Shown here: one piece after another, positions 1-38,737 of the stretch
Position numbering within the stretch: position 1 is the first letter of the stretch
Layout of the letters: every line of letters begins with the position of its first letter
IMG/VR virus record: IMGVR_UViG_3300025502_000062
Coordinates: 1 to 38,737 of that record
Direction: 5' to 3' (one strand)
Length of the DNA: 38,737 bases
Origin: a virus
Taxonomy: Duplodnaviria > Caudoviricetes
Translations under genes and position numbers: made by a program
Notes under the pieces: model-generated
Database searches by the model: none
What the model was told of the DNA's origin: nothing
The model's input: only the letters and a program-made list of their open reading frames with translations

Positions 1-15
1 GTTTTTTGTCCATTC

Positions 16-141
16 AATTTTACTTTTCATTGTGGCACCTCTATTTTAGCTGTGGCACTGTCGCGGTCGCGGTCGCGGTCTATACAAAGGCGAGTGACCT
101 TAGCGTTAAACCGGTCATGGTGCATAGTGGGTATTGCTTTC
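16..141 (+). repeat. Terminal overlap, left copy (126 bp identical to 38612-38737)
   Basis: Direct comparison; positions 1-15 differ from 38597-38611 at 4 sites. Confidence 0.95.
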
Positions 142-257
142 AGCGTGTTGATTAAATATATGTGGCTAGTGGATGGACCTGCACCATTATCCGCATATAA
201 ATAGTTAACATATCCATTCGCCATTTTATCAATTAAGTCTGTTAGCTTGTCATTCAT
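27..257 (-). CDS. Hypothetical early protein (76 aa)
   Basis: ORF preceded by AGGT RBS; stop overlaps next start (ATGA); contains a 6-bp GGTCGC microrepeat encoding DRDRDRD. Confidence 0.7.
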   Translation of the reverse strand: MNDKLTDLIDKMANGYVNYLYADNGAGPSTSHIYLINTLKAIPTMHHDRFNAKVTRLCIDRDRDRDSATAKIEVPQ

Positions 258-287
258 TTTTAATGTACCTAGTTGTTGAATAAATTT

Positions 288-683
288 TCAGAAATAGTCG
301 TTGTCTATACAGCTTTGGAAAAACACACCGTATTCGGCTTGCACTTCATCCTCTGTTATACCGTACGGCGCTAATGCCGCGACTGTATCGCTGATATCAC
401 TGGTTATATGCGCCTCATAATTGCCTAGCTCGCGATGGATAACTCCTTTTCTACCGTTTTCTTGCAGGTCTTGCGTTCTGCCTTTTTCATGTATTGCTAT
501 TAAACCATCCGCCAGTGTTTGGGTATTGTCTGCGGGGCAGACAAGTCCCTGACCTAATGAGCGGTATTTTACACCATCAATGGCACCTTTTTCGTATTGG
601 TCTTTGTTGAATGCGAAGAAAGCGCCGGTCGAGTTCAATATCTCGGTTTGTGCTGCTGCAACATAGCTAGATAAGTATTTCAT
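288..683 (-). CDS. Hypothetical phage protein (131 aa)
   Basis: GAGG RBS; globular-looking sequence (GAFFAF, RELGNYE); ATGA-coupled to upstream ORF. Confidence 0.85.
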   Translation of the reverse strand: MKYLSSYVAAAQTEILNSTGAFFAFNKDQYEKGAIDGVKYRSLGQGLVCPADNTQTLADGLIAIHEKGRTQDLQENGRKGVIHRELGNYEAHITSDISDTVAALAPYGITEDEVQAEYGVFFQSCIDNDYF

Positions 684-856
684 TTTGTTACCTCTAGTTG
701 GTTTATGTTGTGGATCACTAAGCGCTTGATTGTCGCTAACTCTACTTTACTGAGCGCTGGCGTAGTGTTGAGGAAATTTAAATAGGTCAACAGGTCGCGG
801 GCGTTTAGTCGCCCACTGGTAATATTGGCCGCGATTATTTGAGTAATATTATTCAT
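680..856 (-). CDS. Small hypothetical protein (58 aa, MNNITQIIAA...LEVTK), not in the ORF track
   Basis: Hand translation; AAGGA RBS; TGA overlaps ATG at 683. Confidence 0.7.
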   Translation of the reverse strand: MNNITQIIAANITSGRLNARDLLTYLNFLNTTPALSKVELATIKRLVIHNINQLEVTK

Positions 857-889
857 AATTTTATCCTTAGTTGGTTGGTGTACACGTGT

Positions 890-938
890 TAATTAACACG
901 GCATAGCAGGCGGTTAAACCTGCTATACCCTAGTAATT
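890..938 (-). promoter_or_regulatory. Long intergenic RNA hairpin (possible RNase III site or attenuator)
   Basis: Minus strand GGTATAGCAGG/CCTGCTATGCC stem extended by AATTA/TAATT after an internal loop; overlaps the perfect 16-bp palindrome CGTGTTAATTAACACG (885-900). Confidence 0.5.
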
Positions 939-1597
939 TAATCAGCTTTAATGGGCATTATAACCGCTGTATAATCACTACACTTAATAGCTATAGAATC
1001 CAGTGGACCGGCGGAAATTAGTTCTAATGGTTCCTCAATACTGAAAAAAGATAGCGCGTCTTTCAAATATTGGGTTTGCACCCATATATCGTCAACCACG
1101 TTTATAATCTCCAAACGCGTGGAGTTTATTTTAATAGTATTATCAAGTAGCGACTCTTTAAAGGTTGGTAAATAGTTGTTACCTTTCCGGCCATCTGGCA
1201 AAATACGCTTAAAATCAGGATATTTTGCATCCTCTTTGATGCTCTGCATATTCTTATCATAAAACCCCGCAGGATAGCTGGTGCCTTGGTGCGTATGCAA
1301 TCGGTGGCCGTCGGTGGCCACTAAAATATCGCCGTCTGAATAGATGTACTGCAGGTAGTAGCGGCAATCTTTTGGTCCAGCCATTGAACGCGCCAGCCAT
1401 TGTTCGGGTGTTTTTGGACGGACGGGTAGGGGTGGTTGAAAAAAGTTGTACATACTTGTTAGCACGTCGTAAACTCGCCCATCGGTTATATCTGTGCGGT
1501 CTAAATTTTCGACGAGGTCCACAAATTCGGAATACATTTCGGCCTTGGGTAGTTTCTTACGCCCGTTTGCTGCGTTTGCTATGTCATTAATATTCAT
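938..1597 (-). CDS. DNA polymerase III beta-clamp-like protein (partial fold, 219 aa)
   Basis: LVATDGHRL, YPDFKRILP and C-terminal AVIMPI resemble conserved DnaN motifs (ATDGHRL, FPDYRRVIP, YVVMPM). Confidence 0.7.
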   Translation of the reverse strand: MNINDIANAANGRKKLPKAEMYSEFVDLVENLDRTDITDGRVYDVLTSMYNFFQPPLPVRPKTPEQWLARSMAGPKDCRYYLQYIYSDGDILVATDGHRLHTHQGTSYPAGFYDKNMQSIKEDAKYPDFKRILPDGRKGNNYLPTFKESLLDNTIKINSTRLEIINVVDDIWVQTQYLKDALSFFSIEEPLELISAGPLDSIAIKCSDYTAVIMPIKAD

Positions 1598-1625
1598 CTG
1601 TTTTTACCTTTTGGTTAGTTGTGGC

Positions 1626-1675
1626 TTAATATGCCGCTTTGACTACTCGCGAGAATAGTTAAAACGTCAGATTAA
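1626..1675 (-). promoter_or_regulatory. Long imperfect intergenic hairpin (possible RNase III site)
   Basis: Minus strand TTAATCTGACGTTTTAACTATTC-TCGC-GAGTAGTCAAAGCGGCATATTAA pairs over ~23 bp with three mismatches. Confidence 0.5.
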
Positions 1676-1676
1676 A

Positions 1677-1886
1677 CTAGTCGTGGGTTTCATCTACATA
1701 AAAATAATGGTCGGCACCATAACAGTAATAAACGCCTACACCGTCAAAACTTGTTATGTGGTCACTATAGGCCGGTTTGGTTTGCTCGGTGGTTTCTACT
1801 TCGCAAGGTATGAGCGCGGCACCATAACTAATAGCATCTTGTTCGGTTCCTTCATAACCTTCAAAAATAGCATTGTAAATTTTCAT
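1677..1886 (-). CDS. Small acidic hypothetical protein (69 aa)
   Basis: GGAG RBS; starts 1 bp after upstream stop. Confidence 0.7.
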   Translation of the reverse strand: MKIYNAIFEGYEGTEQDAISYGAALIPCEVETTEQTKPAYSDHITSFDGVGVYYCYGADHYFYVDETHD

Positions 1887-1887
1887 T

Positions 1888-2511
1888 TTATTCTCCGGTA
1901 TCTATTGTTAAAGAACTGTCGCCACATGATAGGCAGGTGTTGATAGTTATACTGTCGATTATTTTCTGGCTAGCTCGAAATTTGAACTCGCACTGTTTAC
2001 ACTTAACAAGCAATTGCCGGTTCTTTTGTTTAGGCTTGCCATTAAGGCTCACATTCATAGCGGCGTGAGGTATAGGACCAATACGCTCAATCAGTGCGTT
2101 CAACTTGTCGATCAACTCTAGGCTTGGAACTGTACAGGTGAACGAGTTTTTAGTGCGGCCATTGTTACCGCCTTCTAATCCAACCAGCTTGCAGAGCTTA
2201 ATAAACGGTGCCTTGTGCCCGTTCACGTTGTTATCATACGCATGCATCATTTCATGGATAGTAACAGCCAAGATGTTCAGCGAGTCTGACTCGCCCATGT
2301 TGGCGGTGATGAATATCTCGTTATAGCCGTCTGAGCTCGCGGCCCTATTCCAGCACTCGCCCAATATTACCGACTTTTTCTGTGCGGTCTTAGGCGCGGT
2401 TAAAGAGTAGCGCGCTGGTGGTGCCGGCAAGTCAATCACAGGCTCTATAATTTCGGTGGTGATAATGCCGGCGGCAATGTTTAGCCACTCTTCCCGTGAG
2501 TTGATGTTCAT
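1888..2511 (-). CDS. SprT-like zinc metalloprotease with C-terminal zinc ribbon
   Basis: HEMMH (HExxH) followed by GHKAPF; C-terminal CKQC...CLSC. Confidence 0.85.
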   Translation of the reverse strand: MNINSREEWLNIAAGIITTEIIEPVIDLPAPPARYSLTAPKTAQKKSVILGECWNRAASSDGYNEIFITANMGESDSLNILAVTIHEMMHAYDNNVNGHKAPFIKLCKLVGLEGGNNGRTKNSFTCTVPSLELIDKLNALIERIGPIPHAAMNVSLNGKPKQKNRQLLVKCKQCEFKFRASQKIIDSITINTCLSCGDSSLTIDTGE

Positions 2512-2678
2512 TATTTCACCCCAACTTGAAGGTATTCGAGGGTTTGACCGGCGAACGCCTCGGCCTGTCGCTGGCTGTGCGGTCTGTCCTTTTCTTGCTG
2601 TGCAAGCTCGGCGTTCCTTGCTTCACGTCTAACTCGGCGTTCTTCTTCGGCTTCGTCTGCTGCGGCTAGTTTAATCAT
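2511..2678 (-). CDS. Small charged helical protein (55 aa, MIKLAAADEA...QVGVK), not in the ORF track
   Basis: Hand translation; GAGG RBS; TAATG overlaps on both sides. Confidence 0.7.
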   Translation of the reverse strand: MIKLAAADEAEEERRVRREARNAELAQQEKDRPHSQRQAEAFAGQTLEYLQVGVK

Positions 2679-2854
2679 TATTTTATGCCTCGTTGGTTTA
2701 ATAGTTGCATTAGCACTTCGTAGTGACGGCTTAGGCGGTTCCTTAACTTGTTACCACGTGTTCGGGCGCGTTGGTGGTTAATATCTTCTAGTGCGCGCTC
2801 TAGGTCGCTAGTGGAATATTCAGCGTATTGTTTAAAGGTGTCTTGCTTATTCAT
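2678..2854 (-). CDS. Small hypothetical protein (58 aa, MNKQDTFKQY...QRGIK), not in the ORF track
   Basis: Hand translation; ATGA overlap upstream and TAATG overlap downstream. Confidence 0.7.
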   Translation of the reverse strand: MNKQDTFKQYAEYSTSDLERALEDINHQRARTRGNKLRNRLSRHYEVLMQLLNQRGIK

Positions 2855-3099
2855 TCTGTTTCACCTTCTGGCATGGTCAAACCAAAACCCAACTCGTTTA
2901 GTATCTCGTATACTTTAGTCAGGCCAAAGCAGGGCTCATTCTGCCAAGTAGAGGTGTACCTTTCTAATCTTTGGCCTTCAGATGTCACTACAAAAATACA
3001 CCAGTCGCGGCCTAAAGTGTCAACTCGACAATCAAAGGACCCAACAAAGGGAGTACTGCCGGTAAAGCGGTATTTTTCAAAAGTGTCTTGCTTATCCAT
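2851..3099 (-). CDS. Hypothetical protein, first gene of the early operon (82 aa)
   Basis: GAGGA RBS; downstream of predicted promoter. Confidence 0.75.
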   Translation of the reverse strand: MDKQDTFEKYRFTGSTPFVGSFDCRVDTLGRDWCIFVVTSEGQRLERYTSTWQNEPCFGLTKVYEILNELGFGLTMPEGETE

Positions 3100-3233
3100 T
3101 CTATTATCCTCGAAAAGTGGTCAAAAAGTGTCCAAACAAATGAACACACAAAGTTTTGTTCTCATAGCTTTTTTGTGTGGAAATTTTCATTTGTGTGGAG
3201 AATATTCGTTTCGCTAGTTGCTATGTGGTGCCC

Positions 3234-3261
3234 ATTGTATAGCAGTGTGTAAACATGTCAA
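3234..3261 (-). promoter_or_regulatory. Sigma70-type early promoter
   Basis: Minus strand TTGACA-N16-TACAAT pointing into the early operon. Confidence 0.7.
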
Positions 3262-3385
3262 CTGTTGTTTTGGCTATTTCCAAACAAATGACAGTCATTC
3301 CTGTATACACTTTGTTATGTGTGGCGTTTGTGTGGAAAATTGAAAGCGGCTGTGTGGCAACAAAACAAAGGGATTTATAGAGTAA

Positions 3386-3513
3386 AACAAACAAAACAAA
3401 CAAATAACTACTATAGACTAAAGTAAATAATACCCATATAAAACGTAGGGTTAATATATTCTCTTATATATATGGCAGGGAGAAAAACCGAAATTTTGTT
3501 TGTTTTGTTTGTT
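3386..3513. repeat. 19-bp inverted repeat around a 90-bp AT-rich spacer
   Basis: AACAAACAAAACAAACAAA at 3386-3404; its reverse complement at 3495-3513. Confidence 0.85.
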
Positions 3514-3661
3514 CTCATAGTCGCTGCTGTGCCTAGAGTAGCGCCAGCTGAACCAGATAAGCCATTGCTGAGGTGATACTGATAGTAAACACTGTAATGC
3601 CTGCCTCTGGCCACACGTCACCACTGCCCACGCTCGATCAACCACGTGTAAACAACGCAAC

Positions 3662-3780
3662 TAACAAGTTGACAACATAACAAGTTGACAACATAACAAG
3701 TTGACAACATAACAAGTTGACAACATAACAAGTTGACAACATAACAAGTTGACAACATAACAAGTTGACAACATAACAAG
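3662..3780 (+). repeat. Perfect tandem array of TAACAAGTTGACAACA (16 bp x 7.4)
   Basis: Seven exact units plus a 7-bp partial. Confidence 0.97.
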
Positions 3781-3782
3781 GG

Positions 3783-3812
3783 GCATAGTACCAGCATAGT
3801 ACCAGCATAGTA
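3783..3812 (+). repeat. Tandem repeat of GCATAGTACCA (11 bp x 2.7)
   Basis: Directly follows the 16-bp array. Confidence 0.85.
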
Positions 3813-3985
3813 TGGCCATAGTGGTAGACAATACTTTCAATGAGATTAAATAGGGTCATATAGGGAAGGTACCCCGACCCCAATTTTAAAACAGAAACTC
3901 CCCTACCCATACCCGTCAACGCATAAAATTTCACCCAAAAAATTCTTTGTATACAACTGCCACCACACTAAGGCATACTTGGCAC

Positions 3986-4570
3986 ATGAGAACATTACGA
4001 CGCGACAGAAATAGCAGTATCAAAGCATTGGGCGGCCAAGAGGTTATTGAGCATCCTGAGAACGATGACGGCTACCAGAACCCCGACGATTTCCTAGATC
4101 GCCACCACCCTGAGAACGACAACTACATGCGGGCTATAGAGCACGTACAGGGTAAAATAATGTTTATCACGACGATGCTTCGCACCAAACAAGTGAACAT
4201 GCTCAAGTCGGTGTTTGCTGGTGAGAACTACGTTCAGACAGGAAAACGCCACGGCTCGTCGCCTTCCACAGTTAGCAAACTGGTCAAGAGCAAATACGGC
4301 CAACAACTGCTAAACATGTTGCAGTACCACCGTCAACTGGTTGAGGGGCCAAACGAGGCCATGCGCAGAAACATGCTGTGGAGGATTGCCCAGAACGAAG
4401 AAAAGCTATCGCCTAAGACCTCGCTCACTGCGGTAGCGGAGTTGAACAAGATGCATTTCCAACAACTTCAAGTCGATAATCCTAACGCGGGTGGACAACA
4501 ACCGACAAACCAGACTACAATAATTAATATTGATCAAGTACTTATGCCTCGGGGGGCTTTAGACAATTGA
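3986..4570 (+). CDS. terS: Putative terminase small subunit (HTH protein); ATG 3986 preferred over TTG 3947
   Basis: HTH-like segment (GENYVQTGKRHGSSPSTVSKLV), helical middle, C-terminal TTIINID strand; first gene of late operon. Confidence 0.55.
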   Translation: MRTLRRDRNSSIKALGGQEVIEHPENDDGYQNPDDFLDRHHPENDNYMRAIEHVQGKIMFITTMLRTKQVNMLKSVFAGENYVQTGKRHGSSPSTVSKLVKSKYGQQLLNMLQYHRQLVEGPNEAMRRNMLWRIAQNEEKLSPKTSLTAVAELNKMHFQQLQVDNPNAGGQQPTNQTTIINIDQVLMPRGALDN

Positions 4571-4971
4571 AAAGTCACTACCTTCTCCGTGAGTACCACC
4601 CTGATAGAACAATGGGCAGACTTTTCGCCAATGGTGAAGAATTTTCGACTATAGAAAGGTCTTGGGAGGATAATGAAAGCAATATTAGCTGTATACCAGC
4701 GGGTATGTACACGGTGCATTATTTACACAGGTCAGCCAGTGGTAAATACCGTGAAGTCTGGCACCTACAGTGTGTAAACAAGCGTTTTGGCATCCTAATG
4801 CACAAAGGCAACTTGGCGCGGCACTCTAAAGGCTGTATTATCCTTGGCAGTAAGCGCGGTTGGTTAGGCGGACAACCCGCCGTGCTAGGTTCTGGCACTG
4901 CGTTAAGAAAATTTAACCGACTGCAAAACAGAGAGCCTTTTGAACTGCATATTATTGGGACACCACCATAA
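4567..4971 (+). CDS. DUF5675-family putative endolysin
   Basis: TIERSWEDN..SCIPAGMY..RFGILMHKGN..SKGCIILG pattern. Confidence 0.8.
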   Translation: MKSHYLLREYHPDRTMGRLFANGEEFSTIERSWEDNESNISCIPAGMYTVHYLHRSASGKYREVWHLQCVNKRFGILMHKGNLARHSKGCIILGSKRGWLGGQPAVLGSGTALRKFNRLQNREPFELHIIGTPP

Positions 4972-5504
4972 TGATTGATTTACTTTTAGGTTTAGCAAGC
5001 TCCTCCGGCCTCGGTGCCATCCTAGGCATTGCAGGTAACTACCTCACCCAAAGGGAAAAAAGATTAGCAAATGTGGAAGCAAACACGCATGAAAAAGCAA
5101 TGGCGGAAATCGATAATAAGCGAGATCAAGCCGAACACGCACAAGCCCTATCTATGGCCGATAAAAACAACGACACCGCACGGATTGAGGGTAACATCTT
5201 GGCTGATGTTGCAGCAGGTCAAGCATTTACGGCCGGCCAAGTGGCCGCAGGTCGCCAAAACTCGGGTATACCGTGGGTCGAGGCAGTTAAAAGCCTTATG
5301 CGCCCTATCCTCACTTCTTATTTACTTATCATTGTCAGCTACCTTACCTACGCACTACATAAACTGGTCGGGGGGTTTGAAGTGCTACCAGCCACAGAAA
5401 TTTATACGTTATATACCCATTTGATACATCAAATAATATTCCTGACTGTGACCGCTGTTGCATGGTGGTTTTCTAGCAGGGGAACGAAAAGTGTTGGGCG
5501 ATAA
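4971..5504 (+). CDS. Putative holin (3TM type)
   Basis: N-terminal hydrophobic helix, coiled segment, two C-terminal TM helices, RPILT and WWFSSR motifs; adjacent to endolysin. Confidence 0.65.
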   Translation: MIDLLLGLASSSGLGAILGIAGNYLTQREKRLANVEANTHEKAMAEIDNKRDQAEHAQALSMADKNNDTARIEGNILADVAAGQAFTAGQVAAGRQNSGIPWVEAVKSLMRPILTSYLLIIVSYLTYALHKLVGGFEVLPATEIYTLYTHLIHQIIFLTVTAVAWWFSSRGTKSVGR

Positions 5505-5506
5505 TT

Positions 5507-5770
5507 GTGGCGAAAATACCCAGTCAAGACGTGTTTTCAGATGAACGCACAGCAGGGGAGTTTAAGCTACTTCGGCACCAGTTCGACGAACTCATCAAAG
5601 ACGGCGAAGCCGACAGAAACCGAATTAGAAAGCTTGAGCAAAAAGCAAGAGATTTGGAAACAAAACTCAGCGTTGGTAAAGGGCTTATTGTGGGGATGCT
5701 TATCACAACTGGTGGCGTTGGAATTTTGGTGGCTGATAAATTAAAGACGCTGGTAAGCATACTCAAGTAA
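5507..5770 (+). CDS. Small coiled-coil plus TM protein (holin or antiholin-like)
   Basis: Coiled coil followed by a hydrophobic helix; in lysis cassette. Confidence 0.55.
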   Translation: MAKIPSQDVFSDERTAGEFKLLRHQFDELIKDGEADRNRIRKLEQKARDLETKLSVGKGLIVGMLITTGGVGILVADKLKTLVSILK

Positions 5771-7315
5771 GTGAAGCATTCACACTACACAGATGACGAC
5801 TACAATGCCCAATACCATGACCAAGACCCGTTTACACGGTTTGGCATTGTTCCGGCACCCTACACACTAACCGATTCGCTCAGTCAGTACGGCTCCTACG
5901 ACAATCAAGCGGATTTCGCCCACACATTCGGGGATACACACAGCAAATCTGCCAACGATGACGCGTGGGAAATGCCTTATAAGCCGAGGCAGCAGATGGT
6001 GGCGTTTCATCAGCGTCAAGAACGTTTCGCTTTCCTGATTTGCCACCGCCGATTTGGTAAAACAGTCGCCTGTATTGCTGAATTAGTGCTTCGAGCGCTC
6101 TACACCACCAAGAAAAACGCACAATACGCCTATATTTGCCCGTTCAGGACGCAAGCAAAGGCGGTGGCATGGAATTATCTGGTAGAGATGACCCAAGGCA
6201 TAGCTACTGACGTAAAAGTGTCTGAACTGTCTGTGACGCTGCCTAACGGGGCTAAAATTTGGCTATCCGGCTCAGATAACGTCAATGCACTGCGCGGACT
6301 TTACCTAGATGGCGCGGTTATTGACGAGTTTGCCCAGTGCAGACCTGATTTGCTAGAAGCGGTAATAATGCCTTGTCTGGTCGATCGTAAAGGCTGGTTA
6401 GTGATAATCGGCACGGCTTATGGCCGGTTAAATCAGTTTTTTGACTACTACGAGAAGTCTCAAACTGATGATGAGTGGTTCCACGCCGACATAAAAGTCT
6501 ACGACTCTGGCGTTATTGACGCCGAAGAAATTGCGCGGATTAAGAACGCGGTTTCAGAAGCTAAATTCCGTCAAGAATTCTTAAATGACTTCTCCGCCGA
6601 GTTGGTGGGCACTTATTACGCGTCGATAATCAACGAGATTGAGCAGCTAGGACAAATAAACCAGACCACCCACTGGCTGCCTGACCTTGATGTGCATGTG
6701 GCCTTTGATATTGGTCGAGGTGATAATACGGTCGCGTGGTTCTGGCAAGAGCATGAGTTTGGCATAAATATTATTGACTTTTACACCAACAACGGTGAGC
6801 AGGCGCAGCACTACATAAACATGCTCAAAGAAAAGACATACAAGTACAAAACGATAAATTTGCCCCACGACGCCAAGGCAAAAACCTTCGCCACGCATAA
6901 AAGCGCGCTTGAGCAATTCATTGCCGCCGACTTTGGGCTTGATGCTCAGATAAAAATAGTGCCCAGCCTAAGTGTTGAGGACGGCATAGAAGCTGCAAGG
7001 CAAATGCTCAAACACACTAATTTTGACTATGATCGCTGCTATTACGGGGTTGAGTGTCTGCGGGTGTACCGCAAGAAATGGGACGAGCTAAAGCAGTGTT
7101 TCTTGAAAAAGCCACTGCATGACTACTCAAGCGACGCGGCGGATTCATTCAGGTATTTGGCTATACAAGCCAATAAAAAGTTTCTACCCGCGCCCACAGT
7201 GCATGAGTCTATCAACGCCTCATTGGTGAAAAACAGGGAAGTAAGTTTAGGTCAATTGTTCAGTGAACGGGAAAGCAGTATGAACAAGCATTCGTTCAAA
7301 AGCAGACGGATATAG
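5771..7315 (+). CDS. terL: Terminase large subunit
   Basis: HRRFGKT Walker A, GAVIDE Walker B, IGT coupling motif, FDIG and HDYSSDAADSFRY nuclease motifs; start uncertain (GTG 5771 vs ATG 5972). Confidence 0.95.
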   Translation: MKHSHYTDDDYNAQYHDQDPFTRFGIVPAPYTLTDSLSQYGSYDNQADFAHTFGDTHSKSANDDAWEMPYKPRQQMVAFHQRQERFAFLICHRRFGKTVACIAELVLRALYTTKKNAQYAYICPFRTQAKAVAWNYLVEMTQGIATDVKVSELSVTLPNGAKIWLSGSDNVNALRGLYLDGAVIDEFAQCRPDLLEAVIMPCLVDRKGWLVIIGTAYGRLNQFFDYYEKSQTDDEWFHADIKVYDSGVIDAEEIARIKNAVSEAKFRQEFLNDFSAELVGTYYASIINEIEQLGQINQTTHWLPDLDVHVAFDIGRGDNTVAWFWQEHEFGINIIDFYTNNGEQAQHYINMLKEKTYKYKTINLPHDAKAKTFATHKSALEQFIAADFGLDAQIKIVPSLSVEDGIEAARQMLKHTNFDYDRCYYGVECLRVYRKKWDELKQCFLKKPLHDYSSDAADSFRYLAIQANKKFLPAPTVHESINASLVKNREVSLGQLFSERESSMNKHSFKSRRI

Positions 7316-7386
7316 AAAAAAGCACACGATGACAAAAAAATGTATACTGTGCCGACTAACCCACAACCAATATTTGAGTACACCCC

Positions 7387-9639
7387 ATGTCCATAACTGA
7401 TACCACGGCTAGTATTGAGTCTAAAACGGATTACGACGACACCCCCGAAGGTAAATACAAGTATTGGGCAGAGGAACTAAAGTCAAGCATTGCGGCTAGA
7501 AAGCCGTGGTGGAAAAAAGCGGATAAAATAGTCAATCTCTACTTAGGCAGTGGGGCAGTGGAAGCCAACAATTCGAGCAGTTCAAACGAATTTAATCTGA
7601 ACATGTTTCACTCCAACATCAAAACTCTTGGGGATATGCTCTACGGCAATACTCCAAAAATCGATGTAAGCCGCAGGTATGCACAGCCAGCCGATGATGT
7701 GGGCCGTGTAGCCGCTGAAATGATGGAAAGGTTACTCAACCTTGACGTGGCGGAGAACGGTTCAGAAATAGACTCTGTGTTCAAGTCAACACTGCAAGAC
7801 CGCCTATTGGCGGGGCTAGGTTGCGCCAAAGTGCGCTATGAAATGGAGTCCGAACAAATCCCAGCTGTTAATCCTGATACCGGCGAACCGCTCTTAAATG
7901 AAGTAGGCGAGCCAGTTATGGAAGATAAGCTGCTGCACGAAGATGCACCGGCGGACTACTTTTACTGGGGCGATCTTGCGTGGGGCTGGTGTCGCAACTG
8001 GGCAGCCATGCCGTGGTTAGGGTTTCGCAGCTACTTAACCAAAGACCAGCTAGAAGAACGCTGGGGCAAAGATGTAGCAGACGCGGTTAAACTGAAAAAA
8101 CAGACAAAATCAACCTCAGAAGATATCGAGGACGATGCAAAAACAAGCGGTGCGTGGATGCGTGCCGAGGTGTGGGAAATATGGTGCAAAGAAACACGCA
8201 AAGTGCACTGGATAATTATCGGGTACGACAAGCAGCTAGACGAAAAAGACGACGTGTTAAAACTGTCGGGCTTCTGGCCCTGCCCTCCTTTTTTTCTTGC
8301 TAACCCTACTACGTCGCTGTACTCACCAACACCTGATTATGTTCTAGCTCAGGATTTGTACAACGAGGTGGATAAACTGCAGACTCGAATTGCGGTTATC
8401 ACTGAGGCTGTGCGGGTTGTGGGTGTGTATAACGCTAACGCGGACAACATCAAAAGCCTGTTTAATGAGGGTAAGGATAACAGCCTTATACCCGTGGAGA
8501 ATTGGGCTTTATTTGGTGAAAATGGCGGCCTAGCTGGTCAAGTGGAGTGGCTACCTTTGAACGACATTGTTACAGCACTTCAACAGTTAATTGGCGTCCG
8601 TGACCAAACTATCGGGCTGCTACAGCAGATAACCGGCATGGTCGATGTCATGCGGGGCTCGCTCGATAACCAGTACGAAGGCGTTGGACAGACAGAACAG
8701 AAAACTAAATTTGGCTCAGTTCGCATTCAAGCACTGCAAGAGCAGTTCGCACGGTTCGCGGGCGATTTGATGCAGCTAAAAGCCGAAGTAATAGCACGCC
8801 ATTTTTCCCCCGAGACAATTTACAAACGCGCTAACATGAAATACAGCGCGGACGAAGAACACGTACAGCAGGCTATTGAGTTGATCAAGTCGCCAGAAGA
8901 CGCACGCCTGCGGATTGATATTCGCCCTGAGTCTGTGGCTATGATTGATTACCAAGCGCTCAAAGGCGAGCGTACCGAGTACATGAACGCGGTCAGCACT
9001 TACATGCAGAGTGCGGGCGCTATAATCGACTCTGACCCATCGGCTAAACCTTTCGTGCTGCAACTATTGCAGTGGGGATTGGCGGGATTTAAGGGCAGCA
9101 GTGAAATCGAGGGTGTTATTGATAAAGCCATTGAGGTCAGTATGCAGGCTGAAAAAGACAAAGCCGGCAAAGAAGAACCTACGCCCGAGCAGGTGGCAGC
9201 GCAAGCAGCCATGGGACTTGAACAGTTAAAACAGCAAGGCGACATCGGTAAAATTGACGCCAAGAAACAAGCTGACATTGAAGTGCGGAACACCGACATG
9301 CAGGCTGACATAACCACAGCACATGAACAGCACATGCGTAAAATGGCTGAAATTCAAGGCGCGTTGAAAGCTAAAGTGACAGAAATTAGGGCTAACTTGC
9401 AAGCTGATCTACTGACCGAAAAAGCGCAGGCTCAGTCTAATATCACCCAAACACAGGCCACGGTCGAGGGTGAAATTAAAAAAGATATTGTTGAGCATCA
9501 GATCGACATGGATGCTGAACAGACTAAAACAGCCGGCGCTATTGAGCAGATTCTTATAGGTGCCCAAGCCGACATTGAAAAATCAATCGTGGTGGAGAGT
9601 GTAAAACCTAAACCGGAGACAACCAAAAAAGATGATTAG
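7387..9639 (+). CDS. Portal protein
   Basis: 750 aa directly after terL; AEVWEIW motif; long C-terminal coiled coil as in P22-like portals. Confidence 0.88.
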   Translation: MSITDTTASIESKTDYDDTPEGKYKYWAEELKSSIAARKPWWKKADKIVNLYLGSGAVEANNSSSSNEFNLNMFHSNIKTLGDMLYGNTPKIDVSRRYAQPADDVGRVAAEMMERLLNLDVAENGSEIDSVFKSTLQDRLLAGLGCAKVRYEMESEQIPAVNPDTGEPLLNEVGEPVMEDKLLHEDAPADYFYWGDLAWGWCRNWAAMPWLGFRSYLTKDQLEERWGKDVADAVKLKKQTKSTSEDIEDDAKTSGAWMRAEVWEIWCKETRKVHWIIIGYDKQLDEKDDVLKLSGFWPCPPFFLANPTTSLYSPTPDYVLAQDLYNEVDKLQTRIAVITEAVRVVGVYNANADNIKSLFNEGKDNSLIPVENWALFGENGGLAGQVEWLPLNDIVTALQQLIGVRDQTIGLLQQITGMVDVMRGSLDNQYEGVGQTEQKTKFGSVRIQALQEQFARFAGDLMQLKAEVIARHFSPETIYKRANMKYSADEEHVQQAIELIKSPEDARLRIDIRPESVAMIDYQALKGERTEYMNAVSTYMQSAGAIIDSDPSAKPFVLQLLQWGLAGFKGSSEIEGVIDKAIEVSMQAEKDKAGKEEPTPEQVAAQAAMGLEQLKQQGDIGKIDAKKQADIEVRNTDMQADITTAHEQHMRKMAEIQGALKAKVTEIRANLQADLLTEKAQAQSNITQTQATVEGEIKKDIVEHQIDMDAEQTKTAGAIEQILIGAQADIEKSIVVESVKPKPETTKKDD

Positions 9640-10018
9640 AAACACAGCGCAAAAAGTAAACGACAGCTACGAAGCTAATTTCGACGCCATTTTTGGAGGC
9701 AAGCCACCCGAGGGTGGCGCTTTTGTGCAGGACAAAACAGGTAAGTTAAAGCCTAAAGAATTTGCGGTCGCAGATAGCGTAAACGCTCCCATGGTGATGA
9801 AACCTTTAAAAGATTTCAAGTCGCCTATAGATGGGCAGATAATTTCCAGCCGTGCGCAGTTAGCGAAGCACAACAAGCAACATGGTGTAACTAACTCGGC
9901 GGATTACTCAGGCGGCTACATTGAGCGAAAAGCCACCGAGCGCAATGCAGCGGGTGAAAAACATCTAAAGACCACACGCATTACCGATATTCAATCAGCT
10001 ATAGAACAGCATTCCTAA
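9632..10018 (+). CDS. Hypothetical head-module protein (128 aa)
   Basis: FKSPIDGQIISSRAQL..HNKQHGV pattern of the kind seen between portal and scaffold; overlaps portal stop. Confidence 0.8.
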   Translation: MIRNTAQKVNDSYEANFDAIFGGKPPEGGAFVQDKTGKLKPKEFAVADSVNAPMVMKPLKDFKSPIDGQIISSRAQLAKHNKQHGVTNSADYSGGYIERKATERNAAGEKHLKTTRITDIQSAIEQHS

Positions 10019-10040
10019 ACCTACGACGGAGATATACATC

Positions 10041-10226
10041 ATGTTCGGATTAATAGAAAACATAACGAAAGCTACACTAGGCGTGGTAGTGGAGACACCT
10101 ATAGCCATTGCCGCCGATATAGTAACAATGGGCGGCGTGTTGGCGGATAAAGACGAACCGTACACAGCCACCGCACTTAAAAAAGTCACTGAAAACGTGG
10201 CTAACGCGACAGACCCAGATACATAA
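10041..10226 (+). CDS. Small hypothetical protein (61 aa), moron-like
   Basis: GGAG RBS; flanked by 12-bp direct repeat TAAACCTACGAC. Confidence 0.75.
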   Translation: MFGLIENITKATLGVVVETPIAIAADIVTMGGVLADKDEPYTATALKKVTENVANATDPDT

Positions 10227-10250
10227 ACCTACGACAACGAGCAAAATATT

Positions 10251-11285
10251 ATGAGTATGAGAGATTCCATTAACGAAGCCCTTGACGCGGTAGCCGAAGA
10301 GGACGAAACCCAAAACTACGATGAAACCGAACAGGAGGTGATCACTAGTGCGGCAGAAGAAACGTCAGAAACGCAAGCAGCAGACGTCACAGGCGATGAT
10401 ACCGGCGCTAGCGACGACACTAAGCCTGACGACCTTGCGCTCGAATCAGAGGAAAAATCTGGCGACAGCATAAAAGCGCCTATTGATTGGGGGCCAGAAG
10501 AACGCGAACAGTGGTCAAAAATTCCTCGCAACTTGCAAGAAAAAGTGATGAGCCGTGAAAAAGAGCTTAACACTTTGATGCAAACTACAGTCGACGCACG
10601 CAAAACGCACGGGGATTTCGAGCAGCTATCGAACAAGTACGGCTCTGTCCTATCAGGGGTTATAGGTGATACCCCTATGGAAGCTGTGGGAAATCTGTTC
10701 AACACGGTGGCGAATTTACGTATGGGCTCGACTATCCAGAAAGCCCAGATAATTGCTGACTTAATAACTGACTTTGGCGTGGACGTTAGCACACTGGACA
10801 GCGCAATTGTTGGTGCGGCTCCACCAGCCGGACAGCAACAGAACGCAGATATTGAAGCGATAGTCGCTCAACGCATGGCACCTTTTGAAGCGCAAATGGG
10901 TCAGCAAAAAGCCTTGGAGACTCAGCAAGAAACCCAACGCCAAGACGCGGCTATGTCTGAGGTTCAAGAATTCGCTAAAGACGCCGAGTTCCTAGCGGAC
11001 GTGCGAAACGACATGGCGGACTTAATTGACATGACTAGCAAGCGTGGGGGCACAATTACCATGAAACAGGCGTATGACAAAGCCTGTATGCTTAACCCTC
11101 AAATTCAAGCAGTCCTGACCCAGCGTGCCCAGCATAAAGTGCTGACAGGGAACAAAAATTCTATCGCCAGTAAACGCGAGGCGGCTAGCAGCATCAGCGG
11201 TTCACGTGTAGGCAATGGGGCGGGCGTTGAAGGGTCCATGCGAGAGACCTTATCAAGCGCGTGGGATAATCAGGGCAAAATCTAA
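10251..11285 (+). CDS. Capsid scaffolding protein
   Basis: Acidic disordered N-terminus, helical body, immediately upstream of the major capsid gene. Confidence 0.75.
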   Translation: MSMRDSINEALDAVAEEDETQNYDETEQEVITSAAEETSETQAADVTGDDTGASDDTKPDDLALESEEKSGDSIKAPIDWGPEEREQWSKIPRNLQEKVMSREKELNTLMQTTVDARKTHGDFEQLSNKYGSVLSGVIGDTPMEAVGNLFNTVANLRMGSTIQKAQIIADLITDFGVDVSTLDSAIVGAAPPAGQQQNADIEAIVAQRMAPFEAQMGQQKALETQQETQRQDAAMSEVQEFAKDAEFLADVRNDMADLIDMTSKRGGTITMKQAYDKACMLNPQIQAVLTQRAQHKVLTGNKNSIASKREAASSISGSRVGNGAGVEGSMRETLSSAWDNQGKI

Positions 11286-11289
11286 GCAT

Positions 11290-11330
11290 TTGACCTTTGT
11301 GACGCAGGGTGTAAACTGTGCGTCACAAAG
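11290..11330 (+). promoter_or_regulatory. Putative capsid promoter overlapped by a 12-bp perfect inverted repeat
   Basis: TTGACC-N16-TAAACT; CTTTGTGACGCA (11295-11306) and TGCGTCACAAAG (11319-11330). Confidence 0.55.
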
Positions 11331-11432
11331 ACTTATCTACTCTAGCGGCCAGCCACGGTAGCACCGCACCTTAGACTCCTAGATTGGTTATTGAAAAACG
11401 ACACTCAATTAACTTTTTAGGAGCATTTAATA

Positions 11433-12428
11433 ATGGCTTTCGCTAACGCAAACATTTCGGATATTTTGGCCACGACTATCGAAAGTCGTACCAGAAAAAT
11501 TGCCGACAACGTAACAAACAACAACGCTTTCCTCATGAAAATGAAGAAGAACGGAAAAATTAAAACTTTTTCCGGCGGTCACAAAATCATGCAAGAACTT
11601 TCTTTTGCTGAAAACTCCAATGCAGGCTGGTATTCAGGTTACGATCTTTTACCTGTTGGCGTATCTGATGTTATCAGTGCCGCTGAATTTGATATCAAGC
11701 AGGCAGCAGTGCCAGTTATTATCTCAGGTCTTGAGCAGCTTCAAAACTCTGGTCGTGAGAAAATGATCGACTTGATGGAATCTCGTTTAGAGGTTGCCGA
11801 GTCAACAATGGCTAACCTTATCACTGGTGGCTTATATTCTGACGGCTCAGCCGCAGGCGGCAAGCAGATTGACGGTTTAGAAGCCGCGCTACCTGTCGAC
11901 CCAACAGCCGCGCCATATGGCGGCATTGATGGCAACGTCTTCACTTTCTGGCAGAATGCAGTTAGCAACCAGACAGCAGCTAACGGTTTGGACTCTACCA
12001 AGATTCAAGGTTTTTGGAATGCACTTTGGGCCTCAATGGTTCGCGGTCAAGATCGTGTTGACCTGATCATGTCTGATACCGCAGTATGGAACACCTACAT
12101 TGGATCACTGCAAGCTCAACGGCGTTTTACCAACACCGATTCAGCAGACGCGGGCTTTGCAACTGTTAAGTTTATGGACGCAGATGTTTGCCTAGACGGC
12201 GGTATCTACAACGGTAACAACGGTTCAGGCACACCAGCCGGAACAGCGTTCTTCCTTAATACGAAGTACATGCACTACCGTCCACATGCTGACCGCAACA
12301 TGGTTTCGCTATCTCCTAACCGTCGTTACAGCACAAACCAAGATGCAGAAGTGCAAATTCTTGGTTGGGCCGGTAACTTGACTTGTTCAGGTCGTCAGTT
12401 CTCAGGACGATACGACGCAAACGGTTAA
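11433..12428 (+). CDS. Major capsid protein
   Basis: 331 aa after scaffold; strong AGGAG RBS; N-terminus (DILATTIESRT..IADNV) typical of this podovirus capsid type; followed by hairpin. Confidence 0.9.
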   Translation: MAFANANISDILATTIESRTRKIADNVTNNNAFLMKMKKNGKIKTFSGGHKIMQELSFAENSNAGWYSGYDLLPVGVSDVISAAEFDIKQAAVPVIISGLEQLQNSGREKMIDLMESRLEVAESTMANLITGGLYSDGSAAGGKQIDGLEAALPVDPTAAPYGGIDGNVFTFWQNAVSNQTAANGLDSTKIQGFWNALWASMVRGQDRVDLIMSDTAVWNTYIGSLQAQRRFTNTDSADAGFATVKFMDADVCLDGGIYNGNNGSGTPAGTAFFLNTKYMHYRPHADRNMVSLSPNRRYSTNQDAEVQILGWAGNLTCSGRQFSGRYDANG

Positions 12429-12455
12429 TACGTTTAACCTTGTCGTAGGGTTGTA

Positions 12456-12482
12456 GGGGGCGCTTCGGCGCTCCTGATTTTC
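12456..12482 (+). terminator. Probably leaky intrinsic terminator or stabilising hairpin after the capsid gene
   Basis: GGGGGCGC-TTCG-GCGCTCCT then GATTTTC. Confidence 0.6.
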
Positions 12483-12501
12483 AATTTAGGAGATCATAAC
12501 A

Positions 12502-12849
12502 ATGGGTAATCCCACATATTACATAGATGACCAAGCAGTAGCAGATAGAAAAGCCGAAGCAAATCAAGGCATACCTGATACTGCGTGGGACGGCGGTTTA
12601 AACGCTGGCGGCGCTTGCGCTAATGGTATCGGGGTGAACGAAGGTGAAGGCGCTGTAATAGGCACCCCCGCCCAATTTACACTGCTTGACCAAGATAGCG
12701 ATGCAAGAACACCGCAGAATAGCCAATTAATAGGCGGCACGGCGTCCGCCCTTGACGTAGGCACCAATCCCGTAGACGGTGGGGGGCTTCCAGTTAGAAC
12801 AGGCGGGGCCACATTGGCAAGCCTAAACGCAGGCTGGACAGCGGCTTAA
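12502..12849 (+). CDS. Gly/Ala-rich virion protein (possible head decoration)
   Basis: AGGAG RBS; directly after the capsid gene. Confidence 0.7.
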   Translation: MGNPTYYIDDQAVADRKAEANQGIPDTAWDGGLNAGGACANGIGVNEGEGAVIGTPAQFTLLDQDSDARTPQNSQLIGGTASALDVGTNPVDGGGLPVRTGGATLASLNAGWTAA

Positions 12850-12860
12850 TTAGAAGCATA

Positions 12861-14702
12861 ATGACTATACTCGCAAAAGCAATATCAATGAACCTAAGCG
12901 CTGGCGGGGTTCTTGAGCCCGCGGTCAATAGCCTTGCAGGGTTGCATATTGCTTTTAGTGATCTAGTATCTGGACCTGCAACTGGTCTAGGTGATGGTCT
13001 AGGTGATGGCACAATCGTCACTCTCTGGTGTTGGGGTATCGGCGATATAAAGGGATTGTCGTCAGTCATGTTTACCGATGCACAATCAGTCAAGCGCAAT
13101 GCAGCGCATCATTATTATTGGAAGAAAGCAGATGGCGAATTGCCTAGCGGCCCTGCAAATCTTTATGAATCTCATGGATTGTACGAGATAGCTTTTTCAA
13201 TTCCTGCTGGATCGGCAACGGGTTTAGGTTCGATTACTATTGGCGTTGGCGCGCAAGAATCTAATAGTATTTCGTTTACGGTTCGCGCTGGGAATATTTA
13301 CTGGGTAGCACCATCTAGTGCTAGTCCATCGGGAAACAATAACAATGCTGGTACTTACGCAGCCCCGAAAGAATATTTAAACGCGACAATCGGAAGTTTC
13401 AGTACACGGAGCCTTTTACAAAACGCTTATAGCGGCGTAACAGCGGGGGATATTTGTTATAGCATAGGTGTTGATGAGCCTACTAGTTATAGTGGTGGTC
13501 GGTCGGTGGGATTAGTGGCTAGAGATTGCACAGGCACGTCAGGAAACCCTGTTTCAATCGTAGCGTATCCAGGCACTAGGCCGACTGTTGGCTTGTCTGT
13601 TGATACGCAGGCAGGATTCTTGCCCATCAACTCGCCGCACTTTAATATATCTAAATTTGCATTTACGTTGGGACACATTGACCCTTCTATATTACCAGCA
13701 GGAACAGGAAATCCAGGAAATCCACAATTATCAAATACTGCATTGACGTGTTCAGGTGGCAATCGTTTTACAGGGAACAAGTGTGGGCAAAGAGCAGGGA
13801 AAATGATTACTGGTTGGAGCGGAGCGATTAATGCTGGTGGAACTGGTATTAATGATACGTTCTGTTTGGGTAATGAAATTTTAGACCAAGGCACTGCTAA
13901 CACTTCTAGGTTTCAGCACACAGTTTATTTTTCAGTTAGAAGTAACATTACAAATACAGGCGATTTCGATTTTAGTTTTAACTATCTGCACGATAACTTC
14001 GCGATGTTTGGGTTTCATTTGTACGACGAAGATCTAGGAAGCGTAACCCCCTTAATGGGCATTACTGGAACGATTACAATTAGCAATAACCTCATTGCTG
14101 ACCAAGTTGGTGCAGGTATCAATTATGCAATCGGCCCTACTATTGGAAATATGTATACAGCAGATCTAATAGTAGAAAACAATCTTTTAATAAGAACGGG
14201 TACTGGCGAAACCGAGTTAGAAGATTCTGTATACCCACCAGCGGAGGCTATTCGGATAGGGGGTATAGAGCCAGCAAACGCCACAATACGCAACAATACG
14301 TTGATTGAATGGTCAAGCCCTGCAAATGTAATAGCCAATGGGGTGAACGGCGGGTTGTCAGTAAGTCATGCAACTGGCGTATGCGTGTGGACTATCGAGA
14401 ACAATTTACTTTACAGTAAAATCGACGACAAGTATGTAAATCTTGGTACGAATGTTTCGACAATAGATAACGACAATAACAATGCTTTTTATACCTCAGC
14501 AACAAACCCGACACTAGACACCAAACCTAGTTGGACAGGCAATGTGACCGTCGATCCACAAATAACAGTGGTTGGCGATAACTACACAATTGATGCTGGG
14601 TCACCCTTAATTAATGCTGGTTTTGTTAGAACTGGCAACCCACTACGAGATATCCAAGGTAAAGCTAGATCGGGTATAGACATAGGAGCGATTGAAAAAT
14701 GA
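12861..14702 (+). CDS. Parallel beta-helix repeat protein with N-terminal Ig/IPT-like domain (putative glycan-binding fibre or spike)
   Basis: YWVAP..GNNNNAGT start motif; repeated I.NN ladders (ISNNLI, VENNLL, IRNNTL, IENNLL); SPLINAG..RDI.G..R..IDIGAIE C-terminus. Confidence 0.8.
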   Translation: MTILAKAISMNLSAGGVLEPAVNSLAGLHIAFSDLVSGPATGLGDGLGDGTIVTLWCWGIGDIKGLSSVMFTDAQSVKRNAAHHYYWKKADGELPSGPANLYESHGLYEIAFSIPAGSATGLGSITIGVGAQESNSISFTVRAGNIYWVAPSSASPSGNNNNAGTYAAPKEYLNATIGSFSTRSLLQNAYSGVTAGDICYSIGVDEPTSYSGGRSVGLVARDCTGTSGNPVSIVAYPGTRPTVGLSVDTQAGFLPINSPHFNISKFAFTLGHIDPSILPAGTGNPGNPQLSNTALTCSGGNRFTGNKCGQRAGKMITGWSGAINAGGTGINDTFCLGNEILDQGTANTSRFQHTVYFSVRSNITNTGDFDFSFNYLHDNFAMFGFHLYDEDLGSVTPLMGITGTITISNNLIADQVGAGINYAIGPTIGNMYTADLIVENNLLIRTGTGETELEDSVYPPAEAIRIGGIEPANATIRNNTLIEWSSPANVIANGVNGGLSVSHATGVCVWTIENNLLYSKIDDKYVNLGTNVSTIDNDNNNAFYTSATNPTLDTKPSWTGNVTVDPQITVVGDNYTIDAGSPLINAGFVRTGNPLRDIQGKARSGIDIGAIEK

Positions 14703-16156
14703 GCACCCCATTAGCCAGAACTTTTTACAATGGTAACTTCCCTAAGGCTGGCATTGCGATAAATGCGGCAACTAAGTTTGCAGCTATAGTCGTAGCTATA
14801 TATGGAGGTGATGGGGCAGTTCCCACAGCGTTAACTTTAAATGGAGTAGCTAGCACCAAATTGGGTAGCACTACTAACACAGGGGGAGAAGAAGCTAATA
14901 TAAGTGTATTTTCGATTTCTGACCCAGAATCAGGCTCAATTGCGATTACGGGTTTTTCAGATGGTATTGGGAAAAACTTAATAGAGGTAATTGAGTATGA
15001 TTTTTATGCAACAATCACTGACTTTGTAAGTCAGGGATTTGGAAATCGATCAGGGAGCACTTTTACTGCTACATACAATTATTCTTCTGTGACGGGGGAA
15101 GAAATAATACTTGTTGGAACTTGTGCTAATGGTTTGATTTCTACTAATACACCATCCATGTCAGCTAATCTGAACAGCCATTTTACAAATGCTATACCAG
15201 TCCAATATGTTTCAGGTTATGATGAAAGCGTATCGACTAGTCCAGAAGTATACACCGCATCTTTTAATCATAGTTCGGCGGGTGGTGGGATTATTGGTAA
15301 TATCAATATTGCTGGTTTTACATTGACACCTGCGGCTGGTGACACAACTATTCCCGTTATCACATTAGTTGGTGCTGACCCAGTTAACATTAATCAGGGT
15401 GCAACTTATACCGATGCGGGGGCCACGGCCACTGACGACACTGATGGCACGATAACCGGTGATATAGCAACAGTTAACCCCGTTGACACTGCCATAGTTG
15501 GCCAATACACAGTCACTTATAACGTTGATGACGCGGCGGGCAATTCGGCCGCTCAAGTAACTAGAACGGTTAACGTGGTTGACGGAACGGCAGCAACATT
15601 ATCATTACCCACCGACACTACAACTAATGTTTCTACAATACTTGGTGCTACGGTTGATGAAGGTTCGACGATTCATACCGTTGCGTATTTAACCAGTGAA
15701 GGCACTGCCCCAACTGATGCCGAAGTCGTTGACGGAAGCTACGCTGGGGCAAGCGGTGTTTATGCCAATGACAAGGTGGTTTCGACGGGGGCATTTACGG
15801 TTGACCCCATTACCGTCGTGGCTAATTCTGCTTATAGTTTTAAGATGATTGCGGTTGATGCCACTAGTAATATAAGTCTTGTACTTACTAGTACCTTTAC
15901 AACTTTGTCAGCTATGATCTCGATTACCACAGATTTACTGTCAGCTACTATTGACGGTGTGCTGTTCAGCACTGCTATTGAGGCAGGCCATGTTGAATTG
16001 ATTACTCTGAATGGTGAAACGACTGATGGTAGCGGTGTTCTACTGATTGATGCGAATAGCCTTTCTGTTACTGATACGCAAGTAGTTGAAGGTATCGCCA
16101 AGGATAGAGCGACAGATGATCCGTTACCAATACAAGGCGCAGTGAGCATAGCGTAA
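14699..16156 (+). CDS. Beta-rich surface protein with one DUF5011-type Ig-like domain
   Basis: DTTIPVITLVG..YTDAGATATD..YTVTYNVDDAAGN..RTVNV at ~15341-15583. Confidence 0.85.
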   Translation: MSTPLARTFYNGNFPKAGIAINAATKFAAIVVAIYGGDGAVPTALTLNGVASTKLGSTTNTGGEEANISVFSISDPESGSIAITGFSDGIGKNLIEVIEYDFYATITDFVSQGFGNRSGSTFTATYNYSSVTGEEIILVGTCANGLISTNTPSMSANLNSHFTNAIPVQYVSGYDESVSTSPEVYTASFNHSSAGGGIIGNINIAGFTLTPAAGDTTIPVITLVGADPVNINQGATYTDAGATATDDTDGTITGDIATVNPVDTAIVGQYTVTYNVDDAAGNSAAQVTRTVNVVDGTAATLSLPTDTTTNVSTILGATVDEGSTIHTVAYLTSEGTAPTDAEVVDGSYAGASGVYANDKVVSTGAFTVDPITVVANSAYSFKMIAVDATSNISLVLTSTFTTLSAMISITTDLLSATIDGVLFSTAIEAGHVELITLNGETTDGSGVLLIDANSLSVTDTQVVEGIAKDRATDDPLPIQGAVSIA

Positions 16157-18129
16157 TGAGCTGGAATAACTTATCGAGCTGGAACTCCTTGACAGGGGCG
16201 GTAGCTGCAACTATTAGCGCGGTAAGTTCTAGCCGTGGAGCAGACATTGCCACAGCCAATGACACCTTAACGATAACGGTTAATGCCTCATTTGGGGTTA
16301 CTGATGTTACTGTTAATGGAGAGGTTTGTACTTCAGTCGCAAGACCTACTAGTACGAGTGTTACTTGCATATGCCCATTGGGTTTTGGTGCGGTTTACGA
16401 AACTAGTGGTGACGTAGTTGTAAATAACGGTGTAGATTCTGCAGGCTACTCAGTCACGTTGAGTGTCCCAAGCACGATGATAGAGACTGATTTCACAGTC
16501 GCTTATGCATCATTGGGTGCTGAGTGTCCTTTTGCTGGTGATACAGATTTTAGTGCAATAGTCATTGGCGATAGTTGTATTAGAGATATAATTACAGCAC
16601 CAGACAGTCACTTTATTAGAATGACTGGTGACGGTGTATTTGCTTTATTCACTGATGGTACTTTCACAACTCCGGCAACAGTCACTAGAACACAAACTTA
16701 TAATTATTATATTTGGGATGCTTCGGATAATACCCAAAGTGCTTCTATTGGCATTGTTACAGGAACCTTTGTGGCTACGCCAGACACCACACCTGACCCA
16801 TTTACTTTTAATAATCAAACTGATGTTGCCTTATCTTCAGAAATAACATCAGACCCCATCACTATTACAGGAATAAACGCCCCCTCTGCAATAAATATAA
16901 GTATCGGTACTTACGATATTAATGGCAGTGGCAATTTCGTTTCAACTGAAGGTTTAGTTAATAATGGAGATTTAATAAGAGTAAGACATACTTCTGCTGC
17001 CTTTAATGGTTCCAATACAGTATCCATACTCACTGTGGGCGGCGTATCTAATGCTTTCATAAGCATAGTTATTGACTTAGATACAACAATACCTGTTATT
17101 ACTTTGGTCGGATCGTCACCAGTTAGTGTGGTTGAAAATACAATCTACACAGATGCCGGAGCAACTGCTAGTGATAATATCGATGGTAATATTACTAGCA
17201 GTATTGAGATACTAAACCCTGTTGATATCGAAACCATTGGTCAATACACAGTCACTTATAATGTGACTGATGCAGAAGGTAACTCGGCAACTGAAGTCAC
17301 TAGAACGGTTAATGTCATTGCTTTAGCTGATGTTATCATTCCGGTTATTTCCCTTCTTGGATCAACGCCAATTGATGTAACAGAAGGCACTTCTTATTCT
17401 GATGCAGGAGCAACAGCCACAGACAATATTGATGGCGATATCACAGGAAATATAGTTACTGTTAACCCCGTTAATATTAACATCGTTGGGGCTTACAACG
17501 TCACTTACAACGTGGACGATGCCGCAGGTAATTCAGCGGCTCAAGTCACGCGGGTAGTTAATGTCGTCGCAGATATCATCCTGCCGGTAATAACCGCTAC
17601 TGGCGACTTAACTATTAACCACACTGTTGACACTGTTTACACTGATCAAGGCGCAACTTGGACAGATAACGTAGACGGCGGGCCTTTTGCAGTTACAGAC
17701 ATAAATGGAACTGTAAATACGGCGGTAATTGGTACGTATACAATAGCATATAACGCCTTAGACGCAGCAGGTAATCGAGCAACAGAAGTTGTCAGAACGG
17801 TTAACGTAGTCGCAGAGTCCACAGGGACTAGTCCTCTGGTTGTTACAAATATAACCACAGTAGCAGACAACATATCAGGCAGCTTGCCTTATGACGGCGG
17901 GAATTTGGCGGTTGATACTGTTAGCGCAATAACGCACATAAGCAACGGTTTGAACTACACGGCTAATCAACGTTTATGCGTAAGCATTGACACGGCTAAA
18001 GCCTACGTCGCTGGCGGGCTCCCGTTCACTAGTGCTGGCCGTATGGCCATGACCACCGACGCGGTTATCTACTATAGCAATGGGTGGCCATTCGCCGCTA
18101 ATGGGCGTATAGCGGTTACAGTGGCTTAG
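16156..18129 (+). CDS. Surface protein with three tandem DUF5011-type Ig-like domains
   Basis: ~81-aa repeats at ~17080-17321, 17329-17571, 17572-17814; C-terminal short G(L/W)x(F/Y)xxxxR repeats. Confidence 0.85.
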   Translation: MSWNNLSSWNSLTGAVAATISAVSSSRGADIATANDTLTITVNASFGVTDVTVNGEVCTSVARPTSTSVTCICPLGFGAVYETSGDVVVNNGVDSAGYSVTLSVPSTMIETDFTVAYASLGAECPFAGDTDFSAIVIGDSCIRDIITAPDSHFIRMTGDGVFALFTDGTFTTPATVTRTQTYNYYIWDASDNTQSASIGIVTGTFVATPDTTPDPFTFNNQTDVALSSEITSDPITITGINAPSAINISIGTYDINGSGNFVSTEGLVNNGDLIRVRHTSAAFNGSNTVSILTVGGVSNAFISIVIDLDTTIPVITLVGSSPVSVVENTIYTDAGATASDNIDGNITSSIEILNPVDIETIGQYTVTYNVTDAEGNSATEVTRTVNVIALADVIIPVISLLGSTPIDVTEGTSYSDAGATATDNIDGDITGNIVTVNPVNINIVGAYNVTYNVDDAAGNSAAQVTRVVNVVADIILPVITATGDLTINHTVDTVYTDQGATWTDNVDGGPFAVTDINGTVNTAVIGTYTIAYNALDAAGNRATEVVRTVNVVAESTGTSPLVVTNITTVADNISGSLPYDGGNLAVDTVSAITHISNGLNYTANQRLCVSIDTAKAYVAGGLPFTSAGRMAMTTDAVIYYSNGWPFAANGRIAVTVA

Positions 18130-18174
18130 TGGTATCATTAATTTTTTAACCCTACGACAATAAAGGAACACACT

Positions 18175-18918
18175 ATGCAAACAGCAGAATTTAACCACGA
18201 AGATTTCACCAATACGTCAAAAGCCGACGAATCGCTTATGGTTCGTTTTTTCCATAAAAACGTGAATAATAAACTGGAAAGTCAGGCACAAGGCCGTCCA
18301 GTTTTCACCGAAAAAACGTACATCGAAATTAGAGTCGCAGGACAACGCGACGTGCAAGTGTGCCGCCCTGTAACTTTCGCGGATAAACAGCGATTTCCTA
18401 GACACTTCGAAGCGTTCGAAAAGCGTGTCGAGGCACCTACCGAGGGCATGCCTTTGGTCGAGTGGCCAGCAATTACCCGCACACAAGCCGAAGAAATGGC
18501 GTTTATGAATGTCAAGACGGTTGAACAGCTTGCCGGCATGAAAGACGCCAATTTGGCCAAGTTTATGAACGGTTACAAATTGCGAGATAAAGCGGTCGAG
18601 TGGTTAGAGTACAACCAGAATAACATCGAAGACGCGGAAAAAGCAGAAATGCGCGAAACTATAGAGACAATGAAAAGGCAAATTGCGCTACTTACCACAC
18701 CCTCAGAAGAAGCCATAGCTCAATTTCGAGACATTGCTAAAGATGTTACAGACACGTCAGATGCCAAGACAGGTCTTAAAAGCACTCTTGACGAAACACC
18801 GGCAGAAGACCAGCCGCTAGCGCCTACAGAAATCACGCCCGACACCACGGAAGCGGTGAAAGTACCGGCAGCACCGGCAGGCGTTAAAAAACGCGCATCA
18901 CGTCGAAACAAGAAATAG
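18175..18918 (+). CDS. Hypothetical virion-module protein (247 aa)
   Basis: AAGGA RBS; GRPVF, DKQRFP, TVEQLA motifs; basic C-terminal tail; precedes adaptor. Confidence 0.8.
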   Translation: MQTAEFNHEDFTNTSKADESLMVRFFHKNVNNKLESQAQGRPVFTEKTYIEIRVAGQRDVQVCRPVTFADKQRFPRHFEAFEKRVEAPTEGMPLVEWPAITRTQAEEMAFMNVKTVEQLAGMKDANLAKFMNGYKLRDKAVEWLEYNQNNIEDAEKAEMRETIETMKRQIALLTTPSEEAIAQFRDIAKDVTDTSDAKTGLKSTLDETPAEDQPLAPTEITPDTTEAVKVPAAPAGVKKRASRRNKK

Positions 18919-18927
18919 GTGGACTAA

Positions 18928-19665
18928 ATGGCTGGCAATACGGGAATAATGGCAAACGAGATTCTTAACCGAGTCGCGGCGGAAGTGGGCATAGCGCCTA
19001 TTACTGACCCTATTGCCAGCACAGACCCTTTTTTCATTCAGCTTCGCTACCTACTAAACACAGCCGGCGAAGAGTTAATGCAAGCCTACCCATGGGAAAA
19101 ACTTGTCCGTACTCACCAGATAGTCACTGAAGCGGGCGATACTGGCGAATATGACATGCCCGACGATTTTGGGTATATCCTCAATCAGACGGAATGGGAC
19201 AGAACAAACAACATCGCCATGGGCGGGCCATTGTCTGCGGCGGAATGGACGTATTTAAAAGGGCGGGATTTAGCGTCAAACACTTTGTACGCTAGCTTTC
19301 GTATTTCACAGGGCAAATTCAACGTATTCCCAACCAATCCCACAGCAGGGCTAGACCTAAATTTCGAGTACATTACCTCTAATTGGGTACAGGACGGAAC
19401 AGACCCGACCGCGTACAAAGCCTCGGTTGAGATAGCGAGTGATATGCCGCTATTCGACAAAACACTTATCACCCGAGCAGTAAAAGTTAAATATCTTGAG
19501 TCGGGGGGTTTTGACACCACTAAAGCCCAAGGCGACTATAATCAAATTTTTTCCTTCCTGACAGGCACTGATAAAGGTGCCCCAGTGTTAAATGCTGGAC
19601 GTTCAGGCGGGCGCTACCCGTACTTAAACAGTCATAACACTCCTGACACGGGTTTTGGCTCTTAG
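18928..19665 (+). CDS. Head-tail adaptor protein
   Basis: Size, position and pattern (ILNRVAAEVG, YPWEKL, YDMPDDF) of podovirus adaptors. Confidence 0.72.
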   Translation: MAGNTGIMANEILNRVAAEVGIAPITDPIASTDPFFIQLRYLLNTAGEELMQAYPWEKLVRTHQIVTEAGDTGEYDMPDDFGYILNQTEWDRTNNIAMGGPLSAAEWTYLKGRDLASNTLYASFRISQGKFNVFPTNPTAGLDLNFEYITSNWVQDGTDPTAYKASVEIASDMPLFDKTLITRAVKVKYLESGGFDTTKAQGDYNQIFSFLTGTDKGAPVLNAGRSGGRYPYLNSHNTPDTGFGS

Positions 19666-19667
19666 AT

Positions 19668-21317
19668 ATGTTAGGGTCAGCTAGACGAACTGCAGGACGG
19701 CCACAGAAGCGCACGCATGAAACTATGCGCTACCCCGCGCCTATAAGGGGTATCGATAACCGTTTATCCCTAGGTAGTGGCGATATAAACCATTGTGTTT
19801 ATGCCTACAATTTAGTGCCTAACGAAGAGGGTATGCGCGTTCGTGAAGGGTATCGCGAGTGGGAAATAGGTGTTGACGCCGGATCAGGCGAGGGGGTACA
19901 CACTCTAATCCCTTTCAACACGTCAGATTCAGCCGCAGCAGATAAGCTATTTGCCGTAAATAATGAGGGTATTTGGGAGGTTACGGACTACGACACCGCA
20001 CCTAATCAAGTGGCCACATTCAGTAATCAAGCAGCCGATGCAGGGTATGGGACGTTTACACGTTACGTCACCCAAGCCGAAGTAGATGTGCTTTTTTACG
20101 CGGATAACTTGAATGGGCTCTGGGAATACACTGTTTCAACCGATACTTGGGCAGTGCCCACCGGCATAACTGGAATAACAGAGTCAGAAATAAACTTTGT
20201 AATATCATATAAAAATAACGTGTGGTTTGGCATTCGTGACAGCACCGTGGGGTATTGGTTGCCTTTACTGGCTAACGCCGGCGCAGTAACCCCCCAATAT
20301 TTCGGAGATAAATTCAGACTAGGTGGGGCTTTAAAAGGGCTGTTTAGTTGGTCAGTTGACGGCGGTGACGGCGTAGACGATATACTGATCGCGGTCAGTA
20401 GTTCCGGTGATGTGGTCGTGTACACAGGTTCAGGGCCAGATCAAGACGATTGGGGCATGAAGGGCGTTTATTATATAGGCGACATACCTAACACCCCGCG
20501 TTTTGGCAGTGAACAGGGCGGTGAACTGTACTTGCTGTGTTCTTACGGCATAGTAAGCATGAACGACCTTTTACAAGGCGTAGATACAACAGCCATTATG
20601 TCAGACACCGAAGGCAGTAGCATGTCGGTAAAGATAGCAAAAAGTCTGCGGCGTAAAATGAAGACCAGTTTAAATGAGCGTGGATGGGACGTGGCCATTA
20701 TCCCCTCACAAGGCGGAATTTTAGTGTCCACACCGCAGGTAGGAAGCGAACTAGCCGAGCAGTTTTACTACAATATCGCTACCAAAGGTTGGGGCGTTTG
20801 GCGAGGGGTTCCTATGGAATGCTTTGCTAACTACGGCGGGTTTGTGTACTTAGGCACCGCTGATGGCCGCATTATGGTCATGGATTCACCCGTAGATAAC
20901 GCACTAATAACCCCCACAGCACCGCCTATAAACGGCGATGACATAGAATTTTCCATCCTGACCATGTACAGCAATATGGGTTTAGATGGCATATACAAAA
21001 GAGTGCATTTAATCCGTCCAGATTTTATATCAAGCCTAGCCCCTTCGCACAGTTCACAAATGCGATGGGATTTTGACACTTTAGAGGGTGTCAACACTTC
21101 CCTTGAGGCACCCGTGGCCAACACTTCCGATGTATGGGACACAGGCGTTTTCGAAACAGCTATTTGGGGCTCCGACTCAGGCGTGGTTTTCCCTTCTATT
21201 GGCGGAGCATGGGGTCGAGGCAGATACGGCGCTGTGGCCACCCGTGGCACTTGTCGTACAGACACCAATTTAGTTGGTTGGGACGTAATTTATTCCGCAG
21301 GCGGGCCAATGTGGTGA
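19668..21317 (+). CDS. Tail nozzle / DNA stabilisation protein
   Basis: 549-aa beta-rich protein directly after adaptor; PAPIRG N-terminal motif. Confidence 0.72.
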   Translation: MLGSARRTAGRPQKRTHETMRYPAPIRGIDNRLSLGSGDINHCVYAYNLVPNEEGMRVREGYREWEIGVDAGSGEGVHTLIPFNTSDSAAADKLFAVNNEGIWEVTDYDTAPNQVATFSNQAADAGYGTFTRYVTQAEVDVLFYADNLNGLWEYTVSTDTWAVPTGITGITESEINFVISYKNNVWFGIRDSTVGYWLPLLANAGAVTPQYFGDKFRLGGALKGLFSWSVDGGDGVDDILIAVSSSGDVVVYTGSGPDQDDWGMKGVYYIGDIPNTPRFGSEQGGELYLLCSYGIVSMNDLLQGVDTTAIMSDTEGSSMSVKIAKSLRRKMKTSLNERGWDVAIIPSQGGILVSTPQVGSELAEQFYYNIATKGWGVWRGVPMECFANYGGFVYLGTADGRIMVMDSPVDNALITPTAPPINGDDIEFSILTMYSNMGLDGIYKRVHLIRPDFISSLAPSHSSQMRWDFDTLEGVNTSLEAPVANTSDVWDTGVFETAIWGSDSGVVFPSIGGAWGRGRYGAVATRGTCRTDTNLVGWDVIYSAGGPMW

Positions 21318-21751
21318 GGGTAGAGTTCAGACATTTTGTAGGTCAGTTAGATTGGGCTTGGGTTAATAGCCAAGTCGGAATCAAGCAATGCGAAGACACA
21401 GATGGTATCATCGCGATAAACCTTGACACAGGTAGCAAAATAGGCGCTTGCATAATGGATAACTGGACAGCAAACAGTGTGCAATGCCATTTTATGGTCA
21501 CTACGCCTATGGTGTTAAAACATGGTTTTTTAGAGTGCTGTTTCGATTTCATATTTAACTTTTCAGGTGTAGAGCGTATTTATGGCCTAGTGCCCGCTAA
21601 CAATGAAAAAGCGATAAAATTTAACACCCATATAGGTTTTACAGAAAAAGCCCGAATGGAAGAAGCCTTCGAAAAAGGTGTTGATTATTTGTTAATGGAG
21701 CTTAAACAAGAGAACTGTTTACACCTCCCCCAACACGAACAGGCGGCATAA
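21314..21751 (+). CDS. GNAT-family acetyltransferase-like virion-module protein (start moved to GTG 21314)
   Basis: VPANNEKAIKFNTHIGF motif; GTGA overlap with nozzle stop. Confidence 0.8.
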   Translation: MRVEFRHFVGQLDWAWVNSQVGIKQCEDTDGIIAINLDTGSKIGACIMDNWTANSVQCHFMVTTPMVLKHGFLECCFDFIFNFSGVERIYGLVPANNEKAIKFNTHIGFTEKARMEEAFEKGVDYLLMELKQENCLHLPQHEQAA

Positions 21752-21752
21752 G

Positions 21753-22595
21753 ATGGGCAAAAAGAGCGCGGCACCCACCGATATTACAGGCGCGGCAACT
21801 ATCGAAGGTGAATTTTCCCAAGACACGGCGCGAGATACAATCTACGCAGACCGCCCCGACCAGTACAACGCACTTGGCAGTAATACTTGGCAGCAAGAAA
21901 TGGTGACTGACCCAGCAACAGGGGAGAAAACAACCAAGTGGACGCAAAACCAGACTCTGTCGCCTGAAATGCAAAGTATTTTTGATAGTGACATGCAACG
22001 TAATAAGTCGTTAGGCAACACAGCTAACAGCTTGAATAGTCGCATAAATAGCGAAATGGGTGCACCCCTTGAATGGGGGCAGTTTGGCGAAGGCCAGCTA
22101 GGCCCAGAAGCCACCACTGGCGACGATGCGTTTAGTTGGTCGAGTAATAATCGCGGTCGAGCAGAAGACGACGCGTATGCACGCTCCACAAACCGCCTAG
22201 ACCCTAGATTTGAAAAAGAGCGAGCCACTATGGAGCGCACATTGACTAATCGTGGGCTACGAGCAGGCGATTCAGCTTACGATTCAGCTATGGAATCTTT
22301 TGGCACCACTAAAAACGACGCTTATGAGCAAGCCCGCTTAGGCGCTACAGCAGAAGGCCGCACAGAAGACAGTCAGGCGTATGGCCAAGCCCAAGGAGCA
22401 TGGGGCACTAATCGTGCCACTGAGCAACAGCGGTTTAACCAAGGGTCAGAGGCTACTAATCAAGCGAATGCGTTGCGTAGCCAGCAGATACAAGAATACT
22501 TGGGCAAGCGTCAGCAGAGCCTGAACGAGTCGAACGCGCTAAAAGGCGCTCAGACAACATCAGAAACTATTTCTAATTTTGGTAGCGGAGGGTAA
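21753..22595 (+). CDS. Internal virion (ejection) protein
   Basis: MGKKSAAP start; Q/N/A-rich helical; LTNRGL..G..AY motif; position. Confidence 0.65.
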   Translation: MGKKSAAPTDITGAATIEGEFSQDTARDTIYADRPDQYNALGSNTWQQEMVTDPATGEKTTKWTQNQTLSPEMQSIFDSDMQRNKSLGNTANSLNSRINSEMGAPLEWGQFGEGQLGPEATTGDDAFSWSSNNRGRAEDDAYARSTNRLDPRFEKERATMERTLTNRGLRAGDSAYDSAMESFGTTKNDAYEQARLGATAEGRTEDSQAYGQAQGAWGTNRATEQQRFNQGSEATNQANALRSQQIQEYLGKRQQSLNESNALKGAQTTSETISNFGSGG

Positions 22596-22599
22596 CCCC

Positions 22600-23130
22600 A
22601 TGGCTTTAGGTTTTGGACAATTTAATCGAGCGTCACGTGGTGAAACTCCTAGATTTGCTGCAGCAGCGCAGGCCGAAGGGCAAGAAGCTCACCGAGCCAA
22701 AGCGCAGTCAAATGCCTTGCGATCACAAAACATGATAGGCGGGGCACAAATGTACAACGCAGGCATGGGTGACAGATCACCTATAGCAGATGCTCTTTTT
22801 GGCCCGCAGACAACTACAATGCCTGCGGGTAATGACTTAGTACCTCTTAACGATTTTGCTGTGAACGGTGCACAAGCGCCACCTGCGGGTAATGACTTAA
22901 TACCCCTTAATGACGCGCCTTTAGGCGGGGCACAAATGACGCCTTTAGTAGATGAGGGTGCGGTGCAGGCCACAGAAATGATAGGTGAAGAATTGGCGAC
23001 CGAAGGGTTAGCCGATGCTGCATTATCCACCGGCACAGAAGCCGTAGCTGGTGGTGCGGGCGGGTCAGCTATGGCAGCTAGTATGCCCTATCTGTCAGCA
23101 GCACTTCTGGCCTATAATCTGCTTTCGTAA
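22600..23130 (+). CDS. Internal virion protein with internal repeat (start moved to ATG 22600)
   Basis: GGAGG RBS; PAGNDL(V/I)PLND twice; hydrophobic C-terminus. Confidence 0.65.
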   Translation: MALGFGQFNRASRGETPRFAAAAQAEGQEAHRAKAQSNALRSQNMIGGAQMYNAGMGDRSPIADALFGPQTTTMPAGNDLVPLNDFAVNGAQAPPAGNDLIPLNDAPLGGAQMTPLVDEGAVQATEMIGEELATEGLADAALSTGTEAVAGGAGGSAMAASMPYLSAALLAYNLLS

Positions 23131-23141
23131 CAGGAGCCACC

Positions 23142-24341
23142 ATGCAAAACCTACAGCAACTATCCCTAGCCCTTAGAAACGGCGCTCAAGGCAAGGCCAA
23201 GTTAGCCGGCCTAGATGAGCAGTACGGCGACGCTAAAGGGTTACGCGACTCGCAGGGCGCCAGTATTAACAAGTATGGCACAGCTTCGCCATTAGCCGTC
23301 GTGGCGGACGTTATTAATAACAGTCGTGGGCGGAAGGGTATGCGAGAAATTGCACCTACCCGAGCAGCCGCTAGAACAAATGTGGCCGCTAACGCCAATG
23401 CTTTGCCTTTGTATAACGCACAGCAAAAGCAAAACGCGACCACACAGGCCCAGACCAACTACGAACAGACGCGAACAGACGGCCTTTCACAATTCCGTAA
23501 ACAGCAAGAAGATATAGCTGCGCAAAATAAAATTAAAAATAGCGAAGTGGTTGAACTGGTCAGTTTGACAGACCCCGCCGACGTTAAACAAGCTACGGTT
23601 AGAGGCGGTCAATTTTTTGACATTAACTCAGGCCAACCATTAGACCCACAGGGGTACAAGCAGAAAACGCAATTTGCTCGCGGGTCGGGCAGCCGCTATA
23701 CGTTCCCTAAAATGAAAGACGCCTATGGCAACGATATTATAGGTAGAGCAGATAAGCAATCGGGCGAATTAACCCCTTTCAAATTTGCTGACGGTTCAGA
23801 TTACGACGAAGTAAAAGCGGCCCAACTGGGCGGCACTATCGCGAGTCAGGCGGGTTTAGAAACGGAAGAAAAAGAAAGCGCAAAGCTAACTGAACAGCGT
23901 AAACAGGAGCTTTCAGACGGCACCAAGTCTAGAGCGCAGAGTTTGCTAGAAGCTAACAACGCAATAAAAGCCCTTGAAGCCGGTGCAGGGTCAGGCAGTA
24001 TAGAAAGTAACCTGCCCGTGTGGCTGTTGCCTAACGAAGCCGAAACAACAAAACTTCGCAACGCTAAACAGAAACTAGGTTTAGAACAGATTGGCGAACA
24101 CACCTTTGGTTCGCTATCAGAAGCCGAAGGACTCTGGGTGCAGCAATCTCAAATTCCTGATTTAGACGAAGACGAACTGTTGCCCTACATGAAACACCGC
24201 CGCAGTGCTATGATGCGGGTCAACAAAGCAGCAGAATACGAACGTGAAGCCCTAGAAGCAGGCGAGCCAATAGACACAGGGCTTATAACCGAGATGCTGA
24301 CCGGCGACGGTTTTGATATGTCTGAATATGGGTATAAATAA
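23142..24341 (+). CDS. Internal virion (ejection) protein (399 aa)
   Basis: AGGAG RBS; helical; position in ejection module. Confidence 0.65.
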   Translation: MQNLQQLSLALRNGAQGKAKLAGLDEQYGDAKGLRDSQGASINKYGTASPLAVVADVINNSRGRKGMREIAPTRAAARTNVAANANALPLYNAQQKQNATTQAQTNYEQTRTDGLSQFRKQQEDIAAQNKIKNSEVVELVSLTDPADVKQATVRGGQFFDINSGQPLDPQGYKQKTQFARGSGSRYTFPKMKDAYGNDIIGRADKQSGELTPFKFADGSDYDEVKAAQLGGTIASQAGLETEEKESAKLTEQRKQELSDGTKSRAQSLLEANNAIKALEAGAGSGSIESNLPVWLLPNEAETTKLRNAKQKLGLEQIGEHTFGSLSEAEGLWVQQSQIPDLDEDELLPYMKHRRSAMMRVNKAAEYEREALEAGEPIDTGLITEMLTGDGFDMSEYGYK

Positions 24342-24343
24342 AA

Positions 24344-26572
24344 ATGGGTAGTGTAGCCGATAAATATAGAGCGCAGCTAAATGGCAACGCTATGCCTGCT
24401 ACCGCACCCAAAACCGGAAGCGTGGCTGAAAAGTACCGCAATCAGTTAACCGCGTTACAGCGCCAGCCTGCACCCGAAGCACCCCCCCAAAAGCCTGAAA
24501 TGTCTTTAGGGGGTAAGCTGTTGGGAGGTGTAAACGCGGTGGGACAAGGCATGTCACTTAATTTAGCAGACGAAGCCGGCAGCGCTTTAGCCGCTGGCGC
24601 TGTTAAAGTGGGTGATTTTTTCACGGGCAACGAGAACAGCGAAGATTTCACCGATATTTACTCATCCATGATGGGAGGCGCTAAACGAGATCGCAATGAA
24701 TTTTCCGAGGAAATGCCCTTAACGTCCATGGGGCTAGAGATAGCGGGGGGCTTTGCCACAGGTGGCGTGGGTGCGTCTAAAGTTTTAGGGTTAAAAGGCC
24801 TACAAACTGCTAGCCGACTAAAAAAAGCTATTGCAGCAGCCGACGGGGGCGTTGCAGGCGCTACGCAAGCTATTAAAGGCGCCAGTAAGTTAAAAAGAGC
24901 TATGGCGGTTATTGGCGCTGGCGCTGCCGAGGGCGGGATAGCCGGTTTTGGAAGTGGTGACACCTTAGAAGAAAGAGCTAAAGGCGCAGGTTTCGGAGCC
25001 TCACTAGGCGCAGGGTTTTCCGCCGTGCCCCAGCTTGCCAAAGCGGGCATGGACGTAGCAACTGCTCGTAAAGTAGCCCAATCTTTAGACGTAGGCGACG
25101 ATTTTATACCTTTAAACGTGGCGGATTCAGGGCCGATAGGCAACTTTTACCGCGATATAATAGGCGGGTCTTTTGGCGGCAGACAAAAACTAATTGACCA
25201 AACCTCCCCCCATATTGCTAAGGCGATGAACAGGTCTGCGCGGGCGGCACAAAAACTAGACTCAGCAAAAAATAACCACGCGTACACAGTAAACAGGGCA
25301 AAAACCCAAGTTAACAACCGATTTGCGGGGGAGACTTCCAACGCCCAACGCTTAAAAGATGGGGCCATAGCCCAAGCGGATTTAGCGGCCTCAGAGAGCG
25401 TTACGCAGGCAGGGGCAAAAGCCTCTAGCGGTTTGGCACAAGCGCGGGCAGCTATGAACGCTAAACTTGTGAACAATGCTATCCCTGACAGCATACCGCC
25501 TAAAATAGCAAAGGCTATCAGAAACGCCTCGCCTGACGAAGCAAACGAACTAGTAAAATCCGCGTGGAAAAAGCACGGGTTTAAATCTTTGGTGGGTAAA
25601 AAATACGCGCTGAACGCTGAACAAGTGAAAGCCCAATTTAAAAAAACTATTGGCAAAGACCCCGCGATGCTAGAAGCTAGCGGGGGTATAAACTCAATGG
25701 TAGACGACATATTTGAGCTACACGGCACAAAAACAGGCAGTATAAGTGGCAAAGCCATTATGCAACTTCGCAACTCCATGCGAGCCAAAAAAGGCGCGGA
25801 GGGCATGGCGTCCTTAGTCCCTACAGCTTACGGAAAAATGGCTGATGACCTAGACGCGATACTTCGCAAAGGTATGGACCCGACAGAAATAAAAGCGTTA
25901 GATAACGATCTAGCTAAATGGGCCGGCAAAGTAAGTTTAAACAAAGCAGTCAAAAACGCCAGAGGAAAAAGGCAAGGCATCCCTAATGAAACTGACGTTA
26001 TAAGCGCCGCCCGTTATTCTAAAGGCGGGAACTATGGAAAAGGAAAAGGCTCCGCGCAGCAAGAAGCCGAAGCCGTGCAGCTGTTAACCGAAAGCAATAA
26101 GGTAGACTTAGCCACCGCCACTAGCAACGCAAATGCGGGGCTAACTAAGGCAAAAGCCGCAGCTGCAGACGCTTTTACCAATACACAAAATGGCATAAAA
26201 GCTAGGAATAGTATTTTGAGTAAAGGGCAGGAACGGGTGGGCAGTCTTAAAGTGGCTGAGGCCGCTCGGGTGGCTAAACGTAAAGCGGGCAAGGAATCCA
26301 GACTAAGAGGCCTAGCGCCAAACGATAATGTTAGCACTTTTGAACAATTGTTTAAAACTGGCCTAGTCGGAGCAGGCTACGGGCTAGGCAACTTAGTTTC
26401 TGGTACTTTAACTTCCAGAAAGTTAGCCTCCCCAACCGCTCAAAGGTTTATAGCTGGGCAGACAAAAGGGCAGGAAACATTAGCCAAAATGTTGCGCAAA
26501 TATGGTGGCAGCATAGACGTGTTAAGCGCGGGCGCTGGCGGTGCTGCGGGCACTCAATCAGATGAATTTTAA
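24344..26572 (+). CDS. Large DNA-transfer / ejection protein (742 aa)
   Basis: Ala/Gly-rich hydrophobic segments, GQGMSLNLADE motif, basic helical C-terminal half. Confidence 0.7.
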   Translation: MGSVADKYRAQLNGNAMPATAPKTGSVAEKYRNQLTALQRQPAPEAPPQKPEMSLGGKLLGGVNAVGQGMSLNLADEAGSALAAGAVKVGDFFTGNENSEDFTDIYSSMMGGAKRDRNEFSEEMPLTSMGLEIAGGFATGGVGASKVLGLKGLQTASRLKKAIAAADGGVAGATQAIKGASKLKRAMAVIGAGAAEGGIAGFGSGDTLEERAKGAGFGASLGAGFSAVPQLAKAGMDVATARKVAQSLDVGDDFIPLNVADSGPIGNFYRDIIGGSFGGRQKLIDQTSPHIAKAMNRSARAAQKLDSAKNNHAYTVNRAKTQVNNRFAGETSNAQRLKDGAIAQADLAASESVTQAGAKASSGLAQARAAMNAKLVNNAIPDSIPPKIAKAIRNASPDEANELVKSAWKKHGFKSLVGKKYALNAEQVKAQFKKTIGKDPAMLEASGGINSMVDDIFELHGTKTGSISGKAIMQLRNSMRAKKGAEGMASLVPTAYGKMADDLDAILRKGMDPTEIKALDNDLAKWAGKVSLNKAVKNARGKRQGIPNETDVISAARYSKGGNYGKGKGSAQQEAEAVQLLTESNKVDLATATSNANAGLTKAKAAAADAFTNTQNGIKARNSILSKGQERVGSLKVAEAARVAKRKAGKESRLRGLAPNDNVSTFEQLFKTGLVGAGYGLGNLVSGTLTSRKLASPTAQRFIAGQTKGQETLAKMLRKYGGSIDVLSAGAGGAAGTQSDEF

Positions 26573-26583
26573 AGGGTAAAGAC

Positions 26584-27378
26584 ATGTCACGTAATGCATC
26601 AGGCACTTATTCACTAGTTTCGGGCAACCCCGTAGTCACCGGCACGGTCATCGCGTCGGCATGGGCTAATACCACCATGGCGGACATTTCAACCGAGCTT
26701 ACCGACAGCCTTTCACGCTCTGGTAAGGGCGGCATGTTAGCCCCTTTAAAGGTAGCTAATGGTGCAGTAGGTGCACCTACCATGTCGTTTACCAATTTCC
26801 CCGCGTCGGGTTTATACATGGCGGGGGCGGGTGACGTTCGCATGGCCATCACGGGCGTTGATCGCATGCGTTGGCTGGCTTCCGGTAGTGCACCTCAGAT
26901 ATGGAATGTAGCAGGCGCTGCATGGTCGGATATCGGCAGCACTTTGACCATAACTGATGAAGCTACAGACACCACATGTTTTCCTATGTTTGCTATTTCA
27001 GCCACAGGGGCTGTGGAGGCCAAAAGTAACGCAAGTTTTACTTTCAATTCAGACACCGAAACGCTGGGTGTTTCAAAGCTAAACATCGGGTCTGTAGTGT
27101 CCGGCATATACGCCGGCAGAGTTAATGCCAACGGCGACACGGTTAGCGGGAACTCAGGTTTTACAGTCTCGTACAACCTCTACCCTCCTTACTACCAAGT
27201 AACCCATAACTTAAGCAACGCAAATTATACAATAGTGGCCTGTAAAGAAGGCACTACTGCTAACGAGTATGTCGTGTACGTGTACCAAACTATCAACAAC
27301 ACTTTTAGAGTGGCCATGACCAACTTGATTGGCGGTGATGTTAAAGATGAATGGAGCTTTATATTAATACAGGACTAG
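26584..27378 (+). CDS. Short tail fibre / receptor-binding protein
   Basis: MSRNASGTYSL..NPVV.GT.I..AWAN attachment-type N-terminus; beta-rich C-terminus; last late gene. Confidence 0.75.
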   Translation: MSRNASGTYSLVSGNPVVTGTVIASAWANTTMADISTELTDSLSRSGKGGMLAPLKVANGAVGAPTMSFTNFPASGLYMAGAGDVRMAITGVDRMRWLASGSAPQIWNVAGAAWSDIGSTLTITDEATDTTCFPMFAISATGAVEAKSNASFTFNSDTETLGVSKLNIGSVVSGIYAGRVNANGDTVSGNSGFTVSYNLYPPYYQVTHNLSNANYTIVACKEGTTANEYVVYVYQTINNTFRVAMTNLIGGDVKDEWSFILIQD

Positions 27379-27482
27379 TTTTTAGGTGCTGCAGACTTCA
27401 CGCACTTGTCAAACAATTCATTTTCATGGGCCATGTTGTCCACGTGACTAGTGCCCATGGTATGAAGAAGGTAATGCAACAT
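27375..27482 (-). CDS. Possible 35-aa peptide (MLHYLLHTMG...APKN)
   Basis: TAATG-coupled to the upstream gene and fills the convergent gap; no other support. Confidence 0.3.
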   Translation of the reverse strand: MLHYLLHTMGTSHVDNMAHENELFDKCVKSAAPKN

Positions 27483-27853
27483 TACCCGCTAGAATCTCTC
27501 ATCATTTTTTCCAGCACCGCTAAAGCATTCCACGCTAAATGGGCTTGATGTTCTATTTTAGTTTCAGGGTCTAGAACCTCACCTGTCTGTAATTTTAACC
27601 AGTGCCGCACCATGGCGTCATCGTAGCGTTCCTTTCCGTTAGCCACGTCCAGCCAACCGTTATCAGTATATTTATTAGCCCCAAAGGTGCCCACCTCGCA
27701 CACTTTTGTCAGTGCGCGGGTGAAAGATCCTAAAACAAGAGACGGGCGTATTTTCCCTTCATCCATTTTAGCGCCTGACACGTGCTGAGGTAGTCCGTTA
27801 GGGTCTGTCTCTATTTTGCCAATAGTAGGCTCTATACGTTCAAAAGTAGACAA
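27482..27853 (-). CDS. dATP/dGTP diphosphohydrolase domain protein (DUF5664-type)
   Basis: GAKMDEGKIR..FGANKY..W..RYDDAMVRH..GEVLDPE..HQAHLAWNAL. Confidence 0.88.
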   Translation of the reverse strand: MSTFERIEPTIGKIETDPNGLPQHVSGAKMDEGKIRPSLVLGSFTRALTKVCEVGTFGANKYTDNGWLDVANGKERYDDAMVRHWLKLQTGEVLDPETKIEHQAHLAWNALAVLEKMMRDSSG

Positions 27854-28499
27854 GTATGCCTCCGTCCACGTGTATACCGTGGCCTTGTAAAGTTATGCGT
27901 TCTTCACCCTCGGGCATTGGCCCAAGGCTTGCTATTCTGTGCGGTGTCATTCCGTCGTGGATATACACCTTGCCCAGTTCGTAGGGCTCAAAAGTAGGTT
28001 TGGGCAGCTTGCCCCGAGCGTTGAAATCTTCCACTTGTTTGCCAGTGAAACGCCACCAAAAATCAGCCCCCGCGCCAGCACTGGGCATTTTCACCGGCAG
28101 AGTGAAGCTGAAAGGTTTGCTCCATTCTAGGTTACTAAGGTTTACACGTGTAAACGGCTCGTCTATGTGTGGGTGCCCTGAGTGGCCGTTCGATGTGTGG
28201 TCAAAAACATGGAAACTAGGCAGTCCCAACCCCCAATCACCGTAACCTATTTTGACCTTGAAATGCCCTTCTAGCACTTTGTTTACTCTGCCGTACATAA
28301 CACTGAAAGCCTCCCAAAGTATGCGGTTAAAAGCGTTCGCAATAGCGGGGTATGCTTTAGGGTCGTCTTGATAAGCGGTGGCTCCCAGCGTCCAGAAATG
28401 CCCCCTGTCTATCAAAAACGGGTCGAGTTTCAACACTTCCTCGGCAATGCTGGCGCATTCCTCGGGCGTGAATACTTCAAGTGTGGTTAAATCTCTCAT
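27840..28499 (-). CDS. 2OG-Fe(II) oxygenase superfamily protein
   Basis: HID (HxD), distal H in PHRI, R in ERITLQ; VFTPEEC N-terminus as in prolyl-hydroxylase-like enzymes. Confidence 0.8.
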   Translation of the reverse strand: MRDLTTLEVFTPEECASIAEEVLKLDPFLIDRGHFWTLGATAYQDDPKAYPAIANAFNRILWEAFSVMYGRVNKVLEGHFKVKIGYGDWGLGLPSFHVFDHTSNGHSGHPHIDEPFTRVNLSNLEWSKPFSFTLPVKMPSAGAGADFWWRFTGKQVEDFNARGKLPKPTFEPYELGKVYIHDGMTPHRIASLGPMPEGEERITLQGHGIHVDGGILVYF

Positions 28500-28523
28500 C
28501 TTTATTTTTCCTGTCGTAGTGGT

Positions 28524-31025
28524 TTAAATTCGGTCATCTTCTCGTAATGCGTTCGATATTTGCTCGGCCATGCCCTCGGTGTCCAGAGTTCTAGCCGCGT
28601 AATAGGTGTTAAGCAGGTCGTGGGCTTTTTTAGAGGTGAGCGCGACGTGTTTAGCGTCAACACCCACGTAACGGTTCAGCAGCCGTGGCCTGACACAAGC
28701 GCCTTTGGCCCCGTCCCACACAGTCCGCCCGTTCAAATCATAGCCGGTACTGGCGTCATTAACTGCTCGTTTTACATACTTGACATTAGTATCGATATCA
28801 AAATGTAAAGGCCCAGCAATCAAAGGGTTATTGAACACCTTGAACACCTCCGACGCGTTGATATACGGGTCAGGCCAAATTTCCATCAACTTCATAACCG
28901 CGAAATCCATGTCAGACAGTGAAGCGCTGGCCATGTCTTTCTTGGCTTGGGTCGAGGGTGGCGGGGCGGTCAAATTCTCAATACTGACTTTCCTAGTCTG
29001 CAGCCAGCGGTAAACAGAACGAGCCCATGAAGGCATACCGTCGTCATCGTACTGGCCTAGCCAATCGTTTAGCGCAGTGAACACCGCAGGAGGTGCAGGG
29101 TTCATGGCGTTGTTCATCACATAAAAACGCCGGTCCTCGGCTGGGATTGCTAACGCGTTTACATGGTTCGTAAGGAATAGATAGCTACTGTGCGCCATCA
29201 CCTCGCGCTTAATACCAAACTTGGGGTTTATGGTGATTCCTCGACTTCTAGGGTCAACCAGTGTTTTGAGTTTTTCATAGTTGTTAAAAAATTTAGACGC
29301 GTCGCCGGACAATGTTTCTTCCGAGACGATAAAAGGTTTTTCCTGCCATTCATTAAAGTCACTGTCACCCACCATGTCCTTAAAAGGCACGTCGGCCACA
29401 TTAGTAGCACCCAGTAAAGTCTTAATCATGTCGGCCAATGTTGACCGCCCGACACCTTGCTGCTTGGCCACCATGACGATTGCCGCGCCTCTAAAACTCA
29501 TGTCCTGACACTTGGCAGCTATCCACGACAAGAAGTATTCGCGGTCGTACTCTTCCGGTATCAAATAGTCTAGGTATTGTGTAAACGTGTCCACATGCCT
29601 TTGATCAATAGGTCCATACCCCCATTCTGGGATAGTGAACAGATTAACGAAATTCTCCCCTTTTCTGGTGACTAAACGGGCGGTTGTGCTTGGGTCGTAT
29701 GTCGTGCCGGCCACTACCACGCGAGAAGGTGACACCGCCCATAGGGCCGTCATGCCTATTAATTTTTGCTTACCGTCAACCATTTGCACCATAGCTTTAT
29801 GTGGGTGCAACACGCCAAAACTAGTCATTACTATTTTCATGTCCCGCAGGTCACTCTTAATATCCCACACAGAATTTTGGGTTTTGTCGAAAACATAGCG
29901 GGTGGTGAGTGCCGCCGAAGGGTCAAAAGCACCGGCCTGAATTCCGCTAGCTGCAGCGATGTATTTTAAAAATTCGGTCGTGGTGTTGACATCTTTACAG
30001 TGCCCGTGGTGGCAGAAAAACACGCGCTGATCAACATTATCGCCACGGCCTAAAGGCTTGTATCTGGCTTCTTGCTTTCCGGTCGTGTGGCCTTCATGCC
30101 ATGGGCATAAAATGTCTATCCACTCGCCCCCGTTATCGTTCGCCACGTAACCCTCATCATAAAGCCATTCAAGCACAGGGTCGATATACCCGTTCATAGC
30201 TTGGGCTTTAGGGGCCACACTAGCCCACGGCGTAGTGCCTAGAGATTTTGACGCTCGGGCTTTAGTAACCGAATCGGCATCAATCAGAACGTCGCCCCAG
30301 TTAACATGAATTTGCAGGGCGTCTAGTATTTCTTGTGGGGAGTACGTGGTCTCGGTCAGGCTGGTTAATTCACTAACGAACGGGCCTTTGTCGCCCTTCT
30401 TGCCGTTTACACCCTCCGGCAACCTGACCAGTTTAACCGGCGTCTTGCCGCCTTCGTCTGAATATCCAGACTCGTAAACTAGCTGAATAAGCGCCTCGGC
30501 TGCTTCCAAAGTGTCTACAGGCTCGTCCAGAATGTACCCGAACTGATAATTTCCTTTACTGCTTTCAATAACGTAAGAGGGCACGAAATCAGCGGGTATT
30601 TTATCAAGCGGTATTTTTGTCCCTATGTCGTCCAGAACTACGACGCGTAAGGAGTTAAACAGTTTTTTGCGGTGGTACAACTTGCCGTCGTCATCGCGTT
30701 TACACGTAGCGGTCGCGAAATACAGGGCCATGGGGTTCTTGGTTATGGCCAAGTATTCGAGCAATTTATGCTCGGTCAGCGGGTAAGCGGGCGAACGGGT
30801 AGGTTTTACTTTCCACGTCAGCACGTGTTCGTCATCATCCAGACCGGCATGGAAAACCGCGTCTAAAAAAGACTCTATTTTGGGGAGGTCATATTCTCTG
30901 GGCGGGATATTAGAAAACTTCAAACCCCCACCAACCTCTGGGAGTGGGCCGTCGGCTTTAACTGCGGCGATTAAATCACTGATCAATGGTTCTTGCTTTT
31001 CAGTTGTACTGCCTGTATCTTTCAT
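28524..31025 (-). CDS. Primase-helicase (RepB-like primase, zinc finger, DUF5906-type helicase)
   Basis: VVLDDIG and IESSKGNYQFGY primase motifs; CPWHEGH..CHHGHC; QGVGRST, VSEE, LTNH, DRRF helicase motifs. Confidence 0.88.
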   Translation of the reverse strand: MKDTGSTTEKQEPLISDLIAAVKADGPLPEVGGGLKFSNIPPREYDLPKIESFLDAVFHAGLDDDEHVLTWKVKPTRSPAYPLTEHKLLEYLAITKNPMALYFATATCKRDDDGKLYHRKKLFNSLRVVVLDDIGTKIPLDKIPADFVPSYVIESSKGNYQFGYILDEPVDTLEAAEALIQLVYESGYSDEGGKTPVKLVRLPEGVNGKKGDKGPFVSELTSLTETTYSPQEILDALQIHVNWGDVLIDADSVTKARASKSLGTTPWASVAPKAQAMNGYIDPVLEWLYDEGYVANDNGGEWIDILCPWHEGHTTGKQEARYKPLGRGDNVDQRVFFCHHGHCKDVNTTTEFLKYIAAASGIQAGAFDPSAALTTRYVFDKTQNSVWDIKSDLRDMKIVMTSFGVLHPHKAMVQMVDGKQKLIGMTALWAVSPSRVVVAGTTYDPSTTARLVTRKGENFVNLFTIPEWGYGPIDQRHVDTFTQYLDYLIPEEYDREYFLSWIAAKCQDMSFRGAAIVMVAKQQGVGRSTLADMIKTLLGATNVADVPFKDMVGDSDFNEWQEKPFIVSEETLSGDASKFFNNYEKLKTLVDPRSRGITINPKFGIKREVMAHSSYLFLTNHVNALAIPAEDRRFYVMNNAMNPAPPAVFTALNDWLGQYDDDGMPSWARSVYRWLQTRKVSIENLTAPPPSTQAKKDMASASLSDMDFAVMKLMEIWPDPYINASEVFKVFNNPLIAGPLHFDIDTNVKYVKRAVNDASTGYDLNGRTVWDGAKGACVRPRLLNRYVGVDAKHVALTSKKAHDLLNTYYAARTLDTEGMAEQISNALREDDRI
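30993..31021 (+). promoter_or_regulatory. Antisense sigma70-type promoter inside the 5' end of the primase gene
   Basis: TTGCTT (30993-30998) N17 TATCTT (31016-31021). Confidence 0.55.
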
Positions 31026-31060
31026 TTTAGCTGCTCTTTGTTGAGTGGTAGCGGTCTCAT
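31022..31060 (-). CDS. 12-aa leader peptide MRPLPLNKEQLK coupled to primase-helicase
   Basis: Preceded by CCAACCAAGGA RBS like other genes here; TGA overlaps primase ATG (ATGA). Confidence 0.6.
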   Translation of the reverse strand: MRPLPLNKEQLK

Positions 31061-31117
31061 TCTCCGCTTTCCTTGGTTGGCTTTTAAGCCCTGATGTTTA
31101 CGCATTGGGGCTTTTTT
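31028..31117 (+). ncRNA. Predicted ~90-nt counter-transcribed antisense RNA
   Basis: Bounded by predicted promoter and plus-strand terminator; internal stem-loop AGCGG-TCTCATTCT-CCGCT. Confidence 0.55.
31086..31117 (+). terminator. Intrinsic terminator oriented against the replication operon
   Basis: AAGCCCTGATG-TTTACG-CATTGGGGCTT then TTTT; two G:U pairs form only on the plus strand. Confidence 0.7.
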
Positions 31118-31211
31118 GTGCGTGTACTTTATCATCTACTTGTCTCATTTTATTTTCACTTTTAGGTTCTTCTGGCTTCCACCAATATCTATCTTTTATT
31201 TGACTATACAT
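31098..31211 (-). CDS. Possible 37-aa peptide (MYSQIKDRYW...SPNA)
   Basis: ATG 1 bp after polymerase stop; no homology evidence. Confidence 0.35.
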   Translation of the reverse strand: MYSQIKDRYWWKPEEPKSENKMRQVDDKVHAQKSPNA

Positions 31212-31212
31212 T

Positions 31213-33210
31213 TTATTTCCCGTATATCGCCATTACTGCTGGTTCGGCTTTCAAGGGGAGGCCCGCAGCCCACTCGGGCGCGAGCTCCATGTAGTCCTGA
31301 CATTCAATAACGTACTGTTCAACTTCTGAATCATGCACTTCCAAAATAATCTCATCGTGTACATGGCCTACTACTGGAAAATCGTCATCCACCATATCAC
31401 CTAGGCACTCTCTCAGCAAACAGGCTGCGGTCGCTTGGGTAACATTTTCCGCTAAAAAACCGCCCCACAAGCTCATTCTAGGCCATTCATCTTCACTGTC
31501 GGCCTTTGGCCGTACTGAGGCTTTCATAGCTGTCACACCTCCTTTTTCTATGCGAGCGTAAGGGTACTGAATGACCGTCTGGTTCGGCAGAATGCACATA
31601 AGCGTGCCGCCCAAAATATCAGGAATATAAATATACTTGACACGGCCGGCAGTGAAAATAGCCCGAGGACTTCTGACCGCGTTTACACTTGCGTTCTCAA
31701 GCTGTTTCCAGAATTTCCGCGCCCATGGACTGGCAGCACGCCACCGATCAACAATGCCCTGCACCTGACTGTTAGGCAGATTTAGCCCGTAGTTTTTGGC
31801 CATGGCTTGGAAAGCTCCGACCGCACCGCCAAAGCCTAGAGATAAAGTGGCTACTTTTCCTATCTGTCGGTCTTCTTCTTTCAGGCCCATACTGAGGGCG
31901 GTCACAATATAGATATCGACGTTCTTGCGAAAAATGTCTAACACCTTTTCACCGCCGGCACTGTCAGTTAGCCATGGCAGCACCATTGCCTCTATTGCTG
32001 ACCAATCTCCCACCACAAATTTGTGGCCTTTGGCCGGTATCAATGCAGGTCGTAGCAGCCGCCCTAAAGTCTCCATCACTGGGAGCCCTGAGTACTCGGC
32101 TATATCGCAGTTGTGGCGCATTAGGGCTTTTAAATCTTCTGTTTGTTGGGCGTTGAAACAGTCACGTTTAAAATTGTGAACCTGCAACCCTTTTGATGAA
32201 TAGCGTGTTGTCTGTCCGGCACCGGCAAATATGAACGCACCGTGTACACGCCCTGAATCTGGGTCGGCTCTTAATAGCATCGACGTAAATTTCGACACAC
32301 TACTGTTCCCGCCTTGGTCGATCAACTCAATCACCTCGCGGAAATTGCCTTCCAGTTCTTCACATTCTAACAGTTGACCGCGAGCCGCTTTATCTAGCGT
32401 GTGTTTAACTTCCCCCTCGGCGTTAGGCGCCTTGGTTATGCATCTTTTTAGCTCTGGCACCTCGGCAAAAACAGGGATTAGAATTTTCAACAGTCGTGCG
32501 GTTTGAGTGACTTTAGTAATAGCGCCATCGGTCAGGGCGTCCAGTTGTCGGCCCAGTTCTTCTTTTTCCTGTTCGGCGTACTTCTGGGCCAGTGTCGCAA
32601 GCTCAAGGTCAATCAGTATGCCTCGGTCGTTTATGCGTTCACTTGTCTGCCAGTCGGCCTTGTCTTCATCTGACATGGGCCGCAGGTTGTTAGTCATACT
32701 GACCATGGCGCGGCTGTCAGTCATGCAATACTTGCCCATTTTCTTTATGAGCGCGGGGTCGTAATTAAACTCTCCGGTCTTTTTGTTTGGGATGCACAGC
32801 TTTTGAATAAGGGCCGTGCCGCTGTGGTCTTTCTTAAATTTGGCGTTGCTCGCTCGGGTGGCGGCATATAGGCTAGCAGGCAGAGCGTTTACACGACACT
32901 GGGCCGCAGTACACACCCATTTATTCGCGGGCAGTTCTGGAAAGCCATAATCACTAACCGCTATATATTCATAAATCAGCTGGTCAAAACGGGCGTTGTG
33001 CGCGTCTAGGGTCTCGGCTGTTTGTAAGGCTAGGGCTAGCAGGGCGGGCACTGGCTGGCCAGCGAACCATAACCATTCATCCCCATTGCTTTTGTTAATG
33101 AAAGAGCAACAGATTATATCTGTGCTGGGGTCACTGGCATAAACATCAGTTCCGCACTTCTTCAAGTCAACTCGGCTTCGAGTCTCGAAATCTAGGGCCA
33201 TGGCTATCAT
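31213..33210 (-). CDS. polA: Family A DNA polymerase (APSE-like) with 3'-5' exonuclease
   Basis: Exo motifs DFETRS, HNARFD, YCMTD; motif A DWSAIE, motif B RQIGKVATLSLGF, motif C HVHDE. Confidence 0.93.
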   Translation of the reverse strand: MIAMALDFETRSRVDLKKCGTDVYASDPSTDIICCSFINKSNGDEWLWFAGQPVPALLALALQTAETLDAHNARFDQLIYEYIAVSDYGFPELPANKWVCTAAQCRVNALPASLYAATRASNAKFKKDHSGTALIQKLCIPNKKTGEFNYDPALIKKMGKYCMTDSRAMVSMTNNLRPMSDEDKADWQTSERINDRGILIDLELATLAQKYAEQEKEELGRQLDALTDGAITKVTQTARLLKILIPVFAEVPELKRCITKAPNAEGEVKHTLDKAARGQLLECEELEGNFREVIELIDQGGNSSVSKFTSMLLRADPDSGRVHGAFIFAGAGQTTRYSSKGLQVHNFKRDCFNAQQTEDLKALMRHNCDIAEYSGLPVMETLGRLLRPALIPAKGHKFVVGDWSAIEAMVLPWLTDSAGGEKVLDIFRKNVDIYIVTALSMGLKEEDRQIGKVATLSLGFGGAVGAFQAMAKNYGLNLPNSQVQGIVDRWRAASPWARKFWKQLENASVNAVRSPRAIFTAGRVKYIYIPDILGGTLMCILPNQTVIQYPYARIEKGGVTAMKASVRPKADSEDEWPRMSLWGGFLAENVTQATAACLLRECLGDMVDDDFPVVGHVHDEIILEVHDSEVEQYVIECQDYMELAPEWAAGLPLKAEPAVMAIYGK

Positions 33211-33458
33211 GGGTATAACCGCCCTTCGGTTCTTTCTGAGGCGCCAAAAATAACATCGAATAATTCCTTACTCACTATTACCGTGTTTGCGGGCATGTGA
33301 TCTGATTTCATAATCCGTAACCCTGACGAACCCATAATAACGTTTACGCCATCTGGGGCACGTTTTGGAGATAGCGCCTTTAGGATTGCGTGCGCCTCTT
33401 TAAGCTGTTCTATTCCTATGCTATCTTCTTTAGTCATAACGTTTACACTCGCTTTCAT
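33207..33458 (-). CDS. Hypothetical protein (83 aa)
   Basis: ATGA-coupled to the polymerase. Confidence 0.7.
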   Translation of the reverse strand: MKASVNVMTKEDSIGIEQLKEAHAILKALSPKRAPDGVNVIMGSSGLRIMKSDHMPANTVIVSKELFDVIFGASERTEGRLYP

Positions 33459-33472
33459 TATTGGTTAGGGCA

Positions 33473-33496
33473 GAACGGCCCAATTAAGGGCCGTTC
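33473..33496. other. Perfect 9-bp hairpin downstream of the SSB-like gene
   Basis: GAACGGCCC-AATTAA-GGGCCGTTC; no U-tract on either strand. Confidence 0.6.
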
Positions 33497-33523
33497 AGGT
33501 AGTGCATTTTTAGCTGGTTCAGA

Positions 33524-34294
33524 CTAGCCGGAATTTCTTGTGCGCCGTGTTCGCTTACGTGGCGCTGGGTTTTTTGACTCTTCCGGCACTTCTTCTTCTT
33601 CCTGCTCGGGCTCTGGTTCAGGCTCAACTTTTTTCTTAGCCGCACGTTTAGGCTTTTCAACCTTTTTAGGCTCGTGCACTTCTTCTTCGTTTTCGTCCTC
33701 AGCAGTAGGCATACCCACCCACTCATCGATAGTTAATACCGGTGTATAGATAGTGCCGTACTTTTTGATTTTATGCTTGTAAGAGTCATTGTCTAAAACA
33801 ATGATCGGGCACAAATCAGGATTGCCAGCTTTGCCGCGTGCGATAATTTCAGACAGTAAAAGAGAAATAGCTTTCAAACCGCCAAGACATGACGTTTTGT
33901 ATAGCAGTTGGGTGCCTTCTTCTTCGCCTTCTAGGCCTTTAAGCGCAAACGCTTTCTGAGCTTTCCAGTTCACAGGGTCGCCCTCACTATCAACATTGAC
34001 GGGTAACGCCGGCAAGTCAGCCAGCAACACAGGAGGTTTGCCAGCGTTCGCCATGAACTCGCCTAGCAACTCGCCATCGGCCCATGCAACGTAGCCTTGA
34101 GCGTAACTAGAAGGGTCGACAACAAAAGCCGAATCGTTACTGACTTCGGTATCTTCCGCACCGAAAAGCCAGTTACCGCCTTTGGACATTTTGAGATAAA
34201 GAAAATCGCCACCGCCTGTATCGGGTGACGCCTGTTCAGCAGCAACCAAATTGGTTAATAGGTCTTGCAATACTGCGGGTAAATTGTTGGACAT
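33524..34294 (-). CDS. Putative ssDNA-binding / annealing protein
   Basis: Sits between exonuclease and polymerase as SSB does in APSE-like modules; beta-rich aromatic core; charged disordered tail; own promoter. Confidence 0.6.
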   Translation of the reverse strand: MSNNLPAVLQDLLTNLVAAEQASPDTGGGDFLYLKMSKGGNWLFGAEDTEVSNDSAFVVDPSSYAQGYVAWADGELLGEFMANAGKPPVLLADLPALPVNVDSEGDPVNWKAQKAFALKGLEGEEEGTQLLYKTSCLGGLKAISLLLSEIIARGKAGNPDLCPIIVLDNDSYKHKIKKYGTIYTPVLTIDEWVGMPTAEDENEEEVHEPKKVEKPKRAAKKKVEPEPEPEQEEEEVPEESKNPAPRKRTRRTRNSG

Positions 34295-34363
34295 ATTATT
34301 TATTTCCGTGGTTAAGTTAGTTAAAGTTTGCCGGCTAAATTAGGAGGCTAGCCGACTGAGCCT

Positions 34364-34392
34364 AATATACTGTATACAAAAAGCTAGTTCAA
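34364..34392 (-). promoter_or_regulatory. Sigma70-type promoter for the SSB-polymerase-primase operon
   Basis: Minus strand TTGAAC-N17-TATATT. Confidence 0.65.
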
Positions 34393-34395
34393 GTG

Positions 34396-34593
34396 TTATA
34401 TGGTTTTACCTTCGAGTACCCCTTTACACTTACCCCCATAAGGCGAGGACATACCGCAAGTAACATTTACTTCCTCACCACCCCATGATTTTCTACCGCA
34501 CCAGCTGCACTGGATATAGCTTGCGTCCTCTCTTAAATGGGCCGGTAGTTTTTGCTCTAACGTTTTTGTACCTTTTGTGAGCTCACTCATCAC
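34396..34593 (-). CDS. Small zinc-ribbon-like protein
   Basis: CSWC plus two further Cys; overlaps exonuclease end. Confidence 0.6.
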   Translation of the reverse strand: MMSELTKGTKTLEQKLPAHLREDASYIQCSWCGRKSWGGEEVNVTCGMSSPYGGKCKGVLEGKTI

Positions 34594-35764
34594 TCGCCCC
34601 CAACATGTCGTTCAACTGCTCAAGCCCAGCGATAGGAATAATAGCACTCCGCTTGTCTGACTCTAACGCCATGGTCGTGCCGCTTGACACTTTAGATTGC
34701 ATGGGGCCGTAAGTTTTATCGAAGTCGATGCCTAAAGTTTTACAGACCTTTTCAATCTGCGCCGGTGACTTCAATTTAGTGGTGAAGCCCTCAGACAGTT
34801 TGATTTTCTTGGCCTTGCGCACTTTATCTTCAACCGCTGCCTCATTGTTCCAGACTCGGCTAGCACGTTTAGCCACCAACTTATAGCCGGCAATAGGCGT
34901 GCCTAGTTCAAGCTGTTCGTGCGCCATTTTCTCAACCGCCTCGGCCCACTCAACAACTTCTTTGGCAATTGGCAAATACTCGGCCAGCTTGTCTGCAGTC
35001 AACTCGTTTATACGTGTCGCCTTCAACGCCTGCCCAGTTTTGACCGGACAAATAGCCTCGGCTGGGCAGTATTTACAAGACGGGCCAGAGACCGCCATCG
35101 CCTCGGGGTCTTCTGTCTTGTCCACCGCGTTCAAATACTCAGTTTCAAAGGCGTCAATTTGTGCCATGTCAATTTCCCATGTCTGCAAGTCGTCGCCCTC
35201 ATTGTTCGGCTGGATAATCGCGATCACTATGGTCTCGACTTCTTCGAACCATGCAGCGGTTGAGGAGTCAGTGGCAGCAGCTAGGACGTAAAATTGGCCT
35301 TGCTTGTTATGCTCCACTTCTACCCCGTGGAAACCAAACTTATAATCAAGCACAACGACAGTTTTGCGGTCAACACTAATGCCGATCAGATCGATTGACC
35401 CGCCCATGTCAGCGTCAATTTTAACGAAGGGTTCAACTTTCCAATCGTCTATGTCGTACTTTTCGAATAGCGCCTCGACGGCTTCTATTGCGGGGTCAAG
35501 TTTGGCGGATATTAACTCGGGAGTTAATATTTCGTCATTGTACTCGGCTACTTTCGACCCTAGTAGTTCTTCTGATGGTAAGTCTTCGTCATACGCAAGC
35601 CCATAAAGGTGTTCCATGCAGTTGTGCAACATAGTGCCCTCATCAGCCGCAGGGTTACTGCCACCATCGCGGGCGGGCGGCACCTCTTGAGACAGGCGTG
35701 GCCATGCTGGACACTGGATAGTTCGCGCTGCGGTTGACCCGCCGTATTTTAAATGTATTGCCAT
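34583..35764 (-). CDS. Cas4-like PD-(D/E)xK exonuclease (DUF2800-type)
   Basis: CPAW, ADEGTMLH, GSID, LDYKFG, QGQFY, CKYCPAEAICP. Confidence 0.9.
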   Translation of the reverse strand: MAIHLKYGGSTAARTIQCPAWPRLSQEVPPARDGGSNPAADEGTMLHNCMEHLYGLAYDEDLPSEELLGSKVAEYNDEILTPELISAKLDPAIEAVEALFEKYDIDDWKVEPFVKIDADMGGSIDLIGISVDRKTVVVLDYKFGFHGVEVEHNKQGQFYVLAAATDSSTAAWFEEVETIVIAIIQPNNEGDDLQTWEIDMAQIDAFETEYLNAVDKTEDPEAMAVSGPSCKYCPAEAICPVKTGQALKATRINELTADKLAEYLPIAKEVVEWAEAVEKMAHEQLELGTPIAGYKLVAKRASRVWNNEAAVEDKVRKAKKIKLSEGFTTKLKSPAQIEKVCKTLGIDFDKTYGPMQSKVSSGTTMALESDKRSAIIPIAGLEQLNDMLGASDE

Positions 35765-35769
35765 GTCTT

Positions 35770-36033
35770 CTAATCCTCAGTTTGGGTTAAAGTGATTGAC
35801 TCGCCAGCGCCCAACAACCTAACTTCGAAATCTGGGGCGTGTGCCCAACACATATCAGGTTCGGGTTTTGACAAGTTCATTATTTCTACTCTGTTCACGT
35901 TTTGGGTTCGCATAATTAGTGCCCCGTTATCATCCCCCATTCCGCCAGCAATAACGCCTATCTGTAAAGGCTTTAAATCCCTAGCCCTTACTTTTTTAGC
36001 TAAAGGCTCTTTGTTTATTTCTACTTTTAACAT
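35770..36033 (-). CDS. Hypothetical protein (87 aa)
   Basis: CCAACCAAGAG leader; in operon. Confidence 0.7.
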   Translation of the reverse strand: MLKVEINKEPLAKKVRARDLKPLQIGVIAGGMGDDNGALIMRTQNVNRVEIMNLSKPEPDMCWAHAPDFEVRLLGAGESITLTQTED

Positions 36034-36060
36034 AATTTTTCTCTTGGTTGGTTTTAAGGG

Positions 36061-36324
36061 TTATCTGTTTTCTTCGGCTCGTACTTCGCGGCATAAAGCT
36101 TCCGCACGTTGGCACACTCTTTCGGCAGTGAAACCGTCCACACCTGAGTTTTCGACAGCGGCTATTACCGCGGACAGAAAACACGTGTGGTTTTTACTTT
36201 CGGATTGTAATCTGTTAATCCGGTGCTGCATTTTACGCACTTTCTTAGCAGTTACTATCGACTGGTAATACATGGCCGCTAGGCCGGCTATACTGATAAG
36301 AGCTAGTAATTCTTCGTTTGTCAT
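36061..36324 (-). CDS. Hypothetical protein with N-terminal TM helix (87 aa)
   Basis: CCAACCAAGGA leader; hydrophobic N-terminus. Confidence 0.7.
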   Translation of the reverse strand: MTNEELLALISIAGLAAMYYQSIVTAKKVRKMQHRINRLQSESKNHTCFLSAVIAAVENSGVDGFTAERVCQRAEALCREVRAEENR

Positions 36325-36350
36325 TTTGGTTCCTTGGTTGGAGGAAAAGT

Positions 36351-36482
36351 TTAACGGCGGTTTAGTTTTCTTTCTATTTTATCTGCCTTACGGCACGCGG
36401 CCCTAGACAGTATCGTTGATACCCTGTCTGCGGGATAAAATTTTCCTTTTATAGTGGCCCCGCCTTTTCTGTTACAAAACAT
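36351..36482 (-). CDS. Small basic protein (43 aa, MFCNRKGGAT...KLNRR), not in the ORF track
   Basis: Hand translation; GGAG RBS; fills intergenic gap. Confidence 0.6.
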   Translation of the reverse strand: MFCNRKGGATIKGKFYPADRVSTILSRAACRKADKIERKLNRR

Positions 36483-36509
36483 AGTGTTCTCCGGTGTGGT
36501 TTTAAGGGC

Positions 36510-36794
36510 TTAACGGCGGCCTTTTGCTTGGGCTCGCTGCTCGGTCAGCACGTCGCTAAATTCGCTCTCGTACTCTTTAAAGAAGTCGAACATGCCCGCG
36601 AGGATTTCGAACATACGCAAATTTCTATCGACGGCCATCTGGTGAATCTCGTCGTGTAAACGCTCCGGCAGGTTGCCGATAGTCTTGCGCCGGCTTTCAT
36701 CAATCGGGTACAGTTCGTTATAATTGCCCCGAATGTACGCTAACGAATCTTCTAGTGTCGGCAAATCAGGTTCGGCTTGGTTTTCGTCGGCCAT
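36510..36794 (-). CDS. Ribbon-helix-helix-like DNA-binding protein (start moved to ATG 36794)
   Basis: RRKTIGNLPERLHDEIHQMAVDRNLRMFEILAGMF fits the RHH strand-helix-helix pattern; AAGGA RBS. Confidence 0.55.
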   Translation of the reverse strand: MADENQAEPDLPTLEDSLAYIRGNYNELYPIDESRRKTIGNLPERLHDEIHQMAVDRNLRMFEILAGMFDFFKEYESEFSDVLTEQRAQAKGRR

Positions 36795-36808
36795 GTTTTT
36801 AAATTCCT

Positions 36809-36837
36809 TTGTCAAATGTTTAAAGAATGTATATACT
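36809..36837 (+). promoter_or_regulatory. Sigma70-type promoter for VRR-NUC and helicase
   Basis: TTGTCA-N17-TATACT. Confidence 0.65.
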
Positions 36838-36868
36838 ATATTCTCTTATCAACTAACACAAGAGATAT

Positions 36869-37189
36869 ATGGTGAAGACTGAAAAAGACCTGCAGAACTA
36901 CACCAAAAAGGAAGCCAGAAAACACGGGGTCGGCTACTATAAGCTGACTTGTGTTGGTCAGACTGGTTTCCCCGACGTGCTTCTTACTTGGCACGGCTGG
37001 TGCATCTTTATAGAACTCAAGTCACCCGCCGGCACAGGTCGGGTCCCCCCACGTCAAACTCACGTATTAGCTCAACTCTCTTATCAGGATATTGAAACTT
37101 ATGTCATCAGCCAACCAGAACAAATCGATGCTCTTATCGCCGGACTTATTCACCGAGAACCAAGGCCTATGCACCACGCGTTTATTTGA
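36869..37189 (+). CDS. VRR-NUC domain nuclease
   Basis: EKDLQ..GFPD..FIELKSP..G....Q. Confidence 0.9.
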   Translation: MVKTEKDLQNYTKKEARKHGVGYYKLTCVGQTGFPDVLLTWHGWCIFIELKSPAGTGRVPPRQTHVLAQLSYQDIETYVISQPEQIDALIAGLIHREPRPMHHAFI

Positions 37190-38468
37190 GACTGACGCCA
37201 CGCTAGTTGTGGCCGATATGGGTTTTGGCAAAACGGTCATCACTCTAACCGCTATTGCTGAACTGTTAGCCGAGGGGGTTATTACTAGGGTTCTAGTGCT
37301 GGCACCGCTTAAAGTTATCACTACGGCAGTTTGGCAAAAAGAAATTTGCAAGTGGGCGCATATCCACCATTTAAACATAGCTGCCGCAACTGGAACCCCC
37401 CAACAACGCGTAAACGCTATCCGGTCAGGTATTGAAATAGTGTTAATGAACTATGAAAATTTGCCTTGGTTCTGTGACCACTTCAAAGACTCGCATGGTT
37501 TTGATGGCATAGTTTTTGACGAGTTGACCAAACTTAAAAGCTCCGGCGGTAAAGGGTTTAAGAAACTGCGCCATCGGTTGAAGTCGTTTGTTTGGCGTGT
37601 CGGTTTATCTGGCACGCCGGTCAGTGAGGATTTCGAGGGCTTATACTCTATGGCCTTGGCACTTGATAGCGGTGAGCGTTTAGGCACCCGCAAAGATAAG
37701 TTTCTCACTAAATACTTTTACCCCACAGATTACGAGCAAAGAAATTGGGAACTACTCGACGGCTCCGGCGCTACTCTATTAAATGCCGTGTCTGACCTGC
37801 TCTACATCACTGATAATTCAGCGTACAAAAAAACCTTGCCCCCAATCACCCACCACACCGAGCTTGTGCAGTTGCCGGAAAAAGCGCGGAAAATTTACGC
37901 GACCATGAAACGTGACGCTATTGTTGGAGACATTGCAGCAGATAACGCGGCGGTTGTTGTGGGCAAACTATTGCAGATAGCCAGCGGTTTTCTGTACGGC
38001 GATGATGAACTTGGGATAGACACACAATGGGTTCATGACTCTAAAATATGGGCGCTGGAAAACCTTATTGCACGTGTAAACGCTCCGGTCATTGTTGCCT
38101 ATTGGTTCAAATACGACTTAGACGTTATTAAATACTTTTACCCGAGTGCTCGCGTGCTGGGTGGCAGTAACGACCAACAAACGATTGATGATTGGAACGC
38201 AGGCAAGATTGATATTTTACTGCTTCAACCACGTTCAGCCGGTCATGGTTTACAGTTACAGGGCGGTGGGTCTAACTTGATATGGTACGGGCCGCAGTGG
38301 TCGCGTGACTTAATGTTACAAACTGAGGCACGCATACACCGACAAGGCCAGAAAGATCCCGTGAACATCTATACTATTGTCGCTGAACACACTATCGATG
38401 TGGAAGTGATGGAACGAGTGGAAGGGAAGGGCGGTTATGCTGAATTGCTGGCCGCCCATCTAGGCTAA
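37128..38468 (+). CDS. SNF2-like superfamily 2 helicase (start ATG 37128; TTG 37092 possible)
   Basis: DMGFGKT, VFDE, LSGTP, SAGHGLQL, QTEARIHRQGQ. Confidence 0.92.
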   Translation: MLLSPDLFTENQGLCTTRLFETDATLVVADMGFGKTVITLTAIAELLAEGVITRVLVLAPLKVITTAVWQKEICKWAHIHHLNIAAATGTPQQRVNAIRSGIEIVLMNYENLPWFCDHFKDSHGFDGIVFDELTKLKSSGGKGFKKLRHRLKSFVWRVGLSGTPVSEDFEGLYSMALALDSGERLGTRKDKFLTKYFYPTDYEQRNWELLDGSGATLLNAVSDLLYITDNSAYKKTLPPITHHTELVQLPEKARKIYATMKRDAIVGDIAADNAAVVVGKLLQIASGFLYGDDELGIDTQWVHDSKIWALENLIARVNAPVIVAYWFKYDLDVIKYFYPSARVLGGSNDQQTIDDWNAGKIDILLLQPRSAGHGLQLQGGGSNLIWYGPQWSRDLMLQTEARIHRQGQKDPVNIYTIVAEHTIDVEVMERVEGKGGYAELLAAHLG

Positions 38469-38626
38469 AATGTTAATACAATTGTAAAGTCGAATAGTGC
38501 GGCGGTTACTGCGGCAATAAAGCCAAGTATTCCGCACGCGGCTATTCCTCCCAGAAACATGTTTACACGCGCTACCTCAGTGATCACTTTTCTCTGGTCT
38601 TCCGTCCATTTAATTTTACTTTTCAT
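38465..38626 (-). CDS. Small membrane protein (53 aa, MKSKIKWTED...IVLTF), last early gene across the contig join
   Basis: Hand translation; GAGG RBS; ATGA overlap; hydrophobic C-terminal half. Confidence 0.65.
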   Translation of the reverse strand: MKSKIKWTEDQRKVITEVARVNMFLGGIAACGILGFIAAVTAALFDFTIVLTF

Positions 38627-38737
38627 TGTGGCACCTCTATTTTAGCTGTGGCACTGTCGCGGTCGCGGTCGCGGTCTATACAAAGGCGAGTGACCTTAGC
38701 GTTAAACCGGTCATGGTGCATAGTGGGTATTGCTTTC
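38612..38737 (+). repeat. Terminal overlap, right copy
   Basis: Identical to 16-141. Confidence 0.95.

Follow-up and report, generated by a model that had tools for sequence, protein, structure and literature searches.

The translation start of the primase-helicase gene in this phage genome is overlain by a predicted, conserved promoter-terminator unit that faces backward across it, an arrangement of the plasmid copy-control type. Judging from its sequence and conservation, the unit is very likely transcribed, and its product would be a cis-antisense RNA of ~90 nt that probably pairs with the ribosome-binding site (RBS) of the primase mRNA and thereby lowers translation of the primase-helicase. 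The window, i.e., the whole stretch of DNA that was analyzed, is an entire 38.7-kb phage record, with the terminase, portal, major head, and tail genes on the plus strand and a replication operon on the minus strand, in which a DUF2800 nuclease, a family A polymerase, and a primase-helicase were recognized by Pfam and PHROGs. The genes and reading frames of the operon that are referred to here are as follows.

28524 to 31025, minus strand: primase-helicase of 833 amino acids, with a RepB_primase-like N terminus and DUF5906 (Pfam, PHROGs).
31213 to 33210, minus strand: family A DNA polymerase (polA), the operon gene upstream of the primase (Pfam).
31098 to 31211, minus strand: 37-codon open reading frame (ORF) between polA and the antisense unit, ending inside the terminator loop.
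36510 to 36815, minus strand: first gene of the replication operon, a ribbon-helix-helix (CopG/Arc-like) look-alike (feature score of 0.93), taken as a lead.

Homologs of the gene at 36510 to 36815 occur in 2 of 13 other records (3 of 14 counting the window), and the 37-codon ORF (31211 to 31098) has no real match in the fetched loci of relatives. The close relatives of the primase are environmental contigs. The replication module had been called APSE-like in an earlier note on this DNA, which holds loosely for its gene content (polA, DUF2800, a VRR-NUC-type endonuclease, and SNF2) but not for the primase, whose best match among named phages is 25.5% identical. Primase matches comprised one single locus, two viral sets (the best 80 of 93 matches and the best 80 of 159), and a metagenome set (the best 80 of 345). 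The resulting 195 sequences, including the window, were reduced to 116 representatives at <90% protein identity, of which 70 that were close and 5' complete were scored, 32 distant ones were scored apart, and 14 were dropped as incomplete or having no usable start. Gene starts were chosen by script, with one manual correction, a shift of 12 nt in locus L007, made after the main count. The three signals that make up the unit in the window are as follows.

30993 to 30998, plus strand: -35 box (TTGCTT) belonging to the predicted antisense promoter and located in codons 10 and 11 of the primase gene.
31016 to 31021, plus strand: -10 box TATCTT, after a 17-nt spacer, inside primase codons 2 to 4.
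31086 to 31119, plus strand: intrinsic terminator with a 12-pair stem and a T-run (hairpin at 31086 to 31113), identified by a scan, by terminators in relatives, and by covariation.

The plus-strand motif TTGCTT-N17-TATCTT, previously pointed out inside the 5' end of the primase gene, is found there. Only 7 of its 12 bases agree with the consensus, and a standard promoter scan does not report it. The plus strand of the window contains 27 copies of the relaxed pattern TTG..-16/18-TA...T, which amounts to one in roughly 1,400 bases or ~4% per 60 nt, so that the promoter in this genome alone is not beyond chance. It is beyond chance because it is conserved in relatives: the pattern lies at +25 to +85, within the first ~25 codons, in 51 of the 70 dereplicated primase relatives, compared with 122 of 2,504 internal 60-nt windows of the primases and 11 of 223 other genes of the same loci, under a rule and a scoring window that were fixed only after close relatives had been inspected. 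Shuffling of codon order gave 11.7 ± 3.1 of 70 loci, synonymous recoding with the codon usage of each gene gave 13.4 ± 2.9, and synonymous recoding with the N-terminal codon pool gave 22.2 ± 3.7, with a maximum of 32 in 500. The constraint on this predicted promoter acts on DNA and not on protein, the bases being kept while the encoded residues vary, because the -10 box sits in a single frame in 50 of 51 loci although the codons beneath it are of 10 different kinds, and because the 9 of 51 loci with a spacer of 16 or 18 nt have the -35 box in a different frame, over different residues. These numbers also bear on the idea that the terminator alone is real, as a barrier to plus-strand read-through, and that the promoter comes about as a by-product of the A-rich codons at the N terminus. 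The weakness of the motif and the 22 of 70 loci that the N-terminal codon pool gives by itself would agree with this idea, but the 51 loci observed lie above the maximum of every null (32), the frame and the spacer are near-fixed, the promoter is lost together with the terminator, and it appears in 1 of 32 distant primases, all of which make a by-product very improbable.

The earlier note had also described a plus-strand hairpin with a U-tract at 31086 to 31117 and two strand-specific G:U pairs; the hairpin is present, and the G:U pairs in its plus-strand fold number three. A terminator of this orientation lies within 130 nt upstream of the primase in 52 of the 70 relatives, compared with 5 of 223 other genes, and 5 of 10 stem pairs show changes on both sides among six close sequences. 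Across the 52 loci, the terminator stems contain 50 G:U pairs on the antisense strand versus 13 on the mRNA strand, and the hairpin is more stable on the antisense strand in 34 loci and on the mRNA strand in 15, with 3 ties, in a set of terminators that had been selected on the antisense strand; a T-run is present on the mRNA side as well in 11 of the 52. Terminators together with the ribosome-site motif CCAACCAAGG are also found at 29 of 35 viral matches with no primase match downstream, which indicates that these parts are a common phage style.

Hairpins in this place could alternatively be signals at the DNA level, serving as a priming site for a RepB'-like primase or giving rise to a primer RNA for an origin. 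RepB'-like primases use hairpin priming sites, and the N-terminal domain of the primase resembles RepB_primase. In addition, the lambda OOP RNA was once proposed as a primer, according to the portion of PMC12197685 that was available. The T-run, the promoter, the asymmetry of G:U pairs, and the fixed overlap with the RBS suit an RNA regulator instead, the stem sequence is free to vary, and GC skew tracks gene direction with no switch at this position; we therefore give a DNA-level role only a slight chance.

The two signals belong together. Both are present in 45 of the 70 relatives, the promoter alone in 6, the terminator alone in 7, and neither in 12, so that exactly one signal is seen in 13 of 70 loci; other genes of the same loci have both in 0 of 223 cases. 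The association is significant by Fisher's test (p = 4e-5), a value that overstates independence because the loci are related. Both signals occur in all 11 loci with at least 50% primase identity and in 43 of 54 loci in which the gap to polA is at least 40 nt, compared with 0 of 8 loci with a gap of ≤25 nt, and the unit is kept across primase proteins that are only 32 to 35% identical. In a tree of 67 of the 70 relatives (three short rows were omitted), the unit is found on all main branches, and the loci without both signals form about four groups, which indicates that the pattern does not reflect a single event. The unit remains with the primase where the upstream gene differs, as in L003 and in L223, the latter after a host tRNA. 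Among the 32 distant primase representatives, the terminator was detected in five and the promoter in one, which is also the one locus with both. Neither signal was detected at the seven annotated primase starts of named phages (≤27% identity), and no cultured carrier was found.

From the promoter and the terminator, the following RNA and structural elements are predicted in the window.

31028 to 31119, plus strand: predicted antisense RNA of ~90 nt, with +1 placed 7 nt beyond the -10 box.
31030 to 31049, plus strand: stem-loop 1, containing the complement of the primase RBS, with 3 G:U pairs; stable on the plus strand only and missed by the earlier note, as was the 37-codon ORF.
31050 to 31068, plus strand: stem-loop 2, which forms on both strands and is restricted to the closest clade; 3 of 5 pairs have changes on both sides among six sequences, with 80% of cells paired.
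31069 to 31080, plus strand: linker complementary to the CCAACCAAGG ribosome-site motif, which on the mRNA is the RBS of an upstream ORF (uORF); a possible seed for pairing in trans.

A plus-strand RNA of ~90 nt, as had been proposed, agrees with these coordinates and with the relatives, in which the predicted RNA has a median length of 90 nt (range, 62 to 133 nt; 45 loci). The primase RBS falls within this RNA at all of the 45 loci, and the AUG does so at 43 of them; the window is one of the two exceptions, its predicted RNA ending short of the primase AUG because the window primase has lost four ancestral first codons. The plus-strand RNA at 31025 to 31122 folds into three hairpins with a z score of -4.0, and 0 of 200 shuffles were as stable. 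In an alignment of six close sequences, the sample from which the covariation result comes, both partners have changed in 8 of 15 pairs, 91% of cells are paired compared with 38 to 50% in slid controls, and the consensus fold is more stable on the antisense strand (-19.2 versus -13.1). The covariance model built from these six sequences gave nine matches in 560 kb; each of them lies at the start of a primase gene in antisense orientation, and seven are outside the training set, the other two being training sequences. The comparison of primase upstream regions that the earlier note had put forward as a check thus found the antisense -35 and -10 boxes and the terminator conserved and the stems covarying, with the leader uORF mostly not kept. 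A search of the window with Rfam gave no family at the gathering threshold, and five subthreshold matches were rejected as evidence of membership.

Across the relatives, the stretch of the RNA ahead of the terminator shows only modest structure relative to shuffles (median z score of -0.69; 10 of 45 below -2), and the complement of the RBS is more unpaired than in the null in 35 of 45 relatives (0.69 versus 0.52). In the window, the complement is paired within stem-loop 1 (0.25 versus 0.71). Loops containing UGG, a motif picked post hoc, are present in 16 of 45 loci compared with 4.0 ± 1.7 expected; U-turn loops occur in plasmid antisense systems. Exposed RBS complements and such loops are not what interference by convergent transcription alone predicts. 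This is one form of a broader proposal in which the unit acts on the mRNA itself, through interference, OOP-like cutting of the duplex, or pT181-like termination, and uncouples the primase from polA. A convergent promoter at the start of the gene and the mRNA-side T-runs noted above are consistent with that proposal, and there are precedents: OOP acts by RNase degradation of cII mRNA (PMC12197685) and pT181 RNAI acts by attenuation (PMC5703833), as stated in the parts of these papers that were available. However, 41 of 52 hairpins have no T-run on the mRNA side, and we consider action at the mRNA level unlikely as the main explanation, while recognizing that it can coexist with occlusion of the RBS.

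On the mRNA strand, the leader contains two further elements.

31022 to 31060, minus strand: 12-codon uORF MRPLPLNKEQLK, preceded by AAGGA at a distance of 9 nt and sharing ATGA with the start of the primase gene at 31025.
31034 to 31038, minus strand: primase RBS AAGAG, the direct target of the predicted RNA.

In the earlier note, this region was interpreted as a switch like CopA/tap/repA or Inc/repY/repZ, that is, as a relay in which the RNA blocks the RBS of the uORF and translation of the primase needs coupling through the ATGA. The parts of this proposal are in place in the window: AAGAG at 31038 to 31034 is the primase RBS, the uORF (31060 to 31022) has its own AAGGA and a stop codon that overlaps the primase ATG, and the uORF AUG sits in the loop of the hairpin at 31050 to 31068 on the mRNA strand. 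A coupled ATG uORF with an RBS was found in 4 of 45 loci (the window, L123, L007, and L156), compared with a shuffle mean of 0.96 (p = 0.013), and in the window, L123, and L007 the AAGGA of the uORF lies 9 to 11 nt upstream and the uORF stops either at the primase start or 4 nt short of it. The closest clade, furthermore, has the weakest primase RBS. The uORF may be translated in the window, because its CCAACCAAGG RBS motif is the one that precedes the phage's own early genes at 36061 to 36324, 680 to 856, and 35770 to 36033.

The relatives argue against the relay. The uORF is missing in 41 of 45 loci, and three of the four loci that have it, which are also the best examples, are closely related to one another. 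In L120 and L131, an ATG opens a uORF in the corresponding frame, but no RBS lies at the proper spacing; the hairpin loop of L003 (76% identical) offers no start codon; and L126, L005, and L004 retain a CCAACCAAGG-type motif with no ATG, GTG, or TTG at a usable distance behind it. The predicted opening energy is 4.4 kcal/mol at the primase start and 9.2 kcal/mol at the uORF start, with a median of 6.3 kcal/mol for 27 other genes of the window; this modeling suggests that the primase RBS is not sequestered in mRNA structure, which is the reverse of what tap coupling requires, and the RNA would reach the primase RBS regardless of the uORF. As the uORF is rare and the primase start is open, a tap-like relay was rejected as the mechanism of the family and is an improbable account of the unit; the antisense unit over the start is what stands of the earlier interpretation, and any role of the uORF would be no more than an addition confined to one subclade.

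Direct occlusion of the primase RBS by the antisense RNA is the reading that we favor, and it would proceed as follows. Sequence and conservation indicate a sigma70-type promoter pattern within the opening codons of the primase gene and, in the gap between polA and the primase, an intrinsic terminator; from this unit, host RNA polymerase would make a short hairpin RNA. The geometry makes every base of the primase RBS complementary to the predicted RNA, and in most relatives the AUG and the first codons are likewise included. Loop contact would lead to a duplex that blocks 30S loading, possibly with cleavage of the duplex. Since the RNA level would track the genome copy number and rise with it, the primase-helicase, which is the likely rate-limiting initiator of replication, would be capped relative to polA and the upstream genes.

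The class of cis-antisense RNAs that occlude an RBS, such as pMV158 RNAII and ColE2 RNAI, is characterized at the sequence level by features that were found here, namely, a counter-oriented promoter pattern, a terminator of its own, and complementarity to the RBS (in 51 of 70, 52 of 70, and 45 of 45 loci, respectively). The unit is predicted to work like pMV158 RNAII, P22 sar, and ColE2 control and is by sequence a member of none of them. In plasmids R1 (CopA/tap/repA) and IncI (Inc/repY/repZ), an antisense RNA is likewise located upstream of the replication gene, where it works through the leader while the RBS of rep is sequestered; the window also has a coupled uORF, but here the RBS is open and directly covered, and the uORF is rare. 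The promoter of lambda OOP is reportedly located at the start of a replication gene. OOP itself is a 77-nt phage RNA that is transcribed backward near a replication gene, as described in the accessible part of PMC12197685. OOP acts against the 3' end of cII, the gene upstream, whereas the RNA predicted here lies mostly in the gap and covers the RBS of the downstream gene.

The RNAII and CopG system of pMV158/pLS1 has the same geometry as the phage unit (PMC5703833). It differs in belonging to a Gram-positive rolling-circle plasmid with a 48-nt RNA and a Rep_2 initiator, compared with a tailed phage, RNAs of 62 to 133 nt, and a primase-helicase; in addition, the ribbon-helix-helix-like gene of the window, the counterpart of CopG, is 5.5 kb upstream and is present in 3 of 14 records. 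ColE2/RepA-PFP plasmids likewise have an antisense RNA against the leader of the Rep primase mRNA, with three stem-loops and, in some members, a leader peptide, but these are plasmid replicons with an unrelated Rep family and a putative promoter in the leader rather than in rep (PMC5304414, in the sections available). P22 sar (RF00262) is likewise a phage cis-antisense RNA that blocks translation initiation and ends in a terminator hairpin (PMC12197685, PMC13397905, and PMC2629481, each available in part), but it targets the antirepressor gene ant and not a replication gene. Among the subthreshold Rfam matches, sar is the nearest antisense RNA; its terminator matches that of the window in 26 of 30 columns, a likeness to be read with the wide variation of this terminator among the relatives. 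Membership in sar was rejected; the match scores 19.2 bits against a gathering threshold of 43 (E = 0.38) and covers model positions 34 to 63 only, which is the terminator half, and the gene downstream is a primase-helicase and not ant in an immI region.

The described phage antisense RNAs that were found have regulators as targets (ant, cII, and Q). In the text available from PMC10914365, the PAK_P3 primase/helicase gene is preceded by a short conserved RNA, which is placed among noncoding RNA candidates and not among antisense RNAs. No description of an antisense RNA over a phage primase start was found in full-text searches of an open-access library, and the word "primase" is absent from the main text of a recent review of phage small RNAs.

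Beyond its own leader, the RNA may have other targets. The linker at 31069 to 31080 pairs over 12, 11, 9, and 9 contiguous bases with the RBS regions of four minus-strand genes, and no plus-strand gene pairs with it over more than 8 bases. Matches of leaders to the RBSs of other genes exceed those of shuffles in 4 of 14 records (the window, 5 versus 0.86; L007, 3 versus 0.71; L085, 2 versus 0.24; and L088, 3 versus 0.42) and not in the remaining 10. The leaders match RBS regions of other genomes too and are not genome specific, and therefore a shared RBS style explains the matches in trans equally well. We regard action of the RNA on other early genes as a lead suggested by these pairings.

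Antisense control of a replication initiator is the classic means of plasmid copy counting, and a multicopy state requires no partition, resolution, or integrase genes. That the window has no recognizable integrase was remarked on previously and extends to the other records: tyrosine integrase, serine resolvase, and ParA (PF00589, PF00239, and PF13614) were matched in 0 of 14 records, 11 of which are at least 90% complete, and no tyrosine integrase was found on three metagenome-assembled genome (MAG) contigs that carry the unit. On one bacterial MAG contig, L223, which ends before an integrase could be seen, the unit and a 31 to 34% identical primase directly follow tRNA-Thr, with host genes upstream and no polA, and this position suggests that the unit is used in an integrated element. 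It is not obvious why a strictly lytic phage would need to restrain its primase in a dosage-dependent manner; together with the retention of the unit among primases of 32 to 35% identity, this suggests timed replication or a nonintegrated carrier state in these uncultured phages. A more speculative and rather doubtful extension combines plasmid-like persistence at a copy number set by the RNA, with a CopG-like repressor in some members, silencing in trans through the CCAACCAAGG-complementary seed, and the blocking of incoming kin with a matching leader. If true, phages of a widespread aquatic family would possess a system of incompatibility or immunity that is based on RNA. The unit as a whole takes up ~130 bp and consists of host-type signals.

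The CCAACCAAGG-type motif, which serves as the ribosome-binding site (RBS) of the 12-codon uORF, is also the RBS of several early genes in the window:

865-874, early-gene RBS of the CCAACCAAGG type
36042-36051, early-gene RBS of the CCAACCAAGG type
36332-36341, early-gene RBS of the CCAACCAAGG type

The clade of compared loci L085/L088 has a different motif, which is likewise common to the primase leader and the leaders of other genes. In 29 of the 35 viral hits without a primase match downstream (L255-L289), a terminator facing backward precedes the CCAACCAAGG motif, and some of these sites may represent additional antisense units.

An antisense unit of the window's type also accompanies a primase homologue in a Rhodospirillaceae MAG:

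L298:16929-19539 (G014 contig 23), primase homologue with antisense unit

This locus lies directly after a host tRNA-Thr and lacks polA, and judging from this arrangement it is probably an integrated island or satellite.

The terminator hairpin interior (window 31092-31107) is inverted in the window and the related locus L003 relative to L120, L131, L007, and L123; the loop enclosed by the stem arms has been inverted. The leader of another compared locus, L083 (about 3297-3393), has an additional 12-pair hairpin between the terminator and the RBS (z = -4.35). The polA-primase gap is 187 nt in the window versus about 100-115 nt in close relatives, because it contains a small ORF:

31098-31211, minus strand, 37-codon ORF beginning one base past the polA stop and ending inside the terminator loop

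This ORF has no match among the fetched loci.

Other window genes include the following:

36510-36815, minus strand, ribbon-helix-helix (CopG/Arc-like) look-alike, first gene of the replication operon
27482-28499, minus strand, two genes downstream of primase, one dATP/dGTP diphosphohydrolase-like and the other 219 aa long without assigned family
14699-18129, plus strand, two proteins of the structural region that carry bacterial surface Ig-like repeats (Pfam PF16403)

The look-alike is oriented divergently to the genes for the endonuclease and SNF2 and probably starts at residue 8. The genes after the primase hint that the phage modifies its DNA or controls the nucleotide pool, and the Ig-like-repeat proteins have few matches in relatives.
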